From positions 56,794,001-56,858,000 of the forward strand of contig NW_024704742.1 of NCBI RefSeq assembly GCF_018977255.1: a stretch of 64,000 bases of DNA. The letters run 5' to 3'. The DNA comes from Callorhinchus milii. Its lineage: Eukaryota. Position numbers and translations under genes: made by a program. This document shows positions 1 through 64,000 of the stretch, in pieces. The notes below the pieces were generated by a model. That model was not told the origin of the DNA and ran no database searches. It saw only the letters and a program-made list of their open reading frames with translations. Position 1 is the stretch's first letter. Each line of letters begins with the position of its first letter.

Positions 1-104
1 ACAAATATACAGTCAATTCACTTTACAGTATATTCTGTGAAGTGTTTTGAGATGTCTAGAAGACGTGAAAAGCGCTATATCAAATGCAAGGATTATTATT
101 ATTA

Positions 105-955
105 AATCCTGGATGAGGGCAAATTTCCTACAGTTGAATGTGAACAAGACTGAGGCCCTCCTGATTGGCTCACGCCAGCACCTCAGCACCTCTGGCAACA
201 TCAATCTCTATGGTTGCTCACTACAACTCACCAAGCCAGTCAGGAACCGAGGTGTGTTGTTCAACCCTCAACTGTCTTTTCTTCCCCACATCCAAGCCAT
301 GACCCGCTCTGCCTTCCCTCACCTCCGTAACATCGCCCGACTCCGCTCAGCCCTCAGGCCGCTGAAAATCTTGTTCATACCTTCATCACCTCCAGGCTCA
401 ACTATGCAAACGCCCTGCTTGTCGGTCTTCCCAACTCCTCTCTTCACAGGCTGCAGGCTCATGTCCTCTCCCGCACCAAATTCCGTGACCCCATCTCCCC
501 GATTCTTGCCCGACTCCATTGGCTCCCTATCCTTCAGAGGATCCAGTTCAAGATCCTCGTCTTTACCTACAAAGCCCTCCATGGCCTCGCCCCACCCTAC
601 CTCTGTGACCTCCTAACCCGCTACCAACCCGCCTGTTCCCTCCACTCAGCCGGCTCCGGCCTGCTCCACATCCCCCGAACCACCCGCTCCACCATTAATG
701 GGAGAGCCTTCAACCACTCTGTCCCAAACCTCTGGAATTCCATCCCCCAATCACTCTGCCTCGCCCCCTCCTTAGCCTCCTTCAAGTCCTGCCTCAAAAC
801 CCTCCTCTTCGACCATGCCATTGGTCACCCCCCTTCCCCTCACTCTTCCCCCCCTGACCCCAGCTCAGGTCTGAAATGCTGTACACTGTCCAGCGCCTTG
901 GGACCTCCTCCCGATGTGAAAAGCGCTATACAAATGTAATCTTCTTGTTGTTGTA
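105..955 (+). mobile_element. L2-clade LINE, 5'-truncated and frameshifted
   Basis: WMRANFLQLNVNKTE and LHWLP..RIQFKIL-type RT C-terminal peptides across frames; (ttg)n tail. Confidence 0.88.
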
Positions 956-989
956 TGCCAAGTGTCAAGTTTAGTATGTGCAGACAAAA

Positions 990-1262
990 GCAGCAGATAA
1001 TTTGCACATAGCAATGTCTCACAAACAGCTACAATGCGATTAATCAATTTAACTTTGCCCAGGACACCAGAAAAAATGTATTTCTCTTCTCAAATTGTTA
1101 ACATTCACCTGAGCAGGCTGATAGAATCTCGATCTCTTATAAGGACCACACTATCTTACTGCACTGGAGTTTTGCCCTGGATAATGAGTTCACATCAATG
1201 CGAAGCTTGAAACCACAATCTTTTAACTCTTAAGGCATGAGTGCTACCTACTGAGCCAAGTT
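990..1262 (-). mobile_element. tRNA-derived Deu-type SINE fragment
   Basis: Shares the aatttgcacatagcaatgtc.cacaaacagc core and the ...ctactgagccaag head with other copies in the window. Confidence 0.65.
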
Positions 1263-2175
1263 GTATCTGGACAAAGCACTGAATTCATTTACAAAACTGC
1301 TTGATGTTGTAATGAGAAGATGGTAGGCTTGGTGTTCTGGAAGGATGGGATTAAATGGACCACTAAGATTCATTACAGCACAGTCTGAATTGTGTGGTTC
1401 TTTTTGATGCAAGTTTAACTTGAATTTTACCGGTAGCAACAATGCTCTTGAGCTGAATGGTGACAAATCCATCGGAGTGGATTTGTCACAAAAACCCTTA
1501 AAAATCAAACAGTACATTTATATGAAAATAAAAATACTAGTTGTGTGTATAAAACAAAGCTGTAGATTATGAGCGCTAAGCTTTTATTTAATAGGAAAAA
1601 AGCCAATGATGTATATCACAGTTATAAATTGAAGAATGTCACCTATGTATTTGTCACCAATGAATAATCTTGCAGTGCCTAACGTTGTTTAGTTGTTTGT
1701 AATGCATCACTTAGTTGTTCTATGTTGCACGTTTCAGTGGCTTAACCAGCATCTGTTGAAAGGAAGCTTCTGTGTGGTCTAAAGTGAGTTGATCTGTCTT
1801 GTGTGGATTTCCTGCACCCTAATAGAATCTGGTGATTCCTAACACATTCCTGAGTGTGAACAGTACAGTATCTACTTTGTTTGACTTCCTGGAGCAGGCT
1901 TTTAATAGGGCTGAACAGTGCAGCAGGGTTTGTGAGAGAATTAGCACTGAATGATACCTTTACGTTGTGGGAATGGAAATCAATATGTTGTAATCATAAA
2001 AAACGTGCTTCCACAATAATATTTCACGAGCGAAATTTAATATGTCCAAATAACGTTCACTTTTTTTTCTTTATTTTATTGACCTTCAGATGTGGCGTTT
2101 TGAGATGAAATGATTTGACATTCCCATTTTGTTTAGTTTGCATTTTCCTTTCCTTTTCCTTCACTTCTGCTTCAG

Positions 2176-2259
2176 AGTGGTCGAATAAACCCAGATGAAA
2201 TAGATTTAGAAAACGAGCCCTGGTATAAATTCTTTTCAGAACTGGAGTTTGGACGTCCG
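2176..2259 (+). CDS. SORBS2: SORBS2 coding exon SGRINPDEIDLENEPWYKFFSELEFGRP (84 nt, phase 0-0)
   Basis: ttcag|AGT...CCG|gtaagt; near-identical to the mammalian SORBS2 peptide as recalled. Confidence 0.95.
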
Positions 2260-2982
2260 GTAAGTTGAGTAGCGTAATGTGGCCAACATCTGTAACCTAG
2301 ATATATAGAGTCCCAATTGTTTGCAAAAAGGGACAGATTTATTCATTATGAGCAAACTGTTCATGTGCGTTTTTCTTATCATTGTAATTTTTTTACTGGT
2401 ACCCTCCTTCCGTAAATCTATACTGTTCAGTAGTTGTGGTGCTTTAGAGTGAAGGTCTCTTTTGCTACCGTTAGTTGCTTTTAGCCTTAAGACTTTTTGT
2501 GCCAGTTAATTTTGCTGCATGGCAGACAGCTGTCAAGAAATTATAAGAAAAGTTATTAAAAATGATTGAATTAGATCATTGCTCAAAGTTGTAAAAGACT
2601 GAATAGTATTAAAAAAAACCTGTACTAAATTATGTGGTAAATATTTCCCTCTTCATTCCCACACAGTCTCATGAAGACTGTTACATTTATTTGACATTAT
2701 TAGTGATTTGTCGTCAGCCTGCTACTTCATCTCCATTTGTAATAGATTGACCAGCAGCTTTGTTTAGTTCCCAGTCTCTTCAAGGGCATTTGTAGATTGG
2801 CTGTCTGTTCCACTCTGTCTCCTCATTTTCACTCTTATTTCTGTATATTTATTCTGTTGTTTGGTGCTTTCAGTTCCCAGCTTACCTAACCATGTCACCT
2901 TTTCCATATGTTCCATCCCATGGTGCCATTTGACTTTCCTCCACTCATCTCTTCACCTCCTATATGCTGCTTGTGCCACCAG

Positions 2983-3048
2983 CCTCCCAAAAAACTTTTG
3001 GATTATGTGCCAGAAAGGTCTCCCCATGTTTCTACTGAGACTATAAAG
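2983..3048 (+). CDS. SORBS2: SORBS2 coding exon PPKKLLDYVPERSPHVSTETIK (66 nt, phase 0-0)
   Basis: ccag|CCT...AAG|gtaact; matches the PPKKPLDYV motif. Confidence 0.92.
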
Positions 3049-6000
3049 GTAACTGCTAATTCTTTATTCTTAAAATGCAGTACTTTGCTGTCATTAGTGC
3101 ATCCTTTCATGGTTATTATCACTGATATCATTTGATGTGAACTTTCAGTTAAATAGATATCATTTTCCAGGCTGTTGAGGTTCATATACATAGTCTCTTA
3201 CAGAGTCATGGTCCTCCAAGGCTTCTCTGGTTTACATTTTTTTTCTCAAGCTTATAAACATCATCAACCTGTGGAACTGGATGGTGGGATTGACCAGGGT
3301 CCTTTCAACCCAGTATCTAGCTAGTTGATGAAATTTAATTTTGTTTTGAAAAAGGAAGCAAAACTTGCCTGATCGTTGAACATTTGCACCTTGAATTTCT
3401 CTTGTTTCTATTTTCAATCAATCAGAAGAAACTCCCTTCTATTTTCTCTTCCCTTCGTCATTCAAATATTAGAATGCAGATCAGAGGATTATAGTTTTGA
3501 TACTTAGCTGTGTCTCGAGATCCACTAAATGGAGGCTGCACTTTGTGAGTGATTAGCGAGCATTACTTGCGAAAGGAAATGCATTTCGAAGCTCAGCTCA
3601 AAAGCAGGTTGTTAAAAATAAAATTGGCTTTCAAACTGCTGTAGTTTTAGTTCTTTCCTATTAAGATAGATTTGCAGGCAAACTACTTTGATCCAGCAAA
3701 AGATTTTCAAATATAAACTTTATCTCCCATCACTTTCACATTTATTGTTGGAATGTACTGAATCTTCAACTAGTACATTGAATGTGGAAATGTTTGAAGC
3801 AGTGAACAGTGGGGCTAGAGATTACTTGATTCAACAGAGTGTGGATTCTAAGTGTGTGGATGTGTTGCCAGGGAAGGGGGACGATGAAAAATAGTTTAAA
3901 TGCAGAAAGGAAGTAAACAATTGGATGGAATAAATGGACTTCTCTTGTTCTTGCAGAGTGTTTGGTGTCATTGACTGCAAATATAATACCAATTATAACA
4001 ACAAAACGAAAAGAGTTGAAGGGTGCAAGGGAAAATATATATTAAAAAGGAATCTGATTTTTGTCTCAAGTACAAATGTTTGAGTAGTTTGCTTTCTTGT
4101 AGCTTCCATTAATGGAGAATACTGTAAAACATTGCTCCGAGATCTGGTATCAATATCTATAACACCATCATCACAACAACAAATTGCTATTGCTGTTTAC
4201 CTCTAATATCATTAGCACTTTGAATTCAAGCTCTAAGTCGGCTGATTTGTTTTTGTTTCACTCAATGTTCTCTGTTGACTACTTGCTTATTCTCTTCAGT
4301 CAGTAGATGATCTGTCCTTGTCAAAGGGTATAAGATCAACTCACAATTCATACAATATTGTCACAGTAGTTCTTTGGGTCAGTCCCACAAGATCGCCATG
4401 AAAGTTTGGTATTTTATCCCCGGGTTTGGCAACATTGACCGTATTTGGTGCCTCTTACAGTGTGTGCAGACTGTTTGTGCAATAGTTACTCTTGTGTGCT
4501 TTTTGCAGGATTAGTAGAAGTGTGATCCATTTGTTGCACAGAGGTTGAGCAGTAGTTCTGCATGAACCTGCACAAGTCGTGCTTTGTGAAATACAATTTC
4601 AGTTATTCAGCAAAAAATCTTAAAAGTTAAACCTGTACAAATCGGTGTAGAAGAGATGGAAAATGACATCTATTTTTTAAAAAAATCAAAACGGAACTTC
4701 GGAACTGTTGTTGGGGTTTACTAGGCACCAGGTGTAAACCATGTTTAAACTCATGTAAATACTTATAGACAGAGGGAATTGTACTTAATTCTGTATTCAA
4801 AACTGCAATGAAAAGGTTTTATTGTATAACTAGCCACCAATCTGTTTCATTGCTTACCTGTAATTCAAGTTACCTGTAATACCTTTTTTTAGACCTGCAT
4901 TTTCAAAAAGTTAACCTTTTTAAACATTCTTCAGATGAGGCAATCCTACCTGCTTGTTCACGTGGACATTGCAGTGTTAAATATCCTTCTTGGGGAAGTT
5001 TGTTTCAATGTCGGTCAGCAATTCTCCAGATATATTAGAAATTCACCTCATGCCTCTAAGGAAATTTGTTGTGTGCAAAATGGTTATCGGGGTTGTTTAT
5101 TAAAAAAAGGCACTAAACATGACATTAATTACCTTGAATTCCCCAGATAAACTTGGCCATTCAACTCATGGCTGTTTAATGACATCGCAAATTGGCTGAC
5201 ACATTCGCCTTCAAATATTCACTACACTTTACATTAAATCATGTAAAGCTCTTTGAGATGTTTCAATGACATGATATGAATGAAAGGGTTATTATAATAA
5301 GCATTATGAGATATTTGAATGTTACAGACGCTAATATATGGTATGAGGTACATGCACATGGTTAAAACATGATGCATTATAGGTATTATTATTTTCTTCT
5401 TATTGTCTATACGTGGTCCATGATGGCTTCTGTAGCTGAGGGTTCAAATGGATTTTCCTTCATGTTATTCTTTGTTTAAAAACACAGACTTGAAGGAGTG
5501 AGTGGGAGATTAAGGAATGAAAACGTAATCCTCCTAATAATAATACTTGTTTCTCCTAATAACAATACTTGCATTTGACATAGTGCCTATAATGTTGAAA
5601 TGTCTCAAGTTGCTTCACAGGAAATTGCTATTAAGTGTAGTGACTGTGTTTGTAGACAAACTACAATTTCTGTTGATTATTTCACTATAGACCAGATTCC
5701 GAGTCTCTACCAAACTGATTCTAATTTTATACATCCTAGACATTGGTTAAATTAATTGTTAATTGCTTTTGTTCAGTCTCAGACTCTCAATGGTATTGCA
5801 TATTTTAAAATGTCTTGAGCTACAGCACCACAGAGTGGTGCAACATGGCATTGCACCCAAATGTATCAAGTGAATTTGATCTCATCCATGTCATCAAAGA
5901 GGTTACTTCCGCGCATTTCTTTAATGGTTGTTTGCAGAAACAAACAGCCTAGAAGCATGTCAACTGCCAACCTTGCCGACTGTTCATACATTGTACAATC

Positions 6001-7913
6001 ACATCATTATTGTACATCAAAATATTCTGGCTTCTCTTCAATGCTTGGGACTGGGTGGGCATTCACAATTACCATTTACCATTACCATTCTCTATTTTAT
6101 TCACATGCTCCTTAGCATCACTATGACTGAAGGCATCATCCGTGGACAGTTCAATCCCAAATGAATGTTTTCAGCATAAAATAACTCCACATTAAACAAA
6201 CATTACACATTATTTTGTCAATTGAAAATATACAAATATCAAAATCGAAAAATTGGGATCTTGCCACAGATAGTGAACATTTGGTGAGGTGTGGTCCAAT
6301 GGGTGATTTGGCAGTAAGTACTTCTACAAATTATACAGTCACTACACTTTGGAGTAAATCCTGTGATTCGCTTGAAATATCCCCGTAACGTGAAGGGTGC
6401 AGTATCAAATGGATTTCTTTTAAAAGTACTGATGGTAAAACACAAGACATTTAATGAGTAAAAGATTGATTTTTTTAAAATATCATTTTTAATTAAGCAT
6501 CTTTTGGGTTTGTGCTGTAAATGTTTTGAAAGGTAAGATTAATATGTCTAGATTGCTTTAAACATTGATAAATCATAGCAACGTTTTTCAATATGTTGCT
6601 GCATCAACGGCATAGGACAGAGTTTTCACAGCACTTCAGTTAACACAGACTTCAATGCAATTCCTTTCAAGATCTCCTAAATCGGCAGAACCATAGTGAT
6701 TTAGATGCACGTCAAATGGGCCAAAATGTTTATCTCAGCACAGGTTGATAGTAATAATCCCTTCAGAAATTAATAAATAAATAATAATTTGGTCACTCAA
6801 TCTGCGACTGTAGTGGGACACTGCTGTGCGCAATTGTTTGCTGCGTTTCACCCACAAAGCACACAGTCAATCCACTTCACAGTTTATCCTATGAAGTGCT
6901 TTGAGACGTGTCGAAGATGTGATAAGGCGCTACATCAAATGCAAGGATTATTAATTATTACACGTGGTATTCAGAGTGATCTCAACAGCCACTTTGAAAG
7001 GTTGCCACATATTGTCTCAAGCAGCTTCTGTGAAGAATAGCAATTACAACAAAATTACAAGTGTATAGCACCTTTCACGTTGAGAGGACGTCCCAAGGCG
7101 CTGGATAATCAGTGGTTTGGATCCAAGCTGGGGGTCGTGATCGGGGAGAGTGGAGGGCAGGGGGGGAAAGGAGGGTGACTGAAAGCAATAATAATTAATT
7201 AATTATTATTATTGTCGAGAAGGACAAGGAGGCAGAGAGCCCTGATCGCAGATGTTCAGAATGTCATTGGTGACTTTGACCAGGGCTGTTTCCATGCTGG
7301 CAGTGAATAACAGAGGCTGAATATATTTACAAAAAGGAGAATGAATATGCACTTCAGTTATAATTGCACACAGTTTGCATACTTGGTTGAGGTGCTTGTC
7401 ATTGAATCCTAGAATATTTACGGCAGAGAAGTCTATTCTGTCTACAGAAGTGCTAACGCTCCCACTGGACCTGTCCTAATCCCTGTTATTTCTACCCAAA
7501 ATATAATATTCGAATATTTATTCAATTGCCTTTCAAATGTTGTGGATTTGGCATCAAAAGCCGTTTGTGATGAAGAAACCCACATTCTAATAATTTTGTG
7601 TAAAATGCATTAATCTACAAACTCCTTTTTTTCCTCTGGCAATAATCCTAATGGCAACATTAAAATCATCCGAGCAGCACAACTATAATGTCTCCTGTTA
7701 AGAGGTTATGATGCGCGACAGCAAGCAACCTGATTTGTTGTATGTTTTTTCTGTGATACTTAATATATACTTCCATCATTCCTGCTAATCTAATTAACTG
7801 ACAGCAAGTTCCACCATTGCATTGGATGGCACTGCCAAACCTGGAGGATATAGAAGAAACATTTCACTAATTTTGCAGTAAGCTAATGCCTTCCTTCAAC
7901 TGTTTTTTTGCAG

Positions 7914-7963
7914 ACTTCCTTGTATAACTCTTCAGTGGAAAGAACCATAGATAGACCTACCAG
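7914..7963 (+). CDS. SORBS2: SORBS2 coding exon TSLYNSSVERTIDRPT(S) (50 nt, phase 0-2)
   Basis: ttttgcag|ACT...AG|gtaagc; homologous to ASLYQSSIDRSLERPMS. Confidence 0.9.
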
Positions 7964-8058
7964 GTAAGCATTAATAATGTGCAATCACATTACTTCTGAC
8001 ATTTGCTGCTCAGTGTTTGTGGTCTAGGGTTTGACCACACACACTCATCCTTACAAAA

Positions 8059-8595
8059 GCATAGAATCATAGAATTATACAGTACAGAAGGAGGTCATTT
8101 GACCCATCGTGTCCGTGCCGGCTCTTTGAAAGAGCTATCCCAATTGATCCCACCCCCCCTCTCTCCCCATAGCCCAGCAAACTTGTCCTCCCCAAATATC
8201 AATTTACTTTTCTCTTGAAAGTTGTTATTGAATCGGCTTCCACCACCTTTAAAGCAACGTATTCCAGATCCAAACAACTCACTGTGTGAAAAAAGTTCTT
8301 CTTACCTCCCCTCTGCTTCTTTTGGTAACTATTTTAAATCTGTGTCCTTGGGTTACCGACCCACCGGCCAGTGGAAACAGTTTCTCCCTGTTCATCCTAT
8401 CGAATCCCCACATAATTTTGAATACCTCTATTAAATCTCCCCTTAACCGTCTCTCCTCCGAGGAGAATAATCCTAGCTTCTCTAGCCTCTCCTCATGACT
8501 GAAGTCCCTCATTCCTGATACCATCCTGGTAAATCTCCTTTGCACCCTCTGCAATGCCTTGACATCGTTCCTAAAGTGTGGTGCCCACAACTGAA
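8059..8595 (-). mobile_element. CR1-clade LINE 3' end
   Basis: ORF 8279-8590 WAPHFRNDVKALQRVQRRFTRM...RRLRGDLIEVFKIM; catagaat-type tail. Confidence 0.9.
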
Positions 8596-10216
8596 CTGGT
8601 TGCAGCTACTTTGCAGGGATAAATGCACAGTGTAATTCAACATTAGCAGCTTCATCTCTTTAATTAACTAATTGTCCTGAATATCATGCTCAAACCTTTC
8701 CTGTTAGTGAAATTAGAAAGTGGACTACAATCCAGCAGACGTAGAATCGATTTCAAAATAATCAATTTGAAAAAAAAGATAAATAGATGCTTGGGAGTTA
8801 CAAACCTGAAATAGTCTTAGCCTGATCATTGAGATATTTTTTGTCTTAATTTAGAAGCCGGTTTCTGTTTAAGATCTGCGGAAAAGTGATGTGTGAATTA
8901 AGAATTAAGAATGAATTTAAGAATTTTCTACAATTGTGAATGTTTTTAAACCTTGGGACACATGGCCCTAAAGGGTAAGGGAAGGTGCAATTTTCGGCCT
9001 TTTATTAAAACAAAAACGATATAATGAATCAATGAGACTTAAGAATTGCCAATATTATTAACTAATAGTAAATTGGTCACAAATAATCCCACGACTTCCA
9101 AAATTTTAGAAAAAGAGCTATATTAAATGCAAGGATTGTTATTAAAGAGCCCAGGGCTGCAGAATAGTAACATAGATGCACAAATTCTAGGTGCCCACAG
9201 CTTGCACCTCCTCTGTTAAATAAATTTGTTCTAAGAGGAACGTTTACAGGTGAGTTGCTTTATCTCCTACCGTTCTGGCAGGGAGAATGTAGCAAGTGAT
9301 TCCAGAACTTTTAACAATAATAATCCTTGCCTTGACATAGAACCTTATTGGGAGAACATCTCAAAATGCTTCAGAATTTTATTGTAAAATGTAGTGACTG
9401 TATTATGCAAGCAAACATAACAGCCAATTTTCACACAGCAATATCAATGAAGAGAATGACTGATTTTAGCTGGGGGATTGTTGCCCAGGAAACTGGGAGG
9501 AACTTCCTTCGCTTTTTGAATAGAGCCACAGAAATTTACAGAACAGAAGAAGGCCAGACAGTCCATCATATTTGTGCTGGCTCTATTAAAAGCAATCCTT
9601 TAGTTCCATTTACCAACCCTTTCCACATATTTGTGTAGCTTACCCCTTTCTAGACTTCTTCAAGATGTCTCAAATTGTTTCACAGAATATTATTGTAACG
9701 ATATTTTGTGGGCGAAACGCAGAAGCCAATTGGCACAGCAGTGTCCCACAAACAGTCGTGGATTGAGTGATCAAATTATGTGGATCCTTTTGGAAAGCTA
9801 ATATGGATTTATGGATAATATGGAGCCTACGTGTGCCATGGGATCTTTAAAGTCCACCTGAACAGGCAGACTGGACCCCAGTTAAACTTCTCTATCAATG
9901 CAGCCCTGATCAAATCCTGGCGTAGGGCTTAAACCCACAATATTCTGATTCAAAGGCAGATTAAGGTAGGTTTTCACTCTAGTAGGGTGAAAAACAAATC
10001 ATGCAACTTTTATATTGGTGCATCCGATGCTTTTGATATTCTAGATCTTATCATGATCTTATGAAAATAACAGGATCTGGTCCTTCTACTTCACTTATAG
10101 TTGATGGACAAAGCGAAAACTGCCTATTCTCCTCTACTAAGTGATCATTCACTCTCCAGAGCACTAAAACAAGAAAAGAAAATCATGCAAACAGTCTCAT
10201 TTTATTCTGTTGTTAG

Positions 10217-10392
10217 TGCCAGGAGTTCAGCAAGTGACTACAGAAAGAGGCGGAAGTCTGAGCCAGCAGTGAGTCACCAGAGAGCACAGAACGATCAAGC
10301 TGCACAGAAAAGTGGTGACCCACAAGGCTTAAGCAATGTAAGCAGGAAGTCATTGACCAGTTCTTCTCCATCATCGCCATCCAGAATTAAAG
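10217..10392 (+). CDS. SORBS2: SORBS2 coding exon (S)ARSSASDYRKRRKSEPAV...SSSPSSPSRIK(G) (176 nt, phase 2-1)
   Basis: gttag|T...AAAG|gtagga; conserved RKRRKSEP and SSSPSSPSR motifs. Confidence 0.92.
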
Positions 10393-13069
10393 GTAGGAAT
10401 TAGGAAAGACAGCTGCAGAAACCTGCAGACACAAGACATTCATTTAACCTTACTTCATATTGAAATTGGTAAAAAATATGTCCAAATGCACCTTTAAGAG
10501 TTAATAAATATTTCTAATTGTAAAAACAAACAATTGCTATTACGACTGCTCAGTGACTGAATGAGCAAGACTCTCCGTGAATGGGCACTGATTTTTCTTT
10601 TTATCAAATTTCTAATGAAAGGAATAGTGCCTTTACCTTGAGGTGAACTGTTGGTATTCATCTCTCCTGTATGAAATACCTGAATTGACTGCCAAGGATG
10701 TGCATTGTGTACTCTGGCTATTAACCTCTTTAGAGATTTCTCCTCAAAGCCTATAAAAGACAAATTTGCAGCAACAAACATGGTTGTAAAGTAAGATATT
10801 TGCATATGCACAAAGGAGGAAATTAAGCTTGATATTTTTAATAATTAAAAGCTGTTTGAATATTTCAATGAGCTTCAGAGAGCAGAACAATTGAAACAAG
10901 TTATGCTGAATTAGAACATTGAATTCTGGTGAACTTCCTGTTTGAGGGCAAATCATTTTCTTAACGTTGATTTTAGTTTGTGTCAATTGTATTTGTAAGA
11001 AATAAAGGTATCTGTAGTATTGAGATGTTTAGGTGGTTTCTGTGGTTTAAGTTTTGCTTTGTCAATTAATATTTATTGTTAACATTTTGAAAAAAATTCT
11101 AGTCACAATTTGGCTGGAAAAATAAATAGTGGATAGCTCAAATAAAGTGTTAAGAGCAGAAATATTCCCATTTATAACATAAACACTGTTTTCTTATTTA
11201 CTTATTATAGTTGAATAGTTTATTAAACTAAGGATGCAAGTTGTAGCAATATTTTCAATAATTATGGTTTAAAACAAATTATCAAAATGTGATGAAAGAT
11301 ACTAAGATTCAGCATTTGTGTTGCTTTAGTTTGAGAAATGTTATTAAATTATAAATCTATTTGACAAAGTGGAGGTTTGTATGGAGGATCATTTCAATTA
11401 TGTTATCAAAGCATTGTTGAATTTTTCAGAAAGTATTGAAACAACCTTGTAAGTTTGGGGATTACAATTTTTCCACTACAAGGTGTGTGTAGTATTCTTT
11501 ATTTTCTTCCTGGGATGCAAGGTTTATAGCTACAGTCTTCAGTTCTCTTGCAATAGTGTGCAAAGGTGTGAATTTTTGCATGTGCTCCAATTACATTTAT
11601 ATGACTGTAGACTGCTCCACTTAAATGGTTGTTTTAAATTTCACTCCAGCAACAGGAGAATATTTCTGTTCCCCTCTCTTCCTATTTTCTGTATCTTCTT
11701 CCATCGTGCACCGCATCAAATTGTTGAGAACACAATTCGTGTGCAAATGGTGCTCTTGATCAAGCTAAGAGGCATTGAAAGGAAATAAAGGGATTGCTCT
11801 CTATTCTCTTTGTTTCCTCTCTTCCTGTAAGCAAAACTCTGCTCTGCAGCCCTGGCCCTGAACTTTCCCTGCGGGAATTAACGTGAGTTTGCACTTATTA
11901 GTCTTGCAGCTGTTTGGCACATGAACATATTGTACTGCTGCACCTTCACCCCTCTGCCAAATTAGCCAAGTTGCTCAAAGGCACCATATACAGCTGGTAT
12001 ACCAACACTACTCACTCTTATCATGGGGCCAAGGCAACATTGTGTTGGAAACAATCATGGCACTATCAGGGATAATTTCTTTTAAAAGTACCCATATTTG
12101 TCATCCTCATAAACCTGTCTAAAACATGACAGTTTGTTCTAAGGCTTTAATATTTAATAATATAACTGATTTGTGGAGTACAGGAAGTCATTATAAAGGC
12201 TTATGTTTTATGTGTTAGTGTTACAAAATTGTCTGCTTTTTGACCACTTTTAGCTTTGCTTAAATATGTTTCTTTTTGCAAACAATTGATGTTTTCGGGC
12301 AGTGAGGATCCAAGTACTAACTGCTTTCACACTTTTGTGCATGTAATCGCTAAACCTTGTGAACATTGCATTACTATATAATGTCTTTGCCCCGTGTTAA
12401 AATGCAAGAAACGCAAAGTGATTCATTTCTGATAAATCGTGTCATTAAAAAGCCTATTCTTATAAGCAACTGCCAGCAGCTCAGTGTCCTGCTTATTGAA
12501 TATAATAGGGATCTGTTTCGCCCACAAGTGATCAGCCAATTCACTTTACAGAATATTCTGTGAAGCACTTTGAGATGTCTAGAGGATGTGAAAAGCGCTA
12601 TATCAAATGTAAGGATTATTATTATCTAATCCTATGAGGAACTGAAAGCAGTTCAGATGAAAACGTTTAATCATTTTCACAACACATAAGAGGTACTGAA
12701 AGTGAGGCTTAGACCAGTGACAGTAGTCTGAAAGGGAATTGTGAGTTGGTACACTAAGTTACATTTGTGGTTAAAACATTTTAAGAGCAATGTAATCATG
12801 TAAGGGAGTTTTATTAAAATACAGGCCAACCCCATTATAATACAATTACTTGGGTTAATAAATTCAGATCCCGCATAAAGCGCACATGCTATAAAACACC
12901 TGCCTGTCATCGCTTTGGGTAGTCTGGTTGCCTAAATCAGCTGATGAGAATAATTTTCATTCGAAAAATGAGAGAACGTTTCAGTTCAGTTTTATTTTGT
13001 CATCCGGTTGTAGACAGACGAATGACTACACAGCCATAGGGTATAAAAATACAATGACCCAACTCTTGA

Positions 13070-13735
13070 TACACTCCATGAGTTGTTTCTTCCACTTCCG
13101 ACGCATCGCTCGTCTCCGCCAATACCTCTCCCCAAAAACCGCTGAAACCCTGGTCGATGCCTTTGTCACCTCTCGGCTGGACTACTCCAATGCCCTCCTC
13201 GCTGGTCTCCCAACCACTACCATCTATAAAATCCAAATCATTCAGAACTCTGCCGCCCGCATTCTCACCCGCACGAAACTCCGCTCCCCGATTACCCCAG
13301 TCCTTGCCAGACTGCACTGGCTGCCTGTCCCAGAGAGGATCGATTTCAAGATCCTCACCCTTGTATTCAGGTCCCTGCACTCCTCTGCATCCCCTACCTC
13401 TCTGACCTCATCTCTCCTCAAAACAAGCACCCGTTGCCTTCGTTCCTCCAGGTCTGGCCTCCTCCTCATCCCCCGAGTCCTCCGCTCCACCCTCGGCGGC
13501 CGTGCCTTCAGCCACTATGCCCCGAGGCTCTGGAACTGCCTTCCTCACTCCTTTCACCTCGCTCCCTCCCTTCCCATTTTCAGGTCTCTGCTGAAGACCT
13601 TTTCTTTTCGACCGCACCTTTGGTCACCTTCCTCTCCCTCCCCCTGGCTCGGCCCCGGGATCCGTTACTGTAAAGCGTTCTGAGACGCCGTCAGGCGTGG
13701 AGGGCACTATATAAATCCAAGTTGTTGTTGTTGGC
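13070..13735 (+). mobile_element. L2-clade LINE 3' fragment
   Basis: AETLVDAFVTSRLDYSNALLAGLP...LHWLPVPERIDFKIL...GGRAFSHYAPRLWN; (gtt)n tail. Confidence 0.9.
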
Positions 13736-14170
13736 CATTCACATTCAACTGTCCCTGTCACAAACGCGCATTAGCTCACCAAAGTTAAGAATCTAAAAGG
13801 CCAGTGTACACCCTTTTTTGTCTGGGTACTGTTAATATTTGGGACGTCCTCCCGACGTGAAAAGCGCTATATCAAATGCAAGGATTATTATTATTATTAT
13901 TATTATTTACATAAAACAATTAAAATCTTCAGGACTCTTAAGGGGAGCAGCTGAGTGTCTATCGAAACCAATCAGAATGTGTTATGTCTGCGATGGTTAA
14001 TATTTTTACAGCTTAGTACATTATATAGTAATTATGTTCATTCTGATTTTCTCTTGACTCTTTCTTTACATTTCTTAATCATAGTTACTGCTACAGCAAT
14101 CCTGTCCTTATATGCCTGTTAATTCTGGAAATGTCTCTCTTTTAACCATGCTGCTCTATGGATCTGAAAG

Positions 14171-15727
14171 GTGGGAATAATAACAAATCATATCCACCTC
14201 TTCTTAGCTGTGTACTTCAAAACCAGAATGCTTCTCATGAGTTAGATTATGGTAGCCGCCATAGCCAGCCTTTGGTGATTATTACACCAAGCCCGAAAAG
14301 AGCTGTCATTTTTAAGAACAGCTGGCAGATGAACCGACAGAACGCAGAAGCTTGGAGTAGCACCGAAGAAGCAACTTCACCTAAGATCAGGTCTCGAAGC
14401 TGCGATGATCTGCTGCAAAATGACTATGTCCAAGAAGCTCAGACAAAGTCTGAGAGTATGGTATCACTGGTTTGTGATGAACAACCCAAAGACGAGTACT
14501 CCAGAGGCTGGCTCTCACCACATGGCCCTGGAAGTACTCCCTGCCACAGACCACGAATTCGCCATAAGTCTGCACACGGTAGCAAAGGGTTCTTGAAATT
14601 GTACAAAAAAATGCACCATATAAACCGCAAAGACTTATTGAATCCAGAAGTGATCTGCTCAGTCAAATCCAGGATTTTACAGTATGAACAGGAGCAGCAC
14701 AAAGACAACTTTCCAGATTGGAAAGAATTGTCCGATGAGGTGCCGAGGGATATGGTACCAACTAGGATCTCTGAATTTGAAAAACTCATTCAGAAGTCAA
14801 AGTCCATGCCTAATCTTGAGGGGATTTTATCCGATAACTGCTTTACAATTCCAAAGAAAGCAGCCTGCCCAAGACGGCGCCTATCTATTGAATCTCTATT
14901 AGACGAGGAAAACCATGGCAGAAAGATCTCTATGCTGCAGCAGCAGTTTTATTCATCAAAATCTATTGTGCCAATTCATATTAAAGTGACCAACGAACAT
15001 CAACAAAGAATGGCATCCCAGTTTGAATATACTGAGGTGGACAGCGATCACGAAGCTGTGGTATCAGACCTCAGTGATTTCATTCAGATTGAAGGTTCTT
15101 CCTTCTGCAGTGAAAGTGACTTTGACCATTTCTCTTTTACATCTTCCGAAAGTTTCTATGGCTCAAGCCATCATCTCCATAACCATAAACATTACCTTAG
15201 TTCCTGCAAAGGGAGGTGTCCAGCTTCCTACACGAGGTTTACAACAATGCTCAAGCACGAAAGGGCGAAACAGGAACAAAAAACAACTTCGAAAAAGCCA
15301 GAACCTGAATCCAACCTTTCAAAGCTAGCATTCCTCGTCAGTCCAGTGCCTTTCAGAAGGAAAAAGGGCTCAAATCCTCAAAAAAAACCCGAAAAGTCAA
15401 AATCTAAATCATCTGTGTTTGAAGCATTGGATTCTGCTTTGAAAGACATCTATGATCACATTAAAGCAGAAAAAAGGCGAGGCAGTTTACCAGATAACAG
15501 CATATTACACAGACTTATAACAGAGCTGCTTCCAGACATCCCTGAAAGGAATTCATCCCTCAAGGTCCTAAGGAAGAAAAGTAGTCCGCAGCCTTCCCAT
15601 CAGCAACCAGAGGACATAAACTTTTCCTTGTACCAGTCTGATTGTGAAAAGTGTCCTTTTAGTGCCTCTTATCAAGATATGGACACCAACAACAACCCAG
15701 AGAATGATTACACTTTGTGCTACCAAG
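14171..15727 (+). CDS. SORBS2: SORBS2 large cassette exon (nArgBP2-type insert, 1557 nt, phase 1-1)
   Basis: Lies within ORF 14158-15804. Peptides [72 protein letters not shown] and [12 protein letters not shown] match SORBS2. Boundaries aaag|GT...CAAG|gtggag. Confidence 0.95.
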
Positions 15728-16177
15728 GTGGAGCAGAATTCCTAATCTACAATGTGTGTCTGAGAGTTGTGCTGATCTACCATTTAATTTTCCATCTATT
15801 TTAGTGCTTAACAGCATGAATTTTAATAAGGCAACATAACATTTCTTTGATGCATGATTATTTCATCTTGTCTTTAAAATTAAGATTTGGTAGATAGTAA
15901 GGTCCAGTTCAGCACAATGAATTTGCTGACTTTTTTTTAAATCCAGGAAAATGTATGCAGCTTGTGAGAGCAGCTTCTTGTCAGCATCATATATATTATG
16001 ATATATATGTTCACTTTTAGATTTTGTCTTAAATATTGTGTCTCCAAAATATCACAACATCTTAAACAGTGGATGCATTTGTCACATTGACCTCTTTTGA
16101 ACACACATTTAAGCAGAAGTACATTAACACATGCTTGAGGTTCATACAATACAGCTGAAGTCTGCAATTCGTACATA

Positions 16178-16375
16178 TCATAGAATCATAGAATTATACA
16201 GCACAGTAGGAGGCCATTTGGCCTGTTGTGTCTCTTTGAAAAGAGCTATCCAAATCAATCCCACTCCCCCTCTCCCCATAGCCCTGCAAACTTGTCCTCC
16301 CCAAATAATTGTTTACATCTCTCTTAAAAGTTGTTATCAAATCTGCTTCCACCACCCTTTCAGGCAATCCATTCA
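16178..16375 (-). mobile_element. CR1 3' end fragment
   Basis: Similar to 8059-8250. Confidence 0.8.
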
Positions 16376-16819
16376 TCCAGCAAGCTTTCCCGCCTCTTAT
16401 CCCAGCTAGGACCACCCTACCCGGCAGGACTTCGACTTGCACGGTTAACAGGAGCTGAGTGAGATGTGAGAGTGAGATGACCCCTAGTGCCTGGTCCTGC
16501 CATTGAGCCAAGAATACTGTGGACCCACCTGACTAGGATCCAGACTACTGAGACTGCCACAGAGGGCTGGCTCTATTCCGACATTCAATTGTCAGGCATG
16601 TCACCTTGAAACCAAGTTCAGCTCCAAGGAGACCCGCTTACCTCCCACTCCCCAGGAGGATAGTCACTAGTTGGTCGTTTGACATCTGATAAGCATGGGT
16701 TTGAGCCCTTACTAGGTGGATGGTGTATAGATTTGTAAACCTGTGAATGAGCCACAGCCCAATTCAGACCAATCACAATTATACTTAGTTATTATACCAA
16801 TATAAGAAATATTAGAATA

Positions 16820-17280
16820 CATGACATTAGAATATACAGCACAAAAACAGGCCATTCGGCCCAACTAGTCTATGCCGGTGCTTATGCTCCATGAGAGTCT
16901 CCTCCTGCCCTTCCTCAACTAAGCCTTCAAGCCTAACCTTCTATTCCTTTCATGTACCTATCTAGCTTTCCCTTAAATACATCTATGCTATTTGCCTCAA
17001 TAACTCCTTGTGGTAACATGTTCCACATTCTCACTACTCTCTGTGTGAAGAAATTTCTTCTAACTTCCCTATTTGATCTATTTGTGACTATTTTATATTG
17101 ATGGCCCTGGCTTTGGTCTCCCCCACAAGTGGAAACAACTTCCCTATGTCTACCCTATCAAAACCTTTCATCATTTTAAAGACCTCTATCAAGTCACCCC
17201 TTACAAGAGAAAAGAGTCCAAGAGAGTTCAAGAGAAAAGAATCCAAGAATATTCAGTCTTTCCTGATAGGTATAAACTTT
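16820..17280 (-). mobile_element. CR1 3' fragment
   Basis: Near-colinear with the CR1 pieces at 52810-53076 and 53911-54100. Confidence 0.8.
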
Positions 17281-18006
17281 CAGTTGGAAATATTTAACTA
17301 GAATCAAGGAAAACATAACTCGCATAAGCTTTGTAGAGCCACAGGTAATAAACTTTATTCTAACCAAATCATTTTCCTTTTGTTGAAAAGGTGTGTTTTA
17401 CTTTGCCATTTCAGTCCACTTAAAATCATTGTTATTTATTTCAACACATTCAAATGTATCATCTGTGTTAAGAAAGTTTGGTGTAGTCTTTTAACAGGTT
17501 ATTTTTTTTCCTGCTTGGCCTTAATATATATGTCACCACATTGTAAAACGCTACTAATAGGAAGTGATACTAATGTGTAGTTTGTAATCCACAAATTACT
17601 TCAAACTCAAGAGGCAGACTTACCTGTCTTCTACTCCTGTGCAAGTTAATCAATTATATCACCCAGCTACTTGGGCCCAGTTTCTGTTGCTATTTTGCAG
17701 CAAATTGCTGTGAGGAAAAGCAGTATAAATCTGTGTTTATATATTGGGATTTATTATACAGTATATCAATTTATCAATAGAGTACTATTGCAGGCACTAC
17801 AGATTGATTTGCGATCCACTTTGAATATAATATTGCTATTAGTCCAGTCTTAACAATTGTACTATTAATCAATAAATAGTACAGTATTAACAATCTTCGT
17901 CCACAAGAATGCAATCGCTTACACTTTCCAGTAAATCAGGTACAGCTCTGGCAAGTCCCACTGTCATGAAAGGCCCTGCAAGTATCAATTGCAAGTATTA
18001 TTATTG

Positions 18007-18330
18007 TGGAGTCCTGTAGCTCAGTGGTTAGAGCACTCGCTTTGCAAGTGAGAGACCTGAGTTAAATTCCAGGGAGGGCGAAACCTTGGGCAAGTTTCCT
18101 TACTCCACACAGAGCCTAATAATAATCCCTCCAAAACCAAAACCAATAATAAATTGGTCATTTTCAATCTACGACTGTTTGTGGGACATTGCTGTGCGCA
18201 ATTGGCTGCCGCGTTCGCCCACAAATATACAGTCAATTCACTTTACAGTGTGTTCTGTGAAGCGCTTTGGGACGTCCTCCTGACGTGAAAAGCGCTATAT
18301 CAAATGCAAGGATTATTATTATTATTATTA
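18007..18330 (+). mobile_element. tRNA-derived SINE with head, core and L2-like tail
   Basis: Head gtagctcagtggttagagca (A box)...gagttaaattcc (B-box-like); core gggacattgctgtgcgcaattggctgccgcgttcgccca; tail (att)n. Confidence 0.88.
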
Positions 18331-20264
18331 CATAGTAAAAAGGATAAGTCATAACCAGATAATTATCAAATTTACTGGGAAATATCACTTTTTTCCACCT
18401 ATTACAAAAGCCTGGCCATGATTATGAATCCCTCCCCCACAGACTAATTTTTTTTGATTAGCCGGGTGTTTGACACATGCAGCTTCAAAGAGGCCCATTA
18501 ACCCCCACCCCACTCCAGGAGGATGTCACATTAGCCATTTAACAACCAACAATTGTGGGTTTGAGCTCTCACTAGGAGGAGTCAGTTGAGGGATATGAGA
18601 GGAAATTAGGATTATTTAATTTCTTTTTATATATTTTGGGATGGGCCAATGGTCTTTAGTTAATCCTGTATATTATATTCCCAGTTCTAAAATGGAAATA
18701 ATCTGCTACTTTAAAAGCTTTCAAAAGGAGCCAATATTAATAAATTTTAATGTTAATGAAACTGCCAACATAACAAGGGAGCCTTTAACAAAAATGACCA
18801 TGTTTGGTATGTTTTCTCTCCCAATTGATTACATCATATCTGCTGTATGTGCTCAGTGATGACCAAGGTACTCATATTACTTTCATATGTCCAGCACCAG
18901 CAGTTTCACGTAGTTAGGCACAAGGCCAAAACAGATCTCAACGGTAAGTGTCGCTTTTAGCTCACCCACAGACCATTCGATGTACTTCTTCCAAATCTTA
19001 TGCTTTCTATGCAGAATTTAGCTCAACTGAATTTTGCAATAAAATACACTTGTTAGAATATTGCATGCTAATGGTTTTGTTACGAAGGTCCATTAACTAA
19101 CTGCAGGGCAATAGATAGAGGGGAGTAAGAAGGCAGTAATTGAATCAAGTTATTCTGGGGGCATGGGTGACTAGCCATTAACTGGTAGAGAATGTGTTAT
19201 TAGTAAGATTCAAAAAGATGGTACAGAATCAGAAGAGGCTGCATAATTTGAGCATAATTTGAGCTCTTGCATCGGTACAATAATACAATCTGTTTAGGCA
19301 GTGCAGGATTGCAGGAAAATGTACAGCTTACTTTATATTCCTGGTCATTAAAACCACATAATTTGGCCCTTTTAAAATCGAAAACATTGTATGCAAATTT
19401 ATTCAATTTCTCATTCTCAGCCTTTGAAGGCTTCACAACACTGTCCCTGGGAGTTAAAATGGAAGGCCACAAGTTGACAAGGATTTAATTTACTTACAAG
19501 TTAAATGTTCCACTCAAACAGTAGCTGATCAAAGGCAGTAACTGCACAGCTGATACCAAATACATGTCCTGGGACAGACAAAAAAAAATTGCAAACTCTT
19601 TATACACACTTGCCCATTATTGCTACAGTTTGAAATGCTCCAAAAGCATCTTCTAAAGGAAAAGTTTGCCAATCTCTCATTCCACAAACTTTGATTTAGC
19701 TGAGCTGCTGCTATGGTAAAATAAGATCCTCAGCTGTCCCCATCAATAATCGCTGTAACTTCATCCTCTCTGTAAGGCAGAATAGCTTACTATCCCCACC
19801 AGCACAATCTCTTTAAGTCTTATTCTAAAGGACACACTCGGCAACATTAATTCAGAATTCATTCATGCAAATGAAGTGCTATCAGTTGAGAAACACTAAG
19901 ATTGGTCTACTGAGTAAAAATGGTAGGCGTGAGTTGGCAGGCATTTATTTTACTTACAAGTGTTCCACTCAAATATTAGGCATTTGGTTACAGATAGAAG
20001 GATTCTTCCAAGTATAGAAGAATTATACACTGAAATCTGTCCTTTCCTTGGGAAATACTAGATTCTTGGTTCTTGATCTGGTGTCAGAATCTTCATAGGG
20101 TGAAAACCATTGCAAGTTTTATTGTACCTAAGTAACAGGTAGCAATATTGAGCACAATAATCATGTAGATTATTTCCATTTGACCAAGTAGCTAAAAAAA
20201 ACTGGTCGATGGCATTTACAACTTTGTATGGGTCTTTTAATTTGTTGTTCTTTATTTCGAATAG

Positions 20265-20365
20265 ATCAGGAATCTCCTAGGTATATTTCTGAGATGGGTC
20301 GATATACACCAAGGAATCAAAGGGAAACGCCAGATGAAATATGTAGGCGCTTGGAACAAAGAGAG
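20265..20365 (+). CDS. SORBS2: SORBS2 coding exon (D)QESPRYISEMGRYTPRNQRETPDEICRRLEQRE (101 nt, phase 1-0)
   Basis: aatag|AT...GAG|gtatga; homologous to DRESPR...MGRS..RERRGTPEKE. Confidence 0.88.
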
Positions 20366-21176
20366 GTATGAGTCTAATAGAGGGCATTCGACACATACAG
20401 TCATTCACTCACTCACATTTGCTCTATGTAAGGGCAAAACTGCATGTACTTAGTCAGAACCCTGGTATCTGATTCAAGACAATACTTTCTCTCACTTTTA
20501 CTTGTTTCACTCGGCCACACATTCTCATTCTCACGCACATTTTTTTACCTGCACTCTTATACGCTTTTACACTTTATCAATTACGCACGCAACTGTGCAA
20601 TTTTAAACTGGATTCTGTAGTAACATATTGAGAGGGAGAAAAAGATTGGGACTTTCAATGCTATGTATTTTTAGTCAAAGCACTGTTTGAAAAGCTGTAC
20701 GTTTTCCCTAAACCATTGGGGAGCCTATTTCCAAGCACCATATTCAGATTTCAAAAGATAGAGACCACAATTCAGCCAAGCTCACACAGTGCCATTGGAG
20801 CCCCATTGGAGAGCACACAACAACAACTTGCATTTATATAGCACCCCTCATGCAGGGTAGCTTCCCAGAGCACAGCATTTCCCTGTAATGTGAGTTGCTA
20901 GTGCCTGAGGAAGAATATTTGAAGTAGCAGATTTAAAGCTGAAATAAATCAATTTCCAAAAATCAACATTAAATAACCACCGACAACAGACTCAGTGACC
21001 ACTATGGGTGCTTTGACTTAACCAGTTGGATCAAGTTTGATGGTGGGGAGGTTAGGGAGGGAATGGGGTGATATTTACTGACTGGCATGAATTTCTATTG
21101 TGATAATTAATACCTGTGACGATTATCCCATTACACGTAACACAATAATTTCTGATGGGGAATTTTGTCTTTTCAG

Positions 21177-21223
21177 AGACAGCCTGCTAAGGCAATATAT
21201 GACTTTAAAGCTCAAACCGCAAA
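21177..21223 (+). CDS. SORBS2: SORBS2 exon, start of SH3-1: RQPAKAIYDFKAQTA(K) (47 nt, phase 0-2)
   Basis: tttcag|AGA...AA|gtaagt. Confidence 0.95.
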
Positions 21224-21354
21224 GTAAGTACTGTTTATTTATTGCTTGTAGTTTATTTACTGTTTATAGTTTATTTGCTGCTTGTAATTTGGTTATTATT
21301 TTTCTAGATGGTAATGTTTTAAGCAGTAGTGACCTGCTGCATGATGGAATACAA

Positions 21355-21600
21355 TACAAAATACAATACAAAATTACATTTGTATAGCGTCTTTCACGTC
21401 GGGAGGACGTCCCAGGCGCTGGACAGTCAGGGAGCTGGAGGTCGGGATAGGGGAGGGTAGGAGGGTGGCTGAAGGCTCGGTCAAAGAGGAGCATTTTGAG
21501 ACGTGCCTTGAAAGGAGGCAAGCGAGGGAGCGAGGCGAAGGGATTGGGGGATGGAGTTCCGTAGGGTGGGGACAGAAAGGCTGAAGGCCCGATCACCGTG
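21355..21600 (-). mobile_element. L2 3' end
   Basis: Reverse complement of the L2 tail (tttcacgtcgggaggacgtccc). Confidence 0.8.
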
Positions 21601-22988
21601 ATACTAAACAAATAGAGCAATCCAAGAGGGTACTTGGAAATTATTTGTAAGTGATACCAAATTGTTGCTTCCTTGCACTAATAAGCACTGATGGCTGATA
21701 GTGGCAAGGAAGCAACAATTTAGTTTTAACAGTTTAATATTGTTGGTCTACATTTAATTTTTCTTCCCCCCCCCACAATGACCACCACCCTCCATTTTCT
21801 ACCAGATGAGGTAGAAATTGGAATAATTATAAACTCCAGCAACCTGACTCCCAGCAGATCGACTTTCAGATGCTCATTCTGACTTTCATGTTCTTGCCCC
21901 ACTCTGCTGTGCAATATTCTCCAGTAACCAATCTCCTGTTCATATCTTCCGCTCCTCCAGCTTAGTTCTGTTGCCCACCGATTGGTACCAATAACTGCTC
22001 AACAACAGGTCAATACAATTCACTCATAAAGTCACTTTCCTGCTCCAGAGAGAGCAATTCAATCACTCCATAGGTGTGAATTTCCAATGTCAAAGCAATG
22101 TCAAAGAATTTCCAACATTCTCCATCCATTTCCATTCTGCTGTGCATAATTCACTGCCGCGTTTCGCCCACAAAATTTATAGTCAATTCACTTTACAGTA
22201 TATTTTCGAAGGCACTATATCAAATGCAAGGATTATTATTATTAGTAGTAGTAGTGCTATTATTATTATTTATAAGGCCAAGCTTTCACCCACTACGTCC
22301 CCACTCACTGCGATCCTCCCAAAATCTAATTACATTGAACCATTACATTTACCGTCAGAACACTCCTTAAAAAAAATTCTTTTTGACCTTGCCATGCCTT
22401 CAAAAACAATTTTGGGTGATTTTACATTTGTTCCAAGAAAGAGTTTATTTTGAGTACTAAAGTGTACTTTTACGATATAACTTTCGACCATGTTGGAATT
22501 TCAAAAAAATCTGTTTGTTCTTGTTTGCAACATCTTTGTTTGGATGTTTCGAAAATTACAGAAGTTAAAATTTGTTATTGATTTCTTCAACAACAAAGAG
22601 CACATTGTACTGCAGCACTTTTATCCCAGTGATTAATATGGCAGAACCTGTAACAATGCAGCTGAGCAGGATTTTCCAGACAGTAACATGCTTTTGCATG
22701 TTTTGTAGCAAAAAAGCCCTTTGACCTCTGTGTCCCATTTCCTGTACAATAACCTGCACCTGTTCACAATCTCCCTGTGCATCCTTTGCCATCCTTGCTA
22801 TACGAAGTCTTCATAGCAATGGAGCAGTTAGAGGTTATTCCAATTTTCTTCAGGGTAATTCAATATGGAGAATCTTCTGAAACACTTTATCACCTATGTG
22901 TTACAGTGTGATTGTGCCTAAAGGCCATAGAAAGCTCATGAGTCATGACCTGTGATAAGAACAATATTTAAAATATGATTGTCCACAG

Positions 22989-23103
22989 GGAATTGCCATT
23001 CAAGAAAGGAGACATTGTCTACATTCTCAGGCAGATAGATCAAAATTGGTTTGAGGGCGAGCACCACGGAGCTGTTGGGATATTCCCCATTTCATATGTT
23101 GAG
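22989..23103 (+). CDS. SORBS2: SORBS2 exon, SH3-1: [38 protein letters not shown] (115 nt, phase 2-0)
   Basis: cacag|G...GAG|gtttgt; SH3 signature. Confidence 0.96.
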
Positions 23104-23230
23104 GTTTGTAACTCTTCGCACCTGCTGTATAACATGGTATTGATTTATTTTACTGCACTCTATGGTGTTGTTATGAAGCTGTACTACTCGTGCTTTGATT
23201 CATGACAGATATGTTTGTGTTTCCTGGCAG

Positions 23231-23359
23231 AAGGTGCCCCCAATGGAAAAGGCACAGCCTGCAAGACCTCCTCCACCAGCAGAAATTCGGGAGTTTGGTG
23301 AAGCTATTGCAAAATATAACTTTACAGCAGATACCAACGTGGAGCTTTCCCTGAGGAAG
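23231..23359 (+). CDS. SORBS2: SORBS2 exon, linker and start of SH3-2: [16 protein letters not shown]...[11 protein letters not shown] (129 nt, phase 0-0)
   Basis: ggcag|AAG...AAG|gtaatt. Confidence 0.96.
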
Positions 23360-24582
23360 GTAATTCTGGCTGCTAGAAATCTTATTTCTGTAAATTGAAT
23401 TTGTTTTAACAATTCTTTCAACTTAGCTTCATACTACTGTCTCCAGTTCTATGTTCATAATACCCCAAAATGTCAAGTTGTTCTCTAAGCTGGTTTATTC
23501 TATCTGTGGAGCTTTTTTTTTAATATGTTCACATGTCCAGTTAAATGCTTTGTAAATTGAGTCCAATTTTCTTGTCTAGGCCCATAGTATGTACCAGTAA
23601 TTACTCTTCAAGAATTAGGCACAAGATAAAACAAAACTTTAAGAGAGCAGAAAATAAGCATAAGTCTCAATTCCTCTTAGAAATAAAGCAGAAATTGGAG
23701 TGACGCTTCAGAGATGTTGGCAAAATATTTGGGTTTCATTTGGTCAGCTACCAGGTGTCTGACACATGCAGACATCATTATGCTTAAAAGAATCCAACCA
23801 AACTGAGACTTCCACATATGTATTCCACCTAATCATGGAAATTTGTGTGTCTGGAATGGAATGCACGCTCTCCCCCTGGAGGAACACATACTGCTTACCT
23901 AATTCCAGAGAGTGGAAGGCGCAGATTGGCAAGAGCCAAGACTTGGAAGCCTAGAGTGTTGGAGTACTGCTGGAGTTTCACCAGCTAAAACTAGCATTGC
24001 TAGCCATTGAGTACATAATCTAGCAAGTTTACCACTGCTGGCCCAGCGAGGACCACCGACCCAGAAGGGCTTAAGCTTGCAGGCTCAACAACAGCTGAGT
24101 GGGAAGCTAGATTGGCTGGTCTGTCATCAGCAATGCCCTGGAGTACTGCGGACTCACCTGGTTTAAAGCATTCAAAAGATGCTACCCTGCATGAAAGGGC
24201 TCTATATAAATACAGGCTGTCATCATTGTTGTTGGTTCATGAACTGGAATTTCGAGACCAGTACTGTCTGCTTGTCCAGGTGGACATTAGAAATATATTG
24301 GCACTATTCAAAGAGAGAAGGGAGTTTCTCCCATTGTCCCACCAACTATCTCCCAATAAAATAGATCATTCACATCATGGCTGTTTATGGGACATTGCTG
24401 TTGCGAAATTCTTTGTCGAATTCACCCACAAAACCCACAGTAATTCCATTTTACAGGATTTCCTGTGAAACATTTTGAGATGTCCTCTCAACATGAAACG
24501 CCTTGTACTAAATGTAAGCTTTATTATTATTCAATCCACTTGTTTCCTCTGGGTATACAATTGAAATATTTGATCTCTTTAG

Positions 24583-24786
24583 GGTGAACGAATCAAACTT
24601 GTCAGGCGGGTAGATCAAAACTGGTATGAAGGAAGGATCCCTGGAACAAACCGGCAAGGTATCTTTCCGATAACCTATGTAGATGTACTCAAGAAACCTC
24701 AGCTTAAGAGTGCTGCAGAGTTCTCCGGTCCTCCTCTGCCTCATAGCTATTCCAGCGATAGGATCCATACATTGGGATCCACAAAG
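24583..24786 (+). CDS. SORBS2: SORBS2 exon, SH3-2: [35 protein letters not shown]...[15 protein letters not shown] (204 nt, phase 0-0)
   Basis: ctttag|GGT...AAG|gtaggc. Confidence 0.96.
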
Positions 24787-25266
24787 GTAGGCAACTAATT
24801 TGTTTTTGAACAATTTACTGTGGCATTTATATCTATGGATTAATATAATACAGTTATATTAGTGGGAAACCATCAGATTTTATTTTGCCCCCTGCTGTTT
24901 TGTTTACTTTTCAGTCTTCTGGAGATGGTTTTGCCAGAGATAAGAAAACCTTGAAGTGAACCTTTAACAAGTGACATTTTTGAATACTTTTATTGAAAAA
25001 CGATCGTTGCTGTAATTATACATATTGATAAGAATTTTTTTTAAATTATGCTTATCGACAAGAAAAAACAATGGTAGTTTGTCATATACAATATGCACTG
25101 AAATATAAGAATGTACAGGACCAGAAAAAAACATTGTCATCCACCCACCCCACATATAATGTCAAACTAGGACTCTGGGTGGTTGTTTGAGAATATTAGA
25201 GCTTAAAGTGATGTTTTCTGATATAACTATTTAAAGTAAGAATTAAACCAACACACTTAATGAGAA

Positions 25267-25519
25267 AAAAAACAATACTGCAGATGTTGGAAATCTGAAA
25301 ACAAAAACAGAAATCGCTGGGAACACTCAGCAGGTCAGGGAGCATCTATGGAGAAAGGAAAGTGAGTCAACGTTTCAGGTCCACGACCCTTTGTGTTTCT
25401 CCCAACATGCCCCAGTTCTGACGAAGGGTCGTGGACCCGAAACGTTGACTGACTTTCCTTTCTCCATAGATGCTGCCTGACCTGATGAGTGTTCCCAGCG
25501 ACTTCTGTTTTTGTTTTCA
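25267..25519. mobile_element. Penelope-like element remnant: inverted repeat arms 25296-25391 and ~25424-25519
   Basis: ~95-bp arms that are reverse complements with few mismatches; flanked by direct repeat cacttaatgagaa/cactcaatgagaa; carries a hammerhead motif. Confidence 0.75.
25413..25451 (+). ncRNA. Minimal type-I hammerhead ribozyme motif
   Basis: CAGTT-CTGACGA-A-GGGTC-GTG-GACCC-GAAA-CG-TT-GACTG: stem I CAGUU/GACUG, CUGANGA box, stem II GGGUC/GACCC, GAAA box, palindromic ACGU in place of stem III. Confidence 0.7.
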
Positions 25520-27490
25520 CTCAATGAGAATCTCCTCTTCAGCTGGATGGTTTCTCAGATATTTTGGTGGAACGTGACTTATTAAATCATAACCTGATTC
25601 TTTTACTTCTTGAGTTTCAATCCAACTTAACCCCAGATGGCTTATGGGACAAATGGAAACATACATTTTCTACTTTGGTAGTGGAGGACATCTCCTCAGA
25701 GGTTAGAGTTATAACATTTATTTCAAGAATGGAGGGAACTTTACTGCGCATTTGACTTAGAATTTTTCAAACTTGATGATTGTTCAAAAGAATAGAAAAT
25801 ATCCAGTTCCTCAGGTTCACTAATTGAATAGCTCATATTTTGAAAGAATTGTAACATCTTAGTGTTGTAAAAGATAAGAAAGAGGCATTGCGCGATGTTG
25901 GCATTTTACTTTATTTTAATTTTCTTTTGATTCTGCTCTTTATTCAACTCCCATCAAATATAGCAGATAAAAATATCTAATGGGTAGAAAGAAGTGGGGA
26001 TTAATAAGAGTGTGATGAATAGGGTTTCTTGGGAAGATTATACAGAGTAAATGAATATCCTATTTATACCTACAAATCCTTTAGAGATTGAAAACTATTA
26101 GCAAGAATGTTTAGTGAATAGATAAGTACCCTATCTTATACCTACAATTCCAGAAAGATGACATTCAATTTGAATAAAAATGCATTCAAAATGAAGGTCA
26201 TCTCCCAGATTTGTAACTGTCTATGATTCAGCTTATGTATGCATCAGGGATATTAAATGATCCGTCCAATATCTGGGTTGACCATTCATTGCAAAGAAAG
26301 TAGCGGATAATTCAGGTTAACTGCTTAAACTAAAACTGTTACAAATCTGCTTTACAGTCACCTGAGATTCTGAATAATTTCATCATTTCTATGTGATCAT
26401 TCACTCTTATTTAGTTTAATATTCATTAAAGCACATTTACTACTTTCGTGTAAATGGAGCTAAGAAAAATAGATTTTTAGCAGTAAACTTCAGTGTTCAG
26501 CTTTGATTCAGGAGCTTGTTAAAATACGAGGTTATTTGCGTGTGTTGGATCTCATCTTGTATATATGATTGTTGAGGCCATGTTTAGAACAGTGTGCACT
26601 GTTTGAGGATTTCAAAAGATCATTGGAGAAGGCTTGAAAAGGTGAAAATAAGCACAAAACAACATTCACATTGCATACTTTTAATGAAATTAATATATTT
26701 TTTGCATATGGAGTTACATACAAGTGCAGATTATCAAGGGTCAATTTTTGCCTAACTGATAGTCATTCATGTAATATGCAACCTTTCTCTCCATCCCAAA
26801 GAGGTATATCCAGCACTATATTGCTTTTTTTAAATTTAAAATATGTTTGCTTTGTGGCACACAATTGGTATTGGGAATAGCAAGTCACATCATTGTTTTC
26901 ACCAGATGAGGCTCCATTCATTTCCTCCTTGGAAAAAGTCATTTCTTCATTGTCTTGCATAGGAAATTTTCTTGTGAAATGATCTTGGTGTTAGTTTCCT
27001 CTTCGACCAGGCCTTCCATCATCTTCCTACTCCCACCCGTCATGCATGTCCTCCACCACACTGACCCCAACCCCCAGCTTGTGTCCACATCTTTGACTAC
27101 CCAGCGCTTTGGGACATACTCCTAACATGAAAGGCACTGTACAAATGTAATTTGTTGTTGTTGTTTAACAGCAGAATGCATTTTGAAGAGGAGCATCTGC
27201 TGAGTTTAAAATGATAGTTATTATTAGGGGGATAACTTGCATCAAATAATTGCGCCTGTCAGTGACCCATTTAGAATATCACAACATTCTGAGAATTGAC
27301 TTGTTTATTGTGAAATTGAGTCTGATTTGTCAATAAGTAGAGGTAGGGATAAATACCTGAAAAACTTCAACTATCCTATCAGCTGGCTGAACCAATATTT
27401 ATTAGTAACATCTATGTTACTGAAAATGCATTTCATTGCCATCATTTTTTTTGAAAAAATGTCTGAATTTTTCCCGTTTCCTTTCTTAAG

Positions 27491-28279
27491 TTGGCTTCTT
27501 GTCGAAGGCTCAATACAACATCCCCTGCTGTCAGGCATGACTCCTCACCCTGTCAAAATGAGTCTGCAGTTCTTGCGATCACTAGTGAATGGATATCACT
27601 GACAGTTGGGTCCTCCCCTCCAACCGTCCAGGCCCCAACACTCCCTGCATTCCCTAATAATAGTCTGTTCTCTGATTTGGATGAATGTACATCTTGGGCA
27701 GTGACATCCTTTGGATTTGATTTTATTCCCTCAACAAATTCTGCTTCCTGTAATAAGTATGGTGATTTCATTCCAGTCAGTTCTATAGAGAACCTCACCA
27801 GCTCACCTGAAACTCCAAATTGCCCACCATGTCTTCCTCTATCTCATGCTATCTCACCCTCACCATTGTCTCCAGTTTACTGTGTGGCTCACGGACACAA
27901 TACTGAGTTAATCCAATTAGCAAACAAATTTGAGGGTACCCCTGAGAAAAATGCAGCCATTCCCTCTACTGATGAGAAAGCTTTGGAAGCCACAGACATT
28001 TCATTAGTGATTATAGAACCATCAGAAACCAGTTCTCCTGACAAACACCTGGAGCTCAGAAATGAACCAGAAGAGGAGCGCTGTGAAGAATTACTCTCAG
28101 CCATTCAAGAAAGCCAGTCAAAGCTTGATCAAACCGAAGACACACTGGATGCAACTGAGGAGCCTCTGAAACTCTTTATAAAAGAAGAGCCTAGTGTGAT
28201 CTATAAGACACCAAAGGCAATTCTATCTAGACCTATTATGTCTGATGAAGATAAGACCGAAATCCTTATTGATACTGAG
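27491..28279 (+). CDS. SORBS2: SORBS2 alternative exon between SH3-2 and SH3-3 (789 nt, phase 0-0; contains AITSEWISLTVG)
   Basis: Pyrimidine tract then ttaag|TTG...GAG|gtacaa; open for 263 codons; motif resembles the SORBS1 insertion. Confidence 0.82.
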
Positions 28280-28739
28280 GTACAATTACTGTAAAACTGC
28301 TCCTAAAAACTAACTTTTGGGGGATTTTGTGGGGGTTTTTTACAAGAACGTAATGAACAATTAAACAAAGCTGGCTTTCAAAATTGAGTTAATGCTCCAA
28401 AGTGGCATGAAAATGTTGACTGTTTGAGGAGTATGAGGATAATCTATTGCCTGAAGGCTTACAGAAGTGATGAAATTGTGTGCTGATCTTCCTAGCAATG
28501 ACAGCAATCTAATACCTGCTATGGAGGAGTGCATGTTTTTAATACTAATATCACTTCCTTAATTATCATGGAATGCAGTTTCTGAAGTGTAATGAAGAAA
28601 AACAACTTAGCTGCCTGAATATGATATGCAATAAAAAACAACTTGTTTTTGTTCAATAATACATAAAGATTGCACTGCATTTGCAATACTATATCTTGCC
28701 ATATCTAGTCCTATTCATTTTTGTTCAACTGTTTTATAG

Positions 28740-28925
28740 ACTGTAACATCTGGAACTGACAAACCTATTGCTTCTCCTCCCTCACTTTTGCCTGCTGCAT
28801 ATTCATCCCCACTACCAAAGGTTTCTCCCTCTGTACCTTCTTCTGCACTTCTACAGCTCCCTCAGAGACCCACTATCTCCACCAAACCATCATCCAGTCC
28901 GGAGACTTGGTCTCCAAAGATGAAG
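28740..28925 (+). CDS. SORBS2: SORBS2 alternative Pro/Ser-rich exon TVTSGTDKPIASPP...TWSPKMK (186 nt, phase 0-0)
   Basis: ttttatag|ACT...AAG|gtaact; open and frame-preserving. Confidence 0.78.
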
Positions 28926-31051
28926 GTAACTTGGGCAATGCCAACAGCAAAAGGATATCAATGATTAGCATAGGCCCTGAATTGCTATCTGATTACTCTG
29001 TATACATAATTTCATTTGAAATTTGGGATCAGTAATGTGCTAAATTTATTTATTCAGTACCACAGATTAGATCCCCACTTCACTGAATTTATGGTCTTAG
29101 AGACATTTGGGTGGTGTAGTGCTGAACTGGTAGAAGAAGAGAAAACCTCGCTTGGGGATTTTCCAAGTTCCCCTCTGACTGCCAGTTAAGGTGCATTTAG
29201 CTCTCTTAGCTGGCAAAGTGTATTGCACAGGACAGGGAGTTTAGACACTGTGAAAATAGCATATACCATTAGAGTGAAATGCAGTCAACAATTTGATCTG
29301 TCATCTATCTGCTGTTAGCTTAAAATAACCATTACAAATTATGGTAACACCACAAAGTACAGAGCAATAGCACAGGAGAAGTAATCCATGAGAAATATTA
29401 TGTTAAAAGGAAATATATTTAGGGACCCACATCTTTGTCCGCGATGGAAGGTGTGGTTGAACATTTTTAAAACATTATAGTTTGAAGATATTGAATTTGG
29501 ATTTGTTGATTAAGGTTTTAATAAGTGTAGGCAAGCATTTCTCCTATTGCTGCTATTGTGTAGTGAGGTATGTTTCCATGCTGGTAATGTCCCAATTGTT
29601 CCTAGCAGGTTTTTAACAGACCTGTTATAGGTTCTTTTTGCAATCACCTTAATTGTTGCAGATGATGTTTAGGAACCAGTTATGTATCAAGAAAGGCAAA
29701 GAATCATTGGAATTCTCTCAACTAAGAATTTTGTTTTTGTTCATACAAATTTAGGTCTGTAGACATCTACAGCACAGAAGAAGGTCCTTCAGCCCACCGT
29801 ATTATAAGAGTATTACTGTTACCTATCTTGATTACCGGGTAATCTAAAAGTACATCAAATCTGATTAAAAATAGGCATTTACAGGGTTTGGGTTAGTTGG
29901 AAAAGCCTGATGGAGCACCACAGAATGGCAAGGTGCAAGAATGCATATGGATATCCCCAGATTTCTGCTGAAGAGGAGATGAGCAGTGAAGGTTGGAAAG
30001 GTGGGAAGAATTCTTCCTTCCTATCCCGATTGCTCTTCCACAATTCTTGGTGCTTTTCTGTGGAACAAATTTGGATTAGGTCTTAACTCTTTCCTTTCAG
30101 CAAAGGCGTCCATTTTAATGGTTTTCAGTCAAAAATACACAATTGGAGTCTAATATGAGACAATTTCTAATAACGTTTTGATAACTGAAAGTATATCATG
30201 CCAGCCTGTGGGAACTTCAATCTGAAAGTAGATCCCATAGAGTGGTGTGATATACTTTTGGTTTCCTTACTAGGAGCATGTGAATATAGGAATGAGGTGT
30301 GACCAACTCCTAGGAAGCTGCTATCTCATTCATCATCTGATAGAATACAATAGATGTTGCTTTGAGTTTGGGATTAATGCATATTACATTGTTGCTTATC
30401 CTTAAATTTACTGATCTGTGGTGCTAAATATTAATGATGGCATTTCATTTGAAATAGATAACCCCAAAGTTGGTAAATTTACAGACTAGTAGAGAATTAC
30501 TCTGATTGTGGTACAGAGTAGAAGAACCTTTTCCTGACTGTACTTTTCCTGATCCTTTGGCAAGCACAACCATTCACACAAAAAATACCCCCAAAATAAC
30601 CAAGATCATGAGTAGTTATACAGAGGCAGCTGCTTGTAGTCTCAGCTGTAAGTGGAACAAAATATGTGATCTCGTGAGTCAAAACTACAATTGCTGAGTA
30701 ATGAATTGCATCTAAAAGGTCAGTTAATAAGAATCATTACATTGAGGATAAAAGGTTTTCATTCTCTCAGCAGATACACTAGTGAAATCAATCGACTACA
30801 ATCAGAACGTGTTCTTCAAGTCAGAACAGTGACTGTCAGAAATATGAACGAGACGGCCTATATCTTAGCATGTTTGTATGTTTTGTTACTGATCGGGAGA
30901 AAGTAGCATTTAATTCAGCTCATCAATTGAACACTGGTCGCCCTTAGGGCATAATGTTTGATCTGTATGTGTTTCTTTCTCGGTTGGTGGTGAGGTGGGT
31001 GAAGTAACTAAAACTTTAGGCAGTCTGACTGCACTTTTGTGGCTTTTACAG

Positions 31052-31165
31052 GCTGGATTGAGAACTGAAATAGTGATTGTTGGTAAGCCGCCTCGCAGTC
31101 CTTTGATGTCTAAAAGATCCTGCAGTTCTCCTGTCAGGCATCCTAGTTTTTCACCAACGCATAGG
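31052..31165 (+). CDS. SORBS2: SORBS2 alternative exon AGLRTEIVIVGKPPRSPLMSKRSCSSPVRHPSFSPTHR (114 nt, phase 0-0)
   Basis: ttttacag|GCT...AGG|gtaggg; frame-preserving; VGKPPRSP-type peptide recalled from vertebrate SORBS2 models. Confidence 0.8.
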
Positions 31166-32969
31166 GTAGGGGAATCGGGAGGCACTCTGCTGCCAGAAAT
31201 GTGGAGTTGTTTGCTTTCTGCTGGATTGTGTTTGTGTGTGTGCTGAATTAATTACTGTCTTTGCCTGAATTTCTTGCAATTTCTGTAGCATATTGGGGTG
31301 TGTTTATGCTTCAGTATGTTTTGCTGTGTATAAGGCTTCTTTCCACCATACTCCAATGTGCTTTGATAGATGTTTTGTCCTGAAGCTTACAGAAGAGTGA
31401 TTCCATTTTAGGCGTTAAAAATAAAAAGTGGCTTGTGCATAACAATTCCTGCACTGTCAACAGATGCTGAGTTACTCAGTATGATTAATGAACAGCCTTA
31501 TTTTCACAGATTAAACTGTTTTGTACTTAGAGGTGTTTAAAATCGTAACTCCTGAACTAAGTCAAAATAATACTTGGAAATAAAATGATTTGTTGTTTTA
31601 AAAAATTAAGTATTTAAATTGAGTCAATTTCCCAAATCCACACAAATATGATAGCGACTAGGGAATCAAAAAGAAGGAACCATTTCATGCATAGGGTAAT
31701 CAGATTGTGGAACTCACTGACTGAAACGGTGGTTGAATCAAATAGGAAAGATGCATTAATTTTAAGTATAAACATTGGCATGGACTGATTGGGCTGAGTG
31801 GCTTGTTTCCATGCTGTACATACTTTGTAACTCTTGAACCACAGCCTCAAATTTCCAAAGTGTATCTGAATGATGATTCCAAGTCTCTTGAATTTGATTA
31901 AACAAATAGTAGTGCAATATATTTTCTCATAATTCTGATTTTAAAAAATACTATGTGAAAATGAAACAATTAAGAGGTCTTTTGCACTTTTTAAAGTATT
32001 CTATTGGTCTAATATTATGGGTGATTTTAATAAGGGAAATCTAAACTTTTGAACATCTGTTATAAAACCTAAGAAGGTTTACATTTAATGTGATACAATA
32101 GTGTTCAGCTGCTGGCTCAGGTCTGTTGTATTCCAGAATATCTTTGTTTTAACCTCAGAAATGTTACATTGTGCAATTATTTTAGGAGAGGAGCACAGGA
32201 GTTAAAAATAAAGCTTGGTTGTATGAAACAATTACAATGTATTTAAAGTTTAATTTCAACCATATGTTCCTATTCTTTTTAATTCCCAGCATCCAAATTT
32301 GTAATTCAGAATATAAACCTTTTGCTTTCAAGTGGATTTAAATGAATTTTTGGAATTTGCTATCAATTTAGTAAGCAGATCTTGTACTCTGGGCAGTAGT
32401 CACATTGGCTGATAATGCACTGTGAACTGTGCATTGTGGCATAAGCAAGTACAAGCAGAAGTGGTACTTGCTACTATTCACATCAATAGTAGAAATGCTT
32501 CAGTTTGTTAAATCTAGTTTTGCCGTCTGTCCAGCGCCTTGGGACGTCCTCCCAACGTGAAAGTCGCTATACAAATGTAATTTTGTTGTTGTTGCTGTGC
32601 CAACTGAATTCAATACATTTTTNACCTTGTAAACCAGTACTTGTGCATGGGAAGTAAAAGCATGAGTCTTTCCATGGAGTCTGTAGAGGACAAGTTATAG
32701 AGACCAAAGGTTTGATTTTGTATGTCTAAAATCAGTGTGCAGCTGAGCATGTGTAATGCATGATGGCAGTGTGTAAACTCAGGGATTCTTTGCTGCAGTC
32801 TCGTCCTGGTTAGTCTCTACGGTTTGTGTTTTTATATGCCTTCAATGCTTTACTTTGACTTGAAGTGGCATATTTTTGTTTCAGGCAAGAAACTCTAAAG
32901 TATGAATGGTTTTCTCTTTATTTCCTCTGAAAATAAACTTAAGTGAATCATACTTCTTTTCACCCACAG

Positions 32970-33019
32970 CCCCAACGACCAGCCTTTATGCATGATGATT
33001 TGCAGTCTGGGGGAGAGCC
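32970..33019 (+). CDS. SORBS2: SORBS2 exon PQRPAFMHDDLQSGGE(P) (50 nt, phase 0-2)
   Basis: ccacag|CCC...CC|gtgagt; homologous to PQRPVFTHENIQGGGEP. Confidence 0.92.
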
Positions 33020-33729
33020 GTGAGTATTATTTTTTTTAACGTTCTGAACCTGGTTAAATGGTTAAACGGGATATAACATTTCCATTGCAAATAAAATATT
33101 TGAAGCCTTCTCTGGGCAGAAATTTCATTTCTTAAATATTATGTATCTCTACTTGATGACAATTGGAGTTGAAAAGCCATAATCTAACAGAAGTAGCTTG
33201 CAAATACAAATTCAGGAGGCCAAACACATTTTTGAGGGAGTCAATGGACATTGGGGATGTTCTGAGATACTGTAAATAAGCAAATATGGTTTCTGTACTG
33301 TAACTCATTAAATTTGGCCTTAAATCATGCTTGGAATGAATCCAATCCAATTCTTGCTTCCCAGCCCTAGATTTTTGAACAACCATTGTGCTTGTCTGTA
33401 TTATTGTAGTTGAGGTAAGTTTTAACTTTTTTTGCAGCCCATTTAATTTCACACAAAAATAGCAAAATTAGATAGACCATGAAAAAAGAAAGGTCATACA
33501 GGATTCAAGAAAGCTACCAGAGCTACACCTAAGACTACAGACCTGACTTCAATACAGTAATTGGAAAACAAATGAGATAAATTATCAAAAGGGAAAAGGA
33601 CGATTATTACCGAAAATAACCCAGTAAATAATTCATTAAAACTTTTATTGTATTCATTGTTAGTAACCTTAGCAGATAACAGCTGGTTAAATTTAAATGT
33701 CTCACATTGCATTTTGTATTTCCTTACAG

Positions 33730-33836
33730 GTACCAAGCTATGTATAATTACAATCCTCGAAATGAAGACGAGTTAGAGCTCAAAGAAGGCGATATTGTTG
33801 ATGTCATGGAGAAGTGTGATGATGGATGGTTTGTTG
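33730..33836 (+). CDS. SORBS2: SORBS2 exon, SH3-3: [35 protein letters not shown](G) (107 nt, phase 2-1)
   Basis: ttacag|G...GTTG|gtatgt; SH3 signature. Confidence 0.96.
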
Positions 33837-36625
33837 GTATGTATATTTATGGCATACTTGTATAATTTATATGCCAGTCTGCAATGAGCAATTGATCAAT
33901 TTAAACATCTGAATCTAATGGTCTGAGTTTTTATCAGATAGATGGGGAAGTAAACATTAGTACAGGAGTTAATGGGTGGAAGCAATGAATAAATTCCCCT
34001 GCGTGTGCTTGACCTCAATCCAGAAAGTAAATGCCTCAGACAACACAGGCAGTGTTTTTCGTGTGTGGGGAAAGGTGGGGGGGGGGGTGCAGACCCAACA
34101 TCACAAGCCATAAACACTGTTCATAGGGCTTTCCATTCTTTCACAATTCTTCCGAGCCTGATTTTCACTGTTCTATGACTTCATTTCATAAAGCTGCCAT
34201 CCCCTGAAGCATTAATATTTCACACATGCAAATTCACACTGAACGGCCAGTAGAAATACAGGAACCAGAATTTATATTAAAGCTGCACATGAGATTTTAC
34301 CACAGGTTATGTGGTAATAAAGAGGAACAAAGAAACAAAGCCATCATGAAAATCAACTCCAGGCATTCTTCCAAACTAAGGATATCCATAATCCATTTGC
34401 TTGCATGGTTATCTAAACAGCTATGCTGAATTTGTGTCCTCTTGCTGAAACCCAAGTTTAAGGTAGGTTGTCCTATAGGCTCAATAGGTTTTGGACCAAA
34501 GCTGTCCAAACATGACTTTATCCATTATAATCTAAAGGGGAAAGTACCATTGTATTTTTTTTAAAAAATATTAGGAACAGGAAAAGGTCATTCAAAAAGT
34601 CGAGTCTGTTCCACCATTTTATTTGTGCGTTTTCTCTACATCTTTTCCCACATGTCGATGTGAAATACTTCAGAAGGATCCCTTAATCTGAATAGCATGA
34701 AGTATTGGCCAGAGGATTGAAATCCTTAACTTTCATCCAGACCCTCATAGCAAATGTTTCCTTCAATATTTACGGTTGGGTTCAGTACCTGGGACTTCTG
34801 TATTTCAAAGCTAAAGCTGTTGCTCTGGACATAGTTAAACTCACACAGCAATCATTTGACCTCCTCACATCCCAATTAACCATTGCCAATGGGTATAGTT
34901 CATTCGTTGATAAAATAAGAGTCTGTTCCCCCCACGAGGGATACATTTACAAATGGAACAAATCTGCTGAATTCACCCTAGACCCTATCTCCTTTGAGAT
35001 CCATGAAACCTATAGCATTTATTGAAGTAGGATTTATACAATTAGAGCTGAAACCAAGTTTTCCAAGGGAAAATATTGCAGCAATTACTGTTTTTCATAA
35101 ATCATTGCCAACCGGGTCACCAGGAGAATACATCTTCATGAAATGTGTACAGAGATTCGACGCCATTTCTTAAATGTCTCTTATTTATTTAATGCACCCT
35201 TCTCTCCTTGTTGAACTTGTTTCTTTGACTTGATCTTTTTAATTTGCAAAAGAGTACCCTTGGTGGCTGTTATCAAAGGTCAATGAGATAGGGACAGATC
35301 AATCAATTAGTCAGTCAATCAATGATCAACACTGCCTAGTTAGACAAAATGATGAGGTAGTCTTGGGACCACATTCCAATTCCCACCTAGTCATCTCATA
35401 AATTAACTTGGCAGCCCCTTCAATTTACCACATAAAACTGACTTAGAAAATTGCTGGTTGCACATTGTATATTAATCTGCAGTAAACTCATACAGAAATG
35501 CAGACTTGGTATTTATACCCAAGGAAACCTGGTAACTAAACAACAATTAGTAGAATGATTGCTTCAAACTGTCTGGGAATAGCATTGGGATCAATAAGAT
35601 ACAACGATACCCATTATCCTGCCATATACTGAAAACTATCTAAACCAGTATTCAGAGATAGATAATATTTGTCAGGCTGCCACATTAGAGTTTCACCATA
35701 CATTAGCCCCAGGATGAAGATCAGTTTGTCCCATCAAATCCTTCCACCTGTAGCCTATTTCCTTGCAAGGACCTCCCCTTTCCTCTTCCTGTCATAACCA
35801 GCAGATTGTCTTACTACAGTGTGTGGAGGATGTCAACAAGGAAACAATTTGGTGTTCAATTTAACCTTAAGCAAACCGCACAGGATTTGAGGGTGTTCAA
35901 CAATATTGTGGGTGTCAAACAAGGAGAATGTGCCTTTAGACATTATCTTCATCAGTTCAGTTCTCTTGCAAACCTCACTCTTAACATGTGTGGCGGATAC
36001 ATTTGAGTTGAAAAATGAAACAAACAATCTGGGTAGGTAATCTTCTTTATTGCTCCCAGTCTGTGGATTTTGTTTTTTTCCAATTATTTCGCCGAACATC
36101 AAGCTGCTTTCCTAGGAATAGCCCATCATCACTAAGGGCTGGATGGCAAAGGACAAACATGGATGACGAGAGCAAAAAGCCTCCCTAACTTTCACAAGAT
36201 TTGTTAATCAATAACTTGTGATGAAACAAAAATCAAGTCCAATGACCAAAGATTAAAAACCAAGTTGTCCTGTTACGCCAACGAAGAAAGGCTTAACTTG
36301 GCTGGTGGAAAGATTCTGAAAATCATCAAGATTGGACCTGATATGCCACCGTCCATCCTGGAGTCCCAGCTCTCTGGTAGGTTTTTATTACAGTCTCTCC
36401 TTCCATGCATTCTTCCAGTAGAATAGTACTGTGCTTAACTAACGTTTGCAGAAGCTATAAACATTTGCGTCTTTAATCTGCATGTGAATATTCCTGTATA
36501 GAATGGTCCACAGCAGCAGTTAATTGCTGCATGAACTTCTACTATATTTGCATAAGTGCTTTATAAGTCTCCACTTCCACTGTACATGTGCAAATAATGT
36601 TTGTATTTTTTTTTTGTCTCCTCAG

Positions 36626-37788
36626 ACCATCTTTGTTCTGGCACCAATTCATCTGTTAAGAAAACCATTCCAGAATCTGCTATAGGGTTACCCTGGGGCC
36701 AAAGCATGACTGGCAATGAATATTCTTCCTCTATCCTCACACAACCCAATCCAGACAGAGGGAGGAGTCCAGAATGTGCTGCCGGGCAGCAGGATGACCC
36801 AGCATCTGGCAATAGGTCTGCTTCGAAAAATCCAAACAGTGCAAGAGTTTCTGAATATGCAGACAATGGGAAACATATGTCAGGAAAAGCAGATCTCAGC
36901 CACATTGCACCTCTCCCACCCTCCGTTACGGAGGAGGGTATGTATTTGATGAAACAAGCCATGGACAGAGTCCATGCCAGTGTGCAATCTGGTAACAACC
37001 AGATGCACGCTAACATGGTCAATCTGCATAATATTATGCAGTGCAGCGGGGTAGAGCTGTCTAAGCAGATGAGCTCTATACATAATCTTCTTGCTGCGCT
37101 GGTGTCTAACCAGCCACCCTCTGGGTTGATCCAGAATGTGGCTGCGAAGAGCTCCAAGGAGACATCTGAAGACTTTTCCACTAAGTGTGTAGATTCAGCT
37201 TCCACGTCACCTGTGCTTCAGGTGATCCCACCTCCAGAGAATCAACCTATAAACCCAGAATGTATTTCACCTCAGGTTAAGATGGCTCACCCTCCAGAGA
37301 ATGGTTCTATAGAATCTGAATCCATTTCACCCCTGCTTAAAATGACTGCACCTCCAGAGAATTGTCCCTCAGAACCAGAACCCATTTCACCTCAGATGAA
37401 GGTGATTCAACCTCCAAACAACTGTCCTGTAGAGGAAGAATTAACTGCACCTATATTTGAGGCGTCCCCAACTCTTGTGAACAATTGTGCAGAACAAATA
37501 TCCACTTCACATATAGATGAGATGACACCACCCCTACAGATCTATGTTGTAGAAAAAGCGTCTACTTTTTCTGCGGTTGAAGTGAACCTACCTTTAGTAA
37601 ACTGTCCTCTTGGGAAAACACCCACTTCACCTGCAGCTGAGGTGACCCCATGTCTGAAGAACATTCCTGTAGAAAAAGCATCCAATTCATCTATTGGGAT
37701 GGCCTTGCTTCCAGACAATTGTCTTGTACAACAAGAATCCAGTTTAATTAAAGTAACATCATCTCTAGAGAGCTATGCTGTAGAATGA
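36626..37788 (+). CDS. Unassigned long open exon (~387 codons) in the last SORBS2 intron: putative alternative last exon or nested-gene exon
   Basis: Strong acceptor (T-run...ctcctcag|AC), phase 1, open to TGA at 37786. Contains a helical-looking segment followed by 20-aa repeats. No homologue recognised. Confidence 0.55.
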
Positions 37789-37810
37789 CCATCCAACTCA
37801 CCTAAGATAA
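37201..37810 (+). repeat. Diverged 60-bp coding tandem repeat (~10 units; consensus-like tccatttcacct...cctccagagaattgtcctgtagaa)
   Basis: Units stack exactly at a 60-nt period from 37201 to 37680, then shorten. Confidence 0.88.
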
Positions 37811-39889
37811 AGGTATTCCTGCAACAAGGGAATCAAATGATGCTTCAGCAGATTAGTTCTCCCAATACCCAGAATTCAGCCTTTCTTGAATCTAAAAAAG
37901 TCTAAATGGGCAGTTATGTGTTAATGTTATCCTCAAACCATATATACTACGCAGAAGTATTAAGCTATCACTGTTTTGAGTAGCACTAATCTGTTTTACA
38001 GTATTTTTGCTCAGAAATACAGTGCAATGATGGGCATTTCACTAAGTTGCATTGAAGTATCATGCATTTACCTTTTCTGTTAAAAATACTGTTTAAGGGA
38101 TCACTAGGTGTGTATGTGTATTGATTTTCTACAGCTTAATAAGATTCTACCTGTAATACTTTTCTACTCTTGAAGTAAAAGATGCTCTCATGTTTGCCTC
38201 CATTGTGTTCTTTTTCGCCCATAAAAGTCTTTCCTTGTAGATGTACTCTTCATGGTCCGGCCAGCAGATTGGCTCACTCTCCTGAGTGAAAGGGTAACTT
38301 TCTGGACTGTTGAATCCAACCAGGTGATTTTTTTAGTCTCAATGGGGAACTAGGTGACTTTACATTGTTCATATCAAGGGAGTCCTACATGCTGTTGGTT
38401 GTGAGAGAAATGTTCTTTTCGTAAACGGAACACATTTAGGAAGTGTGCATTCAGGATAATTTAGCATTAGCACTGGAATGTGAAGCAATGTGAGTTTATA
38501 GGACTGAAAGGACTGGAAAGAAACTGGTTTGTCAGTCTTCCATACTAATGATGATGCGCTTATATTGTAGTTTGGCAGGGTTGGCTGTTTTATTGACATC
38601 ATTGCACATGATAATCATGATTGATCAATGTTATGTTGAGGCCCGGTCTAAGTGTGACAACACACCTAGCTGAGTGCCATGTTACAAGTTTCTAATTAGC
38701 CACCTGGCTCATTGATGCACCTCTCCTTAATCATTGATTTAAATATTGCTTTATGTTGATCTGATTACCACTTTTCTTCCATTTTCTCTCTCAGTGTTGA
38801 CTTATTGGGTAATGGCACCCAGTTAACCTCTGGCAGATCTCCAATCAGTCAGGCTCCGCCATTGTTAAGTGCTCTGAGACGCTACCCTACGTGGATGGCG
38901 CTATATAAAGTGCAAGTTGTTGTTGTGATGTTTCTAATCTGTATTTCTGGGATGGAGTGTTGGTGGCAATTCATCAGGTGCTGCCTTGCTGAGAGGCTGA
39001 TTCAATACAGTTTAGATGTTAAAACTCTGACCCAATTGCCTTTGGTGCCTTCATTCATATATCACTGATCAAGTCATGATTTTTATTTTACTACCATGTT
39101 AATTCTACACAAGCATAAATAACCACACACCTCTTGACTTCAAAATTAAGACTGAATTGAACAATTTGAGAAATTCTGCATGTTCTAAATTCTCATACAG
39201 GAAATACTGACCGAAGTGGAATTTACCGCATCTCTTCGTAACCTTCATACCAACCCCCCAGCAATCCAAGTCTAATTTAAACTGTTTATGATCCTCTAAA
39301 TTTACCTCTCCTTATTTGATTCCTTTTTCCATGGGATTTAGCTTCATGAGTGCTGTTTATCCCATACCTCATCCAAGTGTCCCTTATTCCAATAGAACTT
39401 TTACAACGGGAGACAAGATGTAGATGATATTGCAGCCAAACCCACCTAATCACATACACGTACCTTCCAGGCTTCCGGATAATAAGAAGTTGGAATCATG
39501 GCTAATTTTCCCCCAGAGAACTCTCAGGCCAATTATAGCACCCCAACTGCTAGCTCAGCTCAGACCAGAATTCAAATCTGCAACCATGCAGTTTGCTTCC
39601 ATGGTCACCTACAAAACACACAATCAATACACCTTATATTCTGTGAAGTGCTTTGAGACATCCGGCTGACATGAAAAGCCCTGTACCAAATGTAAGGATT
39701 ATTAGAATTATTTTTACTCTACTGTCTCGCTACATGCCTTTATTAGTTGTGCCATCGGGGGAGTTTGCTGTCCATCTGATATATTTTATCATCAGTGCTC
39801 AATAACAATTAAAGTAACACACTGAGGAAAAGAACTGATCGAGATCAAGAAATTAATGAAATATAATTAAGTTCTCTTTCTAATTGCAG

Positions 39890-39951
39890 GAACTTCTCGG
39901 CGATCGAAGTTATTTGGTACCTTTCCAGGAAACTACGTGAAGCGACTATAA
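39890..39951 (+). CDS. SORBS2: SORBS2 last coding exon (G)TSRRSKLFGTFPGNYVKRL*
   Basis: ttgcag|GA...CTA TAA; canonical SORBS2 C-terminus. Confidence 0.96.
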
Positions 39952-42130
39952 AATTTTATACAAATTTGTATCTGCAGTGCATTGGTTGAGCACAATATCT
40001 ACAACAGTTATTAAATGAAATTTCAGTCTGCAGATACTCGAACATAGCCTCTGTGACAGTTGTGTGATTGACTACAGCTAAGAAGCATCGCATCATTTTA
40101 GCACCATCTTCTGCCAAGAAATAGGAATAGCTTTAAAGCATCGATCATGCTGTCTGAAGACTGATCTGTCTTTCCTTCTTGTCTTGAGAGAAATTATTTT
40201 ATAATTATTATTATAGCAAATCTCATTTGCTCACTTTTTGTCCATGCATGCAGTAGTGATGCCTATTTATTCTCATTGGTACAGAAGCTCACAATGGTCT
40301 GTCACTAACATTTATTATTAATGATTTTGTCAAATAGAGGAAAATATATATACGTATATATATATATATAAAAACACACACAATATGTTCAGTGTGTAGT
40401 CTTCAATAAATCATACAGCTATGATAATTGCCCAGAATAGGTGCCCCTGTTCATTCACTTTTTTTTTGTGCTGAGGAATATATGGTACAATTAAATAATA
40501 ATTTACATTTCCTAGAGATTGTTTTGAAAATGTTGATTTAGTAATCTCACCCGGAGACAAACTCTCAAAGGATCATTGATTCTAGTCATGCAGTACTCTT
40601 AATGGTCATATTTCTGAAGTCCTTAGGCACTTTTGAGTTAGCAAGCCTAGGTTGTTGTATTAACATCAGTGACCATTAAAACTCAGCAGTTCTGAAGAAC
40701 TGAGACATGTAATTGTTTTACTTAATGAGAGTTTAAAAGTATATTCAGCCCAGCAACTGCAGAGGTGTGGGCAAGTTTTGTCACTGTATGGTGCATCCAC
40801 ACTGAAGTGCTATTGATGTGTATCTTTTTTAAAATGGTTTTGGAATCAGAAGCATCATTCAACGTTGAATGCCACTTGCCCCAGTGAAATGGAAATGCCT
40901 TCGCTTTCCTGCTTAATTATCTATTCAAAGCTCCTGAAAAGAATCTCTTGTACAATTTGTTTATAAGTTTGAATAGCAGAATAACTTCCTTCTAATATAT
41001 ATGATTTTCTGGAGAAAGGTTTTAGTAAAATTTACTCAAGTTGACGCCATATTACGTCCATGATTTTTTTAAATACAAAATTGAGTAAGATATACCATGT
41101 AATAAAAAGATCACCAAGTATTACTGCCATGTTTATTTTTCAACACACACAGACGAGGAATGGTTGGCGCTGCAGCACCTTAGTTTTTAAGAAAAAGTGT
41201 GACTTTTCTTTCGTAAATGCTTGAATTTACCACAGTGTATTCAGTCTAGCATTTTGTATATATGTCTGCTGTACAGTTATTTAGTCATCAATTCACTACT
41301 TTTCACATGTTTTCATAGGCCTGTCATCTCCCCTACTCCCCCTTTTTACTAACGGCCTCTTGTGCGCACGTTGCAAGAACATTTAGATGGTGCAAATGTA
41401 TATGATAGTATTTTATTGCAGAATTTTGCAATTTATACTTCAACAAAATAGTGTTACCAGCAAAAAAAAACTAATTACATATGTCTTTATACTGTAATTG
41501 TTAACAGTAGGAAATGAGGAAAAATGTCTGGACAGGTTCAATGATACCCTTTTACAATACCTTTGTTACACCAAAATTTGAGGTCGTAAAAGCTACGTAA
41601 TTCTGAAGCTTCGAATTTTTGGACTTAGTCAGCTGCATGCAGCACTGGTGTGAATTAAAATTCTTTACTGTCATTTTATGATGAAAATTACAATATTTGT
41701 TGCCTGTAAGATGAAAACTCTTTATATTCTCTGTAATTGATTTTAAAGATTTCTTTCACAACTGACATCAGTTAATTGACTTTGATGCAGCAAGATTCTT
41801 ACAGAGAAAAACTTTTTGTGTTTTTGTGAATTCCAACCCCTAATAAATTTTGCCTGAATTAAATGCACCCTGTTTTGTTTGGTTTAAAGCGCATCAAGAT
41901 GTTCCACAGTAGTACAGTGTTTCTTCGTTCCGTCATTGACAGCAAGAATAATTGAGGTTCCTTCAATTGTCATGTACATCACATGTCTCAAGTTGCTTAT
42001 TTACCATATTATATGAGGCCTGGGACTGCTTAAAGTGAATAGTTAAATGGTCTGTAAAAATAATTCTCGATTCCTCATTGTTACCTTCAGATTGTTAACC
42101 TGCACTGAATAAATGTCACCTAAAAAATTA
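39952..42130 (+). other. SORBS2: SORBS2 3'UTR with AATAAA at 40405, 41101, 41842 and 42108
   Basis: AT-rich stretch with no recognisable TE after the stop; SINE/LINE fragments resume after ~42130. Confidence 0.65.
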
Positions 42131-44164
42131 TAGGTGTTGCCTCTGGGTCAGAAAGTTGTGTGTTCAAAGCCCCATGTTGGGATTATTCTACTTGAGTATT
42201 ACCTAATAGTTGAAGCACCTATTGAGACATTTTGGGGCATTCTCCAAATATGAAAAGTGCTGCACCAAATACAAGGATTATTTATTATTACAGAAAATAA
42301 AATCAGAATCTCGCTATGTGGGACACAAAATTAAAATATACCTAAAAATTATAGAAGAGGCGGTTAAAAAAAGAAGGAAAGGCTGGAACGTGGAAATGGA
42401 ATTAGATGCTTGAAGAGCAGGGATATTAAAGGGTGTGGGGAGGGAGCAGGAGCGTGAGATTAGATAGCTCATGTGAAGGAAAAGTACCAGCTCAGCCCTA
42501 ATGCAATTGATCAAGACATTATTGTGCATGAAGGAGCTATCTAAATGTAAGCAGGTGTTGTTGATGGGCCAATATCTGCTGTCACGCTATAATGTTCTAT
42601 CATGCCACAAACACATTGCAATAGCAATGCTAGAAAATCCATTAATTCTAGCATTGCTTCACGTGTTGCATCCCTTCAGGCATCCCTTCACACCCTGGCA
42701 CCTCCCTACCTTTCTGACTCCTGCCACCGCTTGGCTGGCTCTAGCTTCCTGCTTGTCCCTCACCCCTCAACTCCACAATCGGCATGTGAGATTTTAGCCA
42801 TTATGCCCCGAAGCTTTGGAACGCTCTTCCCCCAATGCCTCCACCTTGCCACTTCTTTTCCCTTTGACTGTGCTTGAGGTCACCTCCCACCTGCTCGGCA
42901 TCAGGTTCCACCACTGTTAATCTGCCCCATGTGAAGGTCATTATATAAATGCAAATAGTTGTTGTTAATTCAAGTTTAGTTTGGAGATAGAGGTTTATAA
43001 TTGCACTCACATCTTGAATAAGGGCACAAACAGAATTATAATAAGTGATCTTTCAGATACGATGTTAAACTGAAGTCCTGTTTTATCGTTCAGATGGGCA
43101 TTAAAGATTCCTGACATTATTTAGAGCATTGTGCCCTTGTCAACAATTTTTCCGATTTATTGGTCATTTACCCGAAAGGACCTTCTTGGCTTATGTAGCT
43201 TCTGTGTTTTTTTTAAATCAACAGTAACATTGACAATCTTCACCATCATAGAGCTAAAACCCCATTTATGCCATTTATGCCATTTCCAGACTGGACTTTT
43301 CTACTGTCCTGCTCATAGCCTCCTCAGCTCAAGCTCCATACTTTCCAGAACTCCATGAGCCCATCTTTGCCATCTTCGCCTGGTTCGCTTATCCTCAGCA
43401 ATTTAATTTTAAGATTCTTATCCTTGCCTTTAAATACTTCCATGGCTTTGACCCAGGCTAACTCAGTGATCTTCGGTCACCCTACTCGCCCAGCCACATC
43501 ATCTGCCAACTGTGGCCTGCTTCATGCTCCCCATGCTCTCCACCCCACCATTGTCAGCTTAGCATTCAGCCACTTTGCCTTCACCCCTTGAATTTTAACC
43601 CTCTGCCTCACTGCCTTTCCTTCTGCATTCAAAACCTGCCCAAAAATCTCTTTGGCTGGTTCTTCGGCCACCTTCCCCCTACTGTTGCCCTTCCAATTTT
43701 GGACTCAAGGTCAGTCTTTGTAAAGCGCTTTGAGATGTTCTCACTATGTAAAAGGTGCTTGAAATGTGAAATTTGTTGTGAACAACTTGTGAAGCGTTTG
43801 TAAATATGTTGACCTGATAAGGCATTATATTCTCTTTCTCGTTCACATTCTCTTTATATGTTTGGAATTAAAATTATTTCTGTACAAAGCTATGAAGTTC
43901 AAGTGAAGGCCTATCATTCAAAATGAGTGAAGTGAATATTTTGACTATAAAATTAGAAATCTCTTCTTTCACATCTTTTGGTACCTCTGAAGTGCGCTCA
44001 GTTACTGTAAAGGCTAAATCAGAAGTCTTGCCAGTTGTTGGTCCAAAGATTCTCAAAACACTTTGACTGCTTCAGATTAATTTGCATGTTTAAGTTATTA
44101 ATTTTTGAATACTGTAAAACTTTCTGGAATGATATGAAGTTCACCTTGCGATGTGGCCTCTCAA

Positions 44165-44612
44165 ATAATAATAATTCTTAAATTTGACATAGTGCCTTTC
44201 CTATAAGGACAACATCTCAAATAGTTTCACAGGATTTACTGTGAAGTGTAGTGACTGTGGATTTCATAGGCAAATGCGGAGGTCAATTTGTGCATAGCAA
44301 TGTCCCACAAATGTTTATATTGCCCCTTCATGAAATGAATAACCTATTGTATCTGGTGATTGATAGCCAGGACACCGAGCGAAACACCCTTCTGTTCAAA
44401 GACTGCCATAAGATCTTTCACATCCACCTGAACAGGTAGACGGGACCTTGATTTAACATCTCAGTCAAAGGACTGCTACTCTCACAATGCACACAACCAC
44501 AGAACTATATTCAATTGTTGACCTAGACTGTGAGTTTAATGTCCCAAGAGTGGGCTTAAACCCACAAGCTTCTTATTCACAGGCGCGACATCATTCAACT
44601 GAGCCAGGCTGA
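44165..44612 (-). mobile_element. Near full-length Deu-type tRNA SINE
   Basis: Tail, core and tRNA-like head shared with the 51145-51525 copy. Confidence 0.72.
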
Positions 44613-47324
44613 CATCAAAAGGAAACAATAACTCAAATTACCTAAAGTAACCATATAATCATGGCTATGTAATGTGCTTAAAAGGATTAAACTGAAGCTG
44701 GTATGTGTGGATTGTAAATCTTAAATTCTTTAAAATCCTGTTTTAGCCAATAGTTTTTTTTCGCTTGGCAGCTGCAAAATATACATCTACAATTATTTTC
44801 AAAGCATTTTTTCCATAGACAAGATGAGAAAATATGACAGCTTAGAGATATAGATGCATAGTTCTTAGAAATTATCCATTATTGAAACCTTATACGCTAA
44901 TGGCAGAGTAGATGCATTTACCTCTTCGCCCAGCTGTTGTTTTCTTATTTAGATTTTCTGTTAAGGAAACTGAAAAGACAAATTATTCGCTACAGGGTTC
45001 AAACACTAGGGACATAAGGTTAAAAATTTGGGATTTATATGGAAGAAAAAAAGTTGGGTGAAACATTTTATTGAAACAGTTATAGACTTGTGGTATAAAT
45101 GCCATTGAAACAGACATAATTGACAAAGGATGAAAGAGTCATGTATTGACCAAACAGGCTTAGGTGCCTGACTTCAGGATCTACTGTACAGTGTAGTGAC
45201 TGTATTAGTAGGTGAATGCAGCAGCTAATTTTTCACACAGTACTTTCTGCAACAAACAGCCCTGAAGTGAATGAATAATGTAGATTACCTCAGCCCTCAG
45301 TTACTGTTGCAGTATAAGTTAATGACTGAGGGGGCACATAGTAAGTTAATTACTGTCTTTTACTGTCTGCTTATTGGTAGCCATGCCTTTGAGAGCAGTG
45401 TTGTAAAGTAAATGAGACAATTTAGCTGCCCCCAGTGGCATAAAAAACACCTAAAGTTGTTTCTATACGATTGGAGGCAGCATTGTACTGACAGTCACTA
45501 AAAAATGCTATGGTGGTATAGGCTACTGTTACCAGTACTCTAAACCACAATCATAGGCAACAAGATGTACGGATTCCTAATTCCTGACCTAAACAGACCT
45601 TTCCCAACAAATGGAAGGAATAAAAGTTAACAAAAATGATTTGTAAACAACACAGACACAGTTGCTGACTATTGTCGCAAGTGTTGTAGATATTCCTCAC
45701 AGACTACACTTTGTGGATGTCAGGGTACTTTTCAAAATTGAACCGAATTTTATTTTATTTGAAAACGAAATTCCACACCCAGTACAACAAGTATTTCAGA
45801 CCCACTGCATGTTCATTGATTACAACCTCCAATGATTCCAATTCCCTGATGGTGTGGTGAGTAAAAGCATGGCCTGGTGCAGTCATGAACAACAGGATAG
45901 TTAAAGATTTATATTCGCAGTCTGTGCTAAATTAGCTAATCTCATTTGGAGGCTGCAATTGTGGGACATTTTAAATGTCCTATGGATTAGGGAAGCAAAA
46001 TCAACTGGCATTCCCACTCCTGTTTGGTATCCAGTGATAAGCCTTGCTGATAAGTGGAGTCACTCGATCTATGGCAGCAGATGTAGAATAGCTTATGATT
46101 AACCTGATGAGTTTTCATACTGCAATTGGAAAAACTGAGACAATGGCTGTTATTTTTATACAGTTCAGAACAGTAGTTTGCTGCTAACATTGCACCTTTT
46201 TTTTCTTTTAATGGAATCCAGTTCAAATCTGAAGTAAAATGAAAATATTTTTAGACCTAGTTGTATCAGTAAAATATACAGTCCACAAAATATACAGTCA
46301 ACTCACTTTACAGTGTATTCTGTGAATCACTTTGAGATGTCTCAAAGATGTGATAAGGCGCTACATCAAATGCAAGGATCATTATTATTTATATTCTTGT
46401 AATGAATGTCAGTTTTGCCTTAATTTCACCTTTCCATTCTATCTCAAGTCTCCACCCTCTAAATGGCATCCAGACTTTTGGCCAGATTTGTGGTGTTTGT
46501 GATCTTAAGATAGAGACAGCTCTCAAAACAAAAAAAAAGCAAGTAGAATATGTGATGCAAGTGAAGATAAACTAGTGAATAAACTGTTCCTAGAGTCTCA
46601 TATTGAAATAATTTAGGTGAAACATGTAAATCACAGATCTTGCAATTAATACACTTTCGACCTGAATAGAAATCGCTGTAATTGTTTGCAATTTGATTTA
46701 ATACCTTTGATGTTAGCTCAGAGTATAGGAGAAGAAGGGGTTACACAGATTATAAAGTGCATCTATAACTATGTACACCCCAAATCATAGGCATTTCTGT
46801 CACATGAGCTTGTGCTACAGTCTCAACATTTTGAATTAACTATACTGCTGCCAAATTTTAATGTATTTCATTTGCAGCGTACGTTTGTTGATAAAGTGGT
46901 TGCACCGTGGACTCCATTACAGCTTTACAATACATAATAATAATAAGAAGAATCTTTACATTTGATATAGTGCCTTACAACGTCTTTGAGATGTCTCAAA
47001 ATGCTTCAAAGAATATGCTGTAAAAATTAACTATCTTTGCTGGGCGAAACGCGGAAGCCAATTGTGCATGGCAGAGTCCCACAAACAGTCACGGATTAAG
47101 TGACCAAATAGTTATTATTTTTTAAATCGAATTTAAAATTTAAAAAAAATGTTGAATGGATATTTTTTTCAAGTCATGTACACATGGGTTCGCAGATCTC
47201 TGTCACTCCCATTGTGTAATTAATGATGTTAAATGATGTACTAGAGTCGCAAGGGATGAGTTGCCTCGGATATTAATAATAATTGATATTTAATATTATT
47301 TCTAAATAATAATAACAATAATAC

Positions 47325-47690
47325 AACAACTTGCACTTATATAGCGCCCTACACGCAGGTTAGTATCTCAGAGCGCTTAACAGTGGTGGAGCCTGACTCT
47401 GAGCGGAGGGGAAGCATGAGAGGTGACCGTAAGTAGTCGAAAAGAAAGCTTTTCAGGTGGGACGTAAAAAAGGGGAGAGGGGGTGGGACATGACGGAGGG
47501 ATTGAGGGAGGGTATTCCAGAGGTTCTGGGTGTAGTGAAGGAATGCACAACCTCAATGGTGGAGAAGAGGGCGTGAGGGACAAGCAGGAAGCCAGTGCCA
47601 GTCGATCGGAGGTGCCGGTTGGTAGATTGGGGAGTGAGAAGATCGGAGAGGTAGGGAGGTGGCAGGGAGTGAAGGGATTTGAACACCCTG
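47325..47690 (-). mobile_element. L2 3' fragment
   Basis: FKSLHSLPPPYLSDLL peptide and L2 tail. Confidence 0.8.
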
Positions 47691-47964
47691 TAAAGTGCTT
47701 TAACATGTCCTCCTAATGTGAAAGCACAATATCAAATACAAGGATTATTATTATTATTATTATTATGCTTGTGGTCCCATTCTGAAAGAGCTATTGTTTA
47801 GTCCCTGCCTCTGAGAGGATCAAATTCAAGATCCTAACATACAGATCCCTTCATAGCCTAGGACTGCCCTTTCTCTCTGATCCGCTGGCACCCCACTCCT
47901 CTGCCTACACCCTTCACTCAGCTGGCACAATATTTCTGTGTGCCCCCATCCCCTCAAGTACCAC

Positions 47965-48606
47965 AACAACAACAACAAGATTCCATTTATAGAGCGCCTT
48001 TCACGTCGGGAGGACGTCCCAAGGCGCTGTACAGTTGGGTCAGGACCCGAGCATTGGGGGGGAAATGGTCAGGGTGAGGGGAGGGAAGGGAGGGAGCGAG
48101 GAGTGGGTAGAGAGTCGAGAGGGGAGCTGAAGGCACAGTCAAAGAGAAAGGTCTTGAGACCGGCCTTGAAGGAGGAAAGGGAGGAGGCGGCGAAGGCACT
48201 GGGGGATAGAGTTCCAGAGCCTCGGGGCTGAGAGGCTGAAGGCCCGGCCACCGATGGTAGGGCGGTTGGGGCGGGGGATGTGGAGCAGACTGGAGCCAGA
48301 GGAATGGAGGGTACGGGCAGGTAGGTAGGGGGATAGTAGGTCGGAGAGGTAGGAGGGAGCAAGGCCGTGAATGGCCTTGTAGGTGAGGATGAGGATCTTG
48401 AAATCGATCCTCTGGGGGATGGGGAGCCAGTGGAGGCGAGCGAGGGTGGGAGTAATGTGGTTGCGAAGCCTGGTGCGGGAGAATACATGAGCTGCAGAGT
48501 TCTGAATGACCTGCAGCTTGTGGAGGGAGGTGCCGGGAAGGCCGGCGAGGAGAGAGTTCCCATAGTCCAGCCTTGAGGTGATAAAGGCGTGGACCAGAGT
48601 TTCAGC
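47965..48606 (-). mobile_element. L2 3' fragment
   Basis: Reverse-strand [20 protein letters not shown] region; (aac)n tail. Confidence 0.88.
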
Positions 48607-51144
48607 AAACCACCACCAATGGTACCCTCTTTTTATCTTTAAATCCCACCTTAAGAATTACTTCTTCAACCAGAACTATGGTCACATCCCCTCTCCCTTT
48701 TTCCTTGCTTATTAAGACATAAGAATTTAAGAATTTGCAAGGTGGAAGAAGACCAAGGTCTATCCATTTTGCCTTCCACCATCTCAGCAGTCGTTTGACA
48801 TGTCATGTCCCAAACTATATATTGTATATCACATGTCTTTTCCAAAACTACATATTGTATTCCGAGATATTAATTTTACAAATCTATCTAATTTGTTCTT
48901 GAAACAAACAACACTTTCTGCTTCCACCATCTCCCCATTCTCATATATGTATTGTACTTTACCTGCCTGATTTTAGAGCATGCAGTAGTTTATATTTTCC
49001 CATAGTTGCACAATTTAGACATTTCCTGTCTTGCTGCAACCTCAAGAAGACTTTGGAAGGTCAAGGATGATTTGCTGTCCAAGCTTGGAGTTGCTTGTTT
49101 TGTTTGTTTTCCCAGTTCCTCCTCACTACAAATCATGCATTTGTGTGATGTTATCCCTGTGGAATGTCTTGATGCTGTTCTGTTCTATTTTTGAGTAATA
49201 CTTCCTTGTCTAAAAACAAAGCTGTTTCTCTTTGGCAGTCAGGCGCAGACTGAGGATATGGGAAATTAGGAAATTCCCCAAATGCCCCGTGAATCGTTCC
49301 CAAACGCCCCCATGAACGGCTCCCAATGCTGTGATGCCTAGTTCAGAAGTTCCGTTTTAGACTGACAAAGCTTTTAAATGTGCCGATACTTCATGCTTTT
49401 TGGCATCCCCCATGAATCATCACCCCCATTTTAGGTGACAATCCCCAGCCCTTTTGGGGAGCCAGTCCACCCCAATTGGCAGTGATGTCTTTATCGGTGA
49501 ACCACAATGGGTTTAAGGGCCTTCTGTTGGTGGTTTTTACACTACACTTGAAGTATATCGAAGGGTAGGTACCTTTATATCTAAGTTGGTATCCATAGCC
49601 CATAATCACTGAAACTCCCTTTCTCTATTCCTCTGTCTTTTCCGCTCTCTATCTGTCTGTAATTTCCACTTTAAAACATAACTCTTCAACTGCATCTTGT
49701 CACTTCCAGTCTCCCTTGTTTGATGCCCAACCCGTCTTTGTAAAGCACTCCAAGACTTTATCCTACCAAAAGAGTAATACTTAAATACAACTTGTGTTGA
49801 AAAGCTCTCGTTCTCCCCGATGGATGGCATCCAACCCAGGGGAGCAGCTCTGCTGGCTGAGATATGCCAAGTAATGCTAAGTAATGCCAAGATTTCTGTT
49901 GATTCTTGCATCATTCTGAAAATCCAGAGAGAAACGATAAATGTATCTTAAAAACAACCCATCGGTAACAATGCCCACAAAACCCACACAATCACACCAA
50001 TCTACAGCATATTATGTGAAGCGTTTTGAGACGTCTCGATGATCTAATAAGTCAAGGATTATTATTAATACTTTAGATTGAAACTGCTATACTTTTCCCA
50101 CAGTACTGTTCCCCTTTAAGCGAGGTTTTTTTGGTTCTCAATGTGATTGGCAGAAATGTTTTCATTTTCATTTCACAGGAGATTTACAGCCAGACTGCTA
50201 ATAGAAAATACCACAGATCCACAACAGAAGTAATTTAGTGGATTTGCTAATGAATTGTTGCCAATACCAGCCCCACCACTGCCAAGTAAAATTTTCTGTC
50301 TGGGTTCTTTGCACAGTTGTTAAATGTGGTAAAACAACAGTGTGCTGCTGGTTTAAGAAAAAAAATCACCTGAAGCTCTGATACTTTGTAATGAAAACCC
50401 AATTTATTTTACTTTCGAGACAAATTGTATCCTTGTGACATTTCTGTTCTCATCCAATTGGAAGTGTTACATAACTACACTTGCCTTTCACTCATTGTGT
50501 ATTAAAGTACCTGTATTGTGCTATAAAGTGATCTCTGCAATATCTATATTCTCTACATTTTCACAATGCACATAGTATTCATTGCTGTCCTTGGATAACA
50601 GATAACATTTGGAGTATGGCTCAATTTGGGAAAATCTTCAAAACGTTGGATGAGCATTTGCAAACTCCAAATGTTGGCTAACTTGTTCAAAGGTCAAGGT
50701 TTTATAATTTGACATACAGTATCGGAAGTGTAATATAAGTTTGAATGTTACATGTTATATAGTGCATGCAGATCAGAGAGCTGTTGCTTTTTGGTAAGAC
50801 TTGATTCTTTGTCTCAATGGGCACTGAAGTTGGAGAGGTTACAGTCCTTGTGGGTTTACAAGGACAGTGGGTGATGGGAGCTTGGGGTAAAAAGTACAAC
50901 AATTCATAAGTTATCACATTGAATCTGTTATGAAATATCATATTTTACACTCTCCCTGTTTGTTCTTTGTCCTTTGCTACTATAATACTGGGAAAACTGA
51001 GGAGGAAAGGGAGATGGGGGAAATAAATCTGTAGAAAGATTGATCCTGTTGCTTCCCCAATTCTAGGTCCAGGCTGTGCATCCCATGTGCTAATGTTATA
51101 TGTGTCACAAGTGATCGGCGTATACACTTGTTAATACTAAAATT

Positions 51145-51525
51145 ACGAATCCTTGCATTGGATATAGTGCCTTTCAGGAGACTGTGTCTTTGGTAAAAGA
51201 AAGCAGTAGCCAATTTGCACACAGCAATGTCCTATAAAGAGTCATGAAGTGATTGACCAATTTTATCTGGGGATTGTTGGCTAGAACACTGGGAGAAACT
51301 ATCTTCTCTTTTTGAATTGTGCTGTGGGATGTTTAACATCCACCTGAACAAGCAGATGGGAACTTGGTTTAACATGTCAACCAATGGATGGCACCTCCCA
51401 CAATACAGTGCACTCCAACATGGCATTGAAGTGTCAGCCTAGACTATGAGTTGAAAGTCCAATGTAGGGCTTGATCACACAACTTTCTGACTCAGCGTAG
51501 AGAATGCTACAAACTGAACCGGCTT
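51145..51525 (-). mobile_element. Near full-length Deu-type tRNA SINE
   Basis: Tail, core and head motifs shared with other copies. Confidence 0.75.
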
Positions 51526-52239
51526 GATACTTTTATTTGGGGTATTGTTGTGCTGTGATGGATCTTTGAGTTGCACCTTTTTGATCTTAACAAATTGAGA
51601 GAATGTGCAGGAGATTTCAGTTGCAGCAAGGCATTCATTGTGTTGAAAAACTGGAGAGGCAAGAGTGGTGGGCACGGAGAGGCCAAATGACTTTTCGGCT
51701 ACAATCAGGGGATAAGGTTGACAATAAACTTAATGGCCTTTTTGACCTCCACCAAGCTGTAGGTATGAACCAGTGAGAAAGTGTGTAGAAATATACACTC
51801 TGGTCCCAGTCCCTCCAACACTCCAGTTTTAACAGTTACATTTTTAGGAGTTTGTGAATAGTTTGTAGATATAATATAGGTTTTGAGTGTCAAAGCTGGT
51901 TATTTCTCATTATATTGAATCTCTATGAATCTTTTTATCCATTGGTTGTTCTTACAAAGAGTATTGTAGCACAAACAGGCCCAAATAGTCCATGTGCCAG
52001 TGTTTATACTCCATACAAACCTTCAACCTACCTATTCCTCCCGCCTATAACCTGTCTCTCTGTTCCCTTCTCCCTCATGTATGTGTCAACTTTCCTCTTA
52101 AATACACAATGCTATTTGTTTCCACCACAGCTTCTCATTATTCTCTGCGTGAGGAAGTTCCTCCTTAACTCTCAATTAGATCTCCCTACTGACTAGGGTG
52201 TCAGGTTCGATCCACAGCTTTCCTTTCTCCCCCACATCC

Positions 52240-52720
52240 ATTCCCTGACCAGGACCACTTTTTCCATCAGTGCCACATTGCCTGCCTCTGTCCGTACCTC
52301 ACACCTACAGCAGCTGAAACTATCATCCACACCTTTGTCACTTGCCAGCTGGACTTTTCAAATGCTCTCCTCACTGGCCTCCGCAGTTCTATAATACATA
52401 AAATAAATTAATTCAGAACTCCGCCGCCTCTGCTCGGCTGGCTCTGGCCCCCTGTTCGTCCCTCACCCCTTCCACTCCACCATCAATGACCATGCTTTCA
52501 GTCACTACACCACGAAGCTCTGGAACTCTCTCTGCCAATCCCTCAGCTATGCCCCCTGTTTCCCCACTTTAAAATCCCGCCTGAAGACCTTCCTTTTTGA
52601 TAATACTTATGGTCATCCCCTCCCTCTCCCCCTGGGTGAGGATCAGACTCCACCACAGATAAGTGTTCCAGGACTCTGTCTCTTGTGAAGGATGCTATAT
52701 TAATGCAAGTTGTTGTTGCT
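52240..52720 (+). mobile_element. L2 3' fragment with internal deletion
   Basis: AETIIHTFVTCQLDFSNALLTGL peptide and tail. Confidence 0.78.
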
Positions 52721-52809
52721 ATTGTAGACCTAGTACTGGCTCTCTTATATTTACACAGTGTAGTTTTGGACTTACTTACAAAACAGCCTATCAACATCCA
52801 CCTTATCAA

Positions 52810-54175
52810 ATCATTAGAATACATTGGAATATACAGCACAGAAACAGGCCATTTGACCCAACTGGTCTATGCCGGTGTTTATGCTCCACATGAGCCTCCT
52901 CCTGCCCTTCCTCAACTAAGTCTTCAAGCCTAACCTTCTGTTCCTTTCTCCCTCATGTACCTATCTAGCTTTCCCTTAAATACATCAATGTATTTGCCTC
53001 AACAACTCCTTGTGGTAGCAGGTTCCACATTCCCACTACTCTCTATGTAAAGAAATTTCTTCTAACTTCCCTATTTGTGAACAAGACTGAGGCCCTCCTG
53101 ATTGTCTCGCACGAGTACCTCTGCACCTCAGGCTCTGGCAGCATCAACCTCCATGGTTACTTGCTACAACTCACCAAGCCAGACAGGAACCTAGGTACCT
53201 TGTTTGACCCTCAACTGTCTTTTCTTCCCCACATCCAAGCCATGACCCTTTCTGCCTTCCCTCACCTCCGTAACATTGCCCAACTCTGCCACTACCTCAC
53301 CCCTCAGGCCACTGAAACTCTTGTTCATGCCTTCATCACCTCCAGACTCGACTATGCAAATACCCTGCTTGTCGGCCTTCCCAACTCCTCCCTCCACAGG
53401 CTGCAGATAATCCAGACCTCTGCAGCCCGTGTCCTCTCCCACACCAAATTCCGTGACCCCATCTCCCCCATTCTTGCCTGACTCTATTGGTTCCCTATCC
53501 TTCATAGGATCCAGTTCAAGATCCTGGTCCTCACCTACAAAGCCCTCCATGCCCTCACCCTACCCTACCTCTGCGACCTCCTAACCCCCTTCCAACCCAC
53601 CCGCTCCATCCACTCAGCCGGCTCTGGCCTGCTTCATGTCCCCCGACCCTCCCGCCACACCATTGGTGGGAGAGCCTTCAGTCACTCTGCCCCCAACCTC
53701 TGGAATTCCATCCCCCAATCACTCCGCCTCGCCCCCTCCTTAGCCTCCTTCAAGTCCCGCCTCAAAACCCTCCTCTTCAATCATGCCATCCCTTCCCCTC
53801 CGCTCCCTTTTCCCTCCCTGACACCAGCTCGGGTCTGATACGCTGTACACTGTCCAGCACCTTGGGACGTCCTTCCAACATGGAAGGCGCCATACAAATG
53901 TAATCTTGTTGTATTTTATATTGATGACCCCTGGTTTTGGTCTCCCCCACAAGTGGAACCAGAGGTGGAACTATGTCTATCCTATCAAAACCTTTTATCA
54001 TTTTAAAGATCTCTATCAGGTCACCCCTTACCCTCCTCTTTTCAAGAGAAAAGAGTCCAAGCATGTTCAGCCTTTCCTGATAGGTATAACCTCTCAGTTC
54101 TGGGATCATCCTTGTGAATCTCCTTTTCACACTCTCCAGTGGCCCTACATAATGTGGGGACCAGAACTGCATACA
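52810..54175 (-). mobile_element. CR1 3' fragment interrupted by an L2 insertion
   Basis: ORF 53777-54172 QFWSPHY...RRFTRMIPEL...RGDLIEIFKMIKG; continues at 53076-52810. Confidence 0.85.
53077..53910 (+). mobile_element. L2 3' fragment nested in CR1
   Basis: Very similar to the 140-955 copy; NKTEALLI...TSRLDYANTLLVGLP. Confidence 0.9.
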
Positions 54176-55279
54176 GTAAATCCTTTCACAATGTTATACA
54201 TCTTGATCAAGTTACCTCTCAATCATCTCAACTCAAGACAGAAAAGCTACAACCTTACAACAGCAACAAATTACATTTGTATAGCTCTTTTCACGTCAGG
54301 AGGACGTCTCAAACTTTCTTGATAGCTGTATCCACTCATGCCTGGTGACATCCTTGAAAATTACATTGTACTCTCCTAATAGTATAGTATCTTTATAAGA
54401 TTGTGTCCTTTGATTCTGCAGAAAATTGGAGGGGTCAGTGAGCATGGGGGAATGGAGTGACTCTTGATACAAAGAGAAGGTCATGGGTGTTAGCATCAGC
54501 AGAACCTTCCACTTTTCCCCAACAGTGTGTGGCTTGGGCTTCACTCAGAGATGTAGCACAGGTTTTCTGTATGATCCAAATCAAGGAAGTGAATAGAGGA
54601 GAATTATACGCAGAGTGTTCTAGGCTGTGCTTGGTAACTTGCAATGCCATTGGTTTAAATTGGGTTTTGGGAGTTTGGGCAAGTTGCTGGTAGTGGTGTC
54701 AGCTCTGAGGTGACTGAAGATGATCTGGAATGTAAAGCATGTCAACCAGCTGAATTAGCACTAGAGTAAACATTCCATTCATAGTTAATGGGTGCATGAA
54801 ATGTCTGAAAAACACATGCAAGACTTCAAGAGTTACTGCTGGGTTTAATACTGGCTACATTTATATGTGGGAATGACTGGCCTTGGAAAAAGTAACAACT
54901 TTTTTGGAAAGTGGTGAATCTTTAGAAGCTAATCTGGAAAGTAAGCCACAGTCTTGGCAGAGGTAGGAGCACACAGGTCCTGTGAAACACTTTGCCAAGT
55001 TTCGACATGATAAGACGCTGTATTAAATAAATAGAATCTTTGAATTTGATATATGTATATAAGATCCTAAAGCCTTTCAAGTTTCTGTTGGGTGTAATGA
55101 CTGTGTATTTGTAAGCAAACGTGGCAGGCAATATTGTGACACAATATTGTCCCACAAAGAGCCATAAAGTGAATGACCAATTTTATCTGGAGAATTGTTG
55201 GTTGGCACACCAGGGAAAACTCCTTTCTCTTTTCAAACAGTGCCTGAAAGATTTAACATTCACCAGAATAGGCAGATAG

Positions 55280-55545
55280 AACAACAACACAACTTATATA
55301 GCGCCTTCTACATAGGGTAGTGTCTCAGACTGCTTAACAGTGGTGGAGCCTGACAAGGTGGAGGGATTGAGGGAGAGTGTTCCAGAGTTTCGGGGCATAG
55401 TGGCTGAAAGCACAACCTCCAATACTGGAGCAGAGGGTGCAAGAGATGAGCAGGAGGCCGGTGCCAGTCGAGCGGAGGCACCAGGTAGTGGACTGGGGAG
55501 TGAGGAGGTCGGAGAGGTACGGAGGTGCCAGGGAATGAATGGAGG
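55280..55545 (-). mobile_element. L2 3' fragment within SINE sequence
   Basis: L2 tail flanked by Deu-SINE pieces at 54970-55280 and 55560-55745. Confidence 0.7.
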
Positions 55546-57713
55546 ATTTTGAATTTGAGATTTTAAGTCAAGACCTTGTTTTAAGATGTTATCTGAAGGA
55601 TTACACTTCCAGCAATGTCTCGGTTCCTCAACACTGCAGGGGAGCGTCAACCTACACCTAGACTATTAGCTACAAATCCTAATGTGAGACATAAATCCAC
55701 AACCTTCTGACTCCGAGGCAGGAGTACTACCAACTGAGCCAGACGGACACCTGCAAATACAAGCAATATTTACAACAACATGCAATGAATGTGAGGAGAA
55801 TGAAAGTGTTGAAGATTGCATACTTTGAATCAGCGCAAACTGTGCAACCGAACTTGCGTATATCCCGGCTTAGCAGTAATGAACAGTGCAGGCCAGCGTT
55901 CTCTATACTATTGAAGGGTGACAATTTAAGTGTGAAGTTGTGTAAAATGTACAGCAACAGATTTTTGGTTCCTATAATTGGCTCACATTTCACTGGAGGA
56001 AACATGTGCTCACATTTAACTTGTTATATGCTTCCTCTATGCCATAAACATGAACACCCAGGACCAATTTGCAATATTTCTTAGCAGGATTCTGTGAACT
56101 CACTCCAGCAGTTGTAGCAGAGTGAAATTTCCATGTAACTGGATTTTTATTTGGTCAGGCGGATGTTTGACAAATTCAGAAACATATAGCCATGTTTACG
56201 ATTAAACAAAATAAACTGCGAGTTTCACATGTACGTGCCAGCTACACATGAAGACGTTCGTGTCTGAATACAACATGCACTCTTTGCAGTGAGGAACCCA
56301 TCCTGGTAATGTTGGAATTTAACCAACTAATACTATGTAGCTTGCGATTGTGTGCACTGTCTTGCATGTGTCTTACTGCATGTCAACCTAGGACCACCCT
56401 ATATGTTAGTGCTCTGAGTGCAGGGTTAACAGGGGGCAAGTTCCAAAAATATCTGCCCCAGTCTGTTCCTCATAGGCCCAACAAGGCAGGCTGGCTGGTC
56501 TGGTTTAGGGATGATTTTACAATTTAACATGAGAACTGGCAGCGTAACCTTCTCCATATGAAAGCCATTCAAATTAATTTGATTCAGCATACTTGGAGAT
56601 GTCTCAAAGCACTTTACAGGGTGTATTGCATAATGTAATGACTGTATTTTGTAGACAAACATGGAAGCCAATTTTTGTACAACAATATCCCACAAACAGT
56701 CATGAAATAAATGATCAATTTTACCAGGACACTAGCCCGACAATTGATACATCACACACGTATGATATCATCTTGGGAAAAAAGTCTTATTTAAATTGGC
56801 TTTCTGCTTAACTATGCACACCAAAAGTGGAATTTGTGTATCAACAGAAAAGCTACAGTATCTAAAATGTAACAAAACCAAGATGTACTGATACTGCTGA
56901 AAATTTGTCAAGAATTCCAATGAATTACCCAGGAAAGGTTTGCAATTTTTAACATCTATCTGGGTTTGGAAACGTTGTATTTTACTGGTTGTGCAAATCA
57001 TCCACCGCTTATTAACAACATGGATTTATGGGAATTATTGATTAGAATTCACGGAACCTGATATATATTTTACCTTGTACACAATGCAGCAACTGATCTC
57101 AGTGCAATTGACATTTATATAGCGCCTTTCACATCGGGGAGGAGGTCTTGGTATTGTGCATTACAGCAGCTGTGGATATTGGACTGCATTAACTGCAGGT
57201 TTCAACATTGATTTATTGAACCCAATTCCAGATGTTTCCTCGCATCTGCACCAGTCAGCAACCATGTGATTTTTTTCTGTGGTTTGTTAAGTGTCAAGTG
57301 TTATTTTGATCTTTCACGTTAGATCTAATATTTCAAAATCTGACCCGGGATAATGATTGCACGCAATGCGAGATTTCCAAGAAAATTTATTTATTATAAA
57401 TATTGATTAAAATATATATTGAATATTAATATATTTAGTATACATATAAATATAGTCTATTAATACATATTTTGAGGCTATAACTATTGAATAATACTAC
57501 GTTGATTATATATAAATATTGAATATTAAAATTTACACAAATATTGATTGTGCTCAATGTCTTTGCGGTGCGAAAGACTGTGGGTGTCCATCCCAATGTC
57601 CTTTGAGATCATAAAACAAATTGAATAAAATCATCACAAAAGTCCTGGAAACGGTTTCAGTTTTTCTGTTGTGAATTTTGCAGATCTCAGCCCAGTTCCA
57701 ACCCTTTTGCAGA

Positions 57714-57992
57714 ACTCACTCACTGACACACTCACTCACTCACTCACTCACTCACTCACACACACACTCACTCACACACTCACTTACTCACACACTCACT
57801 CCCTCACACACTCACTACACTCATTCACTCACTCACACACTTACTGACACACTCACTCACACACACACTCACTGACTCACTGACACACTCATTCGTTCAT
57901 TTAAACACTCATACTCACTCACACCCACTCTCCCACTCACTCACACACTCACACTCACTCACACACACTCACTCACTCACTAACACACTCAC
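57714..57992 (+). repeat. (CACT/CA)n imperfect microsatellite
   Basis: Read directly. Confidence 0.95.
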
Positions 57993-58076
57993 TGGCTGGG
58001 CTGGGCTGGGCTTCAGTGCTTGACAGTCGAGGTTGCCCACAGTCAGTGGTTTGCCAGGAAGGATTTTAACTTGAAA

Positions 58077-58290
58077 CCAAATAAGGCAAAAAAAGCCTGA
58101 GCGCTGACGTTTGATTGCAATGATCCTGTGGCTCGGAGCCACGGCTGCCAGAGTGTGAGGAGCGGGAGGATCACTCCAGACATTGCCATCGCTCTCTCTG
58201 GGCTTCTCTGTGTGTCTGTGTGTGTGAGTGCAGTTGGACACTTGCAGGGGCTGCTCTTGTGGGGGGCGCTGGTGATCACTGGGGTATAAG
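58077..58290 (+). promoter_or_regulatory. PDLIM3: PDLIM3 proximal promoter: CArG box CCAAATAAGG (58077-58086), E-box CAGTTG (58231), TATA-like TATAAG (58285)
   Basis: Perfect CC(A/T)6GG about 200 bp upstream of a TATA-like box, ahead of a muscle-expressed gene. Confidence 0.65.
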
Positions 58291-58316
58291 TGCGAAGGGT
58301 TTAAAGGAGCCTCAGG

Positions 58317-58529
58317 CAGCAGCAGCACCACCACCACCAGCAGCAGCAGCAGCACCACCAGCAGCAGCAGCACCACCAGCAGCAGCAGCAGCAGCACCAC
58401 CAGCAGCAGCAGCACCACCAGCAGCAGCAGCACCACCAGCAGCAGCACCAGCAGCAGCAGCAGCAGCACCACCAGCAGCAGCAGCACCACCAGCAGCAGC
58501 AGCACCACCAGCAGCAGCACCACCAGCAG
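58317..58529 (+). repeat. Compound (CAG)n/(CAC)n trinucleotide repeat, 71 triplets
   Basis: Read directly; CAG runs of about 3-6 interrupted by 1-4 CAC. Confidence 0.97.
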
Positions 58530-58620
58530 CTGCTGTCTGGGTGAGGTTTCTCTAATACCAACTTCAACTTGGACTTCACAACAGCATCGCTGGTGTCTGT
58601 GACAAACAAACTCCGAAAAG

Positions 58621-58713
58621 ATGCCGCAAAACGTGGTGCTGACAGGGTCTGCCCCGTGGGGCTTCAGACTGACTGGGGGGACAGATTTTAACCAACCTTT
58701 GACCATCTCAAGG
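58621..58713 (+). CDS. PDLIM3: PDLIM3 (ALP) first coding exon [31 protein letters not shown] (start of PDZ domain)
   Basis: ATG...AGG|gtgagt, 93 nt; PWGFRL PDZ motif of the ALP/Enigma family; known synteny with SORBS2. Exon 2 not seen in the window. Confidence 0.93.
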
Positions 58714-59852
58714 GTGAGTTCTGTGTGTGTTTGCATTTGTAAGTTCACAAGTTGGATCAGATCTGACATATAACTTGCTTTTCTTCCCCCCCCCCCCAAA
58801 AAAAAACCCTATTGGTTTTGTTATTAAGAATATTAATCCTTGCATTTGATATAGCGCCTTATAACTTCGTTAAGACGTCTCAAAGTGCTTCGCAGAATAT
58901 ACTGTAAAGTGTTTTTTCCTGTGTGTTTTGTTGGCGGTGAGTATGGAACCTCCGAATTCATTCTCCAGCAAGATGTATATATGGTATACATTGTATTGTG
59001 TTTCCAAGTCCTGTCCACATCTGTTCAACCTATTGTCTTATCTATTACTGTATTTCTTCTGATCTGTGCTGATCGTTTTCTTAAAACGATGCTGTGAACT
59101 TTTAAACGCAGAGCACACTCAAATCATGTGCTTCAAAACCTTTGTTTCATAGGAAATTGAATATCAGAAATATTTTAATAACCGTCATCTAGCTATACGT
59201 TAATTTGCTTAATAAATAGTATGATGTTCACTGTATGTATGTTGACAGATATAATCATGTATTCTCATAATCCTAACTTAGTATTATTAATTAGAATTGC
59301 ATTTAATGTAGCACCTTCTCATGTTGTCAAAATGTCTCAAAGCACTTCACAGGATTTAATGTAAAAAGTGCAGTGTATTTGGAGATAAACTCAGCAGCCA
59401 ATTTGCACATAGCAATGTCCCACAAACAGCCATGACTTGTATGATCAATTTTATCTGAAGAAATAGTTGGCCAGGACAGACAGAAAACTCCCTTTACAAG
59501 TTTCATTTATTAAAACCGAGGGCTTTAAAGAGTAGCCTATAATTGATCAGTTGAAGCTTTTTAGATGAAACTCAATCCTATCTACTTCTGATTTCTGCAG
59601 ATATTACTGCCAGTTTAAATATTTTAAATATGATTTAGTTGTGATATAAAAAAAATATGAAATCTAGGAATGGTCTCTATTGACTAAAAGGCAGCATTCT
59701 GCTTGTGGGTAAGTGAAATCTGAGGGCATGCAATTGATCTGAACTTATAGATAAGATTATTGCCTTTTAGTGTGTACAACCTATGAGATCACTATGTTAC
59801 AAACAGTGAAACAAACCTTGATGTAACAATAACCAATATTGTGTTGTATAGT

Positions 59853-59959
59853 TAGGGTTGCAATCCCGAGACCTGGAGCACCATTACAATTCAGGATCCC
59901 AGGATTCCTGGGATCACATATGGCAATGGTGCTTCCAAACTCCCAGGATTGCAACCCCA
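59853..59959. mobile_element. Palindromic MITE-like element (TIR tagggttgcaatcc / ggattgcaacccca)
   Basis: Nested inverted repeats across the whole element. Confidence 0.6.
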
Positions 59960-61259
59960 AGGAATAATTCACTTGTGTTCAAATGATGTGATTTAATCAT
60001 GGCAGCCTATAGTATGGCTTAAAGTTTAATACTGCACTGTCTAATGAGGTGTTATTGATTTTCATCTTAATGAAAATTTTGACATACATTACTTCATCTC
60101 AAACTAGGCTTTGGCATCCCTTGAGATTATGTTACAACAACAGTAAAACCAAATGACCCATTTTTGTCTGTCACAACACCTGCTGGTAACAAAAAAAATG
60201 AATGCTGAACAACAGATGGCAGGGTTAAGCCTAGATATATCATGGAAAGAATAAAAAAAGAGTTCACAGCATCCCTGGATTGAGAAAACACTGTCAGCAA
60301 ATTGATAAGTATTAGTTATTGTTATGAAATTGCTGCAATTTACCATGGATAAACAACCTGACAATATTATTGTTATATATAATAACAATATAATTGCTAT
60401 TTCTGATTAGCAAGCCAGCCTGCATTGTACATAGGGAATGTTAAAACAATGCTGTAATTCATTAAAATGTCTGATTAATATTTAGGAAGAACAAGCGTGG
60501 GCTAATATATCTTCAACTTTGGCTGAACTAATGTATTAAAGACTGATTCTGGTTATGTAAACAAATACTGTTAACACTTGTGGAGAAAGCTGGTTTGCCC
60601 CAGGTTTGACTGTTCATTAACTCCTTCAAAGAAATAACTGGATAAGGATCTAATAGAAAACAGTATTGGCAGGAGTAGAAGAAGATTAAAATGGCCAAAT
60701 GCCCTGAAGGGATTCTGAATTGGGGCCACATTTCTTTTTGAGGGGAGGGATTTTCTTTGTGGAGGTCTGATTAAATAGTACAGTGGATTCTGGCATCATG
60801 GTTTGTTGGAAAAGGGAATATCAGAGCTTTCCCCAGAGATTTGAGTTCCATGGTTGGGTATGTTTTGTGCAATCAGTACAAGGAACAACCCTAATTGGTT
60901 AAATGCTCTTTTGCCATTAGGTGTTGTGTTCTTAAGAAATATTTCTTTCTCAACAAAATTAGAGATTGATATTCATTTCCTTTATTTGAAAAGGGAGCAG
61001 GAACTCTTCCAACTCAGCTCCCATTAACCCTACAAGCCAAAGCCCTAATGGGAAGGGTGGCCCAAGCTGGACAAGCAGCGAGAAGCTTGCCAGGCAGTGC
61101 TCTCAATGACAAACCTATGCCGTTTTAGTTGGCTAGACTCCAGCAGTACCCCAAAACACACTCTGGAGTTCCCAAGCTTTGGTTCTTGCCAACCTGCACC
61201 TAATACTCTCCAGAATTAGATAAGCAGAAGATGTCTCGCTCCAGGGATAAAGTGCACAT

Positions 61260-61525
61260 AATAATAATAATCCTTCCATTTGATATATTATGTCGTTGAG
61301 ATGTCTCAAAGCACTTCACAGGATGTACTGCAAAGTGGATTGACTGTATTTTGTGGGTGAATCAGCAATGTCCCACAAACAACCATGGAATAAGTAACCA
61401 ATTTAATTTGGGGAGATTGTTGGCCAAGACACCGGGAGAAACTCCCTTCTCTTTTCGAATAGTGCCACAAGATCTTTAACGTCCAACTGAACAGCAAATG
61501 GGACCTCGGTTTAACATCTCATCCT
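61260..61525 (-). mobile_element. Deu-type SINE fragment
   Basis: Shared core and tail. Confidence 0.72.
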
Positions 61526-61934
61526 ACATTCCATTCCAATAAATATCTCTGGAATTTCCATGTATAGGTGGGATGCATGGAACTCAGTTTTAGATATCTT
61601 AAGCATGGTGAAGTGTCAGACATCAAACTGACAAAAACATATTTATTTGAAAAATGTGATAAGCAATATGCAACAGTTTCTAGTTAGATATTTCTGTTTG
61701 TGAGGCTGATTGTGACTGATGTATACGTTTGTTACTCATGAATTGTACAGCCAACCCCACTAGTCTCATATTCAGTATGTCACTCTATCTCACATAGTAT
61801 TTTGGAGCTGAAATTGTGACATTCAGAAACCAGAACTACCCTAAATGCAGATTGTGATCTACTGCAATATCATAGAAATCAAAATCTGTTTTGCGGAAGG
61901 CATTCTGCTGTCCATTCTTTTATTGAACATAATA

Positions 61935-62232
61935 ATATTAATAATAATCCTTGAATTACTATAGCACCTTATTACATAATTGAGATGTTTCACGGGATAT
62001 ACTGTAAAATGGATTGACTGGGTAATTTTGTGGGCGAATGCAGCAGCCAGTTGCGCGCAGAAATGTCCCACAAACAGCCGTGGAGTGAGTGATCAATTTA
62101 ATCATTGGGTATTGTTGGCCAAAGCACTGGGAGAATATCCCTTCTCTTTTCAAATAATGCAATGAGACCATCAACATCCACCTGAACAGGCAATTGGGAC
62201 TTGGTTTAACGTCTCATCTGAAGGATGGCACC
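61935..62232 (-). mobile_element. Deu-type SINE fragment
   Basis: Shared core and tail. Confidence 0.72.
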
Positions 62233-62311
62233 ATTCTGGACATTTTCTTGCAGTTGCCATTGTGAATTTTGGATTTGCCATCTCAGGTCTCATGGCCTGG
62301 AGTCTTAACAT

Positions 62312-62877
62312 GTCAGAGTGCAGGTCCCACAGGTCAGAATCAGGTCCCACAGGTCAGGAGTGCAGGTCCCACAGCTCAGACTGCAGGTCCCACATGTCAG
62401 AGTACAGGTCCCACAGGTCAGACTACAGGTCCCACAGGTCAGGAGTGCAGGTCCCACAGGTCAGACTGCAGGTCCCACAGATCAGACTGCAGGTCCCACA
62501 GGTCAGACTGTAGGTCCCACAGATCAGGAGTGCAGGTCCCACAGGTCAGACTGCAGGTCCCACAGGTCAGACTGCAGGTCCCACAGGTCAGACTGCAGGT
62601 CCCACAGGTCAGGAGTGCAGGTCCCACAGGTCAGGAGTGCAGATCCCACAGATCAGACTACAGGTCCCACAGATCAGGAGTGCAGGTCCCACAGGTCAGA
62701 CTGCAGGTCCCACAGGTCAGACTGCAGGTCCCACAGGTCAGACTGCAGGTCTCACAGGTCAGGAGTGCAGGTCCCACAGGTCAGAGTGCAGGTCCCACAG
62801 GTCAGACTGCAGGTCCCACCGGTCAGACTACAGGTCCCACAGGTCAGGCTACAGGTCCCACAGATCAGAGTGCAGGT
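62312..62877 (+). repeat. 21/22-bp minisatellite (gtcagactgcaggtcccacag / gtcaggagtgcaggtcccacag), ~26 copies, in PDLIM3 intron 1
   Basis: Read directly; explains the overlapping repetitive ORFs at 62262-63000. Confidence 0.96.
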
Positions 62878-63639
62878 TTTACGGGCTGGAATCTAGGTCT
62901 CTCAGACCTCAGCCCAGGTCTCCCCACATCTTATAAACTGCTTTGCTGGATGTCTATTAAGCAAAAGCACTTTTCTGTGGGATTTATTTCTATTCTCTAG
63001 TTACATTTGAAGCTGTTTAAATGTGAGTCCTCTAGTTCTTCTCTCATAGTTTTAAATCAAATTACAAAATCAGTTATATCTACATTATCATTATCAAGTC
63101 CCGAATCACGTCTGCCCCTCTCATATTTTTGCATTTTGATCAACCAGGTATCTTGACACATGCGGATTCAGGTCCAACAGGTTAGAGTATCACTGTGCTT
63201 AAGAGTATCCAAAGCAGACTTCCATGGATGCCACCTATACATTCTTGTGTTTGGAATGACACACTCTCTCCTCTGGGGAGATGAATTCTGCTTAAATTAG
63301 ACACAGGTTGGCAAGAGCCATGGCTTAGGAACCTCAGAGTGTGCGTTGGGAGTTGCTTGCATTCACTTGGTATCTCAGCACATGACTCAATACTTTATTA
63401 TGCAACATATAAAACTTTCAACACAAATTTCAAGTTTATTTTGATAATTGGAATGCTAATTATAAATGATAGAATACTGTAGTTTATAATGCATTTAAAA
63501 CAGAAAAAAAACATGGAATGTAAATTATAAACAAATAAAATACTAGGCATGACAATTATTTGTATTCCTCTGCCTAACCTCAAATCCATTGTTTTAATTG
63601 CCTTTACTTGTAAAAATTGCAATAGGAATTAGCCTGGTT

Positions 63640-64000
63640 TAATAATAATAGTAATATTCCTTGCATTTGATATAGCGCCTTAGCATGTCTTCGAATCACC
63701 TCAAAGCGCGTCCCAGATGTAATGTGAATTGACTGTATATTTCTGGGGCAAAATGCAGAAGCCAATTTCATACATCAGTATCTCACAAACAGTCGTGGAC
63801 TGAGTGATTTTTTAAAAAAAAATTGAAGGGATTATTACCGGAAAAGCAATCCATCAATTGATTTACAACCGGGTTCCCACTTACTGCTGGGTAAACAGAG
63901 GCGTGTGGAGTAAGGAAACTTGCCTAACAGTTCGCCCTGGGAATCAAACCTAGGTTCTCTCGCTTGCGAGGTGAATGCTCCAACCAATATGCTACAAGAC
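63640..64000 (-). mobile_element. tRNA-derived SINE, same family as 18007-18330
   Basis: Reverse complement contains ggcaagtttccttactccacac and the tRNA-like head. Confidence 0.85.

What the first reader, a model, noticed from the sequence alone, without database searches (positions are those of the whole stretch)
36626..37788. Unexplained ~387-codon exon in the last SORBS2 intron, in phase to replace the end of SH3-3
Seen: a 1.16 kb stop-free frame behind a strong acceptor, inside the intron that splits SH3-3. The upstream exon 33730-33836 ends in phase 1 (GTT G|gt), so splicing to 36626 reads ...DDGWFV-D-HLCSGTNSS... in frame. The product has a Ser/Pro-rich segment, an amphipathic helix-like segment (MYLMKQAMDRVHASVQ...IHNLLAALVS) and ~10 Pro/Glu-rich 20-aa repeats. 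It resembles none of the LINE or SINE families here. Inference: an alternative last exon that destroys SH3-3 (loses GTFPGNYV) and adds a novel tail, or an exon of a nested gene. A phase match alone has a 1-in-3 chance, so the ORF length and acceptor carry most of the weight.
Basis: partly seen in the sequence, partly recalled or inferred. Interest (0 to 1): 0.8.

Follow-up and report, generated by a model that had tools for sequence, protein, structure and literature searches.

The report
Shark-lineage alternative tail exon of SORBS2
An intact protein-coding exon inside the last intron of the cytoskeletal adaptor gene SORBS2 has relatives in sharks and rays, where it likely swaps the adaptor's last SH3 binding domain for an uncharacterised helical tail, although in this fish the RNA assemblies show it spliced only from a nearby intronic exon.

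Summary
The exon is real and old. 36626-37788 is an open frame behind a GT-AG acceptor, in phase with the SORBS2 SH3-3 exon. Its 63-residue core is predicted as one amphipathic helix. All 15 named hits of a profile search (16 hits) are shark or ray proteins; no Pfam family matches. Automatic RefSeq models in 4 of 10 species with the orthologue join it exactly as proposed (DDGWFV-D-tail, SH3-3 cut); the other 6 list it as a stand-alone gene. In this organism the junction 33836>36626 was seen in 0 of 3 RNA-like runs; one run splices 36376>36626 instead, from an intronic exon (contigs drop rare forms). A paralogue sits at another locus and is joined behind a SHANK PDZ exon in one gene model. The 20-aa repeats occur only in this lineage. 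Verdict: a cartilaginous-fish terminal exon with likely dual use (SORBS2 tail isoform, nested transcript). A decayed Harbinger Myb origin was suspected by eye but found no support in any search. New variant; interest 0.5.

The parts
33730..33836 (+). SORBS2 exon coding the first part of SH3-3; phase-1 donor
   Evidence: 94-97% identical to shark and ray SORBS2; spliced to 39890 in 3 of 3 RNA-like runs, not in X1
35030..36376 (+). Intronic upstream exon seen spliced to 36626 (5' end not defined; 35030 is only where the contig starts); 20 upstream ATGs, then an in-frame ATG at 36343 giving a 398-aa frame
   Evidence: contig 12 of run X5, 2677 nt; ATG list
36064..36376 (+). Stretch in frame with the exon, with two TAA stops; looks by eye like a decayed Myb/SANT-like domain (recalled pattern, unsupported)
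   Evidence: translation; no hit in Pfam, PDB or protein search; model pLDDT 48
36377..36625 (+). 249-nt GT-AG intron ending in the polypyrimidine acceptor
   Evidence: joint in X5; unspliced cover in X6; ends checked
36626..37788 (+). Coding exon of the finding: phase-1 start (Asp), 386 further codons, TGA
   Evidence: homologues; five variants in the runs, 2 silent, 3 missense, no stop or indel
36919..37107 (+). Conserved core, aa 98-160: predicted single amphipathic helix, hydrophobic period 3.6-3.67
   Evidence: 46-54% identical to clade A, 30-33% to clade B
36938..36945 (+). Internal phase-1 donor-like site at the start of the helix; two Narcine models leave the exon at the matching residue
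   Evidence: use not seen in this organism
37201..37785 (+). Nine full and one partial 60-nt/20-aa Pro/Ser/Glu-rich repeats, absent from all homologues found
39890..39951 (+). Coding part of the canonical SORBS2 last exon (last 20 aa of SH3-3, with GTFPGNYV)

Best explanation
This is an old coding exon of cartilaginous fishes inside the last SORBS2 intron, and it likely serves as an alternative terminal exon that replaces the last 20 residues of the third SH3 domain with a spacer plus a predicted 63-residue amphipathic helix, while also being spliced from an intronic exon in this organism. Steps. (1) Shown: open frame, phase match, used acceptor, homologues in sharks and rays. (2) Shown only as automatic annotation in four other species: splicing from the SH3-3 donor to this acceptor. 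(3) Inferred: the same splice occurs here at low level or in tissues not sampled. (4) Inferred from SH3 structure (own knowledge): without the GxFPxNY strand SH3-3 cannot fold or bind proline-rich ligands, so the isoform would keep SoHo, SH3-1 and SH3-2 and lose SH3-3 partners (c-Abl binds SH3 A and C of ArgBP2 per PMC3903627, passages read). (5) Inferred: the helix is a protein-binding or bundling rod that gives the adaptor a new contact; the flanks are fast-evolving spacers, extended here by tandem repeats. (6) Inferred: no AATAAA lies between the stop and 40405 and RNA cover runs on to 39750, so the transcript probably ends at the normal SORBS2 3' end and would have no junction after its stop. 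Origin, inferred: a module that was copied between loci before sharks and rays split, since a paralogue lies on another chromosome.
For: Homologues: 4 hits among 1.84 billion representatives and 16 with a profile, all named ones chondrichthyan. Fusion models: 5 of 7 Pristis isoforms fetched, 11 of 15 Narcine isoforms fetched (of 18 in the cluster; 2 of the 11 leave the exon early), 1 of 1 S. canicula, 2 of 2 S. torazame fetched; canonical ends in 2 Pristis and 2 Narcine models. The frame is open from the phase-1 acceptor position in the four fused species, in the Mustelus and two Mobula stand-alone models and here, and no start codon is shared by all (alignment); this fits translation entering from an upstream phase-1 exon such as SORBS2's. 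Core identity 76-99% among sharks and rays. Neutral simulation: stop-free in 42 of 2000 runs at 10% DNA divergence, 7 of 2000 at 15%, 0 of 2000 at 25% (substitutions only).
Against: In this organism 33836>36626 is listed in 0 of 3 RNA-like runs while 33836>39890 is in 3 of 3 and 36376>36626 in 1 of 3. Six of 10 species with the orthologue returned only stand-alone models. The fusion models are automatic and may share evidence across species. The core here is only 46-54% identical to its orthologues whereas the large SORBS2 exon is about 74%, and the first 60 aa do not align better than shuffles (453 of 1000). Mismatches among the repeat units are not enriched at third codon positions (363/345/296). 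The paralogue has its own conserved upstream coding exon and no RefSeq host fusion among the hits. No protein-level evidence exists.
Confidence: 0.55

Rival explanations
1. The functional unit is a stand-alone nested gene on the same strand (here ATG 36343, 398 aa, or a later ATG such as 36706, 360 aa); SORBS2 fusions are a by-product of sharing strand and phase.
For: The only listed junction into 36626 is from 36376 (X5); an X6 contig starting at 36621 with 13 unplaced letters and one extra mismatch fits the same donor better than the SORBS2 donor (inference). Stand-alone models in 6 of 10 species and for the paralogue.
Against: 20 upstream ATGs lie in the contig before 36343; the contig's start is not a shown transcript start; low RNA cover spans most of the last intron, so the contig may be a partly processed SORBS2 pre-mRNA. 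No shared start codon across species; the upstream exons of other species' models do not match this intron (best E 0.56).
Confidence: 0.27
2. Origin (compatible with either use): the exon is the second exon of a Harbinger-type Myb-like gene; the Myb exon upstream (36064-36376) has decayed and the helical C-terminal part was kept.
For: Two unlinked copies with the same phase-1 exon start, one apparently in a SHANK intron; the upstream frame is in phase and, by eye, has a Lys-x-x-x-Trp and basic third-helix spacing recalled from Myb/SANT-like domains; Harbinger Myb genes were repeatedly domesticated in jawed vertebrates (PMC9392472, section 6 read).
Against: No Myb or DDE transposase hit in six-frame Pfam scans of the flanks; no PDB hit; 0 of 26 candidates scored; no Myb domain in any homologue scanned or precomputed; no terminal inverted repeats stand out; Harbinger was not detected in elephant shark (PMC9179366, passages read).
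Confidence: 0.3
3. The exon is functional in sharks and rays but is drifting or untranslated in this lineage.
For: Long branch (0.47 substitutions per site in the core), lost N-terminal similarity, repeat expansion without a codon-position signal, 3 of 5 variants missense.
Against: 386 codons stay open with ten diverged repeat units and no indel out of frame; the helix keeps the residues invariant in both clades.
Confidence: 0.12
4. Chance frame or young multi-copy transposon.
For: None beyond low complexity of the flanks.
Against: Shuffles, homologues at E 4e-16, flat depth in X1.
Confidence: 0.02

Closest known systems
RefSeq SORBS2(-like) isoforms of elasmobranchs (XP_051875597.1, XP_038661566.1, XP_072372019.1, XP_069795435.1) and uncharacterised LOC proteins (XP_078418845.1, XP_067885522.1, XP_078071413.1)
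   Same: Same junction residue, same helix core, same loss of GTFPGNYV in the fused models.
   Different: Unnamed automatic predictions; tails have a longer N-terminal spacer (about 235 aa against about 100) and no 20-aa repeats; no orthologue from this organism is in the collection (best identity 51%).
SoHo-family adaptor SORBS2/ArgBP2 splice variants
   Same: Host gene; splice forms lacking various domains exist in databases (PMC5621683, passages read); oligomer state changes partner choice (PMC3903627, passages read).
   Different: No paper in my searches describes a form that cuts SH3-3 in the middle and adds a 350-390 aa tail.
Clade B paralogue (XP_020379655.2, XP_069765395.1, XP_072418141.1, GCB69792.1)
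   Same: Same helix core with shared invariant residues, phase-1 Asp at the exon start.
   Different: Other locus, slower evolution (91-97% core identity), own upstream coding exon; joined behind a SHANK PDZ exon in one S. torazame gene model only.
Harbinger Myb-like-derived genes (NAIF1, MSANTD1-4)
   Same: Small multi-exon vertebrate genes of mobile origin; low-complexity region plus C-terminal helix is a recalled trait, not tested.
   Different: They are defined by an intact Myb-like trihelix domain (PMC9392472); none was detected here or in the homologues.

Membership tests
Alternative terminal exon of SORBS2 | Lies in a SORBS2 intron, same strand, in phase with the upstream donor | tested here: met
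Alternative terminal exon of SORBS2 | Spliced from the SH3-3 donor in this organism | tested here: inconclusive
   0 of 3 RNA-like runs, but contigs drop rare forms
Alternative terminal exon of SORBS2 | Same junction in orthologues | tested here: met
   automatic models in 4 of 10 species; underlying reads not seen
Alternative terminal exon of SORBS2 | Fusion protein is made | not testable with these tools
   needs proteomics or ribosome profiling
Nested same-strand gene | Own spliced upstream exon | tested here: met
   36376>36626 in run X5
Nested same-strand gene | Own transcription start and translated start codon | not testable with these tools
   contigs show no starts; ATG 36343 follows 20 upstream ATGs
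Harbinger Myb-like-derived gene | Myb/SANT-like trihelix domain | tested here: inconclusive
   no hit; a decayed copy with stops may fall under HMMER's filters; model too poor to judge
Harbinger Myb-like-derived gene | Neighbouring DDE transposase remnant or terminal inverted repeats | tested here: not met
   (such traces would not be expected to last this long)
Canonical left-handed heptad coiled coil | Hydrophobic period near 3.5 | tested here: not met
   peak at 3.6-3.67 in 4 of 4 sequences, which fits a straight or hendecad-like stripe
Dispersed LINE/SINE repeat | Many near-identical copies | tested here: not met
   no second copy in the window; flat depth in X1

The most novel reading that the evidence does not exclude
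A mobile-element-derived helical module was captured twice in the ancestor of cartilaginous fishes, in introns of two scaffold genes (SORBS2 and a SHANK), each time as a phase-1 terminal exon that truncates the scaffold and appends the same interaction helix: a lineage-specific, splice-switched way of rewiring adhesion and synaptic scaffolds, kept since before sharks and rays split.
Probability: 0.12. Interest if true: 0.8.

Novelty: new variant of a known kind. Interest (0 to 1): 0.5.

Why it matters
It defines an unnamed protein family so far seen only in cartilaginous fishes (two paralogues, no Pfam model) and a candidate SORBS2 isoform that trades a ligand-binding SH3 domain for a new helix. 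SORBS2 is a cardiac and synaptic cytoskeletal adaptor, so a conserved shark-lineage switch at its C-terminus is a clean case of how an intronic coding module becomes part of a host protein, or stays a nested gene, or both. It also warns that several RefSeq shark and ray SORBS2 models lack an intact third SH3 domain.

Tried and rejected
No whole genome is held. Pfam on the exon product: only a sub-threshold hit. Word-based homologue search at near lengths: none of 2227 candidates scored; only the exhaustive search found relatives. ESM Atlas: no usable hit for the whole protein, best 0.81 for aa 85-185, which is chance level. PDB sequence searches: nothing for the exon or the core profile. Foldseek: no match; VIA-align: generic long helices only, best Z 6.6, none at 8. 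Three-copy complex prediction of the core: no verdict, score 0.12, alignment not used; not counted either way. Metagenome scan: 80 pattern matches, none confirmed. No run was on record as RNA; X5, X6 and X8 are guesses but show SORBS2 junctions absent from X1; 4 of 15 holders were laid. Myb and transposase tests on the flanks were all blank; the Atlas could not be asked about the stop-containing stretch. The cassette test used a wrong frame and was redone. Earlier findings: nothing. Literature searches without a description of this exon: (listings only, except PMC9179366, PMC3903627, PMC5621683 passages and PMC9392472 passages plus section 6; no supplements read, and those of the two Harbinger papers could bear on the origin question).

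Full report
Observation. The window holds a SORBS2 gene (shark and ray SORBS2 proteins map exon by exon). Its last intron (33837-39889) splits the third SH3 domain. Inside it, 36598-37788 is stop-free for 396 codons, far beyond shuffles (maximum 207 of 2000). The acceptor at 36625 is a T-run plus CTCCTCAG and the SH3-3 exon joins it in frame. The product has three parts: a Ser/Gly/Pro-rich spacer (aa 1-97), a core predicted as one 63-residue helix (aa 98-160) with a hydrophobic period of 3.6-3.67, and nine and a half 20-aa repeats (aa 192-386).

Relatives. Pfam, PDB, the Atlas and a word-based search gave nothing. An exhaustive phmmer search gave 4 hits, all on the core (E 4e-16 to 5e-9), and a core profile gave 16 (only the 8000 best candidates of 196-2000 aa were scored). 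Fifteen are named shark or ray proteins, one is an unnamed assembly protein; no bony vertebrate appeared. They form two clades (tree on the core columns of 16 rows). Clade A (76-99% among themselves, 46-54% to the window) includes tails of SORBS2 models. Clade B (91-97% among themselves, 30-33% to the window) lies elsewhere: Narcine has A on a 494 Mb and B on a 95 Mb sequence. The window is about equally far from sharks and rays in both the core and the large SORBS2 exon (about 74%), so the organism is probably outside elasmobranchs, most simply a holocephalan (inference).

Use as a SORBS2 exon. In Pristis pectinata, Narcine bancroftii, Scyliorhinus canicula and S. torazame, RefSeq models read DDGWFV, then Asp, then a 347-363 aa tail with the core, and lack GTFPGNYV. 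Counts among the isoforms fetched: Pristis 5 of 7 tail, 2 canonical; Narcine 11 of 15 enter the tail (2 leave it early at a donor that also exists here at 36938), 2 canonical, 2 other ends; S. canicula 1 of 1; S. torazame 2 of 2. Cetorhinus, Heterodontus, Mustelus, Stegostoma and two Mobula species returned only stand-alone models; that these lie in the SORBS2 intron is inferred from sequence, not from DNA seen. In Mustelus and Mobula the frame is still open from the acceptor position, and no start codon is common to all clade A members, which fits entry from an upstream phase-1 exon.

RNA in this organism. Four runs were laid as assembled contigs. Three RNA-like runs all show 33836>39890; none lists 33836>36626. 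Run X5 has a 2677-nt contig covering 35030-36376 spliced (GT-AG, 249 nt) to 36626-37955. An X6 contig that starts at 36621 fits the same donor (inference), and X6 also holds the unspliced intron. The DNA-like run X1 is contiguous. Low cover extends over most of the last intron but hardly over the previous one, so the X5 contig may be a nested mRNA or a partly processed SORBS2 RNA. Contigs drop rare variants, so a minor SORBS2 junction is not excluded. The spliced form opens a 398-aa frame at ATG 36343, behind 20 other ATGs. Five variants fall in the exon: 2 silent, 3 missense, none disruptive.

Selection. A frame of this length rarely survives neutral change (42, 7 and 0 of 2000 stop-free at 10, 15 and 25% divergence, indels ignored). 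Constraint is confined to the core: the first 60 aa do not align above chance with orthologues, and the repeats, unique to this lineage, show no third-position excess. dN/dS could not be computed because no orthologous DNA was reachable.

Mechanism. Most likely (0.55) the conserved role is a terminal-exon switch: the SH3-3 donor picks 36626 instead of 39890, dropping the last strand of SH3-3 and adding spacer plus helix, with the RNA probably running on to the usual 3' end (first AATAAA at 40405). Loss of SH3-3 binding follows from SH3 structure (own knowledge); c-Abl uses SH3 A and C of ArgBP2 (PMC3903627, passages read). What the helix binds is unknown; self-association or partner binding is inferred from its amphipathic stripe only. 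The main rival (0.27) is a nested gene with incidental fusion.

Origin. Two unlinked paralogues with the same phase-1 start suggest an old duplication or transposition. One S. torazame gene model places clade B behind the end of a SHANK PDZ domain (E 4e-12 to SHANK3), so B probably lies in a SHANK intron; no RefSeq SHANK fusion was among the hits. The stretch 36064-36376 looks by eye like a decayed Myb/SANT-like domain as in Harbinger-derived genes (recalled pattern; PMC9392472 section 6 for the family), but every search was blank, so this stays a lead (0.3).

Novelty. The sequences sit in databases as unnamed isoforms and uncharacterised loci; eight paper searches found no description. It is a new variant of known phenomena (alternative terminal exon, nested gene) built on an undescribed lineage-restricted domain. 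Interest 0.5.

Noticed in passing
window 36626-36937: Using the internal phase-1 donor at 36938 with the canonical acceptor 39890 would give an in-frame 104-codon cassette inserted in the middle of SH3-3, keeping GTFPGNYV. Not seen in the contigs; two Narcine models leave the exon at this residue but go to other exons.
   Followed up: partly
P0011 (GCB69792.1, Scyliorhinus torazame): The paralogous exon is joined behind a SHANK PDZ exon in this gene model; other species give it a conserved upstream exon with a basic TRKRK patch.
   Followed up: partly
window 36973-37029: Three histidines of the core (aa 116, 127, 134) are kept in the window and both clades, bar one Mobula change; a metal or pH-sensitive site on the helix flank is a possibility, untested.
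   Followed up: no
window 27467-28294: A 275-codon frame between SH3-2 and SH3-3 is a large SORBS2 alternative exon: 45% identical over 271 aa to an S. torazame isoform.
   Followed up: partly
window 34250-39750: Low RNA cover across most of the last SORBS2 intron in three runs, with almost none in the previous intron: retained last intron or a long nested transcript.
   Followed up: partly
window 58316-58680: About 72 GCA/CAG-type triplets lie just upstream of a + strand exon reading [17 protein letters not shown]..., which looks like the PDZ start of PDLIM3, the SORBS2 neighbour (name recalled, translation).
   Followed up: no
window 62308-62877: A 21-nt tandem array of about 27 copies, 89% alike, open in all three + frames.
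   Followed up: no
window 38848-38925 and 39590-39720: Two short high-copy repeat fragments in the last intron, with many copies in the window and depth in the thousands in X1.
   Followed up: no
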